Source of the DNA: Woeseiaceae bacterium
Lineage (GTDB): Bacteria > Pseudomonadota > Gammaproteobacteria > Steroidobacterales > Woeseiaceae
Assembly: GCA_041602775.1 (NCBI GenBank)
Contig: JBFIFN010000002.1
Span: 64,200-128,199, forward strand
DNA: 64,000 nt
Direction: 5' to 3'
Part shown: in pieces, positions 1 through 64,000 of the stretch
Position numbering within the stretch: position 1 is the first letter of the stretch
Layout of the letters: each line of letters opens with the position of its first letter
The notes under the pieces: generated by a model
The model's input: only the letters and a program-made list of their open reading frames with translations
Databases searched by the model: none
What the model was told of the DNA's origin: nothing
Translations under genes and position numbers: made by a program

Positions 1-377
1 TCGCATTACTCCTTATATTCTGGGCCATGCAGCTGCCTCGGACCTGGAGCGTCGGCACCGCCTGGGTCGTCGGCGTCGTGCTCGACGTGGCCTATGGCAC
101 CCTGCTCGGCCAGCATGCGCTCGCGCTGAGCGTGGTCGTGTTCGTCACGGTTCGCTTTCACCTGCTGATGCGCGTGTTCCCGCTATCACAGCTGACGGCG
201 ACGGTATTCGCCCTGCTGGCGCTCTACCAGTTCCTGCTGTTCTGGATCAACGGCGTCGCCGGCCAATCGGCACCACCGTCGAGCTACTGGGGACCGGTCA
301 TAACCGGCACCGTCCTGTGGCCTTTCATCTTTCTGTTCCTCTCCGGGGTTCGCTACCGCTCGCGGTCGGGGGCCTAG
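1..377 (+). CDS. mreD: Rod shape-determining protein MreD (3' part; start lies upstream of the window)
   Basis: Frame is open back to base 3. The hydrophobic multi-TM product (..LLIFWAMQLPRTWSVGTAWVVGVVLDVAYGTLLGQHAL..) resembles the MreD core. TAG at 375-377 lies 2 nt before the mrdA ATG. Confidence 0.8.
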   Translation, partial: ALLLIFWAMQLPRTWSVGTAWVVGVVLDVAYGTLLGQHALALSVVVFVTVRFHLLMRVFPLSQLTATVFALLALYQFLLFWINGVAGQSAPPSSYWGPVITGTVLWPFIFLFLSGVRYRSRSGA

Positions 378-379
378 GT

Positions 380-2278
380 ATGGCCGCGCTGCTCTCGCCG
401 ATCAAGGATGTACATTCGGAGCGCCGGCTGTTCCTGGCCCGGGTCATCCTCGCGTCGATTGTGTCGTTGCTGCTGCTCGGCCTCGTCGTGGCACGTCTCG
501 TCCAGCTGCAGGTCGTCGACCACGAACTGTTTGCCGAAAAGTCGCAGGGCAACCGCGTACGCATCGTGCCGGCACCGCCGATCCGCGGACTGATACTCGA
601 CCGCAAGGGCCGCGTCATCGCCGAAAACCTCCCCGCCTACCAGCTCGAGCTGATCCCGGAACAGGTAGGCGATCTCGACGATACCCTGAACCGGCTGGCC
701 GCAATCGAGCTGATCGATCCGGAGGATATTCCGCGCTACAAGGAGCTGAGCCGGAGCGGGCCCCGCTTCAAACCGGTGACGCTCAAGTTTCGCCTGAGCG
801 ACGAGGAGATCGCGAACTTCGCCATCCAGCGGCCGCGATTTCCCGGCGTCGACTTCCAGCCCCGCCTGGTGCGCCACTACCCGCACGGCCCCGAAGTCGC
901 GCACGCTGTCGGCTACGTCGGCGCGCTGAGTGCCGAGGACCTGCAACGGCTGGACGCCGCGAGCTACGCGGGCACTTCCCATACGGGCAAGACCGGTGTC
1001 GAAGCCCGCTACGAATACGCGCTGCACGGCGACCCCGGCTTCCGGCACGTGATCGCGAACGCGCGCGGACGCCAGATGCCGAGCGACACCAGCGACCTGC
1101 TCGACTCGCTGCCGACGGACCAGTCGCCAACCCCTGGCGCCAACGTCTACCTGAGCCTGGACCTCGACCTGCAGAAGCTCGCTTACCGCGCGTTCGACGG
1201 CCGCCGTGGCGCCCTCGTGGCGCTCGATCCGACCAGCGGCGAGATTCTCGCGCTCGTCAGCGCACCGTCGTTCGACCCCAACCTGTTCGCGGTGGGCATG
1301 ACGACGTCGCAGTTCCGTGAGTTGCAGGAAAATCCCGACAGGCCGCTGTTCAACCGGGCCGTCGGCGGCGCTTACCCGCCCGGCTCCACAATCAAGCCGA
1401 TGCTCGCGCTGGCCGCACTGGAGAGCGGGGCAACCAACAGGGCGCGTACCAGCTTCTGCCGCGGCTACTTCCAGCTGCCGGGCGACGAGCACCGCTACCG
1501 CGACTGGAAGCCCGAGGGGCACGGCCCCGTTGACCTGCACGAGGCGATTTCGCAATCCTGCGACGTCTACTTCTACGAAGTCAGTGTCGATCTCGGCATC
1601 GATGCCATACACGATTACCTGACCCGTTTCGGCATGGGGGACCGCACGGGTATCGATATCGGTGGCGAACACCGCGGCCTTGTGCCGTCGCGCGAGTGGA
1701 AGCGCACGTCTTTCCGCAACCGTGACGACCAGCGCTGGTACCACGGCGAGACCGTCATCGCGTCCATCGGCCAGGGCTACATGCTCGCAACACCGATGCA
1801 GCTGGCGGCTGCCGCCGGCGCGCTGGCGACGCGCGGCGAGCGCTACCGACCGTACCTCGTGGCGGCAGTCGAGGATGCGTTGACAGGCGAGCGCGAGCTG
1901 ATGCGCCCTGAACGCCTTCCCAACGCCGACATCGACAATACCTATCACTGGGATGAGGTCATCGGAGCAATGCACGACGTTCTGCAGGGTCCGCGCGGCA
2001 CGGCGCGTGCCGTAGGCGTGGGCGCGCCTTACCAGATGGCCGGCAAGAGCGGCACGGCGCAGGTGGTCTCGATCGCGCAGGACGAGGAGTACGACGATGC
2101 GGAACTCGAGGAGCGGCAACGAGACCATGCACTGTTTATTGCTTTCGCGCCGCTCGAGCAACCGCGCATTGCGGTAGCACTGATCGTCGAGAATGGCGAA
2201 AGCGGCAGCTCGGTGGCAGCGCCTATCGCAAAAGCCGTCATGGACCACTACCTGGGATACGACGACGATGCGCCTTAG
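380..2278 (+). CDS. mrdA: Penicillin-binding protein 2 (elongasome transpeptidase)
   Basis: ORF 317..2278, with the ATG at 380 preferred because a TM anchor follows. Motifs GSTIKP (SxxK) and KSGTA (KTG-type). Conserved mrdA-rodA pairing. Confidence 0.93.
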   Translation: MAALLSPIKDVHSERRLFLARVILASIVSLLLLGLVVARLVQLQVVDHELFAEKSQGNRVRIVPAPPIRGLILDRKGRVIAENLPAYQLELIPEQVGDLDDTLNRLAAIELIDPEDIPRYKELSRSGPRFKPVTLKFRLSDEEIANFAIQRPRFPGVDFQPRLVRHYPHGPEVAHAVGYVGALSAEDLQRLDAASYAGTSHTGKTGVEARYEYALHGDPGFRHVIANARGRQMPSDTSDLLDSLPTDQSPTPGANVYLSLDLDLQKLAYRAFDGRRGALVALDPTSGEILALVSAPSFDPNLFAVGMTTSQFRELQENPDRPLFNRAVGGAYPPGSTIKPMLALAALESGATNRARTSFCRGYFQLPGDEHRYRDWKPEGHGPVDLHEAISQSCDVYFYEVSVDLGIDAIHDYLTRFGMGDRTGIDIGGEHRGLVPSREWKRTSFRNRDDQRWYHGETVIASIGQGYMLATPMQLAAAAGALATRGERYRPYLVAAVEDALTGERELMRPERLPNADIDNTYHWDEVIGAMHDVLQGPRGTARAVGVGAPYQMAGKSGTAQVVSIAQDEEYDDAELEERQRDHALFIAFAPLEQPRIAVALIVENGESGSSVAAPIAKAVMDHYLGYDDDAP

Positions 2279-3407
2279 TGATACGCAGCGCCTGCTGACA
2301 CCGAAAGCGGCACCGCTGTCCAATTTTGCGTTGCTGATGCGCCGCCTGCATCTCGACGGTCCGCTGCTCGTCGGCCTCCTGCTCATCTGCTCGTTCGGAC
2401 TCTTCGTGCTGTATAGCGCTGTCGGCGAGAGTTCTCGCCTGCTCCTGAACCAGGTTATCCGGCTCGGCGTCGCGTTCGTCGCCATGTTCGTCGTGGCGCA
2501 ACTTCCCCCCGAGTTCCTGCGGCGCTGGACGCCTTGGGGCTATCTTGCCGGCCTCGTCCTGCTGGTTCTCGTGCTGGCGACCGGTGAAGTCGGCCAGGGC
2601 GCGAGGCGCTGGCTCGACATCGGCGTTCGATTCCAGCCGTCCGAGGCATTGAAACTCGGCGTACCGATGATGGCCGCCTGGTTCCTGCACGATCGGCCGA
2701 TTCCGCCCAAGGTCTCGCACATCGCTATCATCGCCATCATGATCGTCGTCCCGACGATCCTGATCGCCAAGCAACCCGACCTCGGCACGGCCTTGCTGAT
2801 CGCCGCGTCGGGCGTTATCGTCATCATTCTCGCGGGCATGTCGTTCCGCCTTATCGTCGGTCTCGGGCTCGCAGCCATACCCGGTGCGATGCTGTTGTGG
2901 CGCTTCATGCAGGACTACCAGAAACAGCGCGTCCTGACCCTGCTCGATCCCGACAGCGATCCGCTCGGCGCCGGCTACAACATCATCCAGTCCAAGATCG
3001 CGATCGGCTCGGGCGGCTTGTTCGGCAAAGGCTGGACCAATGGATCGCAGGCGCAACTCGAATTCCTGCCGGAGCGCGACACGGATTTCATCTTCGCCGT
3101 TCTCGGCGAGGAATTCGGCCTGCTCGGCGTGCTGGCACTGCTCGCCTTTTACGTGTTCGTTATCGGGCGAGGGCTTTATATTGCCGTCCAGGCGCAGGAC
3201 ACCTACTCGCGCCTGCTGGCAGGATCCATCAGCCTGACGTTCATGGTGTACGTGTTCGTGAACACGGCCATGGTGACCGGCCTGATCCCCGTCGTCGGCG
3301 TACCCCTGCCGCTGGTTTCGTTCGGCGGCACCTCGATGGTGACGCTCATGGCAGGTTTCGGTATTCTGATGTCCATCCACTCGAACCGGAAACTCTTGCC
3401 GCACTGA
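2268..3407 (+). CDS. rodA: SEDS-family peptidoglycan glycosyltransferase RodA
   Basis: ORF 2193..3407, with the internal ATG at 2268 overlapping the mrdA stop. Polytopic membrane protein with SEDS-like C-terminus (..PLPLVSFGGTSM..). Confidence 0.93.
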   Translation: MRLSDTQRLLTPKAAPLSNFALLMRRLHLDGPLLVGLLLICSFGLFVLYSAVGESSRLLLNQVIRLGVAFVAMFVVAQLPPEFLRRWTPWGYLAGLVLLVLVLATGEVGQGARRWLDIGVRFQPSEALKLGVPMMAAWFLHDRPIPPKVSHIAIIAIMIVVPTILIAKQPDLGTALLIAASGVIVIILAGMSFRLIVGLGLAAIPGAMLLWRFMQDYQKQRVLTLLDPDSDPLGAGYNIIQSKIAIGSGGLFGKGWTNGSQAQLEFLPERDTDFIFAVLGEEFGLLGVLALLAFYVFVIGRGLYIAVQAQDTYSRLLAGSISLTFMVYVFVNTAMVTGLIPVVGVPLPLVSFGGTSMVTLMAGFGILMSIHSNRKLLPH

Positions 3408-4417
3408 TGAAACACCGCCTTCTTGCAGTCGCGGCAATCTTCGCCGTTTCCGTTTCCTGCTCGCAAGCCGACGACGCCGTTTATCTCGACGTCGGCCGAC
3501 CGGATGTCGTTGCATTCATCGACGAAATGGTGGCGCAGCATGATTTCGATCGCGATGCCCTGACGGCGACGCTCTCCGAAGCCCGGACGAAGCGCTCGAT
3601 CATCAGGAAGATCTCCACGCCGGCCGAACGCGAACTGACCTGGGCGGAATACCGCAGGATCTTCATTACCCCGGAACGTATTGCCGCGGGCACGAGTTTC
3701 TGGCGCGAGAATAATGCGATGCTCGAGCGCATCCGGCGCGAAACAGGCGTATCCGTCGAGATGATCGTGGGCATCATCGGCGTAGAAACCTATTACGGCC
3801 GCATTACGGGCAGGGACCGCGTCATCGACGCACTCGTGACACTCGCTTTCGACTACCCGAGGCGCGCGACGTTTTTTCGCAAGGAACTCGTTGAATTCCT
3901 GATTCTCACTCGCGAGGAAGAACTCGACCCGATGCAGCCGCTCGGATCCTACGCGGGCGCCATGGGGCGGCCGCAGTTCATGCCGTCGAGTTTTCGCGCT
4001 TACGCCGTTGACGCAACGGGTGACGGGAAGCGCGACATCTGGAACGACTGGGCCGACGTTGCCGGCAGCGTCGCGAACTACTTTGTCGAGCACGGCTGGC
4101 GGCCCGACGAGGAAGTCGTCGCCCGGGCGACGCTGGGGCACGGCTGGGCAGGACCGAAACCCGAACCGGAAAACACGTTGACCGCGAGTGAAACGGTCGG
4201 CTCTCTGAGCGCAAGTGGCGTGATGTTCGCCACCGACCTGCCCGCGGACAGCAAGGGCGAATTGCTGGCCCTGGACGGTGACGATGGGCGCGAGCACTGG
4301 GTCGGCTTTCACAATTTCTTTGTCATCACGAAATACAATCGCAGCGTGATGTACGCGCTCGCGGCGCACCAGCTCGGCCAGGCCATCGCCGGCAAGGTAG
4401 CTGAGAGTGAGGGCTAG
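3407..4417 (+). CDS. mltB: Lytic murein transglycosylase B family (SltB/MltB)
   Basis: The ATG at 3407 overlaps the rodA TGA (TGATG). Signal peptide MKHRLLAVAAIFAVSVSCSQA. Motif GIIGVETYYGR (catalytic Glu region of the SLT_2 family). The long 2897 start is an out-of-context extension across rodA. Confidence 0.9.
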   Translation: MKHRLLAVAAIFAVSVSCSQADDAVYLDVGRPDVVAFIDEMVAQHDFDRDALTATLSEARTKRSIIRKISTPAERELTWAEYRRIFITPERIAAGTSFWRENNAMLERIRRETGVSVEMIVGIIGVETYYGRITGRDRVIDALVTLAFDYPRRATFFRKELVEFLILTREEELDPMQPLGSYAGAMGRPQFMPSSFRAYAVDATGDGKRDIWNDWADVAGSVANYFVEHGWRPDEEVVARATLGHGWAGPKPEPENTLTASETVGSLSASGVMFATDLPADSKGELLALDGDDGREHWVGFHNFFVITKYNRSVMYALAAHQLGQAIAGKVAESEG

Positions 4418-5234
4418 GCTCGCACTCCTCGTCGTCTGTCTCCTGGCACTGGCCGCCTGCGGGGGCAGCAGGACGCGTGGCGACGGTGCCCCGTCGGGCG
4501 GGGCGCGAATCGCTGACCTTCCCGGGGACGCGGTGCCGCGCCGCGAACCGCGCAGCAAGTACGGCAACGGGCCCGTCTACGAGGTGCTGGGCCGGCGCTA
4601 CACGGTCATGCCATCGAGTACGGGATTCCAGGAGCGCGGCGTCGCGTCCTGGTACGGAACGAAATTCCACGGCAACCTGACCTCGAACCGCGAGGTCTAT
4701 GACATGTACAAGATGACGGCCGCACACAAGACCCTGCCGCTGCCGACCTACGTGCGCGTTCGCAACCTGCGCAATGACAAGTCGGTGATCGTGCGCGTCA
4801 ACGACCGCGGCCCCTTCGTTCACAATCGCATCATCGATCTCTCTTACGCCGCTGCGCTGAAGCTGGACATGGTTACGGACGGTACGAGCCTGGTCGAAGT
4901 AACAGCGATCAACTTCGAGGAGCCGGTACGGGACCTCCCGGTGCGCAATACCACGCCGACCGCCCCGGGCGATGGCGCGGGGAGCGGCCCGGCGCATCCT
5001 CACGTTATCTTCGTGCAGGTCGGCGCGTTCAGTGACCGCGCCAACGCCGAACGGCGCCTCGGCGCCCTGTCGCTTGCGGGCATCGAGGGCGCCTTCATCC
5101 ATGAGGAGCCCGAACCCGGTCGCACGCTGTACCGCGTCCGAATCGGTCCTGTCGCGGACGTCGTACAGTACGACGTGCTCGTCGAGGAACTCGAGAACAT
5201 CGGGATCACCGATCCTTACCTTATAACCGACTAG
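4407..5234 (+). CDS. rlpA: Septal ring lytic transglycosylase RlpA (DPBB + SPOR domains), lipoprotein
   Basis: Lipobox LLALAAC. DPBB core ASWYGTKFHGNLTSNREVYDM..VRVNDRGPF. C-terminal SPOR-like FVQVGAFSDRANAE..YRVRIGP. Confidence 0.92.
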   Translation: MRARLALLVVCLLALAACGGSRTRGDGAPSGGARIADLPGDAVPRREPRSKYGNGPVYEVLGRRYTVMPSSTGFQERGVASWYGTKFHGNLTSNREVYDMYKMTAAHKTLPLPTYVRVRNLRNDKSVIVRVNDRGPFVHNRIIDLSYAAALKLDMVTDGTSLVEVTAINFEEPVRDLPVRNTTPTAPGDGAGSGPAHPHVIFVQVGAFSDRANAERRLGALSLAGIEGAFIHEEPEPGRTLYRVRIGPVADVVQYDVLVEELENIGITDPYLITD

Positions 5235-5282
5235 CCGCGTACAATACGCGCCCTGAAAATCCCGACTTTGCCCAGAGGTCTC

Positions 5283-6422
5283 ATGTCCAAACGTTTGTCC
5301 TGCGTCCTGTTTGTCCTGTTTTTTGTCGTTGCCACAAGCACTTATGCACAGATGCCGGCACCCGCCCCGCCGCTGATCGGTGCCCAGAGCTATCTCGTCA
5401 TCGACGCGACCACCGGGCACGAAATCGCGGCGCAGGACCCCGACGCGCCGCTGGCACCCGCCAGCCTGACCAAGATCATGACGACCTATGTCGTCTTCAA
5501 GGCCCTGCAGCAGGGACAGCTGTCGCTCGATGAAATGGTGACCATCAGCGAGAAAGCCTGGCGCACGCCCGGCTCCCGCATGTTCGTCGAGGTCAACAAG
5601 CAGGTCTCCGTGAAGGACCTGCTCCTCGGCCTGATCGTGCAGTCGGGTAACGATGCCGGCGTCGCCCTCGCCGAGCACATCGCGGGCACCGAGGACGTCT
5701 TCGCGCAAATGATGACACAGCATGCGCGGCAGCTCGGTATGCATGCCAGCAGTTTCATGAATGCAACGGGCCTGCCCGCCGAAGGCCATGAAACCACGGC
5801 ACGTGATCTCGCGATTCTCGCACGCGCCATGATCGCCGAGTTTCCCGAGTACTACGCATGGCACGCGGTCAAGGAATACACGTTCAACGACATTCGCCAG
5901 ACGAACCGCAACACGCTGCTGTGGCGCGACGCGTCAGTCGACGGCATCAAGACCGGCCATACCGAAGATGCGGGTTACTGCCTCGTCGCATCGGCCGAAC
6001 GCAACGGTATGCGCATCATCTCCGTCGTCCTCGGAACATCCAGCGAAAAGGCGCGCGCCGACGGCAGCCAGGCTCTGCTGAACTACGGCTTCCGCTTCTT
6101 TGAAACCCGCCTGCTGTTCAAGGCGGGCGAAGAAGTGACCAGCGCGCGCGTCTGGAAATCCCTCAACGAAACGTCCCGGCTCGGTGTCCTCGAGGACCTG
6201 TACATCACGGTGCGTCGCGGCGCCTACGACAAGCTGGAGTCCTCGGTCGATTTACCGGCCATCGTCGAGGCCCCTGTCGCGGCCGGCCAGCCGCTGGCCG
6301 AACTTCGTATCAGCCTGGATGGCGATGAGATCCTGCGCTCGTCGCTGCGCGCGCTCGACGACAACCCGTCAGGCTCATTGTGGCAGCGCACCCGCGACAG
6401 CATCAGCATGATGTTCGAATAA
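5283..6422 (+). CDS. dacA: D-alanyl-D-alanine carboxypeptidase (PBP5/6 class)
   Basis: ATG at 5283 with AGAGG upstream. Signal peptide. Motifs SLTK (SxxK), SGND (SxN), KTGHT (KTG). rlpA-dacA-ybeD-lipB synteny as in E. coli. Confidence 0.93.
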   Translation: MSKRLSCVLFVLFFVVATSTYAQMPAPAPPLIGAQSYLVIDATTGHEIAAQDPDAPLAPASLTKIMTTYVVFKALQQGQLSLDEMVTISEKAWRTPGSRMFVEVNKQVSVKDLLLGLIVQSGNDAGVALAEHIAGTEDVFAQMMTQHARQLGMHASSFMNATGLPAEGHETTARDLAILARAMIAEFPEYYAWHAVKEYTFNDIRQTNRNTLLWRDASVDGIKTGHTEDAGYCLVASAERNGMRIISVVLGTSSEKARADGSQALLNYGFRFFETRLLFKAGEEVTSARVWKSLNETSRLGVLEDLYITVRRGAYDKLESSVDLPAIVEAPVAAGQPLAELRISLDGDEILRSSLRALDDNPSGSLWQRTRDSISMMFE

Positions 6423-6424
6423 AC

Positions 6425-6688
6425 ATGAGCGACGAATCTGCCATACAGTTTCCCTGTTCGTTCCCGATCAAGATGATGGGGCGCGACACCGCGGAGTTCC
6501 GCGCAACGGCGCGCGCACTCGTCGAGAGACATGCCGGGGTCGTCGCCGACGAAGCCGTAAAGACCGCACTCAGCCGCAAAGGCAACTTCGTGTCGGTCAC
6601 TGTGACGATCATCGCGACCAGCCAGGACCAGCTCGACAGAATCTACCGCGACGCCACGGATCACGATGACGTCCTGATGGCGTTATGA
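6425..6688 (+). CDS. ybeD: YbeD/DUF493 family small protein
   Basis: 87-aa product [21 protein letters not shown].. is typical of the family. Positioned between dacA and lipB. Confidence 0.88.
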
Positions 6689-7293
6689 AGTCGCGCTGGC
6701 TCGGACGGCAGGATTACGTGCCCTGCTGGAGAGACATGCAGGCTTTTACGGACGGGCGCAACGACGCCACGGCCGATGAAGTCTGGTACTGCGAGCATCC
6801 GCCTGTATTTACGCTGGGGCTCAATGCCGCGAAAGAGCACCTCCTCGAACCCGGAGACATCGACGTCGTGCAGATCGACCGCGGCGGACAGGTGACCTAC
6901 CACGGTCCGGGCATCCTTATGGTGTATCCCCTCATCGATATCCGCCGCGCGAATATCGGCGTGCGACGCCTGGTCACTGCGCTGGAACAATCCGTCGTGG
7001 ACCTTGTCGCGGAACACGGCGTCGACGCGGCGGCAAAACCCGAAGCCCCGGGCGTTTACGTTGACGGCGCCAAGCTTGCCAGCGTTGGCCTGCGCATTCG
7101 CCGCGGCGCGAGTTTCCATGGCATGGCCCTGAACGTGGACGCCGATCTGGAACCCTTCTCGCGCATCAATCCCTGCGGGTACCAGGGACTGGAAATGACC
7201 GACCTGAGGCGTCTCGGCGTCGAGCTTTCGCTCGAAGACGCGGCCACGCGACTGCAGCCTCTCTTCCTGGAACGCCTCGAACTGCGCGATTAG
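6685..7293 (+). CDS. lipB: Octanoyltransferase (lipoyl(octanoyl) transferase)
   Basis: ATGA overlap with ybeD. Motifs [22 protein letters not shown] and NPCGY. Confidence 0.93.
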
Positions 7294-7300
7294 GCGCGTT

Positions 7301-7963
7301 TCACCCGGATAGCTCGTCACGCAGCTGCGCCAGGCGCTCCGGCGTTCCGACGTCGGCCCACCGGCCCTCGTACAGGGAACCGGACAGCTGCCCCCGATCC
7401 GCGGCGTCGCGCAGCATCGGCGCCAGGGGAAAACGCCCTGCCTCGCAGTCCGCAAAGAACTCGGGCCTGTAGATTGCGACGCCGCTGAATGTGAGGGCTT
7501 GCTCGCTCGTATTGCGAATCAAACCGTCGGCGATGTCGAAGTCGCCGCCGGTCCTGTATTCCGGCGAGGGCACCATGACGAGGTGCCCGAGGTGTTCATC
7601 GGCGAGCGCTATATCGGGCACCGGCATGTCCGTAAATATGTCGGCATTGATCACCACGAACGGCCGGTCGCCCAGCGTCGGCAGCGCCTTGAAGATTCCG
7701 CCGCCCGTTTCGAGGACGTTGTCGCCTTCCTGGCTGTAGACGACTTCGAGCCCGTACCGGCGACCCGAGCCGACGCGCTCGACTATCCTGTCGCCGAGCC
7801 ATCCCAGGTTGATGACGACCGTCCTGATACCGGCTGCTCGGACGTGGTCGAGGTGACGCTCGAGAAGGCTGCGCCCACCCACGTCGACGAGCGACTTCGG
7901 CGTCGCGTCGGTCAACGGTCGCAGGCGCTCGCCGCGACCGGCGGCCAGGATCATCGCCCTCAT
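7301..7963 (-). CDS. murU: N-acetylmuramate alpha-1-phosphate uridylyltransferase-type nucleotidyltransferase
   Basis: N-terminal ILAAGRGERLRPLTDATPK sugar-nucleotidyltransferase signature. Lies downstream of and overlapping amgK, the pairing seen next to lptD in pseudomonads. Confidence 0.8.
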   Translation of the reverse strand: MRAMILAAGRGERLRPLTDATPKSLVDVGGRSLLERHLDHVRAAGIRTVVINLGWLGDRIVERVGSGRRYGLEVVYSQEGDNVLETGGGIFKALPTLGDRPFVVINADIFTDMPVPDIALADEHLGHLVMVPSPEYRTGGDFDIADGLIRNTSEQALTFSGVAIYRPEFFADCEAGRFPLAPMLRDAADRGQLSGSLYEGRWADVGTPERLAQLRDELSG

Positions 7964-9006
7964 GCCGTCATTCCCGGAAGCACGCGCCTCTCGATCAGCG
8001 TGACGAGTTGCGCAAGTTCCGGGTATCGCGGCGCGACGTCGACGATGTATGACAGCGTGCGTGGCACATCGCCGAGATAAACGGACTTGCCGTCGCGATG
8101 GTTGAGCCTTGCGAATATGCCGGCAGCTTTGAGCTGACGCTGTACGCCCATCAAGTCGAAGTAGCGACGGAATTGCGCTTCGTCGACACTTCCGCGAAGC
8201 CCCGCATCGAGGCCGTTATAGAAGTCGAGCGCCCACTGCCACACTTGCGCAGCAGGCCACTTGATATAGCAGTCCTTGAGCAAGGACACGATATCGTAAG
8301 TGAGCGGGCCTTCGACCGCGTCCTGGAAATCGAGAATGCCGGGATTGTCGTTCTCGGTCAGCATGAGGTTGCGCGAGTGATAGTCACGATGCACAAAGAC
8401 CTGCGGCTGGTCCAGCGCGTTTGTCACGAGGAGATTGCAGAGCTGTTGCCAGTACGCTTCGTCGTCATCCCCAAACTCGATGCCGAGATGTTTGCCGCAC
8501 AACCAGTCATGGAACAGCGACAGCTCGAAGTGCAACAACTTCTCGTCGTATGGCGGCAGGTGATTCTGGAATGCCGTGCCGCTGCGCTGCATGCGCAGCA
8601 GGGCGCGGATCGCGTCGTCGTACAGTCGGGAAGCCGCAGCCGGATCCTCCTGCAGTGCGTCGAGGTACGGTCGCGAGCCGAGATCGCTGAGCAACAGGAA
8701 CCCGTCGTCGAGGTTGATTTCGAGAACACGCGGTGCATTCAGTTGCATCGACTCGAGATAGCCCGCAACCCGCAGGAACGGCAGGCAATCCTCGTTCTCG
8801 GGCGGTGCGTCCATCACAATGAAACTGCGCGCACTTTTCGCCATTCGAAAATAGCGCCGGAAGCTCGCGTCGCTGGATGCCGGCACCGGCTCGCTACCCG
8901 CGACGGCGTCGATATCGTCGGCCCATACCCTGAGGGCCGCGAGCCGGGCGTCGGCAGGATTGGGGGAACTGTCGATGGCGGGCCTCCGTCGCGCGCTATC
9001 CGCCAC
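7960..9006 (-). CDS. amgK: Anomeric MurNAc/GlcNAc kinase (aminoglycoside-phosphotransferase fold)
   Basis: APH-type motifs VHRDYHSRNLM and ILDFQDA. Divergent from lptD and overlaps murU by 4 nt. Confidence 0.8.
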   Translation of the reverse strand: MADSARRRPAIDSSPNPADARLAALRVWADDIDAVAGSEPVPASSDASFRRYFRMAKSARSFIVMDAPPENEDCLPFLRVAGYLESMQLNAPRVLEINLDDGFLLLSDLGSRPYLDALQEDPAAASRLYDDAIRALLRMQRSGTAFQNHLPPYDEKLLHFELSLFHDWLCGKHLGIEFGDDDEAYWQQLCNLLVTNALDQPQVFVHRDYHSRNLMLTENDNPGILDFQDAVEGPLTYDIVSLLKDCYIKWPAAQVWQWALDFYNGLDAGLRGSVDEAQFRRYFDLMGVQRQLKAAGIFARLNHRDGKSVYLGDVPRTLSYIVDVAPRYPELAQLVTLIERRVLPGMTA

Positions 9007-9081
9007 GCGAAGGTATCAAATACCAAACGCTGATAACATCCCGCACAATACGGCGAAACCATCAACGAACCGATCCCTGCC

Positions 9082-11280
9082 TTGTCCCCCAGACCACTGA
9101 TACTGTCCTGCTCACTGCTAGTCGCCACCGCGGCACACGCCGATGCGGACCCATCCTGCACGACGACGCTGGGCCGCGAGCTTGCCGCCGATTCGCCGCT
9201 GCGCGAAATCGTCTCCGACAACCCGGAGACAATCCAGCTGGAGGCTGGGACATTCGAGGCGCAGATGGGCGACAAACCGAGCGCCAGCATGACAGGGGGC
9301 GTGCTCCTGCGGCGCGACGACAAGTATGCGGGCGCCGACTCGGCACGCTACGACCCCGAGCAGCGCGCGCTCCTCCTGGAGGGAGGCGTTCGCTACGAAG
9401 ACCCGGGCACCCAGATTCTGAGCCGTTCGGCGGAATTCGGCTACGACGCGGGCCGAATACGCTTCGAAGGGGCGGAGTTTTCGCTCGGCAGCAGCAACGC
9501 CCGCGGTGCGGCCGAGGAACTCGAGATCAACCAGAACGGCACGCTGTCGCTTGGCGGCGTCGAGTACACGACCTGTCCACCCGGTTCGGAGGACTGGTTG
9601 CTCCAGGGCAAGTCGATCAGGCTCGACACGCGCGAGGGGATCGGTACAGCAAAGGGCATGAAGTTGCGATTCAAGGGTGTGCCTGTGCTCTACCTGCCAT
9701 ACATTTCCTTTCCGATCAGCGATGCGCGCAAATCCGGGCTGCTCACGCCGGAGATCGGCAGTTCGGGCCGCAGCGGCAACGAGCTACGGGTCCCCTATTA
9801 CTGGAACATCGCGCCTAACTACGACGCGACGATAACCCCGCGGCTGCTGACGAGCCGCGGGTTGCAGCTGGAAACCCGGTTCCGTTATCTGACCGAAAAA
9901 AACGAAGGCCAGATCACGGCCGACTACCTGCCGGACGACGACATCCTCGATCGCTCGCGTCACCAGGTCAACGTCACGCACCGCACCAACTTCGGTCGCG
10001 GCTGGCGCAACCGGGTGAATTTCCGCGAAGTATCGGACGGACAGTATTTCGAGGATCTCGGCGGCAGCCTCAGCGTCTCGAGTATTACGCACCTCGACCG
10101 GCACCTTCGTTTCGACTATTTCTCCGAGCGCCTGTCGCTGCTTGCGCAGGCGCAGGAGTACCAGACCATCGACGAGGCCATTCTTCCGTCCGACAGGCCG
10201 TATCGACGCGTTCCGCAGATCGCTCTCAGTGCGAACGTGCCGGCATCGGTATTTCGACTCGGCCTCGACAGCGAGCTCGTCAACTTTGACCGCGACGTCG
10301 GTGTCACCGGATGGCGTTTCAACGCGGCCCCGTCCCTGACGATTCCCGTGCGCAGGCCGGGCTGGTTCTTCGCGCCTGCAATAGAATTTGACTACACGCG
10401 TTACGAGCTCGAGAACACGCTGCCCGGTGAGCCGGCAGAACTTACGCGCTCGGTGCCCATATCGAGCGTGGACGCAGGGCTCGTACTGGAACGCACGATG
10501 GCGGGATCTAATCGCCTGCAGACGATCGAACCACGATTGCTGTACGTCAACATTCCCTTTCGGGATCAGGACGGCCTGCCCGTCTTCGATACGATCTCGC
10601 CCGATATCAACCTCGTGCAGCTGTATCGCAAGAATCGCTTCCTCGGCGTGGATCGCGTCGGCGACACCGAGCAAATCAGTCTCGGCGTGACGTCGCGCGT
10701 CCTCGACGTGTCGTCGGGACGCGAACTCATGACCGCAACCGTCGGGCAGACGCGTTACTTCAGCGACCGGCAGGTGGCGCTGCCCGGGATGCCGGTCGCC
10801 ACGTTCGAAACGTCGGACTACGTTGCCCAGCTGCGTTTCCTGCTGCTCGAAAACGTGAACTTCGGCTTCGGCCACCAGTGGGGCACGGGCGAAGATGGCG
10901 TCACCAAGTCGGAAGCGCGCATGCAATACCGGCCCGCCAGGAACAAGATTCTCAATCTCGCCTATCGCTATCGACGCGATTCACTCGAGCAAGGCGATCT
11001 GTCCTGGTCCTGGCCGCTGGCGAAAAGCTGGAACTTCGTCGGCCGCTACAATTTCTCGTTCCGTGACCAGGAGGTTCTCGAACAGTTCTTCGGACTCGAG
11101 TACGAGAGCTGCTGCTGGGGACTCAGGCTGGTGTCGCGGCGCCACATCTCCACGCGCGACGGAACTCGCGATTCGTCATTCGGTCTGCAACTGGTACTGA
11201 AAGGCATGACGAGCGTCGGCACCGCGGCTGACAAACTACTCGAACGTGGTATTCTTGGCTATTCTGCAGACCTCCAGTAG
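9082..11280 (+). CDS. lptD: LPS-assembly outer-membrane protein LptD
   Basis: 732-aa product with signal peptide, OstA-like N-terminus and large beta-barrel (..PYYWNIAPNYDATITPR..). Heads the canonical lptD-surA-pdxA-rsmA-apaG-apaH array. TTG start as given by the ORF track. Confidence 0.92.
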   Translation: MSPRPLILSCSLLVATAAHADADPSCTTTLGRELAADSPLREIVSDNPETIQLEAGTFEAQMGDKPSASMTGGVLLRRDDKYAGADSARYDPEQRALLLEGGVRYEDPGTQILSRSAEFGYDAGRIRFEGAEFSLGSSNARGAAEELEINQNGTLSLGGVEYTTCPPGSEDWLLQGKSIRLDTREGIGTAKGMKLRFKGVPVLYLPYISFPISDARKSGLLTPEIGSSGRSGNELRVPYYWNIAPNYDATITPRLLTSRGLQLETRFRYLTEKNEGQITADYLPDDDILDRSRHQVNVTHRTNFGRGWRNRVNFREVSDGQYFEDLGGSLSVSSITHLDRHLRFDYFSERLSLLAQAQEYQTIDEAILPSDRPYRRVPQIALSANVPASVFRLGLDSELVNFDRDVGVTGWRFNAAPSLTIPVRRPGWFFAPAIEFDYTRYELENTLPGEPAELTRSVPISSVDAGLVLERTMAGSNRLQTIEPRLLYVNIPFRDQDGLPVFDTISPDINLVQLYRKNRFLGVDRVGDTEQISLGVTSRVLDVSSGRELMTATVGQTRYFSDRQVALPGMPVATFETSDYVAQLRFLLLENVNFGFGHQWGTGEDGVTKSEARMQYRPARNKILNLAYRYRRDSLEQGDLSWSWPLAKSWNFVGRYNFSFRDQEVLEQFFGLEYESCCWGLRLVSRRHISTRDGTRDSSFGLQLVLKGMTSVGTAADKLLERGILGYSADLQ

Positions 11281-11286
11281 GAAAAA

Positions 11287-12585
11287 GTGTTGAAATTCAA
11301 TGCGTTATGCGCGTCCGCACTGTTGCTGGCCGCGCCCGCGGCTCTTGCCGACGAACTCTCGACCACCGGGAAATTCCTGGATGGCATCGCCGCCGTCGTC
11401 AACGAAGGCGTCGTCCTCAAGAGCCAGATGGCCGAGCAGCTGGAGACGATCCGCAGAAACGCGGTGGCCCAGGGTATGCAGCTGCCGCCTGAAGACGTGC
11501 TCGTCGAGCAGGTGCTCGAGCGGCTGATCCTGACGGAAATCCAGCTGCAGCGCGCGGAACGTATCGGCCTCAGAATCTCCGACGAGATGCTCAACCAGTC
11601 GATAGCTGCGATTGCCGCCCAGAACGGCGTGTCGTTCGACGAGATGCCGGCACTCCTGGCCAAAGACGGCCTCGAATACGCCAAGTTCCGTCGCTCGCTG
11701 CGCGATGAGATCACGGTCAGCCAGCTGCGTCGAATCGAGGTCAGCCAGAGCATCAACGTCAGCGAGCGCGAGATCGAGCAGTGCATCGCGGACCTCGAGG
11801 GCAATGTCGTCGCCAATTCCGAATACGAGCTGTCGCACATCCTGCTGCCTCTGCCTGAAGGTGCCTCCGCGAGTGAGATCGCCGAGGTCGAGGCGCTCGC
11901 TAACCAGATCCACGCGCAGATCAGCACCGGGGCGGATTTCCGCGAGATGGCCGTGCGCTATTCAAAGGGCCCGACGGCTTTCGAGGGTGGCTCGCTGGGC
12001 TGGTTGCAGGGTGCGCAGGTGCCGACGCTCTTCACGGACGTGCTCCAGGACATGGGAAAGGGTGAGGTGTCCCGGCCGCTGCGCGCCGCGAGCAGCTTTC
12101 ACATTGTCAAGGTCGACGATTTGCGCAGCGCGGTGCAGCGCAGTGAAGTACAGCAGGCCCGCGTGCGCCACATACTGATCCAGCCGAATGAGCTGATTGA
12201 CGATGCCACGGCGAGACAACAGCTCGAGGATGCGCTCAAGGCCATCCGCGGTGGCGCCGATTTCGGCGAGCAGGCCAAATTGCTGTCCGACGATCCCGGC
12301 TCCGCAAACCTCGGTGGCGATCTCGGCTGGGCCGGTCCGGACACTTACGCGCCGGAATTCGAGCAGGCGATCGCCGCATCCGACATTGGCGTGGTTTCGG
12401 AGCCTTTTCGCACGCAATTCGGATGGCACGTCCTGGAGGTCACGGATCGCCGCGTCTACGACAACACGGAAGATCTCAAGCGCAGCAACTGTGACCGGCG
12501 GATTCGTGCCGCAAAAGTCGAGGAAGAATCGATGCAGTGGATGCAGCGGCTACGCGACGAGGCGTTCGTCGAAAAACGCATCTAG
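11287..12585 (+). CDS. surA: Periplasmic chaperone/peptidyl-prolyl isomerase SurA
   Basis: Signal peptide and two parvulin-like repeats (..FHIVKV.., ..FGWHVLEV..). Synteny. Confidence 0.93.
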   Translation: MLKFNALCASALLLAAPAALADELSTTGKFLDGIAAVVNEGVVLKSQMAEQLETIRRNAVAQGMQLPPEDVLVEQVLERLILTEIQLQRAERIGLRISDEMLNQSIAAIAAQNGVSFDEMPALLAKDGLEYAKFRRSLRDEITVSQLRRIEVSQSINVSEREIEQCIADLEGNVVANSEYELSHILLPLPEGASASEIAEVEALANQIHAQISTGADFREMAVRYSKGPTAFEGGSLGWLQGAQVPTLFTDVLQDMGKGEVSRPLRAASSFHIVKVDDLRSAVQRSEVQQARVRHILIQPNELIDDATARQQLEDALKAIRGGADFGEQAKLLSDDPGSANLGGDLGWAGPDTYAPEFEQAIAASDIGVVSEPFRTQFGWHVLEVTDRRVYDNTEDLKRSNCDRRIRAAKVEEESMQWMQRLRDEAFVEKRI

Positions 12586-12590
12586 GTGTC

Positions 12591-13490
12591 GTGCAGGCTA
12601 AACCTCTCGTAGTCACGGCCGGCGAACCCGCCGGCGTCGGACCTGAGCTTTGCAACGCGCTGGTCGGCACGCGCTTCGAGCAGCGTGTCGTCGTCATCGG
12701 CGATCGCCGCCAGATCGACCCGCAGCTGGCCACGATCGACACTCCGTTTCCTGTCGCGGCCGAGCCGGGCCGACCGACCTCTGCCAATGCGGCGACGCTG
12801 CTGGACGGCCTCCGGCGCGCGGCCGAAGGCTGCCTCCGCGGCGAATTTGCCGGCATGGTGACCGCGCCAGTGGCGAAAAGCGTCATCGCCGACAGCGGCG
12901 TTCCGTTCGTCGGCCATACCGAGTTCCTCGCCGACATTACAGGGGCACGCAAGCCCGTCATGATGCTCGTCGCCGGTGAGCTGCGCGTCGCGCTTGCGAC
13001 GACTCACCTGCCATTGCGCGACGTCGCGGACGCCATCACGGCGGAAAATCTCGACACCATACTGCGCATATTGCACGCGGATCTGCGGACTCGCTTCGGC
13101 ATTGCGCAACCGGAAATCGTCGTGTGCGGCCTCAACCCGCACGCCGGTGAGGACGGCCACCTCGGCCGCGAGGAAATCGACTGCATCACACCGACACTGG
13201 ACGCGCTGCGGGCCGACGGCCTGCGGGTGCGCGGCCCTCTGCCTGCCGACACGGCGTTCACGCCCGCCGCGGGCCACAAGGATGCGGTGCTCGCGATGTA
13301 TCACGACCAGGGTCTGCCGGTCCTCAAGTACGCAGGCTTCGGCCATGCCGTCAACGTGACGCTGGGGCTGCCGATCATTCGAACCTCGGTCGATCACGGC
13401 ACCGCCTTCGACATTGCCGGCACCGGCAAAGCCGACCCCGGCAGCCTGCTCGCAGCCGTCGAACTCGCGCTGCACATGGCCCGCGGCTGA
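12591..13490 (+). CDS. pdxA: 4-hydroxythreonine-4-phosphate dehydrogenase
   Basis: Motifs GHTEFLA, NPHAGE, MYHDQGL and IRTSVDHGTAFDIAG. GTG at 12591 is preferred over the 12537 start, which overlaps surA. The exact start is uncertain. Confidence 0.9.
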   Translation: MQAKPLVVTAGEPAGVGPELCNALVGTRFEQRVVVIGDRRQIDPQLATIDTPFPVAAEPGRPTSANAATLLDGLRRAAEGCLRGEFAGMVTAPVAKSVIADSGVPFVGHTEFLADITGARKPVMMLVAGELRVALATTHLPLRDVADAITAENLDTILRILHADLRTRFGIAQPEIVVCGLNPHAGEDGHLGREEIDCITPTLDALRADGLRVRGPLPADTAFTPAAGHKDAVLAMYHDQGLPVLKYAGFGHAVNVTLGLPIIRTSVDHGTAFDIAGTGKADPGSLLAAVELALHMARG

Positions 13491-14272
13491 TGGGCAGACA
13501 TCGCGCACGCAAGCGGTTCGGACAGCATTTCCTGACGGACCCGGGCATCATCGACGCGATCATTCGTGCGATCAGCCCGGGCGGCGACGACGTGATCGTC
13601 GAGATCGGACCGGGTCGGGGCGCCATCACGGAGCCGCTCGCGCACAGTGCCGGTCACCTGCACCTCGTCGAACTCGACCGCGACCTTGCGGCGCGCCTGC
13701 GGTCGGAGTACGGCAGCCGCGACAACGTCACGGTCCACGAGGCTGACGCACTGCGCTTCGACTTCGGCGCCATCGGCAATCGCCTGCGCATCGTCGGCAA
13801 CCTCCCCTACAACATCTCGACGCCGCTGCTCTTTCACCTGTTGCGATTCCGCGAGCAAATCGTGGATATGCATTTCATGCTGCAAAAGGAAGTCGTCGAA
13901 CGCATGGCGGCGCGGCCCGGCAGCAAGGCTTACGGCCGGCTCGGCATCATGCTGGGCTGCCACCTCCGCGTCGAACCGCTGTTCGACGTGCCGCCCGGGG
14001 CGTTCGACCCGCCTCCCGAGGTCAACTCGGCCGTCGTGAGACTCGACCCCCTGCCGCCCGGCACATTTGCCATCGAGGACGAATCCGGGCTGTCTTCGCT
14101 GGTCGCCGCGGCATTCTCGCAGCGCCGCAAGACCCTTCGCAATGCACTGCGTTCCACCGCCGACGCCGAGGATATTGCTGCCGTCGGTATCGACCCGGGC
14201 CTGCGTCCCGAGCAGGTGTCGATCGACGAGTACGTCGCCCTCAGCAATTTTCTGCGAAACAAATCACGTTAG
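13490..14272 (+). CDS. rsmA: 16S rRNA (adenine1518/1519-N6)-dimethyltransferase
   Basis: Motifs RKRFGQHFL, VEIGPGRGAIT and GNLPYNISTP. ATGA overlap with pdxA. Confidence 0.94.
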   Translation: MGRHRARKRFGQHFLTDPGIIDAIIRAISPGGDDVIVEIGPGRGAITEPLAHSAGHLHLVELDRDLAARLRSEYGSRDNVTVHEADALRFDFGAIGNRLRIVGNLPYNISTPLLFHLLRFREQIVDMHFMLQKEVVERMAARPGSKAYGRLGIMLGCHLRVEPLFDVPPGAFDPPPEVNSAVVRLDPLPPGTFAIEDESGLSSLVAAAFSQRRKTLRNALRSTADAEDIAAVGIDPGLRPEQVSIDEYVALSNFLRNKSR

Positions 14273-14273
14273 A

Positions 14274-14663
14274 ATGGCGCCCATGGACGACAAAGACTGC
14301 GACATTCACATTCATGTGGCCACGAGCTACATCGATGACCAGTCCGAACCCGAGGCCGATCGTTACGTCTTCGGCTACACGATTACGATTTCCAACGAGG
14401 GCGACGTGCCGGCGACGTTGTTGAGCCGGCACTGGATCATCACGGACGCCAACGGCAAGGTGCAGGAAGTCAGTGGCGACGGCGTCGTCGGCGAACAGCC
14501 GCACCTGAATCCCGGCGAACGCTTCCGCTATTCGAGCGGGGCCGTCCTCGAGACCCCGGTGGGCGCTATGCAGGGCCTGTACCGCATGCGGACCGACGGG
14601 GGCCAGTCGTTCGATGCACCGATCAGGCCGTTCACGCTGGCCGTTCCGGGCCTGCTGCACTGA
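14274..14663 (+). CDS. apaG: ApaG (DUF525) protein
   Basis: The ATG at 14274 gives the typical ~129-aa ApaG (..YTITISNEG..SRHWIITDANGKVQEV..GEQP.L.PGE.F.Y.S). Confidence 0.9.
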   Translation: MAPMDDKDCDIHIHVATSYIDDQSEPEADRYVFGYTITISNEGDVPATLLSRHWIITDANGKVQEVSGDGVVGEQPHLNPGERFRYSSGAVLETPVGAMQGLYRMRTDGGQSFDAPIRPFTLAVPGLLH

Positions 14664-14676
14664 CCCGGGCTGCGAC

Positions 14677-15498
14677 GTGGCCATTTACGCGATCGGCGAT
14701 CTCCAGGGGTGCTACGACCCGTTCCGCCGGCTGCTCGACGCCATCGACTTCGACCCGGACAAGGACACCGTCTGGCTCACCGGTGATCTCGTGAACCGCG
14801 GTCCGAAGTCCCTGAAGACGCTTCGATTCGTGCGTGACCTCGGCGACTCGGCCATCACGGTTCTCGGCAACCACGACCTGCATCTGCTCGCGCTGCAATC
14901 CGGGGCACTGCATAACGGCAATCGCTTTCGCAGCCTGCGCAAAGTCCTGCGCGCCACGGACGCGAACGAACTCTGCGACTGGTTGCGCCATCGCCCGCTT
15001 GCGCATTACGACAAGAAACTGGAAACGCTGCTCGTGCACGCGGGCACGTATCCGCGCTGGACGGTCAAGAGGACACTCGCGCGGGCTGCCGAAGTGGAAA
15101 CGGCACTGCAGAGCGACGGCTATGTCAACCTGCTCGGCAAGATGTACGGCAATACGCCCGTAAAATGGTCGGGCAACCTGACCGGTCACAAGCGGTTGCG
15201 CTTCATCATCAACTGCCTGACACGCATGCGAATGGTGACGCCGGACGGCCGCCTGGACCTGAACTTCAGCGGTTCGCCGTTCCGGGCGCGTCGAGGCCTG
15301 CAGCCCTGGTATGCCGTCGACAAGCCGTCGTGGCGAGGCACTCGCATCGTCTTCGGACACTGGTCGGCGCTCGGACTCGTCGTGCTGCCGGAGGTCGTGA
15401 GCCTCGACACGGGCTGCGTCTGGGGCCGACAGCTCACGGCCGTGCGGATCGACAAGCGCGTACCGCGTGTCGTGCAGGTAAAAGGACAGCAGCGATGA
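14677..15498 (+). CDS. apaH: Bis(5'-nucleosyl)-tetraphosphatase, symmetrical
   Basis: GTG at 14677. Metallophosphatase motifs IGDLQGCYD, GDLVNRGP and GNHDLHLL. Confidence 0.92.
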   Translation: MAIYAIGDLQGCYDPFRRLLDAIDFDPDKDTVWLTGDLVNRGPKSLKTLRFVRDLGDSAITVLGNHDLHLLALQSGALHNGNRFRSLRKVLRATDANELCDWLRHRPLAHYDKKLETLLVHAGTYPRWTVKRTLARAAEVETALQSDGYVNLLGKMYGNTPVKWSGNLTGHKRLRFIINCLTRMRMVTPDGRLDLNFSGSPFRARRGLQPWYAVDKPSWRGTRIVFGHWSALGLVVLPEVVSLDTGCVWGRQLTAVRIDKRVPRVVQVKGQQR

Positions 15499-16010
15499 AA
15501 TCCCTGACCGCATTCAACCTGCAACGCTGGATAGACGAACACCGGGAGCAGCTCCAGCCGCCCGTCTGCAACCAGCAGGTTTTCGAGGAGAACGACTTCA
15601 TCGTCATGATCGTCGGTGGTCCCAACTCGCGGAAGGACTATCACGTCGATGATGGACCCGAACTTTTTTACATGATCGAGGGCCACATGCTGCTCAAGGT
15701 CGTCGTCGACGGCGAACAAAAGGACATCCCGATCGGCGAGGGAGAAATGCTGCTCCTGCCGCCGCGCGTTCCGCATTCGCCCCAACGCTTTGCCGATACG
15801 GTCGGGCTCGTCGTGGAGCGTGCCCGCCTGCCCCACGAGCTGGACGGTTTCATGTGGTTTTGCGACGAGTGCTCGAACAAGCTCTACGAAGAATTCGTCT
15901 ACATCGATGACATCGTCGGCCAGCTGCCGCCGATCTTCGAACGCTTCTGGGAGTCCGAAAACAACCGCACTTGTGGCGAATGCGGTGCCGTCATGTCCAG
16001 GCCGGCGTGA
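15495..16010 (+). CDS. nbaC: 3-hydroxyanthranilate 3,4-dioxygenase (cupin)
   Basis: The ATG at 15495 overlaps the apaH TGA (ATGA). Cupin core (..DYHVDDGPELFYMIEG..LLLPPRVPHSPQR..) plus C-terminal CDEC...CGEC rubredoxin-like site. Confidence 0.88.
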   Translation: MKSLTAFNLQRWIDEHREQLQPPVCNQQVFEENDFIVMIVGGPNSRKDYHVDDGPELFYMIEGHMLLKVVVDGEQKDIPIGEGEMLLLPPRVPHSPQRFADTVGLVVERARLPHELDGFMWFCDECSNKLYEEFVYIDDIVGQLPPIFERFWESENNRTCGECGAVMSRPA

Positions 16011-17281
16011 GCAAATACGAGGACAGTCGCGCATTCGCGACCCGCATGGACGGCATGGATCCGCTGGCTGGATTCCGCGCCGAGTTCAACTTCCCCCGGG
16101 AAAAGAACGGGCGAAAGCCCATCTATCTCTGCGGCAATTCGCTTGGCCTGCAGCCAAAGCGCGCCGTGGAGTATGTGGAGAAAGAGCTCGCCAACTGGCG
16201 GGACTATGCTGTCGATGGCCATTTCCACGCAGCGCGTCCATGGCTGACGTACCACAGGCGGGCGACAGCGGGCTTCGCCGCGCTGACCGGTTCGCTGGAA
16301 CACGAAGTCATCGCGATGAACACGCTGACCGTGAACCTGCACATCCTCATGGCCAGCTTCTACCGTCCGACGCAGGAGCGCCATAAGATCGTTATCGAAG
16401 ACGGCGCATTTCCGTCCGACAATTATGCGGCCGCGTCCCAGCTGCGGCTGCACGGTTTCGACCCCGATGTGAGCCTCCTCGAATGGGCGCCGCGCGCGGG
16501 CGAGGCCCATTTGCGCATGGCCGACCTCGCGGCGCTCCTGGAGCGTGAAGGCGACGCTGTCGCACTGCTTCTGCTACCCGGCATACAGTATTTCACGGGC
16601 CAGGTGCTCGACATGCAGGCGATTTGCGATCTCGGTCGCCGGCACGGTTGCCGCGTCGGCCTCGATCTCGCGCATGCTGTCGGCAACGTGCCGCTCGCAC
16701 TGCACGACTGGGCGCCTGATTTTGCGGCGTGGTGCACTTACAAGTACCTGAACGCCGGTCCCGGCGCGATCGCGGGCGCATTCATCCACGAGTGCCACAC
16801 GACAACCGACGACTTCCTGCACGGCTGGTGGGGAAACGAGGAGAAGACGCGATTCCTCATGGAAGCGCCGTTCCGGCCGGCCGCGGGCGCCGAGGCCTGG
16901 CAGATGAGCAACCCGCCCATACTCTCACTTGCGCCTGTCATCGCGTCGCTGCAGTTGTTCGAGCGGGCCGGGCTCGAGAGGCTTCGCGAGAAGTCGAAGG
17001 ATCTTACCGGTTACATGCGCTGGCTCATCGAGCAGCGGTTTCGGGGACGCATCGACATCCTCACACCGGCTGCCGCGCAGGGCTGCCAGCTGTCACTCGT
17101 CATCACCGACGAGTCGCAGAGCGCCCGTGCCGTGTTCGACAGGCTGTGCGAATTGAACGTGACGGGTGACTGGCGCCACCCGAACGTAATTCGCGTGGCC
17201 CCGGCGCCGATGTACAACAACTTCGCCGACGTCTTCGAGTTCGCGGAGCGACTCGATCTCGCACTGGAAAACGCTGCATGA
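16007..17281 (+). CDS. kynU: Kynureninase (PLP-dependent)
   Basis: The GTG at 16007 overlaps the nbaC stop. Motifs YLCGNSLGLQP and WCTYKYLNAGPGAIAG (PLP-Lys region). Confidence 0.9.
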   Translation: MSKYEDSRAFATRMDGMDPLAGFRAEFNFPREKNGRKPIYLCGNSLGLQPKRAVEYVEKELANWRDYAVDGHFHAARPWLTYHRRATAGFAALTGSLEHEVIAMNTLTVNLHILMASFYRPTQERHKIVIEDGAFPSDNYAAASQLRLHGFDPDVSLLEWAPRAGEAHLRMADLAALLEREGDAVALLLLPGIQYFTGQVLDMQAICDLGRRHGCRVGLDLAHAVGNVPLALHDWAPDFAAWCTYKYLNAGPGAIAGAFIHECHTTTDDFLHGWWGNEEKTRFLMEAPFRPAAGAEAWQMSNPPILSLAPVIASLQLFERAGLERLREKSKDLTGYMRWLIEQRFRGRIDILTPAAAQGCQLSLVITDESQSARAVFDRLCELNVTGDWRHPNVIRVAPAPMYNNFADVFEFAERLDLALENAA

Positions 17282-18669
17282 GCAAAGAGACGATCAACAT
17301 CATCGGTGCTGGCCAGTGTGGTGCGCTCATCGCGATCATGCTCGCGCGCCACGGCTACCAGGTGGAAGTCTACGAGCGGTTCCGCGATCCGCGTATCGAG
17401 GATGCCGAGGCCGGCCGTTCAATCAATCTTGCCCTGGCAGCGCGCGGCCTGAATGCGCTCGAAAAAGTCGGTATCGAACGGCTGATACAACCGTTGCTCG
17501 TGCCGATGCGCGGCCGCATGGTCCACCGGCAGGACGGGTCGACCGAGTTTCTGCGTTACGGACAGCACCGGGACGAGGAGATTTACTCGATCACGCGGCT
17601 CGGCCTCAACCAGGTATTGCTCGGTGCGGCCGAAGAAATCGACAACCTGAATCTCAATTTCCAGCAAAACGCGATCGGCTTTGATGCGCCGGATCGCACG
17701 GTGCACGTACGCGACGAGCGGGACGGCAGCCTCTACCAGATCGAAGCCGATCCCCTATTTGCCGCCGACGGTGCGGGGTCCATCATCCGTCGGTCTTTCG
17801 ACGGGACAGGCACTTTCGGCGGCGTCGAGAACATGTTGACGCACGGTTACAGGGAACTGGCGATTCCGACGGGGCCAGACGGCCGCTACCAGCTGGACCC
17901 GAACGCGCTGCACATATGGCCGCGCGGTGGGTTCATGCTGATTGCACTGCCCAATCCGGGCGGCGATTTCACATTGACACTGTTCCTGCCGAACGAGGGC
18001 CCGGGAAGCTTCGAGGAACTCGACAACGAAACGTCCATCATCGCGTTCTTCGACGAGCACTTCGCGGACGCGGCGCCGCTGATCCCGAATCTCGTCGAGG
18101 ACATGCTCAATCACCCGCTCGGCGTCCTCGGCACCGTGCGTTGCCGTCACTGGCACGATCGCGGAAACGTGCTGCTGCTCGGCGATGCGGCGCATGCCAT
18201 CGTGCCATTCCACGGCCAGGGCATGAACCTCGCGTTCGAGGACTGCGTGCTGCTCGACCAGATCGTTACCGACCTCGGCAGCGACTGGGCCAACGTCTTC
18301 GCCCGCTTCGAATCCGAACAGCTGGCGAACGCCAACGCCATCGCCGATATGGCGCTCGACAATTACATCGAGATGCGCGACACGGTCCGTGACCCGAAAT
18401 TCGCGCTGCGCAAGGAGTTGGCGTTCGAACTCGAGCGCCGGCTTCCCGAGCACTTCATACCGCGCTATTCGATGGTCATGTTCCACGAGGACATTCCCTA
18501 CCTGACGGCGCAGCGCCGCGGCGAGGTGCAAAAAGCGCTGCTCGAGGAGTTCACGGCCGACGCGACGACGCTCGGGGACGTCGATGTCGATGCGGCAGCA
18601 GCAGCGGCGGTCCGCCGTCTGCCGCCGATCGACTCGGTCAGGAACGACCTGTCCGTGCGTAAAGCCTGA
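17278..18669 (+). CDS. kmo: Kynurenine 3-monooxygenase (FAD)
   Basis: ATGA overlap with kynU. Motifs IIGAGQCGALIAIMLARHGYQVEVYER (GxGxxG) and LLGDAAHAIVPFHGQGMN. Confidence 0.9.
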   Translation: MSKETINIIGAGQCGALIAIMLARHGYQVEVYERFRDPRIEDAEAGRSINLALAARGLNALEKVGIERLIQPLLVPMRGRMVHRQDGSTEFLRYGQHRDEEIYSITRLGLNQVLLGAAEEIDNLNLNFQQNAIGFDAPDRTVHVRDERDGSLYQIEADPLFAADGAGSIIRRSFDGTGTFGGVENMLTHGYRELAIPTGPDGRYQLDPNALHIWPRGGFMLIALPNPGGDFTLTLFLPNEGPGSFEELDNETSIIAFFDEHFADAAPLIPNLVEDMLNHPLGVLGTVRCRHWHDRGNVLLLGDAAHAIVPFHGQGMNLAFEDCVLLDQIVTDLGSDWANVFARFESEQLANANAIADMALDNYIEMRDTVRDPKFALRKELAFELERRLPEHFIPRYSMVMFHEDIPYLTAQRRGEVQKALLEEFTADATTLGDVDVDAAAAAAVRRLPPIDSVRNDLSVRKA

Positions 18670-19126
18670 ATGACATGTCGTAGTCGTTGTTGTCGTCGGC
18701 TAAGTGCCGCTCGTCGCTGATCAGCTGCCAGTCGCTGCCGAGCGCAGGAAAGCGCGCATCGCCCTGCACCTCGGCGTGCACGCGCGTCAGGTAGACGCGA
18801 TCCGCGAGCGGCAGGAACAGCGCGTAGATCTCGCTGCCCCCGATAATCATGATCTCGTCGGCGCCGGCTGCCGCCGCGATGGCGGCTTCCGCGCTCGTAA
18901 CAACCTCGGCGCCCTCGAATTCCAGCCCGGGCCGCCGCGAAACCACGATGTTCTGCCTGCCCGGCAGCGGGCGGCCGATCGACTCCCGGGTCTTGCGTCC
19001 CATGACGATGGGCTTGCCCATGGTCAAGGCCTTGAAGCGCCGGAGATCGCCGGGCTGGCGCCACGGAAGGTCGCCATCGCGGCCGATGACGCCGTTCTCC
19101 GCGGCCGCAACAATCAGCGAGATCAT
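18638..19126 (-). CDS. folA: Dihydrofolate reductase
   Basis: Motifs ISLIVAAAENGVIGRDGDLPW and VMGRKT.ESIGRPLPGRQNIVVS. Its 3' end overlaps the kmo 3' end (convergent). Confidence 0.94.
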   Translation of the reverse strand: MISLIVAAAENGVIGRDGDLPWRQPGDLRRFKALTMGKPIVMGRKTRESIGRPLPGRQNIVVSRRPGLEFEGAEVVTSAEAAIAAAAGADEIMIIGGSEIYALFLPLADRVYLTRVHAEVQGDARFPALGSDWQLISDERHLADDNNDYDMSFRLYARTGRS

Positions 19127-19133
19127 TTGTCGG

Positions 19134-19928
19134 TCAGACGGCGACCGCCGCCCTGATGTGCGGATGGGCCTCGTAATTCAGGATTTCGAAGTCTTCGTAG
19201 CGGTAGTCGAAGATGCCCGGCGGGCGACGCTTGATCGCGAGCGTCGGCAAGGGCAGCGGCTTGCGCGACAGCTGTTCGTCGGCCTGGTCGAGATGATTCA
19301 GGTACAGGTGGCAGTCGCCACCCGTCCAGATGAAATCGCCGACACCGAGGTCGGCCTGCTGCGCCAGCATGTGCGTCAGCAGCGCGTACGAAGCGATGTT
19401 GAACGGCACGCCGAGGAAGATATCGCAGCTGCGTTGGTAGAGCTGGCAGCTGAGCTTGCCGTCCGCGACGTAGAACTGGAACAGGCAGTGACACGGCGGC
19501 AGCGCCATGTTGTCGATCTCGGCCACGTTCCAGGCGGACAGGATGATGCGACGCGAATCCGGGTTGTTGCGGAGCTGATCCATGACCTGCGACACCTGGT
19601 CGATCTTGCGGCCGTCCGGCGCCGGCCAGCTGCGCCACTGCACGCCGTAGACGGGGCCGAGATCGCCGTTTTCGTCGGCCCATTCGTCCCAGATCGATAC
19701 GCCGTTCTCCCTGAGATAGCGGATGTTGTTGTCGCCCGAGAGGAACCACAGCAGCTCGTGGATGATCGAGCGGATGTGCAGCTTCTTGGTCGTGACGAGC
19801 GGAAAGCCCTGCGACAGGTCGAAGCGCATCTGGTGGCCGAAAATACTCAGGGTCCCGGTGCCGGTGCGGTCCTCCTTGCGCGCTCCCTGAACGCGCACGA
19901 GCCGCATCATGTCGAGGTATTGCTGCAT
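19134..19928 (-). CDS. thyA: Thymidylate synthase
   Basis: Motifs MQQYLDMM..., [17 protein letters not shown] and [13 protein letters not shown]. Confidence 0.96.
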
Positions 19929-19929
19929 G

Positions 19930-20715
19930 TCAGGCCTTGCCCCCCGCGTGCGATCGGTAAGCCATGGCCAGCATGATAGCGCCCGCCACGATCATCGGCA
20001 CGGTCAGCACCTGGCCCATCGTGATCCAGCCCTGCGACAGGTAGCCGAGGTGGGCGTCGGGCACGCGGTAGAACTCGATCAAGAAGCGAAACACGCCGTA
20101 GAGGAGCAGGAAGAGCCCCGACAGGGCCATGTAGGGCCGGGGACTTGCCGAGTACCACCACAGGATGGCAAACAGCACGAAGCCCTCGAGGGCCGACTCA
20201 TACAGCTGCGAGGGATGCAGGACCTGCCCGTCAACGAGGAATCCCCAGGGGACATCGGTCGGCTTGCCCCACAGCTCGCCGTTGATGAAATTGCCGATAC
20301 GGCCGAAACCGAGGCCCAGCGGCACGAGCGGCGCGACGAAGTCGGTCATGCGCCACATCGTGTGGCCCAGCTTGCGGCCATACAGCCACATGGCGATCAG
20401 CACGCCCGCAAGTCCGCCGTGAAAGGACATGCCGCCCTCGGTGATCCGGAACAGGTAAAACGGGTCCGAGAACAGCTGGTCCGTGCCGTAGAAGAGCGCG
20501 TAGCCGATGCGCCCGCCCAGGATGACGCCCAGCATCGAGTAGAATACGAGGTCGTCGACCTGGTCCGGTGTCACCGGCGAGTCCGTCCGCCTGCAGCGGC
20601 GCCTGGCGAGCCACCACGCTAGCACGAAACCGACCACGTACATCAGCCCGTACCAGCGAATCTTGAGGAACCCGATCGAAAAGATTACCGGATCGATCTC
20701 CGGGTATGTCAGCAT
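19930..20715 (-). CDS. lgt: Prolipoprotein diacylglyceryl transferase
   Basis: The internal ATG (complement of 20713-20715) gives [26 protein letters not shown].. Also [13 protein letters not shown]. lgt-thyA linkage. Confidence 0.92.
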
Positions 20716-20761
20716 GGCGTCCCGCTTAGCATCCAGGAAGACCGGTATCATAGAGCAATCC

Positions 20762-22801
20762 ATGTCGAATCGCCTCGCCAAAGAATCCAGCCCCTATTTG
20801 CTGCAACACGCCGACAATCCCGTCGACTGGTACCCGTGGGGTGACGAGGCCTTCGCGCTGGCCGCGGCGTCCGGCAAACCCGTGTTGCTGTCGATCGGCT
20901 ACTCCGCGTGCCACTGGTGCCACGTCATGGCGCACGAGTCCTTCGAGGACGATGCGACAGCGGCGCTCATGAACACACTGTTTGTCAACGTCAAGGTCGA
21001 CCGCGAAGAGCGCCCGGACATCGACAAGATCTACCAGACAGCGCACCAGTTGATTACCCAGCGCCCGGGGGGCTGGCCGCTGACGATGTTTCTCGACGGC
21101 GACGATCGCAGACCGTTCTTCGGCGGCACCTATTTTCCCCGGGACGCGCGTTACGGCATGCCCGCATTCGGCGACCTGCTGCAGAAGATCGCCGACCACT
21201 ACGCACAGAATCGAGACGACGTCCGCGCCCAGGGCGAGCGCATGCTCGAGGTCTTCGCGCAGCTCGATCCGGCGCCCGCGGACGACATCGCTTTTTCCGC
21301 GGAGCCGCTGGCCAAGGCGCGCGCCACGCTGGCGCAGAATTTCGACCGTGAGTACGGCGGCTTCGGCGGCGCACCGAAGTTTCCCCACCCGACGACCATC
21401 GATCGCATGCTGCGCCACTGGCGCAGCACGGTCGCCGATGCCGAACCCGACGTCGAGGCCCTGTACATGGCCGCGCTGACGCTCGCGCGCATGGCCGAAG
21501 GCGGCCTGTTCGACCACCTGGGCGGCGGCTTCTACCGCTACTCGGTCGACCGCTACTGGCAGATTCCGCATTTCGAGAAAATGCTCTATGACAACGGACC
21601 GCTGCTCGCCGTGTACGCGCAAGCGGCCATAGCGACGGGGGAAAGGCTGTTCGCCGACACGGCCAACGCGACGGCCGACTGGATGCTCGCCGACATGCAG
21701 GATGCCAACGGCGGGTTCTACGCGACCCTCGATGCCGACTCCGAAGGCCATGAGGGCCTCTACTACCTGTGGGAGCCCGACGAGGTTCGCACGATCCTCG
21801 GCGACGACTACGCGGTATTCGCGCGCCGCTTCGGGCTCGACCAGGCTGCGAATTTCGAAGGCCGATGGCACCTCACCGTGCGGCAGGAAATCAGCGACGA
21901 CGAGATAGCGGCGATCGGCAGGGCGAAAACAGCGCTCCTCGAGCGTCGCGCGATACGCGTCCCGCCCGGGCGCGATGAAAAACAGCTGACGTCGTGGAAC
22001 GCGCTGGCCATTCGCGGCCTTGCCATCGCAGGACGCACGCTCGGCCGGCCCGAACTCGTCGACGCGGCCGCGAGCGCCGTCGACTTCCTCGGCGCCAGGA
22101 TGTTCCGCGACGGACGTCTTTTCGCCAGCTTCAAGGACGGCGAGGCGAAGTTCATGGCCTACCTCGACGACCACGCGTTCCTGCTCGACGCCCTGCTCGA
22201 ATTACTGCAGGCGCGCTGGAATTCAGCGCATCTTGCGCTCGCGGAACAGGTGGCCGGGATAATGTTGCGGCATTTCCAGGACCGCGATAGCGGCGGCTTC
22301 TGGTTCACGGCCGATGACCACGAGCAGCTCATTCATCGCAGCAAGCCCTTCGCTGACGAAGCGGTGCCCTCCGGCAATGGCGTCGCCGCGTTTGCGCTGC
22401 AGCGCCTCGGCTTCCTGCTCGGCGAAACTCGCTACCTGGACGCGGCCGAGTCGGCGCTGAGCGCCGCCTGGCGCGCCATGGACGAGTATCCGCACGGCCA
22501 CGTGAGCCTGCTCGCAGCGCTCGAGGAATACCTCGAGCACCCCGAAATTGTCGTCATCCGCGGACCGCAGGACGAGATCGACAGCTGGCGGGATTCAGCG
22601 GCAAAAGTGTATGCGCCGAGGCGCCTCGTATATGCCATCCCCGCCGATGAAACCGGGCTGCCCGGCGCGTTGGCCGACCGCGCCCCGCTCGACGGCCAGA
22701 CCGTGGCCTATCGCTGCCTGGGTACGCACTGCGAAATGCCGGTAACGACGTGGGAAGCGCTCGCGGCGCAGCTCGCGAGCAGCGAGACGCCTCAGGGATA
22801 G
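20762..22801 (+). CDS. Thioredoxin-domain protein, DUF255/YyaL family (N-terminal Trx fold + alpha/alpha-toroid)
   Basis: ATG at 20762. Motifs [18 protein letters not shown] and [13 protein letters not shown], typical of the family. Confidence 0.85.
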
Positions 22802-23736
22802 GCTCTCAGCGTTGCACCCATCGTCGGCTGGACGCTGTTGCCGCGCGACGTGCGGAACCGTACCGGCAGGGACTCGACCCCCATCCCGAGGTTGCGCAGC
22901 ACCGCGAAATGCAGATGCGGGCCGCTCGTAAACCCCGTGTTGCCCGAATCGGCAAGGTACTCGCCGGCGACGACGCGGTCCCCTGGCGCGACACGGATGG
23001 TATTCCAGTTGAGGTGCGCATAGACGGCATAGGTGCCATCGTCGTGCAGGATTCGTACGAGATTGGCGAGGTCCGCGTAGCGCGCCTCGTCCGGGCCGCC
23101 ACTGAAGTTCGTCGTTGCGACGTCGAAGACGATACCGTCGCGTGCCGCAACGACATCCGTGCCGACGGGCATTGCGAAATCGACGGCGTGCATGCTGTCC
23201 CGGGTGCGGTGCGTCGTCGAGACCGGATACGCCTGCGTCACGTCATAGGCCGCGCCGACCGCGTATGGCAGGCGGTAGGTCGCGTCGTCGTCGGGCTGTG
23301 CGGCCGGGTCGCCGGGGACCAATTCGAAGCGATAGCGGACGAACGGCGCTGCGACGTTGCCCATCACCGGCAGTTCCAGCAGCACGAGATCCGAGCGAGC
23401 GGGCACGAGCCAGCGCAGGTCGTCATCCGGATGGGGATAGTCGACGCCCTCGATACTGTCGAAAACGAGACCGACCTCGATGGGCGCGTGGAAGCGATTG
23501 CTCGCCACGATGCGAACGCCCGAACCCGTGAACGAGTCCGCCACGCTCAGCCCTCCGGGTTCCGCGCGCCGCCCCAGGGGTTGCGCCTCGGCACGGCTGC
23601 GGTCGGCCGGCGGACGGTCGGAGTAAATCCACTCACCGTCATCGCCACGATACTTGTACAGCGTCTGGGCGGACGCGAGGCCGCACAGCAACAGCGTCGA
23701 TACGATCGTCAGAACCAGCGTGCGGTCAGGAACCAA
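22792..23736 (-). CDS. Secreted M23-family metallopeptidase with N-terminal DUF4124-like segment
   Basis: Signal peptide. [18 protein letters not shown] (DUF4124-like). M23 metal ligands [11 protein letters not shown] and [15 protein letters not shown]. Its start overlaps the upstream protease gene by 11 nt. Confidence 0.85.
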
Positions 23737-26524
23737 GGTCCACGCGCCTCCAGCCGCTTGCAGTGCGCTGAATCTCGTAGGCCGGCCAGTACTGCGTATC
23801 CAGCTTCAGCGTTATGACCTCGGCCGTATCGTTCCAGGATACGGTCTTGAGCCGCACCGAATCACGATGATCGAGATCCTTGACGGCGTCGATGAAAGCC
23901 TGCAGATCGGGAGTCGGCTGTTCATTGACCTCAACCACCCGCCGGCCTGCCCAGAGCCCATAACGCGTGGCCGGGGAGCCGTAGCTGAAGTAAGCAACGT
24001 AGACGCCTTCGGTCGAGACGCCGCGCTGCGCCGCCATGGCGCGGTGAGGCTCCTGGATCAGGGCGCCGGCCCAGGAAATCGCGCGCGCGATGCCGCCGCC
24101 ATCCAGCGCGGCCGTCCTGACGGGAATCTCGAGGACCTCGCCGTTACGCCAGACGGTCACCCTGACCTCCGGTTTCTGCACGGCATGTTCGAGTTCTCTG
24201 AAGGACGTTACGACGTCGCCGTCGATGGCGAGGACCATGTCGCCGTTCTCGAGCAGTTCGGATGCCGCCGAGCCCGCGACGAGCCGAGTCACGGAGAGCG
24301 CGCGACGGCGCACCGGGTTGTTCTCCTCCAGTCGCCTGACCCAGTCCTCGTCGACGCCCATCTTGCGGGCGGCAAACAGGGGCGCATAGACGAACTCGGC
24401 CTCGAGCGAATAGAACGGTCTGCCTTCGCGGACCGTGTTCACGAATTGCTGCGCCACCTCGGAGCCGACACCGCGGTTGAATTGCGCGGACTCCCCGCCG
24501 CTCTGCGTGGCAAAACTCGACCACGTGGCCAGCACTTCGCCGCGCTTGTTCACGATGACGCCATCGACGTCACCGGGCGCGTTGACGAGCGAAATGCCTT
24601 CGATGTTGCTGTCGCGAAAGCGCAGCGTGCGCGACAGCGGCAGGACAAGGGGATCGACCGATGCCACCGTGCTCTCCTGGTGGACGAGCTGATGGTCACC
24701 CTTGATGCCAACGACCCAGACCTTCTCTCCGGGGCGCAGCGTTGCGGTATTGAACGTGGCAGCGCGCACCGGCGTGCTGCCGATGCTGGCGGGATCGTAG
24801 GAAACGATCGCGTAATTGTGCAGCGGGTGCAGCTGCTCGATCTTTCCTTTCACCTCCAGTGATCCGGCAAAGGTAATCGACACGTCGCCAATCGCGATGG
24901 GCACCGTATTACGGTCCACGAGCACGTAGCCGCGCTCCCTGTCGACAACCAGGCCCGTGCCGTAGTAATGGCGATCGGCCACGCCCGACAGCGTGTACGG
25001 AAGGTCGAATGTGACGACGACCAGCGACGGCGCGATCGCGTTGACGATGGGATCCTTGTACTTCGTCAGCCGCGTGCTGCCTTGTTCGGGCGCCGCCGCC
25101 GCAGGGCCCTCGGCGAGTTCGCGGCATGGCCAGACGCCCAGCGCATCGTCGCGCGAGCAGCGGCGCGACGGAAACCAGGTACGGTCCATTTCCAGGAGGC
25201 GAACCACGGGGTTTTGCGGGTTCTCCATCGTCACGTACCGCAGTAGCGCGCGCTCACCGTTCGCCAGGCCCGCCAGCGCCGCCTCGAAATCGTCCAGCGT
25301 GGCTGTCGGCTCACCGCCCACCTCGATGATGACAGCGCCCCTCGGTACGGCTGCCCGCGACAGCAGGTAACCCGGGTTGGCGACGTAGATACCGCTGGCC
25401 GGCCGGTTGTAATGCCGCGCCTGCTGGTAGGAGAGCTGGTTGACGACGGCGTCGCCGAACTCGAGATACTCGTCGGGCGTAATGGCATGCAGGTCCGCGA
25501 CCTCGATACGGGCCTCGATGCGGCGACCGCCCCGCTCGACCGTCACGTCGATCTCCTGGCCGACGTGGTTGTCCAGGATGGCAGCCAGCGGCACGAATTC
25601 GGTCACGAGTTCGTCGTTGACGCGGATCAGGATATCGCCCGGCGAGAGCACGCCGGCGGCCGGCGACTCCGGAATGACCTGCTCCACGGTCAGCATGCCA
25701 GTCTGGTCCGGGTAGCGGCGTCGCGCAAGCGTCTCCGACGCCTCGGTCAGCCCCAGGCGGCGCAGTTCGTCAAAGGGCTCGCTGCGGAACGTCGTCTGCA
25801 GGGTACCGCGCGTGACCGGCTCCCCGTTCTGCAATTTGCGCAACGCGCGCTCGACGCGGTCGAGCGGCAGGAAGAAGCTGCTGGCCGCCGAGCTGTTGGC
25901 GCCGGCGTTGAGCGCCACGACCTCGCCGTCGATATTGACCACCGGCGATCCCGACGATCCGCCAGAGGTGCCGGAGGCAGCCTGCAGGTAGAAGGTATTG
26001 AAGTCGTTGTACTTCCCGCGACCGTATTCCGGGGCCTTGCGATCGAGGCGCGCGATGGTGCCGGCGAGAATCGACAGCTGCTCGCCGGCATCGTTGCCGA
26101 TGACGCGGATCTCCTTGCCGATCCCGGCGCCGCCGGGTGCGAGCGGCAGCTCGACGGGCTCGATGTACCTCAGCGCCGCAGGGTCGTAGCGAAAGAAACC
26201 GAAGTCGTGCACCGGGTCGCGATACACAGGCGTGAGTTCGACTTCCTCGTTGTTGCGGAACACGGCTTCGGCGATGACCGGACCGGGGGTGACGACGTGT
26301 CGATTCGTCAGAATGAGGCCGCGCTCGGCGTCGACGACAAAACCCGTCGCCTGGCTCGAGGTGTTCCATTCGGTGTCGAACGCGCGCGTGGAATCGACGC
26401 GAATGGACACTACACCGGACGAAATCCGCTCGAGCGTCTGGGTCCACGCCGGCTCTTCTGCCGCCGATGTCGGTGAGGCAACGATGAGCGCAACGAGCGC
26501 CGCGATAATCCTGCTCTGAATCAT
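23726..26524 (-). CDS. Nma111-like duplicated HtrA-type serine protease with multiple PDZ-like domains (932 aa)
   Basis: Signal peptide. The first half carries the trypsin-fold triad contexts TNRHVV, VHDFGFF and GTSGGSSGSPVV. PDZ-like segments are present (..VIPESPAAGVLSPGDILIRVN.., ..AAVPRGAVIIEVGG..). The second half repeats the architecture with substituted catalytic positions. Confidence 0.8.
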   Translation of the reverse strand: MIQSRIIAALVALIVASPTSAAEEPAWTQTLERISSGVVSIRVDSTRAFDTEWNTSSQATGFVVDAERGLILTNRHVVTPGPVIAEAVFRNNEEVELTPVYRDPVHDFGFFRYDPAALRYIEPVELPLAPGGAGIGKEIRVIGNDAGEQLSILAGTIARLDRKAPEYGRGKYNDFNTFYLQAASGTSGGSSGSPVVNIDGEVVALNAGANSSAASSFFLPLDRVERALRKLQNGEPVTRGTLQTTFRSEPFDELRRLGLTEASETLARRRYPDQTGMLTVEQVIPESPAAGVLSPGDILIRVNDELVTEFVPLAAILDNHVGQEIDVTVERGGRRIEARIEVADLHAITPDEYLEFGDAVVNQLSYQQARHYNRPASGIYVANPGYLLSRAAVPRGAVIIEVGGEPTATLDDFEAALAGLANGERALLRYVTMENPQNPVVRLLEMDRTWFPSRRCSRDDALGVWPCRELAEGPAAAAPEQGSTRLTKYKDPIVNAIAPSLVVVTFDLPYTLSGVADRHYYGTGLVVDRERGYVLVDRNTVPIAIGDVSITFAGSLEVKGKIEQLHPLHNYAIVSYDPASIGSTPVRAATFNTATLRPGEKVWVVGIKGDHQLVHQESTVASVDPLVLPLSRTLRFRDSNIEGISLVNAPGDVDGVIVNKRGEVLATWSSFATQSGGESAQFNRGVGSEVAQQFVNTVREGRPFYSLEAEFVYAPLFAARKMGVDEDWVRRLEENNPVRRRALSVTRLVAGSAASELLENGDMVLAIDGDVVTSFRELEHAVQKPEVRVTVWRNGEVLEIPVRTAALDGGGIARAISWAGALIQEPHRAMAAQRGVSTEGVYVAYFSYGSPATRYGLWAGRRVVEVNEQPTPDLQAFIDAVKDLDHRDSVRLKTVSWNDTAEVITLKLDTQYWPAYEIQRTASGWRRVDLGS

Positions 26525-26645
26525 AAATGTCCTGGATGCTGCGAGGCCCCGAATACTCTCGACTGCTGCGGGCCGCAGCGGTTCCCCATTTCAGCAGAAT
26601 CGGGCGCCGCGCGCGACCTCACGGGTCACACCGCCGGGTGCGGAA

Positions 26646-28109
26646 TCAGTCCGGGACGTAGCGCAGGTCGAGTTCGCGCGCCGCCTTGACGTCGTCGAGA
26701 CGCCGCACGGGCATCGTGTACGGTGCTTCCTTGTACTGCACGCCTTCTTCCCGCGCAGCTCGGGCGATGTCGATCATCGCTGCGACGAAATTATCGAGCG
26801 TCTCCTTGCTCTCGGTCTCCGTCGGCTCGATCAGCAGGCACTCCGGCACGAGCAGCGGGAAGTAAGTCGTCGGCGCATGGAAATTCCGATCCAGCAGCGC
26901 CTTGGCCATGTCCATGGCCGTCAGGTGCAGTTCCTTCGCCTCGCGCTTCAGCGTCACGATGAACTCGTGGCTGGCACGACGTTCCGGGAACGCGAGTTCG
27001 AAGCCGGCATCGCGCAGCTTCGCCATCAGGTAGTTGGCATTCAGCGTCGCGTACTCGGCGACACGCTCCATGCCGTCCCGGCCCAGCATGCGCATGTAGA
27101 CGTAGGCGCGCAGCAGCACGCCGGCGTTGCCCATGAACCCCGACAGGCGCCCTATGGACTGCGGAATGTCGTTCTCTGCAGCCCAGTCATAGAAGTCCGA
27201 GCCATCGACTTCGGTCTTCTTGACGACCGGGATGGGCAGGAAGGGCAGCAGGCGGTCATTGACGCCTACGGCACCGGAACCCGGCCCGCCACCGCCGTGC
27301 GGCGTGGAGAATGTCTTGTGGAGATTCATGTGGATGACGTCGAAGTCCATGTCACCCGGTCGAACCTTGCCGAGAATCGCGTTCAGGTTGGCCCCGTCGT
27401 AGTAGAGCAAGCCGCCCGCGTCGTGAACACGATCGGCGATTTCCTTGATATGCCGCTCGAATACGCCCAGCGTCGAGGGGTTGGTCAGCATGATGCCCGC
27501 CGTCTGCGGCCCGAGCGCGGCCTCCAGGGCATCCATATCGACGTCGCCGTCGGGCCCGGTCGGAATCTCCCTGACGGCGCAGCCGCACATCGTCGCCGTC
27601 GCCGGGTTGGTACCGTGGGCGGCGTCCGGCACGATGATCTCCGTGCGTTCCGTATCGCCGCGCGAACGATGATAGGCCATGATCATCGCGACACCGGCGA
27701 GTTCGCCCTGTGCCCCCGCCATCGGCGTCAGCGAGACGCCCTGCATGCCCGTTACTTCCTTGAGCATCTGCTGCAGCTCGTACATGCAGGAGAGAAATCC
27801 CTGGCCGTGCGTTACCGGTCCCAGCGGATGGCGGCCGGCGAATTCGGGCAACAGGGCGAGCGCGTTGCAGGCCCGCGGGTTGTATTTCATCGTGCACGAG
27901 CCGAGCGGATAGAACTGCGTATCGATCGAGAAGTTCTTCCGCGACAGGCGCGTGAAGTGCCTCACCGCCTGCAGTTCCGACACCTCGGGCAGACGCGGCC
28001 TGTCCGTCCGCAAAAACTGCGCGGGGATCGACGTTTCGCCAGCCTCGGCCGGAGCCTGTGCGAATGCGCGACGGCCGTTGCGCGATTTTTCGAATATCAG
28101 TTCGCTCAT
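26646..28109 (-). CDS. gcvPB: Glycine dehydrogenase (decarboxylating) subunit 2
   Basis: PLP-Lys context [16 protein letters not shown]. Two-subunit P-protein arrangement. Confidence 0.95.
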
Positions 28110-28136
28110 GTGTTCTTCCCGGGCCAGTCGGCCCTC

Positions 28137-28667
28137 CTACGTATCGATGTCTATGCCCAGCGCACGGAAAGCGGCCTTGTAGTCAGGCTCGGCGCCGATG
28201 TCCTCGATGTGCTCGCGATGCACGATCGAATTGTTCTCGTCGATGACCATGACGGCCGGCGAATACATGCCCGCCAGCGGACCGTCGAGGATCAATACGC
28301 CGTAGTTTTCGCCGAAACCGGCATGACGAATCGCGGAAAGCCCTTCGACGCATTGCAGGTCGTGCGCCTTGCGAAAGCGGCTGTGCGCGAACGGCAGGTC
28401 GTAGGTCACGACCAGCATGGCCAGGTCCTTGCATCCCGCGGCATACTCGTCGAAACGAATCACGCTGCGCGCAAAAACTTCGGTATCCACGCTCACGCCG
28501 ATGAACATGATCTTTCGCAGTCCGGCAAAATTGGCGAGCGACACGTTCTGCAGCTTGGTGTTCACCAGGGATACATCCGGCGCATACGTGCCGATACGCG
28601 GCAGCTCACCGTACGTCTGGTAGCTCGTGTTGTCGTAGCGAATCTTCGCAACAATCGTGCCCGACAT
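28137..28667 (-). CDS. Thiol peroxidase (Tpx)-like protein lacking both catalytic cysteines
   Basis: Start ATG (complement of 28665-28667) overlaps the gcvPA TGA (ATGA). Tpx-like throughout (..DLPFAHSRF.., ..DGPLAG..AVMVIDENN.., ..EPDYKAAF..). However it has SVDTEVF where Tpx has SIDTGVC, and SRFRK where Tpx has SRFCG. Confidence 0.8.
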   Translation of the reverse strand: MSGTIVAKIRYDNTSYQTYGELPRIGTYAPDVSLVNTKLQNVSLANFAGLRKIMFIGVSVDTEVFARSVIRFDEYAAGCKDLAMLVVTYDLPFAHSRFRKAHDLQCVEGLSAIRHAGFGENYGVLILDGPLAGMYSPAVMVIDENNSIVHREHIEDIGAEPDYKAAFRALGIDIDT

Positions 28668-30013
28668 CAGACCATGGCCTCCCGGAAGGCCGCAACGCAT
28701 CGGTCGATGTCGTCATCGGTCTTCGTTTCCGTTGCGCAAACGAGCAGTGCATCGGTCCCGGCGTATTCGGTCAGGTCGAAGCCGCCGAGGATGTTCTTCC
28801 CCGCGAGTGCCGCGAGGACAGGCGCCACCGGGCGATCGAACCTGAGCGCCACCTCGTGGAAAAACGGCCCGCCGTACAGGCGCTCGATGCCGTCGATCGC
28901 GCACAGGCCATCGACGAGGCGCGTCGTGTTGGCGTGCGACCGCCGGGCCACGCGTGCAATACCATCGAAGCCGAGCAGCGACATGTAGATCGTCGCTGCG
29001 GTCACCATGAGGCCCTGGTTGGTGCAGATATTGGACGTTGCTTTGGTGCGGCGAATGTGCTGTTCGCGCGCCTGCAGTGTGAGTGCAAAACCGGGATTGC
29101 CGTCGAGATCGGTCGTGCGGCCGACGATGCGTCCCGGCATCTGTCGCACGTGCTGTTGCTTGCACGTCATGTAGCCGAAGTACGGCCCGCCCGACGACAG
29201 GGGCACACCCAACGGCTGTCCCTCACCGCAGGCGATATCGACGCCGTCGGCGCCCCAGTGTCCCGGCGCTTTCATGAGGGCGAGTGACGTCGGGTTGGCG
29301 ATACCGATCGCCAGCGCGCCTTGCGCGTGGGCCCAGTCGGTCAGGCGGTCGACGTCCTCGAGCGTACCCGGGAAAGCAGGCTGCTGCATAACGACACCGA
29401 CGGGTTTGCGGCCGTCAGGCAGCTCGTCGAACGCCACGTTGCCGGAGGCGGGGTCCTGTGGCAGCCATTCGAAGGTCAGTCCCTGCCCCCCGGCGATGGC
29501 CTCGGCTACCTTTTCGTAGACAGGATTCACGCCCGGAGCCAGCAGGATGAGGTTCGTCTTGACCTTGCGATTGGCGCGCACGGCCATGAGCGCGGCTTCG
29601 GCGAGACCCGAAGCGCCGTCGTACAGCGACGCGTTGCTGACATCGAGCCCGGTCAGCTCCGTGATCATCGTCTGGTATTCATAGATCGTCTGCAGCGTGC
29701 CCTGGCTTGCCTCCGCCTGGTACGGCGTGTAGGCGCTGTAATACTCGCCACGCGTCGCTATATCCCAGACAGCCGTCGGGATGTGGTGCTCGTAGGCGCC
29801 GGCCCCGATGAAGGAGAGGGGTGCGCCGTCCCTGGCGGCACGCTCGCGCATCAGGCGCGAGATTTCCATCTCGCCGAGCGCCTCGGGGATGGCATCGAGG
29901 TGTTCGATACGAAGTTCTTTCGGAATTTCGTCGAACAGGTCCTCGATGGACTCGGCGCCAATGGCATCGAGCATCTCCCGGGTGTCTTTCTCCGTGTGCG
30001 GAATAAATGGCAT
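28667..30013 (-). CDS. gcvPA: Glycine dehydrogenase (decarboxylating) subunit 1
   Basis: Typical GcvPA N-terminus [19 protein letters not shown].. 448 aa. Adjacent to gcvH. Confidence 0.95.
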
Positions 30014-30023
30014 CAGATCGTTC

Positions 30024-30416
30024 TCAGTCGTCCAGCTCGTCGAGCATTTCCTGGTAGGCGTCCGGCGTCATGAGATCGCCTTCGTCGAAGTCGCTGGCGT
30101 CGATGCGCACGATCCAGCCATCGCCGTAGGGATCGGCATTGATCTTCTCGGGATCGTCGGCCAGCTCCTCGTTGACGGCCGTGACGCTGCCCGCAACCGG
30201 TGCATACACGTCGGATGCGGCCTTGACCGACTCGACGACGGCCATCTCGCCGCCCGCGTCCACGTCCTGGCCCACTTCGGGCAGCTCGACGTACACGAGG
30301 TCGCCCAGCGAATTGGCGGCGTGCTCGGTGATGCCCACCGTCACGCTGCCGTCAGACTCGCGGCGCAGCCACTCATGATCGTTGGTGTAGAGGAGATCCC
30401 CCGGCAATTCACTCAT
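30024..30416 (-). CDS. gcvH: Glycine cleavage system H protein
   Basis: Lipoyl-lysine motif [13 protein letters not shown]. 130 aa. Confidence 0.96.
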
Positions 30417-30451
30417 TGTGTTACTCCCTTGACGTTTTCTCTCGCCCGACG

Positions 30452-31543
30452 TCAGACGTCGATGCGAACCTGCCCATTGCGGACGAACGGCGTCTTGACG
30501 ATGCGCGCGTTCAGCAACTTGCCCCTGACATCGACCTGGACGCGGTCGTAGTCGCCGGCCGGCACCCGTGCAAGCGCAATCGAGCGGCCGATCGTCGGCG
30601 AAAAACCGCCGCTCGTGATTTCACCCTCGCCGACGCCGTCGACAACGACTTTCATATGGTTGCGCAGGACGCCCTTGTCTTCCAGCAAGAGACCGACGAA
30701 GCGGCGCCGGTCGGTGCGTTCGCGCTGGGCCTCGAGCGATGCCCGGCCGACGAAATCGCGCTCCGCTGGCTCCCATGCGACGGTCCAGGCGAGGCCCGCC
30801 TCGAGCGGCGAAATCGTCTCGTCCATGTCCGTCCCGTAGAGGTTCATGGCCGCCTCGAGGCGCAACGTGTCGCGTGCGCCGAGCCCGCAAGGCGCGACGC
30901 CGGCCGCCAGCAGGCGATCCCACGTAGCCGGTGCGTCGGCGGCCGGCAGGACGATTTCCCAGCCGTCCTCGCCCGTGTAGCCCGTGCGCGCGACGAACCA
31001 GCCGCCCGCAAACATGCCGGTGAACGGCTTGAGCGCGATGGCCGCGTCACGATACGCGGCGTCGATGCAGGGCGCCGCCAGTTCCCGCGCCGCAGGACCC
31101 TGTACGGCGATCATCGCGAGATCGGCGCGTTCGGTCACCTTCACGCCGAACGCCCCGCTTTGCCCGCGGATCCACGCGAGGTCTTTTTCGCGGGTCGCCG
31201 CGTTGACGACGAGGCGGTAGTCGGTGTCGCCGACGAAATAGATGATCAGGTCGTCGATGACGCCGCCATCCTCGTTGAGCATGCACGTATACAGCGCCTT
31301 GCCGTGGCTCTCGAGTTTGGCAACATCGTTGGCGACGAGGTGCTGCAGGAAGTCGCGCACGCGCTCGCCCGACAGATCGACTATGGTCATGTGGGACACG
31401 TCGAACACGCCCGCGCGCTCACGCACGGCGAAGTGCTCTTCCTTTTGCGACCCGTAGTGCAGCGGCATGTCCCAGCCGCCGAAATCGACGATGCGCGCGC
31501 CGGCTTCGACGTGCTTGTCGTATAGCGGAGTTTTCGAACCCAT
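30452..31543 (-). CDS. gcvT: Aminomethyltransferase (glycine cleavage T protein)
   Basis: The internal ATG (complement of 31541-31543) gives [32 protein letters not shown].. The longer 31807 start would run through the riboswitch. Confidence 0.94.
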
Positions 31544-31563
31544 AAATGCGGACCTGGTTAACC

Positions 31564-31596
31564 AAAAAAAGGCGGCAGGCACGAGCGCCTGCCGCC
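31564..31596 (-). terminator. Intrinsic terminator forming the expression platform of the glycine riboswitch
   Basis: The minus strand reads GGCGGCAGGC-GCTCGT-GCCTGCCGCC followed by TTTTTTT, about 20 nt upstream of the gcvT ATG. Confidence 0.8.
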
Positions 31597-31785
31597 CCTC
31601 TGTCCCTTGGTACCTGAGAGATGAGCAGCGCGTGCCTGGAGCGACGGCCGCTTTCCCCTTCGGTGGGCCTCGCGGCCTCTCTCCAGAGCTGATCAGCGTA
31701 CACGGTCCCTTTGCCTGAGCGTTTCCGAGCGAGTTGCGCCTTCGGCGCCCCGATTGAACGGGGTCTCTTCCAGGCACGCTATAGA
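31597..31785 (-). promoter_or_regulatory. Tandem glycine riboswitch (two aptamers)
   Basis: The minus strand carries two aptamers. Aptamer 1: CTGGAAGAG..CGCCGAAGGCGCAA..CTCAGGCAAAGGGAC. Aptamer 2: CTCTGGAGAG..CACCGAAGGGGAAA..CTCAGGTACCAAGGGACAGAG. Both match the conserved glycine-aptamer cores, in the leader of gcvT. Confidence 0.88.
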
Positions 31786-31875
31786 TCAGTGGCGTCATGA
31801 TAGCCAATGCCCCTGCCGGTTGCCAGCCGCGGGCCGGCTGGCGACAATGCCGCCACGACGGATCAGGGAGTTGGA

Positions 31876-33618
31876 ATGAAAACGACGGGAATTGCTTTCA
31901 CTTTGCTGTTGCTGGGCGCGACGGGGTTCGCGCGGGCGGACGCCGGCGAGGCGTTCCACGCACTGCTCGAGGAGCACTGGGAATGGCGCCTCAAGAGCGC
32001 CCCGCTCATGGCATCGATGATGGGTGACCGACGCTACAACCGCGAGTGGACCGATTCCGGCGTCGCCGCGATCGAGCAGCGCCACCGCGACACGCGCGAA
32101 TTCCTGCGGCGCGCCTATGCCATCGACCGGGACGCCCTGTCCACGGAAGACCAGCTCAATCATGAGCTGTTCCGGCGCCTGCTGCAGGACAACGTCGACG
32201 AGTTCCAGTTCAACGGCCATCTCCTGCCCTTCGGGCAACGCGGTGGCGTACAGAATCTCGACAACATTACCGACCGGCTGCGCCTCGTCACGGTCGCGGA
32301 CTTCGACGACTGGCTGGCACGCCTCGGCAAGATCGACGACGTCATCGACCAGACAATCGCGCTCGCCGAGCGCGGCCGCAAAACCGGAATGATGCCGCCG
32401 CGTATTATCATGGAGCGCCTGCCCGACCAGATCGCGGCCCAGATCGTCGAGTCGCCGGCCGACAGCCCGTTCTTCAAGCCGTTCGCGAATCTGCCCGAGG
32501 ACTTCACCGCAGCCGATCGCGAGCGGCTGCGCGCCGCGGCGATCGACGTCATCGAGAAGACGGTTCTGCCGGCCTACCGCAAGCTCGGTCGCTATTTCGA
32601 TGATGACTACTTGCCGCATGCGCGGGAGAGCATCGGCCTGTCCTCGCTGCCCAACGGCGCCGCGTGGTACGAATTTCGCGCGCGCTCGTACACGACGACC
32701 CGCATGACCCCCGACGAAATTCACCGCATCGGCCTCGACGAGGTCAAGCGCATTCGCGGCGAGATGATGACGATCATCGAGGAGGTCGGCTTCGGCGGCA
32801 CGTTTGGCGAGTTCCTGGAGCACCTGCGCACCGATCCGCAGTTCTACTTCGACGACCCGGAGGAGCTCTACCGCGAGTATCTCGCAACGAGCAAGCGCAT
32901 CGATCCCGAACTCGTCAAACTGTTTGGCAAGCTACCGCGCATGCCTTACGGCGTGAAGCCGATTCCCGAAGCGATCGCGCCGGACACGACCACGGCTTAC
33001 TACTCGCGCCCGGCCGCCGACGGCAGCCGCGCCGGCATCTACTACGTGAACCTGTACAAGCCCGAGGTCCGGCCGAAATACGAGATCGAGGTTCTCAGCG
33101 TGCACGAGGCCATGCCGGGCCATCACCTTCAGATCGCGCTGCAGCAGGAACTCGGGGACGTACCGATGTTCCGTCGATTCATGGGCTTCACGGCTTTCGT
33201 CGAGGGCTGGGGGCTCTACAGCGAGCGCCTCGGCTACGACCTCGGACTTTACGAGGATCCGTATTCACGCTTCGGGCAGCTGACGTACGACATGTGGCGA
33301 GCCGTGCGGCTCGTGGTCGACACCGGTATGCACTACAAGGGCTGGACACGCCAGCAGGCCATCGACTTTTTCAAGGACAACGCGGCCAAGACCGAACACG
33401 ACATCGTCAACGAGATCGACCGCTACATCCTGTGGCCCGGACAGGCGCTCGCGTACAAGATCGGGCAACTCAAGATCCTGCAGCTGCGCGGCCGCGCCGA
33501 AGTGCAACTCGGCCCGCGCTTCGATATCCGCGCCTTCCACGACGAACTGCTCGGCGCCGGCGCCTTGCCGCTCGACCTGCTCGAGCAGCGCATGGACCGC
33601 TGGATGGCGAAGCAATAA
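31876..33618 (+). CDS. DUF885-family secreted protein (putative zincin-like metalloprotein)
   Basis: ATG at 31876 with GGGAG upstream. Signal peptide [31 protein letters not shown] motif and overall DUF885-like sequence. Confidence 0.8.
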
Positions 33619-33667
33619 ACGATGCAGACCCGCGGGCTGCGTGCCCGCTGCCCGCGGCGACGCGCAG

Positions 33668-36600
33668 CTAGTCGGCCGACCAGTCCGGGATTCGACCCGG
33701 TGTCCAGGGTGCGCCCTTCAGTTCGAGGGCGTTCTCGAGCGCCTCGATGTCGGCCGCGAGGGTGCGCAGCGCTTGCAGCGCCACGGTAAATTCCTGCGCG
33801 GCAACGCCGTAAGATCCCCGGATATTGCCACCTGCGGGCGACTGCGAGTAAACCAGCGTCCAGTACAGGCTCTGTACGCGCGAGGCGATGGGCATCGGTA
33901 CCGGTTCGTTACGACCGGCGACCGTGGCGTCGCCGTGCAGTGCCACGCTGATGTCGGCAAGGCGCGTGGTCAACTGGTGCAGAACGTCGCGCTCGGCATC
34001 GCCGGCCGTTGGCGTGACGACGAGGGCCGCACGCACGTGTTGCAAGCGGTTGTCGAGCTCGGTCATGGCGTTGCCCGCGCCGGCGACGGCCCGCTGCAGG
34101 TTGGCCACCTTTATCTGGAAGTCCTGCAGCGCCTTGCGGTCCGGCGTAATTTCCGGGCTTCCGTCCAGCGCCTTCACGGTGAAGGTCTGCGCGTCGCCGG
34201 TCTCCGCCAGGACACCGTTGCGCATGACGGCGAGCCGGGCGGTATAGGTGCCGGGAATCACGAGCGGCCCTGCCGGGTCGGGCAACCAGTATGGCCGATC
34301 TTCGGGTGGCGCGATGCTGACGGGATCGGGTGGCGGCAATCGCAGGTCCCACGCGCTGCGATGCAGGCCCGCGCCGGCTTCGCCGGGGACCTGCCTGACC
34401 AGCTCGCCGGCGGCGTCGCGGATCATGATGTAGAGCGCGGGGGCCACTTCGCGGTCCTCGGCGCGCAACGCGCCCCACGACGGGTACGGCGTGTCGCCTC
34501 CTTCTTTCTCGATCTCGTTCTCCGCCGCGCGACGCTCGGCCTTGCGGGATTTGAGTCCGTCCCTCAGGTAGTACGTGAACACCGCGCCGAACGGCGGGTT
34601 CGGTGCCGCGAAGAACTCGTGCCCGAGCGACCCTTTTTCCTGCCCGCCCCACAGGTCCCCCTCGATGTACAGCCACGGGTCGCGCGGATCGAACAGTTCG
34701 AATTCGCCAAGCGCGGCCGCTTTCGTTCGCAGCGGCGTGTAATCGTCGAGGATGTAAATGCCGCGACCGAAGGTGCCCACGACGAGGTCGTTCTCGCGGG
34801 CCTGGATCTCGACGTCACGCACCGCGATCGTCGGGAAGTTGCTCTTCAATCGGCTCCACGAGAGGCCGCCGTCCTGCGTGACGAACAGGCCGAACTCGGT
34901 ACCGACAAACAGCAGGTTCGGATCGACGTGATCCTCGACGATCGTATGCGCCGAGCCTCGCACCGGGAGGTCGCTCGCGATCGACCGCCACTTGCGGCCC
35001 CGGTCTTCCGACCTCAGCACGTAGGGCTTGTAGTCGCCGCGCTTGTGATTGTCGATCACCATGTAGACGACGTCGGCGTCGTGTTGCGACGCGAGGACGT
35101 CCTCGATGAGCGACATGTCGGGGACGTTCGCAAATTTCGTCGTGCGCCGCCACGTGGCGCCGCCGTCCTCGGTCACATTGAGGACGCCATCATCGGTGCC
35201 CACGTAAATGAGGCCTTCCTGCAGCGTGCTCTCGCTCAGACCGATGGCGCTGCCGTAGATCGACGTCGAGTCGTTCTTTGCAATCGTATCGACGCCCCAG
35301 ACGCGCCCCATGACATCGAGCTTGTTGCGGTCGAGTTGCCGCGTGAGGTCCGGGCTGACCTTGCGCCAGCTGTCACCGCGATCGTCCGACCGAAACAGGT
35401 ACTCGGCCGCGTAATACAGCCGCCTCGAATCGTGCGGGCTGACGATGAGTGGTGTGTTCCAGTTCCACTTGTAATTGTTCTCGCCGCTCTCGGGATGCGG
35501 CGCGATGTAGACGCGCTCCTGCGTGCTGCGATCGTAACGCGCGAGCCCACCGTACTGGTACTGGGCGTACACGATATTCGGGTCGTTCGGGTCGAACTGC
35601 GGCTCGTAGCCGTCGCCGCCGAGAATCAGGTTCCAGTCCGAATTCGTGATGCCGTGGATGTTCGTCGTGCGCGACGGTGCACACAACGAATTGTTGTCCT
35701 GCGTACCGCCGCAGACATTGTAGAAGGGTTGCACGTAGTCGGGCTGGATGCGATAGAACTGGGTAATCGACAGGTTCGGCACCATGCGCCAGGTGCTGCC
35801 GCGGTCCCAGGACTCGTAGACGCCGCCATCGCCGCCAATGTAGAGGTGCGCGGTGTTTTCGGGGTCGATCCACAACGCGTGGTCGTCGACGTGGCGCCAC
35901 TCGTTCGAGAGCGGCGCGAACGTAACGCCGCCGTCTTCCGACTTCATCGTGAAGGTGTTCAGCGCGTACAGGCGTTCCGCGTTCTGCGGATCGACGACGA
36001 TCTCGTTGTAGTACTGCGGGCTCGTCGTCATGTACGAGGAACGCTTCTCCCAGTTGCTGCCAAAATCGATGGAGCGGTACACGCCCTTCTCGTCATCGTT
36101 CGCTTCGATGATGGCGTAGATGACGTCCGGCTTGCTGGGCGCGCCGGCCAGGCCGATGCGGCCCATGTGGTCGGTGGGCAGGCCTGCCGTGACCCTGGTC
36201 CAGGTCTTGCCGCGGTCGGTCGACCTGTGGATGCCGCTGCCCGGGCCGCCGTTGATCAGCACCCAGACGTGCCGCCGCCGCTGGTAGCTCGAAGCGACGA
36301 TGATGTCGGGATTGCGCGGATCCACGACGAACTCGTTGACCCCGGTGTGCGCGTCGATATCGAGAATGCGCGTCCAGTTGTCGCCGCCGTCCGTCGTGCG
36401 GTACAGGCCGCGATCGCCCCCGTCGCTCCACAAGGGTCCCTGCGCCGCGACGAGGACTTCGTCCGAGTCCTCCGGGTTGATCCAGATCTGGCTGATGTGG
36501 CCGGAGTCCTGCAGGCCGACTTTCTTCCAGGACTTGCCGCCGTCGATCGACTTGTACACGCCATCGCCGTACGCCACGCTGCGCTGCGCATTATTCTCGC

Positions 36601-36934
36601 CCGTGCCGACCCAGATCGTCTTGCTGTCGTTCGGATCGATTTCGACGACGCCGATCGCGTACGAGCCTTCGTTGTCGAACAGCGGTTCCCACGTCGTGCC
36701 GCCGTTGGTCGTGCGAAACAGGTTGCCGGACGCGACGCCAACGAGGAATGCGTGATCCCCGCCTGGGTAGAACGCGAAGTCGGAAATGCGTCCCGAGGTG
36801 ATGGCCGGCCCGATGTGCCGTAGCGGCAACGCGGCCAGCGGGTTGCCGTTCTCGTCGTCTTCGGCGGCCCCCGCCGTCGCGGCAAGCGCCAGTGCCAACA
36901 GCACGATGGCTGGCGAGCGAACTGATCGAATCAT
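33668..36934 (-). CDS. Secreted BNR/Asp-box repeat protein, sortilin/VPS10-like double propeller (1088 aa)
   Basis: Signal peptide. Eleven Asp-box-like motifs: TTNGGTTW, SIDGGKSW, TTDGGDNW, STDRGKTW, SIDFGSNW, SEDGGVTF, SWDRGSTW, SDDRGDSW, TEDGGATW, SEDRGRKW, TQDGGLSW. Its ATG overlaps the stop of the upstream ATP-grasp gene (ATGA). Confidence 0.85.
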   Translation of the reverse strand: MIRSVRSPAIVLLALALAATAGAAEDDENGNPLAALPLRHIGPAITSGRISDFAFYPGGDHAFLVGVASGNLFRTTNGGTTWEPLFDNEGSYAIGVVEIDPNDSKTIWVGTGENNAQRSVAYGDGVYKSIDGGKSWKKVGLQDSGHISQIWINPEDSDEVLVAAQGPLWSDGGDRGLYRTTDGGDNWTRILDIDAHTGVNEFVVDPRNPDIIVASSYQRRRHVWVLINGGPGSGIHRSTDRGKTWTRVTAGLPTDHMGRIGLAGAPSKPDVIYAIIEANDDEKGVYRSIDFGSNWEKRSSYMTTSPQYYNEIVVDPQNAERLYALNTFTMKSEDGGVTFAPLSNEWRHVDDHALWIDPENTAHLYIGGDGGVYESWDRGSTWRMVPNLSITQFYRIQPDYVQPFYNVCGGTQDNNSLCAPSRTTNIHGITNSDWNLILGGDGYEPQFDPNDPNIVYAQYQYGGLARYDRSTQERVYIAPHPESGENNYKWNWNTPLIVSPHDSRRLYYAAEYLFRSDDRGDSWRKVSPDLTRQLDRNKLDVMGRVWGVDTIAKNDSTSIYGSAIGLSESTLQEGLIYVGTDDGVLNVTEDGGATWRRTTKFANVPDMSLIEDVLASQHDADVVYMVIDNHKRGDYKPYVLRSEDRGRKWRSIASDLPVRGSAHTIVEDHVDPNLLFVGTEFGLFVTQDGGLSWSRLKSNFPTIAVRDVEIQARENDLVVGTFGRGIYILDDYTPLRTKAAALGEFELFDPRDPWLYIEGDLWGGQEKGSLGHEFFAAPNPPFGAVFTYYLRDGLKSRKAERRAAENEIEKEGGDTPYPSWGALRAEDREVAPALYIMIRDAAGELVRQVPGEAGAGLHRSAWDLRLPPPDPVSIAPPEDRPYWLPDPAGPLVIPGTYTARLAVMRNGVLAETGDAQTFTVKALDGSPEITPDRKALQDFQIKVANLQRAVAGAGNAMTELDNRLQHVRAALVVTPTAGDAERDVLHQLTTRLADISVALHGDATVAGRNEPVPMPIASRVQSLYWTLVYSQSPAGGNIRGSYGVAAQEFTVALQALRTLAADIEALENALELKGAPWTPGRIPDWSAD

Positions 36935-37896
36935 GAGTCTCCCCGTTGGGTTGAGAATTCCCGCCGCGAGGCGGCGGCCCTTGCTTCCGGCGATGCGGAA
37001 GGATCGAAAATGTCATCAATACGCGTGATGCGGCCAGCGAGTCCGATGCCGTTCGCAATCTGGATATTGAGCCCCGGTCGTGCATTCATCTCGAGAATCA
37101 GCGGTCCGTACTGGCGATCAATGACCATGTCCACGCCGAGGTACCCGAGTTCGGTGACCTCGTAGCCGCGGGCTGACGTCTCGAGAATCGACGGCCAGTG
37201 CGGGATCTGCAGGCCGGCAATCAATGCCCCCGTGTCCGGGTGCTCGTCCACGATCTTGTTGTCGAGTACGCCGTTTTGCGTCAGCCCGGCTGCCATGTCG
37301 ATACCGGCGCCGACGGCGCCCTGGTGGAGGTTGGCCTTACCGTCGGACGCGCGTGTCGGCAGGCGGACCATCGCCATGGCGGGATAGCCGCGGTACACGA
37401 TGACGCGCACATCGGGCACGCCCTGGAAGCTGACCTCGGAGAACACCGGGTCGAATTGCACGCAATACTCGATAAGCGCCTTGTCTCGACCCCCACTGAG
37501 ACTGAACTGGCCGCTGATGATGTTCGAGATGTGGTGCTCGATCTCCTCCTCGCTGACGAGCGCGCCACTGGCCAGGCGAAACGAGTCTCGCTTGCGCTTG
37601 CTGCGGCTCGTGACCACGACGATGCCGTCACCGCCGCTGCCCTGTGCGGGCTTCACCACGAAACTCTCGCGGTCTTCGACAATGCTCGGAAAGTCGCGAA
37701 CCTGCCCCTGGTGCTCGATCAGGCCGTACAGCTCCGGAACGGCCATGCCGGCCTCGAGCGCGAGTTTCTTGGTCAGCGCCTTGTCATCCACGCGCGGATA
37801 GAAACGGCGCGGATTGAGCCGCATGATGTAGTCGGCGTTGCGCTCGTTGAGGCCCAGAAGGCCGATGTTACGCAGCTTGCGAGCCGTGCTCTGCAT
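36931..37896 (-). CDS. Alpha-L-glutamate ligase-like (RimK-related) ATP-grasp protein
   Basis: The internal ATG (complement of 37894-37896) gives MQSTARKLRNIGLLGLNERNADYIMRLNPRRFYPRVDDK.. ATP-grasp motifs FVVKPAQGSGGDGIVVV and GVDMVIDRQYGPLILEMNARPGL. The longer 38352 start overlaps the upstream gene. Confidence 0.85.
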   Translation of the reverse strand: MQSTARKLRNIGLLGLNERNADYIMRLNPRRFYPRVDDKALTKKLALEAGMAVPELYGLIEHQGQVRDFPSIVEDRESFVVKPAQGSGGDGIVVVTSRSKRKRDSFRLASGALVSEEEIEHHISNIISGQFSLSGGRDKALIEYCVQFDPVFSEVSFQGVPDVRVIVYRGYPAMAMVRLPTRASDGKANLHQGAVGAGIDMAAGLTQNGVLDNKIVDEHPDTGALIAGLQIPHWPSILETSARGYEVTELGYLGVDMVIDRQYGPLILEMNARPGLNIQIANGIGLAGRITRIDDIFDPSASPEARAAASRREFSTQRGDS

Positions 37897-37898
37897 CC

Positions 37899-39416
37899 TT
37901 ACTTCACCAAGGGCGCGAACCGCCTGAGTTCGGTCAGGCGATAGCCGGTATAACGCCCGGCCAGCAGAACGAGCGCGAGTATCACGAGCAAGAGCTCGGG
38001 AAACGTGAATACCAGGTGATTCAGCCAGCCCATGCCCATCGCAAGATAAGCGAATATGGCGACGACCATGCTCCCGACGCCCGCGCGAATGGCGTCGGCC
38101 GCGCCGCGCTCTTCCCAAACGACCGACATGCGCTCGATGGTCATCGCGATGATGACCATCGGGAACAGCGCAACCGACAGGCCGGTCTCGAGACCGAGCC
38201 GGTGTGAAATCAGGCTGATGAACAACATGAGCAACACGACGACGATCAGGACCGCGCTGAGCCGCGGCACGAGCAGCAGTCGCAGGCGCTCCAGCAGGAA
38301 GCGAATCGTCAGGCCGGCCGCGATCAGCAGCGTAAAGAGGATGATGCCCCACAACAGCTTGGTCTCGCGAAACGCGAGCGCAATCAGCACGGGCATGAAC
38401 GTACCGAAAGCGTCGATGCCGACGATGTTGCGCATCACGACCATGACGAGCGCGCCGATGGGGATCATGAGAAGTACCGCGTACACGGCCTGTGTCTGTA
38501 TTGGCAGCCCGTACAGCGAGAAATCGAAGGCGCTGCCTTCGGTCGCAGCGGCCTGGGTTTCGGCAATGGCGATAGCGTCGAGGTAATTCTCCTGCACGGC
38601 GAAATCAACCTGGACGTTGCTGCCGCCCTGGACGCTGACGAGGGGTTCGCTGCCGCGCCACCACACGAAGAAGCGGTCGGGCAGGTTCTGCTCACCCGTC
38701 GCCGGGTTGAAGAACAGCCATCGGTCTCCGTCGTGCACTTCGAGCCACGGCGTCAGTTCCGCGTGGCGCTGGCGCCCGGACAGTGCGAAGCCCTGCACGA
38801 CGCGTGCGGGAATCCTGGCCGCGGCCAGAATCATCGTGGCGGTACCGACGAATTCGGCCCGCGTACCGACCTCCGAGAGCAATAGCTCGACATTGGGATC
38901 CGGCGACGGGTCGTTGAGGCGACGTAACAGCTCCGTCGTGAAAGACGCCGTGTCGGCAGAACGGTCGCGAACGTCAGAGACCAGGACGTCCACAGCGGTG
39001 TTCAGCGGTTCGTCGATGACGGGGCGCGGCGGGAACGGTGGCACGGTGTCGGACTGGTCGACCCTGTCGTCCTCGTAAACCGAGATGCGGTAGTAGATCG
39101 TCTGCGGTCCGTCGGCGCGGCGGATCGTCCACTGTGCCTCGCGGCCACCGCTGCCGTAGTTGATGCTGAACCCGTAGCCGCGCGATACCGAATTCTCGTT
39201 GAGCATCCGGAATCCGGGTGTCAGCGTCGGGATATGCAACTGCACCTTGATCGTCCCGGGCCCGCTGTCGAACTGGATCGACGACTCGATGGTCCAGACC
39301 GGCTGTTCCTGGTCCTCGGTCAGCGGAAACCCGAGGGCTTGCCATTTGTAGGTAAAGATGGACAGACCAACGGCAGTCATCAACGCGGCAAGCACGTAGA
39401 CATATCTCTGCTTCAT
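37899..39416 (-). CDS. Inactive-transglutaminase-like domain fused to a 7-TM module
   Basis: N-terminal anchor, a ~270-aa soluble domain, then seven hydrophobic helices in the C-terminal half. This is the usual genomic partner of the RimK-like ligase above. The stop lies 2 nt before the ligase ATG. Confidence 0.78.
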   Translation of the reverse strand: MKQRYVYVLAALMTAVGLSIFTYKWQALGFPLTEDQEQPVWTIESSIQFDSGPGTIKVQLHIPTLTPGFRMLNENSVSRGYGFSINYGSGGREAQWTIRRADGPQTIYYRISVYEDDRVDQSDTVPPFPPRPVIDEPLNTAVDVLVSDVRDRSADTASFTTELLRRLNDPSPDPNVELLLSEVGTRAEFVGTATMILAAARIPARVVQGFALSGRQRHAELTPWLEVHDGDRWLFFNPATGEQNLPDRFFVWWRGSEPLVSVQGGSNVQVDFAVQENYLDAIAIAETQAAATEGSAFDFSLYGLPIQTQAVYAVLLMIPIGALVMVVMRNIVGIDAFGTFMPVLIALAFRETKLLWGIILFTLLIAAGLTIRFLLERLRLLLVPRLSAVLIVVVLLMLFISLISHRLGLETGLSVALFPMVIIAMTIERMSVVWEERGAADAIRAGVGSMVVAIFAYLAMGMGWLNHLVFTFPELLLVILALVLLAGRYTGYRLTELRRFAPLVK

Positions 39417-39434
39417 GGTCCCCCCAATGAGGCG

Positions 39435-40637
39435 TCAGTCAACGCCCAGCGCTACCTTGACGGCACGTTCTTTTATAGGGCCGCTGCGATTGAACATGCG
39501 CATACCGGCCGCTCTTAGTTCTGCAATGATACGGGAGTCTGTCGCAAACAGACGGTTCAAGCCAGTCATAAAGTGCAGCATTGTCGCATTTGCGCCCTTG
39601 CGCGCCCGCTCGTAGCGGCGCAGGACCGGGCGATCGCCCGGGTGCAGCCCGGCGGCGATGGCGTCGGAGACCTGCCTTGCAAGTTCGGCCGCGTCCTGCA
39701 AGCCGAGATTCGCGCCCTGGCCCGCCAGCGGATGGATGGCGTGGGCCGCATCGCCGATGAGCGCAAGATTCGGCAGTACGTAATTGGCCGCGTGGCGCGC
39801 GCACAGCGGAAATGCCCCCTTCGGCCCCGCCGGGACGAGGTCGCCGAGGACGTGGTCCGATGCTTCGCTCAGCATGCGGCCGGTTGCCGCGTCATCGGCC
39901 TCGAGCGCTGCGCGCGCCTTCTCCGGCGTCGTCGACCACACGACAGACACGCGTCCGTCCTCGAGCGGCAGGATGCCCAGCGGGCCCTCGCGCAGGAAGC
40001 GCTGCCGCGCCGTCGCGCGATGCGGCTGTTCAGGTCGCAGGTGGGTCACGAACGCAGTCTGCTCATAGGGCCATTCGTGCGTCCCGATGCCCGCCGCCGA
40101 GCGCACGAATGAGCGAGCGCCGTCGGCGGCGACAACGAGATCTGCCGTCAGCGTCTCGTCGGTCTGCAGGTCGATCTTGTACTGCTCGTCGACACGTCTC
40201 AGGGCCTGCAGGGGACTGTCGAAACGCAGTTTCACGGCACTCGCATCGAGCTGCCGCAAAAGCGCGTCCTGGAGCAGGACGTTCTCGACGATGAAGCCCA
40301 GCTGCGGCACCGCGAACTCTTCGGCGTCGAAACGCAGGGTTGCGGGCCCGTCGGGCGACGCGTCCTCGTCCCACACGCGCATGCGCTCGTACGCACTGGC
40401 GCGCGTCGCAACGACGGACTGCCAGGCGTCAGCCTGGTCGAGCAGCGCGGCCGTGCCGTTCGCTATCGCCGAGACGCGCAGGTCGACGTCGTTCTCCGGG
40501 TGAAAATGCGGGCGCGGGGCCGCGTCCACGAGCGTGATGTCGAGACTCTCTCCGTGCTCGGTTTTCGCCAGCAGCGTCGCCGCCAGCAGGCCGGTGACAC
40601 CGCCGCCGACGACCACGATGTCGTAGCGCCTGTTCAC
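39435..40637 (-). CDS. ubiI: FAD-dependent ubiquinone-biosynthesis hydroxylase (UbiI/VisC type)
   Basis: Motifs VVVGGGVTG and IGDAAHAIHPLAGQGANLG. E. coli-like ygfB-pepP-ubiH-visC order. Confidence 0.8.
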   Translation of the reverse strand: MNRRYDIVVVGGGVTGLLAATLLAKTEHGESLDITLVDAAPRPHFHPENDVDLRVSAIANGTAALLDQADAWQSVVATRASAYERMRVWDEDASPDGPATLRFDAEEFAVPQLGFIVENVLLQDALLRQLDASAVKLRFDSPLQALRRVDEQYKIDLQTDETLTADLVVAADGARSFVRSAAGIGTHEWPYEQTAFVTHLRPEQPHRATARQRFLREGPLGILPLEDGRVSVVWSTTPEKARAALEADDAATGRMLSEASDHVLGDLVPAGPKGAFPLCARHAANYVLPNLALIGDAAHAIHPLAGQGANLGLQDAAELARQVSDAIAAGLHPGDRPVLRRYERARKGANATMLHFMTGLNRLFATDSRIIAELRAAGMRMFNRSGPIKERAVKVALGVD

Positions 40638-41902
40638 TTGACGGGCACTCCGCGTGACAGCCGCGGCAATCGGCCGGCGAGCCCCATCGTGTGTTTCGCG
40701 AACAGGGTCCGGACACCCGGCACGAGGTCGAAGCCGAGCATGCCGATGTTGCGCAGTGCGCGCAGCGGCGGCCGTTCGCTGCCGAACAGCCTCACGAGAC
40801 CGTCAGTGAAGCGCACGAGCTTTTTCTGATCGGCGCGACGCCACTCCGCGTAACGCTCCAGCAAGTCCGTCGGATCGAGGACGGGGCCGGAGCACGATTC
40901 CATACCCGAAGCAGCGCTCCGACCCCCATTGGCGGTCTCATCGGCGATGCAGTCGACGATCGCGGCGACGTCGCGCATGCCGAGATTGAAGCCCTGTGCA
41001 GACACGGGGTGTAATCCATGGGCGGCGTTGCCGATGAGTACGCTGCGCGTGGCCGTGAGTCGCAGCGCCCGCGTCAGTGCCAGGGGGTACGCGGCACGTT
41101 TGCCGACGCGCGAGAAAGTGCCGAGACGGTGACCGAATTCGCGCTGCAGCTCCCCGAGGAATGCCACATCGTCGAGCGCCATCACGCGATCGGCGTCGTC
41201 CTCTGACACCGTCCACACGAAACCGGCGCGTCCGTCGGCGACGGGCAGAATCGCGAGGGGGCCTTGCGGCGTAAAGCGCTCGTATGCCACGTTGTTCAGG
41301 GGCTTTTCCGGCAACAGGTTGCCGATCACGGCCCTCTGTCCATAGTCTTTCCGTTCCGCCGTGATGCCCATCATCGAACGCACCGACGACTGCGCGCCGT
41401 CCGCAGCGACGAGCAGGGCACAGTCGAGCTGCTCGCGCTTGTCGTTGCCGAGCTCGATCGTGGCCGTCGCAAGCTCCGTGCCCAGCTCGACCTCCGCGAT
41501 ACGCGCCGGGCAAAAAACCTCGACGCCGTCGACGCGCTCGAGCGCCGTTTGCAATACCTCGCCCAGGACCCGATTGATGACGACGTAGCCAAGCGCTTCG
41601 ACGCCCTGCTCCTCTGCATCGATGTGCGAGAACCCGAAGCGGCCCTGGTCCGATACATGGATGGCGCGTATCGGTGTCGACGCCTCGGCAACTTCGGCCC
41701 ACAGCCCCATGGCCTCGAACATGCGCTGCGTACTCCGCGACAAGGCAGTGGACCGGTCGTCGAAACTGGGTTGCGTCGTGGCCTTGCGGGCTACGGCCTC
41801 GACGACCGCTACACGCAGCCCGAGCGGCGCCAGTGCCAGCGCCAGGCTCGTGCCGATCATGCCGCCACCGGCAATTAGAACGTCGTACTGCCGTTTGTTC
41901 AT
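40634..41902 (-). CDS. ubiH: 2-octaprenyl-6-methoxyphenol hydroxylase
   Basis: Motifs LIAGGGMIG and IGNAAHGLHPVSAQGFNLG. 4-nt overlaps with both neighbours. Confidence 0.85.
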   Translation of the reverse strand: MNKRQYDVLIAGGGMIGTSLALALAPLGLRVAVVEAVARKATTQPSFDDRSTALSRSTQRMFEAMGLWAEVAEASTPIRAIHVSDQGRFGFSHIDAEEQGVEALGYVVINRVLGEVLQTALERVDGVEVFCPARIAEVELGTELATATIELGNDKREQLDCALLVAADGAQSSVRSMMGITAERKDYGQRAVIGNLLPEKPLNNVAYERFTPQGPLAILPVADGRAGFVWTVSEDDADRVMALDDVAFLGELQREFGHRLGTFSRVGKRAAYPLALTRALRLTATRSVLIGNAAHGLHPVSAQGFNLGMRDVAAIVDCIADETANGGRSAASGMESCSGPVLDPTDLLERYAEWRRADQKKLVRFTDGLVRLFGSERPPLRALRNIGMLGFDLVPGVRTLFAKHTMGLAGRLPRLSRGVPVK

Positions 41903-43203
41903 GCGCTGTCCATCAGTGCCTCGATATCGTCCGGATCCCGGGCGAGCCCCTTGCTCAGTATGTCCGGTCCCTTGCTGGTCACGGCTACGTCATCTTCGAT
42001 ACGCACACCGATATTGCGGAATGCCTTCGGTATCTTGCGGAGGTTCGGCAGGTAGATGCCGGGCTCCACGGTCATGACCATGCCCGTCTCCAGCACACGC
42101 CACTCGTCGCCGACCTTGTAGTCGCCGACGTCGTGCACGTCCATGCCGAGCCAGTGGCCCGTGCGGTGCATATAGTACTCCCGGTACGCGCCCTCGCGGA
42201 TGAGTTTTGCCGGCGCACCGTCGAGAAGTCCGAGCTTTTTCAGTCCCCTGGTGATGATGCGTACCGCGGCATCGTGCGGGTCGTTCCAGTGATTCCCCTT
42301 GACGGCCTTCGCGATGGCCGCGGTCTGCGCCTCGAGAACGATCTCGTACACGGCACGCTGCTCCGGGCTGAAGCGCCCATTCACCGGGAAGGTGCGCGAG
42401 ATGTCCGAGGCGTAGTAGTCGAGTTCGCAACCGGCGTCGATCAGCAGCAGGTCGCCGTCCTTGAGCTCGGCGTTGTTGTCCACGTAGTGCAGCGTGCAGG
42501 CATTGGAGCCACCGCCGACGATCGGGTTGTACGACGCCCACGCACCATGGCGCCGGAATTCGTGGCGAAACTCGGCCTCGACCTCGTATTCGTAAAGTCC
42601 GGGCCGCGTCATCCTCATGGCGCGCTGGTGGGCGGCAACGGCAATTCTCGCCGACTTGCGCATGGCCGAAATCTCGGCACGGCTCTTGTAGAGGCGCATG
42701 TCGTGCAACAGGTGATCGAGGGCGACGAATTCCTGCGGCGTATGCAGGCCGCGCGACGAACCCGACCGCAGGGAATTCAACCAGTCGGCAATATGGGCAT
42801 CGAAGTCCGTGTACATGCCCATCGTGTAATACACGCGACTGCAACCCTCGATGAGTCCGGGAATGATGTCGTCGATATCGTCGATCGGGAACGCGTCGTC
42901 GGCGCCGAAACGATCTACGGCCCCCTCCTGCCCGGCGCGGGACCCGTCCCACAGCTCCTTGTCGCGGTTGCGCTCGCGGCAGAACAGCAGGTACTCGCCC
43001 TGCGGCCTGCCGGGCACGATTACGGCGACCGACTCCGGTTCGGTAAACCCCGTCAGGTAATAAAAGTCGCTGTCCTGGCGGTACCGGTACTCGACGTCGC
43101 GACTGCGATTGCGCACCGGCGCGGCCGGCAGGATTGCAATACCGCCGGCCCCGACCATGCGCATCAGCTGTCTGCGTCGGCGTTCGAATTCTGTTGATTT
43201 CAT
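41899..43203 (-). CDS. pepP: Xaa-Pro aminopeptidase
   Basis: Metal-ligand contexts DGDLLLIDAG, HRTGHWLGMDVHD, EPGIY and IRIEDD. Confidence 0.93.
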   Translation of the reverse strand: MKSTEFERRRRQLMRMVGAGGIAILPAAPVRNRSRDVEYRYRQDSDFYYLTGFTEPESVAVIVPGRPQGEYLLFCRERNRDKELWDGSRAGQEGAVDRFGADDAFPIDDIDDIIPGLIEGCSRVYYTMGMYTDFDAHIADWLNSLRSGSSRGLHTPQEFVALDHLLHDMRLYKSRAEISAMRKSARIAVAAHQRAMRMTRPGLYEYEVEAEFRHEFRRHGAWASYNPIVGGGSNACTLHYVDNNAELKDGDLLLIDAGCELDYYASDISRTFPVNGRFSPEQRAVYEIVLEAQTAAIAKAVKGNHWNDPHDAAVRIITRGLKKLGLLDGAPAKLIREGAYREYYMHRTGHWLGMDVHDVGDYKVGDEWRVLETGMVMTVEPGIYLPNLRKIPKAFRNIGVRIEDDVAVTSKGPDILSKGLARDPDDIEALMDSA

Positions 43204-43763
43204 TGGTCTTCTGCGTGCCGAATCTCGGCGAGTTCCTCGTAGGCGAGCTGCGCGGCCACGCGCATGTATTCGACGATCTCAGCATACGCTGCTTCGTTGG
43301 TTTCAGTATCGCTTTCCTCGTCCACCGCGGCACGCGTGATCTGCAGCATGTCACCGATGATATCGGCGAGCGGTTCGGCCGCAAGACGCTCCTTCAGTGC
43401 CGCCTCGTGCCTGGCGGAGACGAGCCCGTGCAGGAATCCTTCGCACCAGTGTGCCATCGCCCGGGTGCGCTGCCTGGCGCCCTCGGCGTCATCGGGCAGC
43501 AGGGGAGAAAAGTCGGACAGACGCTCCGACAATTGCCAATAGGTGCCCTGGTACAGCGCGTCAAGCTTCTTGCGGCACTCGAGCTGCAGGGCATCGTCGT
43601 CGTTTGTACCTTCGAGCACCTGCAACAGCCAGTCCGGCCCTGCCGGAACGCCGGCCACGGCGAGGCGGCCGGTCAGCAGTCCATGTGCCTGCGCGGCGTC
43701 CCAGCTCGCGCCGCAGCGCCGTAACGCCTCATCGACGTCGTCGAAGGCGACTTTTTCATCCAT
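43200..43763 (-). CDS. ygfB: UPF0149/YgfB family protein
   Basis: 187-aa acidic protein with family-typical ..AHGLLTG.. and ..HWCEGFLHG.. Lies upstream of pepP. Confidence 0.85.
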   Translation of the reverse strand: MDEKVAFDDVDEALRRCGASWDAAQAHGLLTGRLAVAGVPAGPDWLLQVLEGTNDDDALQLECRKKLDALYQGTYWQLSERLSDFSPLLPDDAEGARQRTRAMAHWCEGFLHGLVSARHEAALKERLAAEPLADIIGDMLQITRAAVDEESDTETNEAAYAEIVEYMRVAAQLAYEELAEIRHAEDQ

Positions 43764-43813
43764 TCAATTGCCCATGCTTTTCAATTTCGCGAAACCCTAC
43801 TATATTTGCCCGT

Positions 43814-44044
43814 ATGGCTGAGAACATCAATGCGACCTTCGAGCACGAATTAAAGCGCCTCGAGAAACGCGTGGACGCCCTGGTTCGCGTGTGCGACCAG
43901 TTGCAGGATGAGAATCGTTCCCTCAAGCAACGGCAGGATGCGCTAACCTCGGAGCGCGCGAGCCTGCTGCAGAAGAACGAGCAGGTGCGCGCCCGGGTCG
44001 AAGCCATGATCGGTCGCCTCAAGGCGATGGAACAGGGCTCCTGA
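43814..44044 (+). CDS. Small coiled-coil protein (ZapB-like/TIGR02449-type) preceding zapA
   Basis: The ATG at 43814 gives a 76-aa heptad-rich product (..LEKRVDALVRVCDQLQDENRSLKQRQDALTSERASLLQKNEQVRARVEAMIGRLK..). The long 43397 start overlaps ygfB antisense and is rejected. Confidence 0.75.
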   Translation: MAENINATFEHELKRLEKRVDALVRVCDQLQDENRSLKQRQDALTSERASLLQKNEQVRARVEAMIGRLKAMEQGS

Positions 44045-44088
44045 CGGTAGCCCGGATGTAACCCGACCAGGCAAACGGAGAAGGCCGT

Positions 44089-44403
44089 ATGAGTCAACAA
44101 ATTGCGCAGGTGAGCGTCCGCATTCTCGACAAGGAATACCAGGTTGCCTGCCCAGCCGGCGAACGAACCGACCTTCTCGACTCCGCGGAAGTCCTCAATG
44201 CGAAGATGCGCGAAATCCGCGATTCGGGGCGCATCGTCGGCCTGGACCGCATTGCCGTCATGGCGGCGCTCAACATGGCGAATGACCTGATTCACGCCAA
44301 GGCGCGTGACCAGCAGCTCGAAGGCGACATCAGCGCACGACTCAAGTCTATTTCTGACCGGGTGGACAGCGTTCTCAGCAGCACGCAAGCCCTCGACTTG
44401 TAA
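44089..44403 (+). CDS. zapA: Cell division protein ZapA
   Basis: 104 aa. Motifs VSVRILDKEYQVACPAGE and IAVMAALNMANDL. Confidence 0.9.
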   Translation: MSQQIAQVSVRILDKEYQVACPAGERTDLLDSAEVLNAKMREIRDSGRIVGLDRIAVMAALNMANDLIHAKARDQQLEGDISARLKSISDRVDSVLSSTQALDL

Positions 44404-44427
44404 TACCTACATCAGGCACGATATCCA

Positions 44428-44625
44428 CATTGGCGCTTCCTGCGGTGTTCGATACCGACCTGGATACCTTTCGACCCTAAATCATTACCTCGGGGTCGTG
44501 TTCTGTCGGCAGCATTTGAGCAGGGCCGTTTCGACGGTAAGCCTGTTGCGGCCACGGCTGACCCCACCTGTTGCTCTGGTTCGAGAGCGACGGCTCGGTA
44601 ACGGCACAGGCGGGAAGCGCCTCCT
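44428..44625 (+). ncRNA. ssrS: 6S RNA (candidate)
   Basis: Canonical zapA-ssrS-ygfA position. A ~190-nt non-coding segment whose ends form a 12-bp closing stem (GGCGCTTCCTGC at 44432-44443 pairs with GCGGGAAGCGCC at 44610-44621). Further imperfect pairing follows (TACCGA/TCGGTA, GGGGTC/GACCCC), giving a long interrupted duplex. Confidence 0.6.
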
Positions 44626-44642
44626 TCCCCGGCAACCGCTGC

Positions 44643-45206
44643 ATGGTTGAGTCGATCCGTTCGCAGCGCGAGTACGCCCTCAGCGCCCGTCGCAACATGA
44701 CCGCCGGAGCGCGTGCGCGGGCTTCCGAAATTATCTGCGATCGCGTTTGCTCGACCCGCGCCTGGTATGCGAGCGACTCACTGGCGTGCTTCCTGCCCAT
44801 GCAGGACGAGGTCGATACACGAGAAATCATCGAAAGAAGTTGGCGCGCAAACAAGCGCGTTTTCGTCCCGGTTTTGCGCGCCAGTGCCGAAATGGCGTTT
44901 TGCGAGATGGCGCCCGACACGGAACTCGAACGCAACCAGTTCGGAATCTGGGAGCCCGTGCGCGGCTTCTTGATCAATGCGCGACTTCTCGATTTGGTCG
45001 TGACGCCGACGGTCGCTTACGACAGCTCTTGCAATCGTATCGGCATGGGGAGCGGCTACTACGATCGTTGTTTTGCCCATCTTCGCTATCGCCGCCATTG
45101 GGTTCGGCCGAAACTGATAGGCGTAGCGTTCCAATGTCAGGAAGTCGAGAAAATCGAGCCAAATCCTTGGGATATACGGCTTTATCGGGTTATTTCAGAC
45201 GCGTGA
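44643..45206 (+). CDS. ygfA: 5-formyltetrahydrofolate cyclo-ligase
   Basis: ATG at 44643. Motifs VFVPVL and GMGSGYYDR. Synteny downstream of zapA/6S RNA. Confidence 0.88.
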   Translation: MVESIRSQREYALSARRNMTAGARARASEIICDRVCSTRAWYASDSLACFLPMQDEVDTREIIERSWRANKRVFVPVLRASAEMAFCEMAPDTELERNQFGIWEPVRGFLINARLLDLVVTPTVAYDSSCNRIGMGSGYYDRCFAHLRYRRHWVRPKLIGVAFQCQEVEKIEPNPWDIRLYRVISDA

Positions 45207-45521
45207 TCGGATCGTTTTTCCTCCAAAAAGAACCCGACCTTCCGTCCCGCGTGGCATTCGAAAAGCGTGTCTCGAGTCATCTCGACATTCCGTTTGGAAG
45301 GTGACTTTCCTGGCAAGACGGATTCATTTTTCGATGCAATTCCGGCTCGTCAAAGTGACGTTGCAACTCGCATGAGGACTTCGCGTATCGCAATCGCAAA
45401 GTGCGCAGTGAAACGTCGCAATGCAGAGACAGTTTCATGCGAGTTTTATGCGCGCTAACTTGCTGGATTTTTTGAGATTGATGCGTATACTCAAGCGCGG
45501 GTACCCGACACGGAGAAAACT

Positions 45522-46052
45522 ATGGCTACCAAAAAGAAGTCTCGTAAAAAAGCTTCGAAGCGCAAAGTCGCCAAGAAGCGTAAAGTAGTACGCAAGAAAG
45601 CAACGAAGCGGCCGGCTAAGAAGAGGGTCGCTAAACGCAAGACCAAGAAGAAAGCTGCTAAGAAAAAGGCGAAGAAGAAAGTCGCCAAGCGCAAGACTAA
45701 GAAGAAAGCGTCCAAGAGGAAGGCGAAGAAGAAAGTCGCCAAGCGCAAGACCAAGAAGAAAGCCAAGAAGAAGGCTAAGAAAAAGGTAGCCAAGCGCAAG
45801 ACCAAGAAGAAAGCTAAGAAGAAGGTAGCCAAGCGCAAGACCAAGAAAAAGGCGAAAAAGAAAGCAGCTAAACGGAAAACGAAGAAGAAGGCGAAAAAGA
45901 AAGTAGCCAAACGCAAGACCAAGAAGAAAGCTACTAAGAAGAAAGCTACGAAGCGCAAGGCGAAGAAGAGACCCGCCAAGCGCAAGACGAAAAAGAAGGC
46001 TACCAAGCGGAAGGCCACGAGGAAGAAGTCGTCCCGCAGAAAGAGACGGTAG
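45522..46052 (+). CDS. Lys/Ala-rich histone-H1-like repeat protein
   Basis: 176 aa, 93 of which are Lys by my count, with no Asp/Glu. Reiterated VAKRKTKKKA(K/S/T)K(K/R)KAKKK units. GGAGAA upstream of the ATG. A terminator array lies downstream. Confidence 0.8.
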   Translation: MATKKKSRKKASKRKVAKKRKVVRKKATKRPAKKRVAKRKTKKKAAKKKAKKKVAKRKTKKKASKRKAKKKVAKRKTKKKAKKKAKKKVAKRKTKKKAKKKVAKRKTKKKAKKKAAKRKTKKKAKKKVAKRKTKKKATKKKATKRKAKKRPAKRKTKKKATKRKATRKKSSRRKRR

Positions 46053-46097
46053 CTGGACCGTAGCTTGAGGAAGAAGCCTTCTTCCCAAGCCAGCAAA

Positions 46098-46222
46098 GGG
46101 CCCGTCTCGACGGGCCCTTTCTGTTGTGAGGGGGCCCGTCTCGACGGGCCCTTTCTGTTGTGAGGGGGCCCGTCTCGACGGGCCCTTTTTCTTGTAAGGG
46201 GCCTGCCTCGGCGGGCCCTTAC
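46098..46222 (+). terminator. Tandem array of four GC-rich hairpins (34-nt period) downstream of the H1-like gene
   Basis: GGGCCCGTCTCGACGGGCCCTTTCTGTTGTGAGG occurs three times (C of GCCC at 46101, 46135, 46169). A degenerate fourth copy GGGGCCTGCCTCGGCGGGCCCTT follows. Each stem is followed by a T-run. Confidence 0.75.
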
Positions 46223-46290
46223 CGTTGCGGCGACCGGACTGAGTACTGGCTCACGTGCAATTCGGCGCAATTTGACTATAGTACGCATCT

Positions 46291-46950
46291 ATGGACGCCA
46301 CCGAGAAGAAACGCGCCGCCGCGAAAGCTGCGCTAGAATTCATCCAGCCCGGCACCAAGCTCGGAATCGGCACCGGCTCTACGGTCAACTGCCTGATCGA
46401 CATACTCCCCCAGGTCCGCGATTACATCGACTGCATCGTGTCGAGTTCCAAAGCGTCGACCACGTTGCTCGAGGAATCGGGATTCGAGGTGTCGACGCTG
46501 AACGAAACCGGTGACCTGGACCTGTATATCGACGGTGCGGATGAAAGCAACAAGCGCCTGGAACTCATCAAGGGCGGCGGTGGCGCGCTGACTCGCGAGA
46601 AAGTGCTTGCCGGTGCGTCGCGGCGATTCATCTGCATCATTGACGATTCCAAGCTCGTCGGCATGCTCGGCACTTTTCCGCTGCCGATCGAGGTGCTCCC
46701 CATGGCCCAGGAGTTCGTATCGCGGCGCATGCTGAAAATGCGAGGCCAGCCGCTCTGGCGTGAAGGATTCGTCACCGACAATGGGAATCACATTCTCGAC
46801 GTCCACGACCTGCAGATCGCCAACCCGATCGACATGGAAGCGCGCATCAATCGCATCCCCGGGGTGGTCACGGTGGGTATTTTCGCCCATCGGCCCGCCG
46901 ACATCCTGCTGATAGCCGGCGACGCAGGCGTGCGGGAAATGCGAACCTGA
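46291..46950 (+). CDS. rpiA: Ribose-5-phosphate isomerase A
   Basis: Motifs GIGTGST, DGADE and KGGGGALTREK. Confidence 0.95.
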   Translation: MDATEKKRAAAKAALEFIQPGTKLGIGTGSTVNCLIDILPQVRDYIDCIVSSSKASTTLLEESGFEVSTLNETGDLDLYIDGADESNKRLELIKGGGGALTREKVLAGASRRFICIIDDSKLVGMLGTFPLPIEVLPMAQEFVSRRMLKMRGQPLWREGFVTDNGNHILDVHDLQIANPIDMEARINRIPGVVTVGIFAHRPADILLIAGDAGVREMRT

Positions 46951-46954
46951 CACC

Positions 46955-48658
46955 GTGAGCCGGGTCTTTCTTGTCGCGGCCCTGCTTGGGGCCGTAGCCT
47001 GTTCGCCCTCGTCGGAGATGCCAAAGGGCGATCTCGCCTTCGTCAATGGGCGCGTCTACACCGTGGACGAATCGAGGCCCTGGGCCGAAGCCGTCGTGGT
47101 GCGCAATGATACGATCATCTATGTCGGTGACGAGGCCGGCGCGATGCCGTACACGGGGCCGGATACCCTGGTGCGAGACGTCGGCGGCAGGCTGATGCTG
47201 CCGGGCTTCGTCGAAGCCCACATGCATTTCGTTTCTTCGGGGTCGATCGCCGACGTCCTCGAGCTCAACATAGGACAGTCCGTCGACGAGTGGATAGCGG
47301 CGATTGCCGCCTATGCGGCGGCGAATCCCACCCTTCCAGTGTTGTTCGGTTACGGGTTCATCGCGTCGGCATTTGGCGATGCCGGGCCGCACCGCAACCT
47401 CATCGATGCAGTGGTGCCGGACCGTCCCGTCATTATCATGGATGAGGGCTGGCACACCGCATGGCTCAATTCCGCTGCCCTCGAGGTCCTGAACGTCACG
47501 CAGGATACGCAGGACCCCGTTCCCGGATATGCGTACTACGCGCGCGATGAAAACGGTGACGCCACCGGATTTCTTCTCGAGGACGTCGCCGCGCACGCCG
47601 CCGAGGTCCTGTACCCCGTCACCGAGGAACGGGTCGTCGACGGGCTCGGCGTGATGACGGACATCATGAATAGCATGGGGATTACGACTGCATTCGACGC
47701 CTCGGCGATGGAATTCGACAAGGATTTCGTCAAGCAGGTGCTCGATCGAGTGGCGCAGCGGGGCGAGTTGACTGTGCGGGTCTTCGGCGCTGCGGCCACC
47801 TACTCGGTCGACGAAGTCGATCTGGCTGTCGAGCGTGCCGTCGAATGGGGTGAGCACGTCCGGGGAAACGGCTTTCACTACAACGCGCTGAAGATCTTCA
47901 GTGATGGAACCCTGGAAGCCAGGACAGCGGCCATGTTCGAGGACTACCAGGGCGACCCGGGCAACTCGGGGCATACCGTGTTTTCGGAGGCCCAGCTTAC
48001 GGCCATGATCACCGACGCCGCTTCGCGGAACATCGACGTACACGTGCATGCGCTCGGCGAGCGCGCGGTCCACGAAGCGCTGAACGCCATCAGCGTCGCT
48101 CGCACCGGCCACGCAGGGAGCACGACGAATTACGTGCTGATCCATATCGAGGTGATTGCCGACGAGGATATCCCGCGGTTTGCCGAGCTCGGTGTCTTTG
48201 CCCAGACATCGCCGCTCTGGTTTGCCTACGATAACCACGGTCAGCAATTCGTCAGCGACGACCAGTTCCAGCGCTACTGGCCGGTCCGCAGCCTCGAGCG
48301 CGAGGGCGCCCGCCTCGCATTCGGTAGCGATTTTCCTGCAACGGGTCTAGGCATTGCGGGGCTGAGCCCGCTACTGAACATCGAGATCGGGCACACGCGG
48401 CAGAATCCGGGTGAACCTGGCGCCCCTGTTCAACCGCGCGCCAGCGAGCGCCTGAGCCTGGAGTCATTGATACGGGGCTACACGCTCGGTCCGGCGCAGA
48501 TGCTGCACATGGAAGACCGGATCGGCTCGATCGAGGTCGGCAAGAAGGCCGACCTCGTCGTGCTGGACCAGGACATCTTCGCCATCGACGCTTACTCGAT
48601 TCACGAGACCGAGGTCGTGCTGACCGTCATGGACGGCAAAATCGTGCACGAGCGGTAA
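46955..48658 (+). CDS. Amidohydrolase-family (YtcJ-like) lipoprotein
   Basis: GTG start 4 nt after rpiA. Lipobox LLGAVAC. Metal motif VEAHMHF. Large amidohydrolase_3-like body. Confidence 0.82.
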   Translation: MSRVFLVAALLGAVACSPSSEMPKGDLAFVNGRVYTVDESRPWAEAVVVRNDTIIYVGDEAGAMPYTGPDTLVRDVGGRLMLPGFVEAHMHFVSSGSIADVLELNIGQSVDEWIAAIAAYAAANPTLPVLFGYGFIASAFGDAGPHRNLIDAVVPDRPVIIMDEGWHTAWLNSAALEVLNVTQDTQDPVPGYAYYARDENGDATGFLLEDVAAHAAEVLYPVTEERVVDGLGVMTDIMNSMGITTAFDASAMEFDKDFVKQVLDRVAQRGELTVRVFGAAATYSVDEVDLAVERAVEWGEHVRGNGFHYNALKIFSDGTLEARTAAMFEDYQGDPGNSGHTVFSEAQLTAMITDAASRNIDVHVHALGERAVHEALNAISVARTGHAGSTTNYVLIHIEVIADEDIPRFAELGVFAQTSPLWFAYDNHGQQFVSDDQFQRYWPVRSLEREGARLAFGSDFPATGLGIAGLSPLLNIEIGHTRQNPGEPGAPVQPRASERLSLESLIRGYTLGPAQMLHMEDRIGSIEVGKKADLVVLDQDIFAIDAYSIHETEVVLTVMDGKIVHER

Positions 48659-48681
48659 GCCTGCGACCCGGCGCGGCCGCT

Positions 48682-49356
48682 CTAGTCGATGACGCGCCGA
48701 TAATCTTTGAACTCGATGGTCTGCTCCTCGTCCAGTCTCATGACGAGCATCGCCCTGCCCTTCACTTTCGTGTGGACGACCGCCGGCAGCACGGCGCTGC
48801 CGTCAGGCGATGGCGCGAACTCGAGACGTGTATTGAAGGCGTCGAGCTTTACGCCTTTTCCCGGCTTGATCGTCCTGACGTTGCGAAGCTCGATCTTGCG
48901 GACGTAATGACCGTCCTTGGCGACTTCGAGTTGCCCCTCGACGGCTTCCATGAATTCTCGTTCATCATCTGTATCCGCCCGGGGACGGAATTTGAATAGC
49001 CACCGCTCACCTGTTTCGTCGATCAGCTCAAGGCTGCCGGGTGACACCATCGACCGATCTTCATCGTCGTCGTCATCGTCTTCCTGCCGTTCGTCGCGCT
49101 CGGACAGGAAGGCTTCGCGCTCTTTAGGGCCCGGCTCTCGCGCGTCGACTGTCAATAACTCCCAGGGCTGCTGCCTTCGCGGGTCGTGGGTCGCAACGTA
49201 GATTCCTTCTGCGCTAGTCTCGGTTCTCGTAAATGCCCAGTGCTGCCGAACCCCGGTCTCGACCGCGTCGAATGCGCGCTCAACCAGTTCCTCGTGGGTC
49301 TCTGCATGAGAGGCGCTCGAGGCGAGAACAAGCATTGCAGCAACTAGTCGTTTCAT
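48682..49356 (-). CDS. Hypothetical secreted protein with central poly-acidic tract
   Basis: Signal peptide MKRLVAAMLVLASSASHA. DERQEDDDDDDEDRS tract. No family recognised. Confidence 0.65.
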   Translation of the reverse strand: MKRLVAAMLVLASSASHAETHEELVERAFDAVETGVRQHWAFTRTETSAEGIYVATHDPRRQQPWELLTVDAREPGPKEREAFLSERDERQEDDDDDDEDRSMVSPGSLELIDETGERWLFKFRPRADTDDEREFMEAVEGQLEVAKDGHYVRKIELRNVRTIKPGKGVKLDAFNTRLEFAPSPDGSAVLPAVVHTKVKGRAMLVMRLDEEQTIEFKDYRRVID

Positions 49357-49679
49357 GGGCCTTTAGAGCTTGCGAGCTGGTGCGAGTTCCTCCGGCGACA
49401 GCCTGGATTAGCTTGAATGGCTCGTAATGGCTATTGCAGCGGCTGGACAATCAGCGAGGGGTGACGCAACGATCTTGGATAATCGTTTTGCGCGATTCGG
49501 GAGGACCGGAAATGTACAGATTCATCGTTGCCCGCCTGCGCACCTGAGAGGTCGGGTTTAGATAGTGTTGGGGCCGATCGGCCGCTTTATGTCTCGACGT
49601 CGCCAGTCGCCGAAATTGAGGTAACATTTCTGTTTCAGACCCTTTCCAGTCATCCGCTTTCTTGACGAGTTCGAACTCT

Positions 49680-50303
49680 ATGTCTGACTGCGATTGCAGA
49701 TTTGAAGTGGAATCGCAACGGCAGGGCCGTGTTCTCGTTGCCTTGCTTGTCATCAACGCTGCTATGTTCGTCGTAGAGGTGGTAACCGGCATACTTGCGG
49801 AATCGACCGGCCTCATCGCAGACTCGCTGGATATGCTGGCGGATGCCGTGGTGTACGGGATCGGGCTATATGCTGTTAGCCGAGCCGCAAGCGCCAAGAT
49901 TCGTGCGGCGTTGGTCAGCGGCTACTTTCAGATTGCGTTGGCACTGATTGTGGCCCTTGATGTCGGTCGCAGAGCCCTTTTCGGCAGCGAGCCGGAACCT
50001 GCATACATGGTTCTGATCGGGTTGATCGCTTTGGCTGCAAATGTCGTGTGCCTGAAATTGATCGCCAAGCACCGCGATGGCGGCGTTCACATGCGAGCAA
50101 GTTGGATATTCTCCAAGAATGACGTGATCGCAAACATTGGCATTGTTGTTAGTGGTGGCATCGTCTTCGCAACGGAAACACGTTGGCCGGACTTGGTCGT
50201 TGGATTCGGAATCGCCTACGTGGTCTTCCGCGGTGCGCTAGCGATCATCGAGGATGCTCGAAACGAATATCGATTAGGCATGGCATCGCGCTCAGCCGAG
50301 TGA
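49680..50303 (+). CDS. Cation diffusion facilitator (CDF) transporter, membrane domain only
   Basis: Six hydrophobic helices. TM2 ADSLDMLADA and TM5 SKNDVIANIG metal-site contexts. N-terminal MSDCDC. The product ends soon after TM6, so the usual cytoplasmic C-terminal domain is absent. Start could be ATG 49680 or TTG 49662. Confidence 0.8.
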   Translation: MSDCDCRFEVESQRQGRVLVALLVINAAMFVVEVVTGILAESTGLIADSLDMLADAVVYGIGLYAVSRAASAKIRAALVSGYFQIALALIVALDVGRRALFGSEPEPAYMVLIGLIALAANVVCLKLIAKHRDGGVHMRASWIFSKNDVIANIGIVVSGGIVFATETRWPDLVVGFGIAYVVFRGALAIIEDARNEYRLGMASRSAE

Positions 50304-50306
50304 CTA

Positions 50307-50364
50307 CTTCTGGCCGCGAGGCGACGTTCGCTGCGCCTGAGCTATAATTTCTGCTTCTGACCCA
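50307..50364 (+). repeat. 58-nt direct repeat, copy A
   Basis: CTTCTGGCCG-N24-GCTATAATTTCTGCTTCTGACCCA, starting 4 nt after the CDF stop. Confidence 0.85.
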
Positions 50365-50450
50365 CAGCAGCCAATCGCAGTGATTCACCTGTATTCCGAA
50401 TGTTATTCTCCATTTTTCACACCAAGCAAAGATAAGCGCGAGTAAAAGCA

Positions 50451-50822
50451 ATGTCATACGATCTGACCATCTTCAAAAAGGACAATTATTTGCATGCAAG
50501 AGTCATGGGGCAAAACAGCAAGGAGATTATTGAGCAGTATTTGGGTGAGGTTGTTCAGAAGTCCAAAGATGCTAAATGTCCTTATCTGCTGATCGAAGAA
50601 GCGCTCGAAGGACGTCGCTTGGATACACTGAGTGTCTTCGATATCGCATCGGAAGGAAGTGCCAAATCCCGCGGACTATTCAAAGCAGTCGCATATGTGG
50701 ATTTATGCGCTGAAGGCGAATTGATGAATTTTGCCGAAACTGTCGCTGTCAATCGTGGTTTGCCGGTAAGAGTCTTCCCGACAGTAGCTGAAGCCAAAGA
50801 ATGGCTCATTGATCAAGGTTAG
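50451..50822 (+). CDS. Hypothetical 123-aa protein (possibly STAS/SpoIIAA-like fold)
   Basis: Clean ORF in the lowest-GC part of the window. The family assignment is only an impression from length and alternating pattern (..YLLIEEALEGRRLD..VAYVDL..AEAKEWL). Confidence 0.55.
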   Translation: MSYDLTIFKKDNYLHARVMGQNSKEIIEQYLGEVVQKSKDAKCPYLLIEEALEGRRLDTLSVFDIASEGSAKSRGLFKAVAYVDLCAEGELMNFAETVAVNRGLPVRVFPTVAEAKEWLIDQG

Positions 50823-50866
50823 TGCTGCGCACTAATAGAGCGTCTCATTGATGCCTGAAATGAACG

Positions 50867-50924
50867 CTTCTGGCCGGATCCAGCCGACCATGCTATCTAC
50901 GCTATAATTTCTCCTACTGACCCA
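50867..50924 (+). repeat. 58-nt direct repeat, copy B
   Basis: CTTCTGGCCG-N24-GCTATAATTTCTCCTACTGACCCA. It matches copy A at 10/10 + 22/24 positions with identical spacing. It starts 45 nt after the STAS-like ORF stop. Confidence 0.85.
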
Positions 50925-51410
50925 AGCGACGCTAAGAACCCTAGCCTTGAACGTCCGCTTTTGCGGAGAGATGTGAGTCATGAGCTTCCGAACCGGAGTC
51001 GCTGAGTTGGGCACTCATATAACCGCTTGATTTCCGTGGTCGTGTGACCACCGGTTTTCAAGAGTTGGATCACCTTTAAGTAAGCAACTGAGTCCTTTGG
51101 GTTTTCCGAGTATGCTCGGTTCTAGCCGCACTTTCCTGTCCTGCAGTGCGGTAATCTTCCCGCCGCGTACTGCTATCTATATCCGCTAAAATCATCACAC
51201 TACAGATACTTTTTAACGAGTTCCTATCTATCCCTGTGAGCGCTGCGTATTCCACGCGATTCCTGCCGCGGATTCCAGACCCAGCCTGCCACCGATGTCA
51301 CGGCAACGACAATTCAATGGCAGCAGAGTTGATTATGATCACAGTCGCTTGTTAGGTAAGGAACTTGCGTCTATTCTCCCTGTATACCGTAGGTCACTGC
51401 GGAGAACATC

Positions 51411-51611
51411 ATGCACCGCTCGCTCTTGCTTCGCCAGCGAATGATCGGTCTTTTTCTGCTCGGCGTGCTTTTGCTCTACTCGCCATTGTTGTCAGTGTTT
51501 GATACAAACGAAGAGCTGCTCGGCTTACCGGTCATTTATATCTATCTATTTAGCACATGGGTAGCGCTGATCGCACTGATTGCCTGGTTCGTCGAGCGCG
51601 GAAGGACCTGA
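51411..51611 (+). CDS. Two-TM micro-protein preceding the symporter-kinase (cbrX/small-subunit-like)
   Basis: GGAGA lies 6 nt upstream of the ATG. 66 aa with two hydrophobic helices. Its stop is 18 nt before the kinase ATG. Confidence 0.65.
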   Translation: MHRSLLLRQRMIGLFLLGVLLLYSPLLSVFDTNEELLGLPVIYIYLFSTWVALIALIAWFVERGRT

Positions 51612-51629
51612 CCCGAGAGTCTCGCCAAG

Positions 51630-54353
51630 ATGCTAGGTCCCCGCCTAATCGTCGTCTACTCTCTTCTCTACCTCGCTGTGTTGTTCGCAATCGCCTATTG
51701 GGCTGACAAACGCGCCGATCAGGGCAGGTCGGTGATCGCCAGTCCCTTGGTGTACGCTCTGTCCATGGCAGTTTACTGCACGGCCTGGACCTACTATGGC
51801 AGTGTCGGCCGCGCAGCCGGGACCGGCGTGGGATTTCTGCCGATCTACCTCGGTCCAACGCTGATCGCAATGCTTTGGGGAACCTTGCTGCTGAAGATGG
51901 TGCGGGTAAGTAAGACCCAACGCATCACCTCGATCGCCGATTTTATCGCTTCCCGTTATGGCAAGAGCCAGGTGCTTGGCGGGGTGGTGACTGTGATCGC
52001 AGTTCTAGGTGTGGTGCCCTATATCGCCCTGCAGCTCAAAGCCATATCGCGCAGCTACACTATTCTCCAGCATTATCCGGACATTCCGTCTCGCGAGTCG
52101 CTGCAGAATCTGCCAATCATGCAGGATACGACATTGTACGTTGCGCTCGCCCTGGCGGCGTTCACCATCCTGTTCGGCACCCGTCATCTCGATGCCAGCG
52201 AGCGCCACGAGGGCATGGTAGCGGCGATCGCGTTCGAATCCATCGTCAAGCTGCTGGCCTTTCTCTCGGTGGGAATCTTCGTTACCTATCACATACACGA
52301 TGGCTTCGCCGATCTGTTCGACAAGGCTTCCGTCGCCGGTGTGCTCACCACACACATCAACTTCCAGACAAGCGACTACGAAACCTGGTACTCGTTGACC
52401 ATACTGGCTGCGCTTGCGGTGATGCTGCTACCGAGGCAGTTTCAGGTGGCGGTGGTCGAGAACAGTAACGAGCGTCAGATACGCCGCGCGATGTGGGTAT
52501 TTCCACTCTACCTGTTACTGATCAATCTGTTCGTCATTCCCATCGCCATTGCCGGGCAAATTCAATTCGCTGGCACCGGAGTGGATGCCGATACCTTTGT
52601 GCTTACCCTGCCGATGGCGCATGCACAAGAGGGACTATCGCTGTTCGCGTTCATCGGTGGTCTGTCGGCCGCCACCGGCATGGTAATCGTGGAAACCATC
52701 GCGCTTTCCACCATGGTGTGCAACGACCTGATAATGCCCGGACTGCTGCGCCGCTGGACTCGGCTGCCCCCGCATGTTGATTTTAGCCGGGTACTGCTGG
52801 CCATACGCCGTAGCGCCATCGTGGTGATCCTGCTGCTGGGTTACCTGTACTTCCGTGTCGCCGGTGAGGCCTATGCACTGGTGAGCATAGGTCTGATCAG
52901 CTTTTCGGCGGTTGCACAATTCGCACCCGCAATGATCATCGGCCTGTACTGGAGAGGAGGCACGTACCAGGGAGCGCTTGCCGGTTTGCTGGCGGGCTTT
53001 GCGATCTGGATATACACATTACTTCTGCCATCATTTGCCAAGTCAGGATGGTTATCTGCGGATTTTCTGCAGCATGGTCCGTTCGGTATCGAACTACTGC
53101 GTCCACAGTCTCTGTTCGGGCTGTCGGATTTGCACGAGATCACCCACTGTCTGTTCTGGAGCATGGTTTTCAACATCGGGGCCTACCTGCTGTTCTCGTT
53201 ACGTCGCGAGTCGACCATCAACGAAGCCACCCAGGCGACGTTGTTTGTGGACGTACTAAAACGTGAGGCCCCGAGCGGCGTACCCTTGTGGCGTGGCAAG
53301 GCGGAGGTAAAGGAATTGATCTCCCTGGCTGAGCGTTTTCTTGGCGCTCAGAGTGCGCGCAAGGCATTTGAACTCTACGCGGCCAGCCGTGGGGCGCCGA
53401 ACGTCGAACAATTGCCCGCCGATGCCGCTACGGTGCATTTTGCCGAGACCCTGCTGGCGGGCGCGATAGGCAGCGCCTCTGCGCGGGTCATGGTGGCCTC
53501 GACCACGGCGGAGGAACCATTGGGCCTGGACGAGGTGCTGAATATACTCGACGAGGCCTCGCAGATACGCGCCTATAGCCGTGAGCTGGAACGCAAATCG
53601 AGCGAACTCGAGGCAGCGGGTCGCGAACTCAAGGTGGCTAACGAACAACTCAAGGAACTGGACCGGATCAAGGATGATTTCATGTCCTCGGTTACGCACG
53701 AGCTGCGTACGCCACTTGCATCCATTCGTGCCTTCTCGGAGATACTGGCCGACGATCCGGAGATTGAACTGCAGCAGCGTAAAAAATTTCTCGACATTAT
53801 CGTCACTGAAACCGAACGTTTGACGCGTCTGGTCAACCAGGTTCTGGATCTGGCCAAGATAGAATCCGGACATGCGAACTGGCGTATCGAACAGGTGGAT
53901 CTTGGGGAGTTGATTGGCGTCGGATGCGAAGTGAACGCACGGTTGTTCAGTGAGCGAGGTGTGCGGCTGATTGTCGAGCTGCCGGAGGTAACCTGCACCG
54001 TCAGCGCCGATCGCGACCGCCTGATGCAGGTGCTGGTCAATCTGCTTTCCAACGCAGCCAAGTTCGCCCCCGAGAATACGGGAGAGGTGCGGGTACGCCT
54101 GCGCCGTGATGGTGAAATACTCCGGGTCAGCGTGCGAGACAATGGTCCGGGTGTTCCCTTCGAGGATCAACAGGATATTTTCGAAAAATTCCGCCAGGGA
54201 AGCAGTAGCAGCGAAAGACCCGTGGGGACGGGCCTGGGTCTGCCCATCAGTCGCCGCATCATTGAGTATTTCGGTGGGCGCATCCAGGTCCAGAGCCGCC
54301 CCGGACATGGCGCAGTCTTCACCTTTGAATTACCTGCCATGGACGGTGGCTGA
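51630..54353 (+). CDS. Sensor histidine kinase with N-terminal sodium:solute symporter (SLC5/SSS) domain and STAC-like linker (CbrA/CrbS class, no PAS, no receiver)
   Basis: About 500 aa of SSS-like polytopic domain. Then AERFLGAQSARKAFELY..AETLLAGAIGSASARVMV, a coiled coil, H-box SSVTHELRTPL, N-box LLSNAAKF, and G-boxes DNGPGV/GTGLGLPI. Confidence 0.88.
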   Translation: MLGPRLIVVYSLLYLAVLFAIAYWADKRADQGRSVIASPLVYALSMAVYCTAWTYYGSVGRAAGTGVGFLPIYLGPTLIAMLWGTLLLKMVRVSKTQRITSIADFIASRYGKSQVLGGVVTVIAVLGVVPYIALQLKAISRSYTILQHYPDIPSRESLQNLPIMQDTTLYVALALAAFTILFGTRHLDASERHEGMVAAIAFESIVKLLAFLSVGIFVTYHIHDGFADLFDKASVAGVLTTHINFQTSDYETWYSLTILAALAVMLLPRQFQVAVVENSNERQIRRAMWVFPLYLLLINLFVIPIAIAGQIQFAGTGVDADTFVLTLPMAHAQEGLSLFAFIGGLSAATGMVIVETIALSTMVCNDLIMPGLLRRWTRLPPHVDFSRVLLAIRRSAIVVILLLGYLYFRVAGEAYALVSIGLISFSAVAQFAPAMIIGLYWRGGTYQGALAGLLAGFAIWIYTLLLPSFAKSGWLSADFLQHGPFGIELLRPQSLFGLSDLHEITHCLFWSMVFNIGAYLLFSLRRESTINEATQATLFVDVLKREAPSGVPLWRGKAEVKELISLAERFLGAQSARKAFELYAASRGAPNVEQLPADAATVHFAETLLAGAIGSASARVMVASTTAEEPLGLDEVLNILDEASQIRAYSRELERKSSELEAAGRELKVANEQLKELDRIKDDFMSSVTHELRTPLASIRAFSEILADDPEIELQQRKKFLDIIVTETERLTRLVNQVLDLAKIESGHANWRIEQVDLGELIGVGCEVNARLFSERGVRLIVELPEVTCTVSADRDRLMQVLVNLLSNAAKFAPENTGEVRVRLRRDGEILRVSVRDNGPGVPFEDQQDIFEKFRQGSSSSERPVGTGLGLPISRRIIEYFGGRIQVQSRPGHGAVFTFELPAMDGG

Positions 54354-54372
54354 ACACTCACCGGAGAAGCGC

Positions 54373-54738
54373 ATGAGCAACACCATTCTAATCGTCGATG
54401 ACGAACCGAATATCGTACTGTCGGTCGAGTTTCTTCTGAAGCGCGAAGGTTTCGAGGTGCAGACCGCGGCCGACGGTCAGGCTGCAATCGAGATGCTGGC
54501 CGCGAGTCGCCCGGATCTGATGATCCTGGATGTGATGATGCCGCGCAAGAACGGATTCGAGGTGTGCAAGGAGGTGCGCGCCGACCCGGCGCTGAGCGGT
54601 CTGCCTATCATCCTTCTTTCCGCCAAGGGCCGGGAAGTCGAAATTGCCAAGGGGTTATCCCTGGGCGCTGATGCATATATCACCAAACCGTTTTCCACAC
54701 ACGAACTGGTGGCCCAGGTAAAGGAAATGCTGAAATGA
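54373..54738 (+). CDS. Stand-alone CheY-like response-regulator receiver
   Basis: The ATG at 54373 gives 121 aa with ILIVDDE, DLMILDVMMP (phospho-Asp context), LSAKG and KPF. No output domain. Confidence 0.9.
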   Translation: MSNTILIVDDEPNIVLSVEFLLKREGFEVQTAADGQAAIEMLAASRPDLMILDVMMPRKNGFEVCKEVRADPALSGLPIILLSAKGREVEIAKGLSLGADAYITKPFSTHELVAQVKEMLK

Positions 54739-56207
54739 TGCGGAAGGACGAGATCGAACAGCGCGATACCTTTTTCCCCAGCATGAACGCTGACACCTGG
54801 GTGGGCGGGGCGCCGGCGCGGCTCCTCGTGCGTGGCAAGCCACGGGTTATCAAGCCGGACAGCAGCATTCGTGAGGCGCTGTTTCAATTCGGATCGGGTC
54901 GCGCAACCGCCAGCGTGGTCGCTGAACAGAAAGATCGTCCATTGGGCATCGTCGTCCTGAGCGATCTGCTTCGCGCCATAACCTTGCATCGTGTCGACCT
55001 CGAGGAGCCTGTTTACGCTCACATGATCGCCGCGCCCGCGACACTGCCGGCGGATGCCTCGGTACATCGCGCCCGCGTGACGTTCACCCGAGGCCATCTC
55101 GATCATTTGCTGCTGGTGGAAGCGGATGGGCGCATGCTAGGTCTGCTGTCTCCTTCCGATCTACCGGGTTATCGCGAAGGCGGCGCCGAGGACCTGGTGT
55201 ACCGCGTCATGTGCGCAAATGACGTCGAGAGCATGGCGGCTGCCGCCTACGCCGTACGTGAGCGTGCGAGCGAATTGTTCAATAATGGCATGGGGGTCGA
55301 TTTCCTGTTCGGCTGGATGTCCGGTCTGAACGATCTGATCAACATTCGCGCGATCGAACTGGTCGCCAACGAATTTGACTTGCCCCCGGTGTCCTGGTGC
55401 TGGATGGTGTTCGGATCCGAGGGACGTGTCGAGCAAGGTTTCGCCACAGATCAGGACAATGGCCTGATTTTCCAACCAGACCGCGAAGAAGATACCGACG
55501 AGATACGCCGGGCTTTTCTTCCGTTCACACGAGCGGTAAATCTGGGCTTGGACCAGTGTGGATTCAAGCTGTGCCCGGGCAACATCATGGCCGGAAATCC
55601 CGAGTGGTGCCTGTCGTCGCGCGAATGGCATGAACGCTTTTCCAACTGGATGGCGATGCCGGAACCCGAGGCAATCCTCAAAGCCACGATTTTTTTCGAT
55701 TTTCGCCCATTGTACGGGCAAGACGAACTAGCCGACGACTTACGCCAATGGCTGATGCCCCAGCCGGCCCAATACCCGCGATTTCTGCATTTGCTGGCCG
55801 AGCAGTCGCGCACCGCCAGCCCTGCATTGAACTGGCTGGGACAGATAGTCTGCGACAATGACGGCTCCCCGCATGGTGTTGATCTTAAGAAACGCGGCAC
55901 CCGGATATTCGTCGATGCCGCACGGATATGGGCCCTGCAACTGGGCTTGTTCACCACCAGCACGGTGGAGCGCCTGCGACTTTCCGGACCGGCCGTACAT
56001 CGTTCCACCAGTGACACCAACGCCTCCGTCGAGGCGCTAGATATCCTGCATCGACTGCGTCTGCAACGTCAGCTCTCCGGAGGAGATGCCGCTAGCATCA
56101 ACCGTGTTGATCCTCGTGAACTGACGAAGCCGCAGCGGATGCTGCTGAAAGAGGCCTTCAAACAGGCGCGCCAATTACAGTGGACACTGCAGCAGACCTT
56201 CCTATAA
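54735..56207 (+). CDS. CBS-pair + DUF294-type (GlnD-like, Pol-beta fold) putative nucleotidyltransferase
   Basis: ATGA overlap with the receiver gene. Two CBS-like repeats, an NTase signature GSEGRVEQGFATDQDNGLIF, and a C-terminal helical DUF294_C-like region. Confidence 0.8.
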   Translation: MMRKDEIEQRDTFFPSMNADTWVGGAPARLLVRGKPRVIKPDSSIREALFQFGSGRATASVVAEQKDRPLGIVVLSDLLRAITLHRVDLEEPVYAHMIAAPATLPADASVHRARVTFTRGHLDHLLLVEADGRMLGLLSPSDLPGYREGGAEDLVYRVMCANDVESMAAAAYAVRERASELFNNGMGVDFLFGWMSGLNDLINIRAIELVANEFDLPPVSWCWMVFGSEGRVEQGFATDQDNGLIFQPDREEDTDEIRRAFLPFTRAVNLGLDQCGFKLCPGNIMAGNPEWCLSSREWHERFSNWMAMPEPEAILKATIFFDFRPLYGQDELADDLRQWLMPQPAQYPRFLHLLAEQSRTASPALNWLGQIVCDNDGSPHGVDLKKRGTRIFVDAARIWALQLGLFTTSTVERLRLSGPAVHRSTSDTNASVEALDILHRLRLQRQLSGGDAASINRVDPRELTKPQRMLLKEAFKQARQLQWTLQQTFL

Positions 56208-56440
56208 CCAACTGACTGCCAGGCGCCACTGAAAATTGTTTATTTACCGCGATAGCGGCGCCAGCTCCGACCTCTCCGCAGAGCGGTCGTTCAATCGGCC
56301 ACTATTGGTGGAAGCAGCCATTCGCGACCAACTGGGGGAGAAGCATTGTCGCTCCGCGCCTCCGGCGCTTCGCGACATCACTGGCCTCAGTGCGGCTGCG
56401 TGAGTCGAACAGCGGTTCTCATCTCCACCTCCCCGACGCA

Positions 56441-56485
56441 AGAAAAGAAAAGAAAAGGGCCCCGCGAGGGGGCCCTTTCTATTTT
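56441..56485. terminator. Bidirectional intrinsic terminator between the DUF294 operon and tRNA-Gln
   Basis: Hairpin GGGCCCC-GCGAG-GGGGCCC (56457-56475). It is flanked by an A-rich run (AGAAAAGAAAAGAAAA, which is the U-tract for the minus strand) and by TTTCTATTTT on the plus strand. Confidence 0.75.
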
Positions 56486-56558
56486 GGCTGGGGGAGAGGG
56501 ATTCGAACCCCCGTTGGCGGAGTCAGAGTCCGCAGTCCTACCACTAGACGATCCCCCA
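56485..56558 (-). tRNA. tRNA-Gln (anticodon CUG)
   Basis: The minus strand reads TGGGGGA-TC-GTCT-AGTGGTA-GGAC-T-GCGGA-CTCTGAC-TCCGC-CAAC-GGGGG-TTCGAAT-CCCTC-TCCCCCA-G-CCA. This is a complete cloverleaf with a 7-bp acceptor stem and encoded CCA. Confidence 0.9.
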
Positions 56559-56583
56559 AATAAAGGATCGCTCGTCGAAGTGC

Positions 56584-56976
56584 CTAGCGCTTCGAGTACT
56601 GCGTTGCCCGACGCGCTTTGCGCAGGCCGACCTTCTTGCGCTCGACCTCGCGGGCATCGCGGGTCACGAATCCGGCTTTGCGCAGGTCCGGACGCAGCGC
56701 ATCGTCGTACTGCATCAGCGCGCGCGTCAGGCCGTGGCGAATAGCGCCGGCCTGGCCCGTCGTACCGCCACCGGTGACTGTGACGTTCACATTGAACTTG
56801 TCGCCCAGCTTCGTCAGTTCGAGCGGCTGGCGAACGATCATCTGGGCCGTCTTGCGGCCGAAGAACACGTCCAGGGGTTTCTTGTTCACGGTGATGTCGC
56901 CCTTGCCCGCCGTCAGGAAGACACGGGCAGTCGAGGTCTTGCGACGACCGGTACCGTAATAAAACGATTCACTCAT
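56584..56976 (-). CDS. rpsI: 30S ribosomal protein S9
   Basis: 130 aa, with ..[14 protein letters not shown].. and C-terminal ..[10 protein letters not shown]. Confidence 0.97.
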
Positions 56977-57014
56977 AATTCTCTACTCGGCTCTCTTCTG
57001 GTTCCAGGCCGCTG

Positions 57015-57449
57015 TCAGGCGTTGATTTCCAGCGGAATTGGCTGCTGGGCCGTGTGCTTGTGCTCGGGACCGGCAAATACGCGCAGCTTGGACAGCATCT
57101 TGCGGCCCAGCGGACCCTTCGGCAGCATGCCCTTGACGGCGTACTCCAGGGCGCGTTCCGGGTGCGTCGCGAGCAGCTTCTCGAGCGGCATGGACTTCAG
57201 GTTGCCGATGTAGCCCGTGTGGTGGTGATACATCTTGTCCTTGAGCTTGTTACCCGTAACGCGAATCCTCTCGGCGTTGACGACAACGATGTAATCGCCC
57301 GTATCGACGTGCGGGGTGTATTCCGGCTTGTGCTTGCCACGCAGGCGGCTCGCGATCTCGGTCGACAGGCGACCCAGGGTCTTGTTCGTGGCGTCGACCA
57401 CGTACCAGTCGCGGCGAACCTCTGCCGGTTTCGCTGAAAACGTCTTCAT
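57015..57449 (-). CDS. rplM: 50S ribosomal protein L13
   Basis: Start at [20 protein letters not shown] (complement of 57447-57449), matching the E. coli L13 N-terminus. Confidence 0.97.
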
Positions 57450-57584
57450 CATCTCAAGATTTCCAAAATCTGGTCTTCCGACCGGGCGCACAAAGGCGTC
57501 GCCCGGATCGGCGAAAGGCGCGAAATTCTACTGTAGGCCCCTCCCTAATGCAAACCGGAACGGGCCGATTCCCGGGCGCGGGGC

Positions 57585-58295
57585 CTAGAACTTGTACTCC
57601 AGCGACAGCGCCGTGTAAGTGTCTGTTTTTTCAGTCAGTGGCGGCACGTCCGTATTGTGCTTGACCGTGTACGAGGCCACCAGCGCGAAGCCACCGAGGA
57701 CCTTGGCCGACAATGCGGTCACCGACTCGACGTAGGTATTGGCATCACCGCTCTCGACCGAGACGTCCTGACGGAACTCGGCCGTTTCGCTCAGAATCCA
57801 CTTGTAGTCGAGACCGCCGCGGAATACCGTTTCTTCTTCCTCGTTGCCGAGCTGGTCTTCCGACTGCCGCGCACCCGCGCCGATTTCAGCATTCAGCTTG
57901 TGCCTGTCCGTGTCGATCAGCCGGCGGCCGTAACCAACGGTCTGCGAAAACTGGGTATCGAAGCCACCGAAGCGGTCCTTGCGCCAGTTCAGCCGACCGA
58001 ACAGGAAGTCTCGTTCCGTGAGGTTGCGCTCCGTTTTCCAGCTAAGGTCATAGGCCTCGGCCGTCGTGACCTCGTTCTCCATGGCGTTGATAGCCGCCGC
58101 GTGAACCTTGTGCTCCCACTTGCCCGTCTTGAAACTGACGTCGACGCCCGTGTTCAGCGTCGCGTTCTCGGTGTTGCCAGACGTCGCAAGGTATCCGAGC
58201 GTCGCCTTGCCGGACCAGGGGCTCTCGGCCTCCTGTGCCATGAGCGAAAATGGCGCGACCAGGGTCGCTGCCATGACCAGCATTCGCAGATTCAT
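57585..58295 (-). CDS. DUF481-family outer-membrane beta-barrel protein (YdiY-like)
   Basis: The internal ATG (complement of 58293-58295) has AAGGAG upstream. Signal peptide MNLRMLVMAATLVAPFSLMAQ. C-terminal ..ALSLEYKF beta-signal. Confidence 0.82.
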   Translation of the reverse strand: MNLRMLVMAATLVAPFSLMAQEAESPWSGKATLGYLATSGNTENATLNTGVDVSFKTGKWEHKVHAAAINAMENEVTTAEAYDLSWKTERNLTERDFLFGRLNWRKDRFGGFDTQFSQTVGYGRRLIDTDRHKLNAEIGAGARQSEDQLGNEEEETVFRGGLDYKWILSETAEFRQDVSVESGDANTYVESVTALSAKVLGGFALVASYTVKHNTDVPPLTEKTDTYTALSLEYKF

Positions 58296-58383
58296 GCGAA
58301 ATCTCCTTGTAAGTTGGGGGTTGCTGCCGCGAAAAGTCGCGGAGTATACCTGTTGAAGGCGGGGTTTCGCTATAATTCTGCGC

Positions 58384-59028
58384 ATGCAAGAACGCCAGCT
58401 AACGCCGCTGGACCGCCTGCTGGCCAGCGCCAACAATGCCCTGCGCACGGTGGCAGCGCCGGCCGGACGCAGTGCTCGGCCCAATCCGGCCGAACATATC
58501 ATCGACGCCGAACTCGACGCTCGCCAGAAGGCTCACGCTGCCGGCCTCATGCGCGTCAATCACGCCGGCGAGGTTTGCGCACAAGCGCTTTACCAGGGCC
58601 ACGCAGCCATCGCGCGAGACGACACGGTAAAGGCGCAGATCCGGCGCGCTGCCGACGAAGAGTTCGATCATCTCGCCTGGTGCGAGCAGCGTATCCACGA
58701 ACTTGGCGAAGACGTCAGCAAGCTCAGTCCCCTCTGGTACGCCGGCGCTTTCGCCATCGGCGCGGCCAGCGGCATCCTCGGTGACAAGTGGAGCCTGGGG
58801 TTTATCGCCGAAACCGAGAAACAGGTCTGTGCGCACCTCGACAGCCATCTCGAGGCCCTGCCAGCAGAGGACGCAAAAAGCCGCGCTATCGTGGAACAGA
58901 TGCGCGACGAGGAAGAAGAACACGGCGGGAACGCCATCGAGGCGGGGGCCGCCGAACTGCCGGCGCCCGTCAAACGCCTTATGCAAATGACCGCGAAAGT
59001 TTTGACAAAAACGGCCTATTGGGTCTGA
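58384..59028 (+). CDS. coq7: Demethoxyubiquinone hydroxylase Coq7 (di-iron)
   Basis: Four carboxylate/His motifs: NHAGEVCAQALY, ADEEFDHLAW, ETEKQVCAHL and RDEEEEHG. Confidence 0.9.
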   Translation: MQERQLTPLDRLLASANNALRTVAAPAGRSARPNPAEHIIDAELDARQKAHAAGLMRVNHAGEVCAQALYQGHAAIARDDTVKAQIRRAADEEFDHLAWCEQRIHELGEDVSKLSPLWYAGAFAIGAASGILGDKWSLGFIAETEKQVCAHLDSHLEALPAEDAKSRAIVEQMRDEEEEHGGNAIEAGAAELPAPVKRLMQMTAKVLTKTAYWV

Positions 59029-59121
59029 TTTGTAATAATTTTCCGCTAAAACACGGACTTAGCTTGCCCTTAAAGGCAATCTGTATTAATAAGGGAAGCG
59101 CAATCGGGCGAGGGTTAATCA

Positions 59122-59775
59122 ATGCAGACTACAGCCAAGAATCTGAGCGATGTACCGGCAATCAATCGTTTCCTGAGTTATTGCCGCGTACGGACGGTGC
59201 CGCAAAAGACTGTGATGATTCATGCCGGCGACCTGCCGGATGTTCTCTACTACATCGTCGACGGCTCGGTCGAGGTCATGATCGAAGACGAAGACGGTAA
59301 CGAGATGGTGCTCGCCTACCTGAACAAGGGGCAGTTCTTCGGAGAGATGGGGCTCTTCTACGAGCAGCCGACGCGCAGCGCCTGGGTGCGGACCCGGACC
59401 GAGTGCGAGATCGCCGAGATGACCTATCCGCGCTTTCGCCAGATTGCGTCCGAAAGCCCGGGCCTCGTTTTTGAACTGGCAACACAGCTGGCCACGCGAC
59501 TCGACCGCACCAACCGCAAGCTCGGCGACCTTGCGTTCGTCGACGTAACGGGGCGGGTCGCCCACGCCATCATGGATCTCTGCAACGAACCCGACGCCAT
59601 GACGCATCCGGACGGCATGCAGATCAAGGTCAGCCGGCAGGAGCTCAGTCGTCTCGTGGGCTGCTCACGTGAGATGGCGGGCCGGGTTCTCAAGGTTCTC
59701 GAGGAGCAGGGCCTCGTCTCGGCCAGCGGCAAGACGATCGTCGTATACGGGGCGCGCCCGAACCGCAAACTGTAG
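59122..59775 (+). CDS. crp: CRP/Vfr-type cyclic-nucleotide receptor transcription factor
   Basis: cNMP-binding motif FGEMGLF..RSAWVRTRTECEIAE retains the Glu and Arg-Ser cAMP contacts of CRP. C-terminal HTH VSRQELSRLVGCSREMAGRVLK. Confidence 0.88.
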   Translation: MQTTAKNLSDVPAINRFLSYCRVRTVPQKTVMIHAGDLPDVLYYIVDGSVEVMIEDEDGNEMVLAYLNKGQFFGEMGLFYEQPTRSAWVRTRTECEIAEMTYPRFRQIASESPGLVFELATQLATRLDRTNRKLGDLAFVDVTGRVAHAIMDLCNEPDAMTHPDGMQIKVSRQELSRLVGCSREMAGRVLKVLEEQGLVSASGKTIVVYGARPNRKL

Positions 59776-59812
59776 GAGGGCCAGCCCGATTCGCGGCTGA
59801 AGCCGCTCCTAC
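59772..59812. repeat. REP-like nested palindrome between convergent crp and rpe (probable terminator)
   Basis: GTAGGAG...GCGGCTGAAGCCGC..CTCCTAC. The reverse strand reads GTAGGAGCGGCTTCAGCCGCGAATCGGG, reminiscent of REP elements of pseudomonads/xanthomonads. Only one copy is present in this window. Confidence 0.4.
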
Positions 59813-59848
59813 GCCCGAATCGCCCCTGCGTCTATGGAAAGGTCGGCG

Positions 59849-60517
59849 TCAGCCGGCCTTTGCTATGTTCGCTTTCATCGCGGCGATCGTGGCCGCGTAG
59901 TCGTCGCTGCCGAAAATGGCCGAGCCGGCGACAAAGGTGTCGGCGCCCGCCGCGGCGATCTCTCCGATATTGTCCACCTTGACGCCACCGTCGATCTCGA
60001 GGCGAATGTCCAGGCCGCTCTCGTCGATGATCCTGCGCGCCTCGCGCAGCTTGTCGAGCGCCGAAGGGATGAACTTCTGGCCGCCGAAGCCCGGATTGAC
60101 CGACATCAGCAGCACCATGTCGACTTTATCCATGACGTAGGCCAGGCAGTCGAGCGGCGTCGCCGGGTTGAATACGAGTCCGGACTTGCAGCCCTGCTCG
60201 CGGACCAGCGCCAGCGAGCGATCGATATGGCGGGTCGCCTCGGGATGGAATGTGATGTAAGTGGCTCCGGCCTTCGCAAAGTCGGGAATGATGCGATCGA
60301 CCGGCTCGACCATCAGGTGCACGTCGATCGGCGCCTCGATCCCGTAGTTCCTGAGCGCATCGCAGATCAGGGGGCCGATCGTCAGGTTGGGGACGAAATG
60401 ATTGTCCATGACATCGAAGTGCACGATGTCGGCGCCGGCATCGAGCACGGCCTGCACATCGTCGCCCAGCCGGGCGAAGTCGGCGGACAGAATCGAAGGG
60501 GCAATTAGCGGATTCAC
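59849..60517 (-). CDS. rpe: Ribulose-phosphate 3-epimerase
   Basis: Motifs [20 protein letters not shown] and [12 protein letters not shown]. Confidence 0.96.
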
Positions 60518-60550
60518 GGTCGTTCCTCTGTCTGGCTCTGCAAATTTACC

Positions 60551-61321
60551 TTACCTTATCGAACGCCGGGCTTTCAGCATTTCGTAGGCACTGCGCACCT
60601 CGCGCGTGCGCCGCTCGGCCTCCGCCACCACCGACGCTTCCGGGTTGCTGCCGGCAATCTTGTCCGGGTGGTTGCGGTTCATGAGTCGCCGGTAGGCCCG
60701 CTTGATCTCGTCGTTGCTGGCATCGGGATCCACGCCCAGGGTCACGTACGCTTTGCGGACGCGCGCCGCATCTGCGTCGCCGGCCGGCGAGCGCTGGAAA
60801 CCCTTTTGCGCCCGGATCATGGCCTCCAGCTGGGCTAGCTCCACGCGGCCAATGTCGAGCTCGGAACAGACGGTCCAGATCATGGCGCGCTCTTCCCTGC
60901 GCAACGAGGGCTTGGCCAGTACGACTTCGAGAAGCAGTCGCAGGAACATCGTTCGCTTCCCGGCGCTGCGCGCACTGACCCGGCGCAGCTCTCGCACGGT
61001 CTGCACGAGCGGATATCCCGGGCGCTTGCCCTCCTCGAACCAGCCGATGGCGCGACGAACTCCTGCCGGGCTCAGACCGAGTCGATGCATGATCAGTCGG
61101 GCCGCACGGATTTCATCCTCGCTGACGCGTCCGTCCGACTTGGCGAGATGCCCCATGCAGCCAAAAAGGGCGCGCACGTATTCGTCCGAAACCCGACCGA
61201 GCTTCTCGCCCTCGCGTTCGAACGACCGCACGCTGTGCCTGAATCCCCGGTAGAACTGGTAGCCCACCAGCAGCAAGACGATCAGGACAATGGCCTTTCC
61301 GAGGTACATATGGGACCGCAT
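60551..61321 (-). CDS. djlA: Co-chaperone DjlA (N-terminal TM, TerB-like middle, C-terminal J domain)
   Basis: J domain ..[18 protein letters not shown].. TM helix [12 protein letters not shown]. The start is ambiguous (ATG at complement 61321 or 61309). The 61468 start is unlikely. Confidence 0.85.
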
Positions 61322-61391
61322 CGTAGCGCGACTCGGTCCGCATTCCCATCGGGACCTTGCGGGCGCGCAGCTTTGCGGCGATGATCGCTGC

Positions 61392-62285
61392 ATGACATCC
61401 AGCGACGCCCTGTTCGAATCCTCAATTCCCGGATTGCCGCTGATCGGGCGCGGTAAGGTCCGCGACATCTACAGCATAGACGACGACCATCTGCTGCTTG
61501 TCACGACGGACCGCCTGTCCGCCTATGACGTGGTCATGCCCGACCCCGTTCCGGGCAAGGGCGAGGTCCTGACGCAGATCTCGCTGTTCTGGTTTCGCAT
61601 GATGGCGGATATCATCGACAACCAACTGACCGACCTGACCGTTGCGGACGTGGTCCAGGACCCGTCAATGCAGGCACAGCTGAAGACTCGCGCGCTCGTC
61701 GTCAAACGCCTCAAGCCGCTCCCCGTCGAAGCCGTCGTGCGCGGCTACCTCATCGGTTCGGGATGGAACGATTACCAGGCCACGGGGCAGGTGTGCGGCA
61801 TCCCCTTGCCCGAAGGCCTGCAGCAGGCAGACAAACTGCCGCAAACCCTGTTCACGCCTGCTTACAAGGCCGAGGCGGGGGAACACGACGAGAACATCAG
61901 TTTCGACAAGGTCATCGAACTGGTCGGCGAAAAACTCGCCGGGCGCGTTCGCGACCTCTCGATTCGGATCTACGAGCGCGCAGCAGCCTATGCCCTCGAG
62001 CGCGGCATCATCATTGCAGATACCAAGTTCGAGTTCGGCACCGACGAGCAGGGCAAACTCTACATCATTGACGAAATGCTGACGCCCGACTCGTCACGTT
62101 TCTGGCCCGTCGACGGCTACGCGGTCGGCGCTAGCCCGGCGAGTTTCGACAAACAGTTCGTGCGCGACTACCTCGAAACGCTCGACTGGGACAAGACTGC
62201 GCCGGGCCCGGACCTGCCGCCAGCGATCATCGAAAATACCGCTGCAAAATACAGGGAAGCCTACAAACGCCTGACCGCCGCCTGA
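61392..62285 (+). CDS. purC: Phosphoribosylaminoimidazole-succinocarboxamide synthase (long form)
   Basis: ATG at 61392. Motifs [16 protein letters not shown] and ADTKFEFG. Confidence 0.93.
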
Positions 62286-62352
62286 GCCGCCAGGCCGTGG
62301 GCAAGCGGCCTGCATCACACTCAAGTCGCCCGCGTGGCGGTACAATACGCGC

Positions 62353-63666
62353 ATGATCGCCAGCCTCAACAAGAAGCTCAACATGTACGTCTGGGGCGAC
62401 GGACTGACGCGTTTCGGCGCGCCAGGCCGCTTTGTTGCCGGTATCTTGAGGAACCTCTGGGCCGTGCTTCGCGACATCATGTCCGGCCAGCTCACGCTGC
62501 GCGCAATGAGCCTGGTCTATACGACGCTGCTGTCGGTCGTGCCGCTGATGGCCGTCAGCTTTTCGGTGCTCAAGGGCTTTGGCGTTCACAAGGAACTCGA
62601 GAAGTACCTCTACGGCGTGCTCGAGCCGCTCGGCCAGAAAGGGATCGAGATCACCGACCAGGTGATGAACCTGGTCAATAACGTCAACGGCAGCGTGCTC
62701 GGCGGCATCGGCCTCGCTTTCTTCGTCTACACAGCGATTTCCATGGTTCAGAAGATCGAGGAGTCCTTCAACTACGTCTGGTACGTCAACAAGCCGCGCA
62801 GCTTCGCGACGCGAGTCGTCGAGTACAGCACCGTGCTGATCGTCGGCACACTCGCCGTCGGCATCGCCGTCCGCACGATCGCGTCCTTCGGCAAGGAAGA
62901 CCTCGTCGTCTCGATGCAGGAAAGCTCGGTACTGGCGCCTGTCTTCGACTTCGTCGGCACATTGACGCCCTACGCGGCGATCATCGCCATCTTCTCGTTC
63001 CTGTACAAGTTCATGCCGAACACCAACGTCAACCTCCGCTCGGCCCTGGTCGGAGGCGCCGCCGGTGGCTTCCTGTGGGTGTCGACCAGCAAGATCTTCG
63101 GCCTGTTCCTGTCAATGTCGACCAATCGCCAGGCGATTTACGCAAGCTTCGCGATCGCCATCACGACGCTCCTCTGGCTCTACCTGAACTGGCTCATACT
63201 CCTGATCGGGTCACAGATCGCCTTCTATTTCCAGAACCCGGCATATCTCAGGATCGGGCGGCGTGAACCGCGCCTCTCGAACGAAATGCGCGAGCGACTG
63301 GCGCTGAATATCATGTACCTCGTGGCCAAGGAGTTTCGTAATCCAGTGCTCGGCATCGACTTGCGCAGCATCGGCCGCTCGCTGCGCATTCCCACGCTGA
63401 CACTCGAACCGATCGTGCTCGGTCTCGAAAACGGCGGCTTGCTGACGAGCAACGAGAAAGACCAGCTGCTGCCCGGCAGGGAAATAGCGCGTATCCGGCT
63501 GTCGGACATCCTGGCCGTCGTCAGGCACGAGGGAGAAACGGGGTCGCACAACCCGCCGAAATGGAGCGACGCCATCAGCACCATCGGCGAAGCCATCGAC
63601 GCGTCGGTCGGCGGCACGCTGGGTGACAAGACCCTCGCGGAGCTGCTCGACGACGACGAGGCCTGA
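62353..63666 (+). CDS. yihY: YihY/BrkB-family inner-membrane protein with ~130-aa C-terminal soluble extension
   Basis: Motif LRAMSLVYTTLLSVVPLMAVSFSVLKGFG, six hydrophobic helices, then a non-membrane tail. Confidence 0.82.
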   Translation: MIASLNKKLNMYVWGDGLTRFGAPGRFVAGILRNLWAVLRDIMSGQLTLRAMSLVYTTLLSVVPLMAVSFSVLKGFGVHKELEKYLYGVLEPLGQKGIEITDQVMNLVNNVNGSVLGGIGLAFFVYTAISMVQKIEESFNYVWYVNKPRSFATRVVEYSTVLIVGTLAVGIAVRTIASFGKEDLVVSMQESSVLAPVFDFVGTLTPYAAIIAIFSFLYKFMPNTNVNLRSALVGGAAGGFLWVSTSKIFGLFLSMSTNRQAIYASFAIAITTLLWLYLNWLILLIGSQIAFYFQNPAYLRIGRREPRLSNEMRERLALNIMYLVAKEFRNPVLGIDLRSIGRSLRIPTLTLEPIVLGLENGGLLTSNEKDQLLPGREIARIRLSDILAVVRHEGETGSHNPPKWSDAISTIGEAIDASVGGTLGDKTLAELLDDDEA

Positions 63667-63673
63667 CGGGCAA

Positions 63674-64000
63674 TCAGGCGCCGGCGATCGTCATTTCTTC
63701 AACGAGAATCGACCCGCAGCGAATGCCGCTGCGCAGGTCCTGGTCGTCACCGATCGCGGCGATGCGCATGTACAGGTCTCTCAGGTTGCCCGCGATGGTC
63801 ACCTCGTGCACAGGGTAGGCGATTTCCCCGTTCTCGACCCAGTGTCCGACCGCGCCGCGCGAATAATCACCGGTTACTCCATTGACACCCTGCCCGATGA
63901 GTTCTTCGACGACCAGGCCCGTACCCATCTCGCGAATCAAGGCGTCCTTGTCTTTCGCGTTACCCGGCACCACCAGGTTCTGCGCGCCGCCGGCGTTCGC
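63674..64000 (-). CDS. pmbA: PmbA/TldD-family protein, C-terminal part (5' end beyond window)
   Basis: Frame open to the window edge. C-terminus ..GVTGDYSRGAVGHWVENGEIAYPVHEVTIAGNLRDLY.. is typical of PmbA. Confidence 0.85.
   Translation of the reverse strand, partial: ANAGGAQNLVVPGNAKDKDALIREMGTGLVVEELIGQGVNGVTGDYSRGAVGHWVENGEIAYPVHEVTIAGNLRDLYMRIAAIGDDQDLRSGIRCGSILVEEMTIAGA

What the first reader, a model, noticed from the sequence alone, without database searches (positions are those of the whole stretch)
51411..56207. Symporter-fused sensor kinase + micro-ORF + orphan CheY-like receiver + CBS/DUF294 nucleotidyltransferase: a two-component module with no DNA-binding output
Seen: four tightly linked plus-strand genes.
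- A 66-aa two-TM micro-ORF ends 18 nt before the kinase ATG.
- The 907-aa kinase has an SLC5/SSS transporter-like N-terminal half, a STAC-like linker, HisKA and HATPase. It has no PAS domain and no receiver.
- A 121-aa receiver-only protein starts 20 nt later.
- Its stop overlaps (ATGA) a 490-aa protein with two CBS-like repeats and a Pol-beta-type NTase signature (GSEGRVEQGFATDQDNGLIF).
Established: CbrA/CrbS/MxtR-type SLC5 kinases normally signal to NtrC- or LuxR-type DNA-binding regulators. cbrA in Pseudomonas has a translationally coupled micro-ORF (cbrX). DUF294 proteins are uncharacterised GlnD-like nucleotidyltransferases that recur near acs/actP and SLC5-kinase loci, usually paired with a DnaQ-like exonuclease.
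Inference: the only encoded outputs here are a CheY-like receiver and a putative nucleotidyltransferase. The exonuclease, acs, actP and any HTH regulator are absent. This suggests a solute-sensing pathway whose output is post-translational, either nucleotidylylation of a target or nucleotide signalling. To my knowledge this wiring has not been characterised experimentally.
Basis: partly seen in the sequence, partly recalled or inferred. Interest (0 to 1): 0.8.

Follow-up and report, generated by a model that had tools for sequence, protein, structure and literature searches.

The report
Transporter-like sensor kinase cassette with nucleotidyltransferase
A real, widely conserved but unstudied five-kilobase bacterial signalling cassette links a transporter-like sensor kinase, its small membrane partner and a receiver protein to a putative protein-modifying enzyme, although relatives show that the 'no DNA-binding output' reading is only a feature of this branch.

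Summary
One caveat: Pfam's SSF model does not hit the kinase. The transporter assignment rests on homology to the solved CbrX-CbrA SLC5-STAC structure (PDB 10ED, profile E 1.3e-88).

The cassette is not a one-off.
- Relatives of the kinase occur in at least 587 species.
- In 82 related loci the receiver follows the kinase in 79 of 79 testable cases.
- A conserved 64-66 aa hairpin ORF precedes the kinase in 77 of 81.
- Of 55 loci with at least 6 kb downstream, 52 carry a DUF294 nucleotidyltransferase and/or a PAS-RNase T exonuclease.

The window has the reduced form without the exonuclease (13 of those 55 loci). The fuller forms, mostly from Betaproteobacteria by record title, add the exonuclease. 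They often add DUF4212/SSS transporter genes, and 9 loci carry an OmpR-type DNA-binding regulator.

The nucleotidyltransferase model is closest to the protein AMPylases DrrA and GlnE. Twenty sampled family members showed no receiver-nucleotidyltransferase fusion.

Verdict:
- Observation confirmed.
- Interpretation partly supported.
- This is an uncharacterised variant of the SLC5/STAC kinase systems.
- It probably tunes solute or carboxylate uptake partly through nucleotidylylation. That mechanism is inferred, not shown.

The parts
51297..56274 (+). Extent of the cassette as a discrete unit
   Evidence: A metagenome contig 94% identical in DNA (L085) matches the window only over 51297-56274 and has unrelated flanks. 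GC is 0.515-0.59 here against about 0.64 in most of the window.
51349..51377 (+). Candidate sigma-70 promoter, TTGTTA-17 nt-TATTCT (inferred, weak)
   Evidence: Read from the sequence. A -10-like CTATACT lies about 35 nt upstream of the micro-ORF in 10 of 17 same-type loci. It is below the threshold of the promoter scan.
51411..51611 (+). 66-aa two-helix membrane hairpin ORF, a CbrX-like small subunit
   Evidence: A GGAG lies 7 nt upstream of the ATG. The ORF is conserved at 64-66 aa and 38-53% identity upstream of 77 of 81 kinase orthologues. Basic residues sit at both ends. It has no significant Pfam or PDB sequence match.
51630..54353 (+). 907-aa SLC5/STAC sensor histidine kinase
51645..53042 (+). 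SLC5 (SSS/LeuT-fold) transporter-like domain, residues about 6-471
   Evidence: Aligns with CbrA residues 9-452 of PDB 10ED. K207 corresponds to the CbrA Na2-site lysine K196 and is invariant.
53217..53495 (+). STAC-like linker domain, residues about 530-622
   Evidence: The profile alignment runs on collinearly into the CbrA STAC region, to CbrA residue 588. Alignment confidence is lower here than in the transporter part.
53670..54338 (+). HisKA (residues 681-747, H690 in HELRT) and HATPase_c (residues 794-903)
   Evidence: Pfam. Closest NCBIfam models are PnpS, WalK and PhoR type kinases.
54373..54738 (+). 121-aa receiver-only response regulator
   Evidence: Response_reg E 3.5e-31. D10, D53 and K105 are invariant, T/S83 is present in 81 of 81 and Y102 in 79 of 81 orthologues. 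Closest to YycF/PhoB receivers.
54735..56207 (+). 490-aa CBS-pair + DUF294 + DUF294_C putative nucleotidyltransferase. CBS pair about 54837-55163, DUF294 55254-55670, DUF294_C 55776-56201
   Evidence: Pfam. AF2 model pLDDT 84. Foldseek matches to DrrA and GlnE for the enzyme part and to AMP-binding CBS pairs.
56454..56478 (.). Bidirectional terminator-like hairpin shared with the convergent tRNA-Gln (56485-56558, minus strand)

Best explanation
This is a self-contained, horizontally movable signalling cassette of an uncharacterised branch of the SLC5/STAC 'transceptor' kinases.

Shown:
- The kinase has a CbrA-like SLC5 transporter domain that keeps the Na2-site lysine, then a STAC linker and a PhoR/WalK-like kinase core.
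- It is preceded by a conserved, tightly coupled 2-TM hairpin ORF that matches CbrX in position, size and predicted topology.
- It is always followed by a receiver-only protein with an intact phospho-acceptor site.
- Nearly always it is also followed by a DUF294 nucleotidyltransferase and/or a PAS-RNase T exonuclease.

Inferred mechanism:
- Binding or transport of a small solute by the SLC5 domain sets kinase or phosphatase activity.
- The solute is most likely a monocarboxylate or amino acid, judging from the DUF4212/SSS transporters linked in relatives.
- Phosphoryl groups pass to the receiver.
- The phosphorylated receiver, together with adenine nucleotides sensed by the CBS pair, controls the nucleotidyltransferase.
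- That enzyme has the fold of the protein AMPylases GlnE and DrrA. It would nucleotidylylate a protein target and so adjust solute uptake or metabolism.
- Where the exonuclease is present it may be the opposing 'eraser', or it may act on RNA. The window carries the reduced version without it.
- A DNA-binding OmpR-type partner elsewhere in the genome remains possible.
For: - Domain content.
- Homology to CbrX-CbrA, PDB 10ED. The preprint PMC13022988 shows that CbrX binds the SLC5 domain as a hairpin with both ends in the cytoplasm.
- Conservation of order: receiver 79 of 79, micro-ORF 77 of 81, exonuclease and/or nucleotidyltransferase in 52 of 55 complete loci.
- Reverse check: 3 of 3 further short-form DUF294 homologues lie in the same cassette, including one in a Desulfobulbaceae MAG.
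- Receiver active-site residues are invariant.
- Nucleotidyltransferase catalytic motif is invariant.
- Structural neighbours are DrrA and GlnE. GlnD itself gives a weak DUF294 hit.
- Overlapping or tightly spaced genes.
- Link to SSS transporters: 21 of 55 loci.
- Published genetics: the COG2905/RNase T protein is cofit with a DUF4212-SSS symporter (10.1101/072470). [quoted passage not shown]
Against: - There is no biochemical evidence for any step.
- No receiver-DUF294 fusion appeared in the 120 closest homologues or in 20 of 150 family representatives chosen by their length and where the match starts.
- The receiver is retained in loci that lack both enzymes (L043, L054, L069). An OmpR-type regulator is adjacent in 9 loci. 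The main output could therefore be transcriptional.
- The usual partner is a DEDDh exonuclease, which fits a nucleic-acid substrate as well as a protein one.
- The Foldseek TM-scores to GlnE are only about 0.5. The score to DrrA is 0.66 on the target's length but 0.48 on the query's.
- The substrate of the SLC5 domain is unknown. The pocket resembles that of CbrA at 6 of 8 positions, which neither proves nor excludes histidine.
Confidence: 0.4

Rival explanations
1. The real output is transcriptional. The kinase's cognate partner is an OmpR-type DNA-binding regulator encoded elsewhere in this genome. The receiver-only protein is a phosphate sink or modulator, and the nucleotidyltransferase is a co-expressed accessory that is not controlled by the receiver.
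For: - An orphan OmpR-type regulator (Response_reg + Trans_reg_C) sits next to the cassette in 9 of 82 loci, beside DUF4212/SSS transporter genes.
- The kinase core resembles PhoR/WalK and the receiver resembles PhoB/YycF.
- The receiver is 39% identical to the receiver domain of that OmpR-type regulator.
- The receiver persists where both enzymes are missing.
Against: - No such regulator lies in the 64-kb window or in any of the 13 complete loci of the window's type.
- The receiver is universal, whereas the OmpR-type gene is adjacent in only about 11% of loci.
- The receiver and nucleotidyltransferase genes overlap (ATGA) here and in L083 and L085.
Confidence: 0.3
2. The nucleotidyltransferase, with the exonuclease where present, acts on RNA 3' ends by tailing and trimming. 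This controls the stability or translation of transporter or metabolic mRNAs or small RNAs, so the output is post-transcriptional rather than post-translational.
For: - The usual partner is an RNase T/DEDDh 3'-5' exonuclease.
- Henriquez et al. suggested mRNA degradation by PP_0353.
- Pol-beta nucleotidyltransferases include poly(A) and CCA-adding enzymes (general knowledge).
Against: - The best structural neighbours of the enzyme part are protein AMPylases (DrrA, GlnE), not RNA nucleotidyltransferases, among the 50 matches listed.
- DUF294_C is a GlnE/KNTase-type helical domain.
- The window's branch lacks the exonuclease altogether.
Confidence: 0.15
3. The nucleotidyltransferase makes a nucleotide second messenger and the exonuclease degrades it, so the cassette is a nucleotide-signalling module.
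For: - It is a Pol-beta-fold enzyme with regulatory CBS or cNMP domains.
- DEDDh enzymes such as oligoribonuclease degrade linear dinucleotides (general knowledge).
Against: - No cGAS/DncV-type structural match appears among the 50 matches listed.
- No PADLOC or CBASS-type hit.
- No effector with a nucleotide-binding domain is linked to the cassette.
Confidence: 0.05
4. The adjacency is coincidental, or the micro-ORF is not a gene.
For: None beyond the small size of the ORF and the absence of database matches.
Against: Order, size and sequence are conserved across the surveyed loci from several bacterial groups, including a Desulfobulbaceae MAG.
Confidence: 0.01

Closest known systems
CbrX-CbrA / CbrB of Pseudomonas (structure PDB 10ED, preprint PMC13022988)
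   Same: - SLC5 domain with a lysine in the Na2 site.
- STAC linker, HisKA and HATPase_c.
- A small, translationally coupled upstream ORF predicted to form a 2-TM hairpin.
- The transporter and STAC parts align collinearly (E 1.3e-88).
   Different: - No PAS domain between STAC and DHp.
- The partner is a receiver-only protein, not the NtrC-type CbrB.
- The micro-ORF has no detectable sequence similarity to anything in the PDB, which holds the CbrX-CbrA entry.
- Two of eight pocket residues differ (A56 to T, F248 to A).
- A nucleotidyltransferase is in the operon.
CrbS/CrbR (MxtR/ErdR) of Vibrio and Pseudomonas with its target operon PP_0354-PP_0353 / pflu5625
   Same: - An SLC5/STAC kinase is functionally tied to a DUF294 nucleotidyltransferase and an RNase T-like exonuclease, and to SSS carboxylate transporters (ActP).
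- The role of the enzyme pair is unknown there too.
   Different: - There the link is transcriptional: the LuxR-type CrbR activates the pair's promoter. The kinase is a hybrid with PAS and a receiver.
- Here the nucleotidyltransferase is in the kinase's own operon with a separate receiver.
- Here it lacks the cNMP-binding domain, and in this window it has no exonuclease.
COG2905 pair next to DUF4212-SSS symporters (Sama_1525, Psest_0349; Price et al. preprint 10.1101/072470)
   Same: The same enzyme families sit next to SSS transporters. Genetic cofitness suggests they are needed for the transporter to function. Fuller relatives of this cassette have the same DUF4212-SSS neighbours.
   Different: As far as the cited passage says, no dedicated kinase and receiver accompany those examples. 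The window has no linked transporter.
GlnE / GlnD / DrrA protein nucleotidyltransferases
   Same: Pol-beta nucleotidyltransferase core plus a helical substrate-binding domain. They are the best structural matches, and the G-S...D-x-D motif is intact.
   Different: Sequence identity is only 11-15%. The target is unknown. There is no HD or second transferase domain for removal. A CBS pair serves as the regulatory module.

Membership tests
SLC5/STAC sensor histidine kinases (CbrA/CrbS kind) | N-terminal SLC5/SSS (LeuT-fold) transporter-like domain | tested here: met
   phmmer E 4e-72 and profile E 1.3e-88 to CbrA in PDB 10ED. tblastn with a bona fide SSF transporter hits the kinase's membrane region at E 4e-5. 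Pfam SSF itself gives no hit.
SLC5/STAC sensor histidine kinases (CbrA/CrbS kind) | STAC domain between the transporter and the kinase core | tested here: met
   The profile alignment continues collinearly through CbrA residues about 494-588, the STAC region of 10ED. Confidence is lower than in the membrane part. The AF2 model was too poor to confirm it.
SLC5/STAC sensor histidine kinases (CbrA/CrbS kind) | HisKA + HATPase_c kinase core | tested here: met
   Pfam E 4e-19 and 2e-30. H690 lies in the motif HELRT.
SLC5/STAC sensor histidine kinases (CbrA/CrbS kind) | PAS domain between STAC and DHp, as in CbrA and CrbS | tested here: not met
   No PAS hit. Only about 58 residues separate the STAC end from the HisKA start.
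SLC5/STAC sensor histidine kinases (CbrA/CrbS kind) | Cognate DNA-binding regulator (NtrC-, LuxR- or other HTH-type) | tested here: not met
   None in the operon or the 64-kb window. An OmpR-type regulator is adjacent in 9 of 82 related loci. The rest of this genome could not be searched.
CbrX-like small subunit | Small 2-TM hairpin ORF directly upstream of, and coupled to, the SLC5 kinase gene | tested here: met
   66 aa with an 18-nt spacer. Conserved in 77 of 81 loci, with spacers mostly -7 to 30 nt. Topology is inferred from basic residues at both ends.
CbrX-like small subunit | Sequence homology to CbrX | tested here: inconclusive
   No hit to any PDB chain by sequence or profile. Only weak Pfam hints: DUF3311 in 5 of 35 members and DUF4212 in 1 of 35.
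DUF294 / COG2905 nucleotidyltransferases | DUF294 (PF03445) + DUF294_C (PF10335) with an intact G-S...D-x-D motif | tested here: met
   E 4.5e-44 and 1.2e-31. G227, S228, D239, D241 and D322 are invariant.
DUF294 / COG2905 nucleotidyltransferases | CBS pair | tested here: met
   Pfam CBS with two stretches. Structural match to AMP-bound CBS pairs, target-normalised TM-score 0.82.
DUF294 / COG2905 nucleotidyltransferases | N-terminal cNMP-binding domain (canonical form) | tested here: not met
   Absent here and in the 120 closest homologues. Present in the roughly 620-650 aa forms.
DUF294 / COG2905 nucleotidyltransferases | Adjacent DnaQ/RNase T-type exonuclease | tested here: not met
   Absent from the window. 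Present in 39 of 55 complete related loci.
GlnE/GlnD/DrrA protein nucleotidyltransferases | Fold similarity of the transferase and helical domains | tested here: met
   Foldseek: 6yx5_B at E 5e-7 (TM-score 0.66 on the target's length, 0.48 on the query's). 3k7d and 1v4a with TM-scores of about 0.5.
GlnE/GlnD/DrrA protein nucleotidyltransferases | Nucleotidyl transfer to a protein side chain | not testable with these tools
   Needs biochemistry.
Single-domain (CheY-like) response regulators | Receiver domain only, with intact acceptor Asp, Thr/Ser and Lys | tested here: met
   121 aa, Response_reg only. D10, D53, T/S83 and K105 are present in 81 of 81 orthologues.
Single-domain (CheY-like) response regulators | Chemotaxis context or CheY-type sequence | tested here: not met
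   The best NCBIfam matches are the receivers of YycF, PhoB, RpaB and MtrA. There are no che genes nearby.

The most novel reading that the evidence does not exclude
A two-component system whose primary output is enzymatic. The phosphorylated receiver-only protein would switch on a GlnE/DrrA-like nucleotidyltransferase that AMPylates or UMPylates a transporter or metabolic enzyme. Extracellular solute sensing by an SLC5 'transceptor' would then be converted directly into a covalent protein modification. This would also give a function to the long-unexplained DUF294/exonuclease pairs of the CrbS/MxtR regulons, as writer and eraser.
Probability: 0.2. Interest if true: 0.8.

Novelty: new variant of a known kind. 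Interest (0 to 1): 0.55.

Why it matters
SLC5/STAC kinases (CbrA, CrbS/MxtR) are central carbon-metabolism regulators. The DUF294 nucleotidyltransferase and RNase T exonuclease pair is among their strongest targets in Pseudomonas, yet its function is unknown. Here the same enzyme family is wired directly into the operon of a dedicated SLC5 kinase and a receiver, in a family whose kinase has relatives in at least 587 species.

The window's version is the minimal four-gene form: small subunit, kinase, receiver and enzyme. That makes it a compact system for three tests:
- whether a phospho-receiver controls a nucleotidyltransferase;
- what the enzyme modifies;
- what the CbrX-like hairpin does.

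Every component belongs to a known family and the mechanism is inferred, so this is a good lead rather than a surprise.

Tried and rejected
- **Pfam SSF on the kinase.** No hit even at E<=10 on the N-terminal half alone. I replaced this test with PDB sequence and profile searches.
- **AF2 model of the full kinase.** pLDDT 58, too poor for a fold search, so not used.
- **Literature search for 'DUF294'.** Word-start matching returned mostly DUF2946 papers. The whole-word search found nothing relevant.
- **Micro-ORF against PDB and Pfam, as a sequence and as a 35-member profile.** No significant match, including to anything in the CbrX-CbrA entry.
- **Search for receiver-DUF294 fusions.** None among the 120 closest homologues. 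None among 20 of the 150 best representatives, chosen for odd length or match start. A scan of all 150 exceeded the residue limit.
- **Search for an unlinked exonuclease in lineages with the window-type cassette.** The named hits were all from Rhodocyclales, Zoogloea and similar, plus one Xanthomonadales MAG. This was uninformative.
- **Anti-phage defence reading.** PADLOC gave only generic domain hits. Rejected.
- **Conserved operator upstream of the cassette.** Only a -10-like CTATACT was found, with no shared repeat.
- **Mobile-element boundaries.** No convincing terminal repeats around 51297 and 56274. A 16-nt near-copy of the tRNA-Gln 3' end at 56332-56347 may be chance.
- **Exact-sequence look-up of the window's kinase.** Not on record.
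Full report
**1. The observation**

The four plus-strand ORFs exist exactly as described:
- micro-ORF 51411-51611 (66 aa);
- kinase 51630-54353 (907 aa);
- receiver 54373-54738 (121 aa);
- CBS/DUF294 protein 54735-56207 (490 aa).

The spacers are 18 nt and 19 nt. The receiver stop overlaps the last gene's start as ATGA.

Pfam finds the following:
- HisKA and HATPase_c in the kinase, with no PAS domain and no receiver;
- Response_reg in the third protein;
- two CBS stretches, DUF294 and DUF294_C in the fourth.

Pfam SSF does not hit the kinase, not even its N-terminal half at E<=10.

The transporter assignment is nevertheless sound.
- Residues 8-471 match chain A of PDB 10ED at E 4e-72.
- A 40-sequence profile aligns residues 6-622 collinearly with residues 9-588 of that chain at E 1.3e-88.
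- 10ED is the cryo-EM structure of the P. putida CbrX-CbrA SLC5-STAC construct (preprint PMC13022988). The alignment therefore covers both the SLC5 domain and the STAC linker.
- CbrA K196 fills the Na2 site and is proposed to make transport proton-coupled. It corresponds to K207, which is invariant in the family.
- Of eight residues lining the CbrA histidine pocket, six are kept or conservatively replaced (Y49, T51, W53, F69, Y73, F425). Two differ: A56 becomes T54 and F248 becomes A260. The ligand cannot be inferred from this.

**2. The micro-ORF is a real gene**

- It has a GGAG 7 nt before its ATG.
- An ORF of 64-66 aa with the motif QRL..FLLG..LF.YPLL.LF....GIP.LY.YLF..W..I.L.AW..ER precedes 77 of 81 orthologous kinases. 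The gaps are mostly -7 to 30 nt.
- It has two hydrophobic helices with basic residues at both ends. This is the topology the cryo-EM work reports for CbrX, which packs against TM3 and TM8 of the SLC5 domain.
- There is no detectable sequence similarity to any PDB chain or Pfam family. The only hints are weak hits to DUF3311 and DUF4212, the latter a small-subunit family of SSS transporters.
- I therefore call it CbrX-like by position, size and predicted topology. Homology is not shown.

**3. The cassette is conserved**

A scan of one genome per species with a kinase alignment found at least 587 species with a relative. The best 80 loci hold full-length orthologues at 59-77% identity. By their record titles they come mainly from Chromatiaceae and Thiodiazotropha, and from Rhodocyclales and Burkholderiales. 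Sedimenticola and Azospira loci came from exact-protein look-ups.

Survey of these loci with tblastn:
- The receiver follows the kinase in 79 of 79 loci with room for it.
- Among 55 loci with at least 6 kb downstream, 52 carry a DUF294 gene and/or a roughly 700-aa PAS-RNase T exonuclease.
- Of those 52, 33 have both, 13 have DUF294 only (the window's type) and 6 have the exonuclease only.

Going the other way, three further short-form DUF294 homologues all lie in the same cassette. They are from Thiocystis, a Desulfobulbaceae MAG and a metagenome contig. The Desulfobulbaceae version has the exonuclease upstream.

The 120 closest DUF294 homologues are all roughly 425-515 aa and show only CBS, DUF294 and DUF294_C. 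This short form appears dedicated to the cassette.

A contig 94% identical in DNA matches the window only over 51297-56274 and has unrelated flanks. Flanking genes also differ in every other genome examined. GC is lower here than in most of the window. The cassette behaves as a discrete, transferable unit of about 5 kb.

**4. What the relatives add**

The fuller cassettes, mostly from Betaproteobacteria by record title, show what the window's branch lacks.
- The exonuclease usually sits between the receiver and the nucleotidyltransferase.
- Some loci add a bare nucleotidyltransferase and a canonical cNMP-CBS-DUF294 protein.
- In 21 of 55 complete loci, DUF4212 small-subunit and SSF transporter genes lie beside the cassette.
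- In 9 of 82 loci an orphan OmpR-type regulator (Response_reg + Trans_reg_C) lies between the cassette and those transporters.

None of these is present in the window's 64 kb.

Two further points bear on the output.
- The kinase core is closest to PnpS, WalK and PhoR. The receiver is closest to the receivers of YycF and PhoB.
- The receiver is 39% identical to the receiver domain of the adjacent OmpR-type regulator of L054.

So 'no DNA-binding output' describes this locus, not the family. An unlinked OmpR-type partner cannot be excluded here.

**5. The enzyme**

- The AF2 model is usable (pLDDT 84).
- Its CBS pair matches AMP-binding CBS-pair modules, with target-normalised TM-scores of about 0.8.
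- Its transferase and helical domains match the AMPylase domain of Legionella DrrA and both transferase domains of E. coli GlnE (E 5e-7 to 2e-6).
- GlnD gives a weak DUF294 hit.
- G227, S228, D239, D241 and D322 are invariant.
- The family is large: 2273 clusters at E<=1e-30.
- Its N-terminal sensor modules are swapped freely: cNMP-CBS, CBS, cNMP alone, TerB-like, or none.
- None of the 20 representatives I sampled carries a receiver.

This favours a protein nucleotidyltransferase gated by small-molecule sensors. It gives no fusion-based support for control by the receiver.

**6. The receiver**

D10, D53 and K105 are invariant in 81 of 81 orthologues, T/S83 is present in all 81 and Y102 in 79 of 81. 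The alpha4-beta5-alpha5 region is strongly conserved. It is a working phospho-receiver. Its retention in the few loci that lack both enzymes shows that it serves the kinase first.

**7. Published context**

- Characterised SSS-domain kinases all pair with DNA-binding regulators: CbrA/CbrB, MxtR(CrbS)/ErdR, the EupR system, PrlS/PrlR and RpuS/RpuR (PMC7918813 and PMC9100948).
- The DUF294/exonuclease pair is a direct, strongly dependent target of CrbS/R and MxtR/ErdR. The examples are pflu5625 (PMC5715377) and PP_0354-PP_0353.
- PP_0353 and the SSS transporter ActP-I are both needed for normal growth on pyruvate (PMC9927547).
- Price et al. found the COG2905/RNase T protein cofit with a DUF4212-SSS symporter and proposed that it is needed for the symporter's expression (10.1101/072470).
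- I found no paper describing the operon studied here.

**8. Mechanism**

Most likely (confidence about 0.4):
- The SLC5 domain with its hairpin subunit senses or transports a small solute and sets kinase or phosphatase activity. The HELRT motif fits a bifunctional HisKA kinase.
- The receiver is phosphorylated.
- Together with the adenylate signal read by the CBS pair, it modulates the nucleotidyltransferase.
- The enzyme modifies a protein involved in solute uptake or use.

Domain content, conservation and fold are shown. Phosphotransfer, the coupling of receiver to enzyme, the target and the ligand are inferred.

Rivals:
- a transcriptional output through an unlinked OmpR-type regulator, with the receiver as sink or modulator (about 0.3);
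- action on RNA 3' ends (about 0.15);
- nucleotide second-messenger synthesis (about 0.05).

A defence-system reading is rejected.

**9. Novelty and score**

All parts belong to known families. The link between SLC5 kinases and DUF294/exonuclease pairs was already known at the transcriptional level.

What is new:
- a dedicated, widespread operon joins a PAS-less SLC5/STAC kinase, a CbrX-like ORF, a PhoB-like receiver-only protein and a short CBS-DUF294 enzyme;
- the window holds the minimal form without the exonuclease.

I rate this a new variant of a known kind, interest 0.55. It is a good experimental handle on an open question, namely what these nucleotidyltransferases do. It is not yet evidence for a new signalling principle.

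Noticed in passing
window 51297-56274 (compare L085:1193-6163): The cassette is a discrete 4,978-bp block. A contig 94% identical in DNA shares only this stretch and has different flanks (a sulfatase fragment and a YafQ-type toxin gene upstream). GC is 0.515-0.59 here against about 0.64 in most of the window. This suggests recent horizontal transfer. No terminal repeats were found.
   Followed up: partly
window 56332-56347 and 56485-56558: tRNA-Gln(CTG) lies on the minus strand just after the cassette. A 16-nt near-copy (88%) of the tRNA's 3' end sits 156 nt away. It could be a remnant of integration at the tRNA, or chance.
   Followed up: no
window 44434-44620: 6S RNA (Rfam RF00013, 64 bits). 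Its 3' end overlaps the start of a 5-formyltetrahydrofolate cyclo-ligase-like ORF (44571-45206), the common ssrS-ygfA arrangement.
   Followed up: no
window 45522-46052: A 176-aa ORF made almost wholly of Lys/Ala-rich repeats (KKAAKKKAKKKVAKRK...), resembling AlgP/histone H1-like proteins. This stretch also has a GC dip and strong AT skew.
   Followed up: no
window 50451-50822: A 123-aa ORF in the lowest-GC stretch, directly upstream of the cassette, has no Pfam hit. It lies outside the block shared with L085.
   Followed up: partly
L054:6456-13751; also L053, L065, L077, L081: In some Burkholderiales-type loci the kinase-receiver pair is followed by a convergent orphan OmpR-type regulator and one or two DUF4212 + SSF transporter pairs. 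In L054 there is no nucleotidyltransferase or exonuclease. This looks like the same sensor wired to a transcriptional output.
   Followed up: partly
L047:13484-16459; L055:5813-7699: Several fuller cassettes carry two DUF294 genes: a 356-aa bare enzyme and a 629-aa cNMP-CBS form. In others the cNMP-CBS form sits upstream of the micro-ORF, next to an SSF transporter.
   Followed up: partly
P0459, P0494 (DUF294 family representatives): Some DUF294 enzymes carry a TerB-like N-terminal domain in place of the CBS or cNMP modules. I had not seen this architecture described.
   Followed up: no
L087:1167-3524: The Desulfobulbaceae version places a 194-aa receiver-containing protein and a 567-aa RNase T protein upstream of the micro-ORF. 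The cassette therefore has two receivers there.
   Followed up: no
upstream of the micro-ORF in L001, L003, L006, L007, L019, L025, L040, L049 and others: A CTATACT (-10-like) element recurs about 30-45 nt upstream of the micro-ORF start in 10 of 17 window-type loci. Some fuller cassettes have CTATAAT. The window has TTGTTA-17-TATTCT at 51349-51377.
   Followed up: partly
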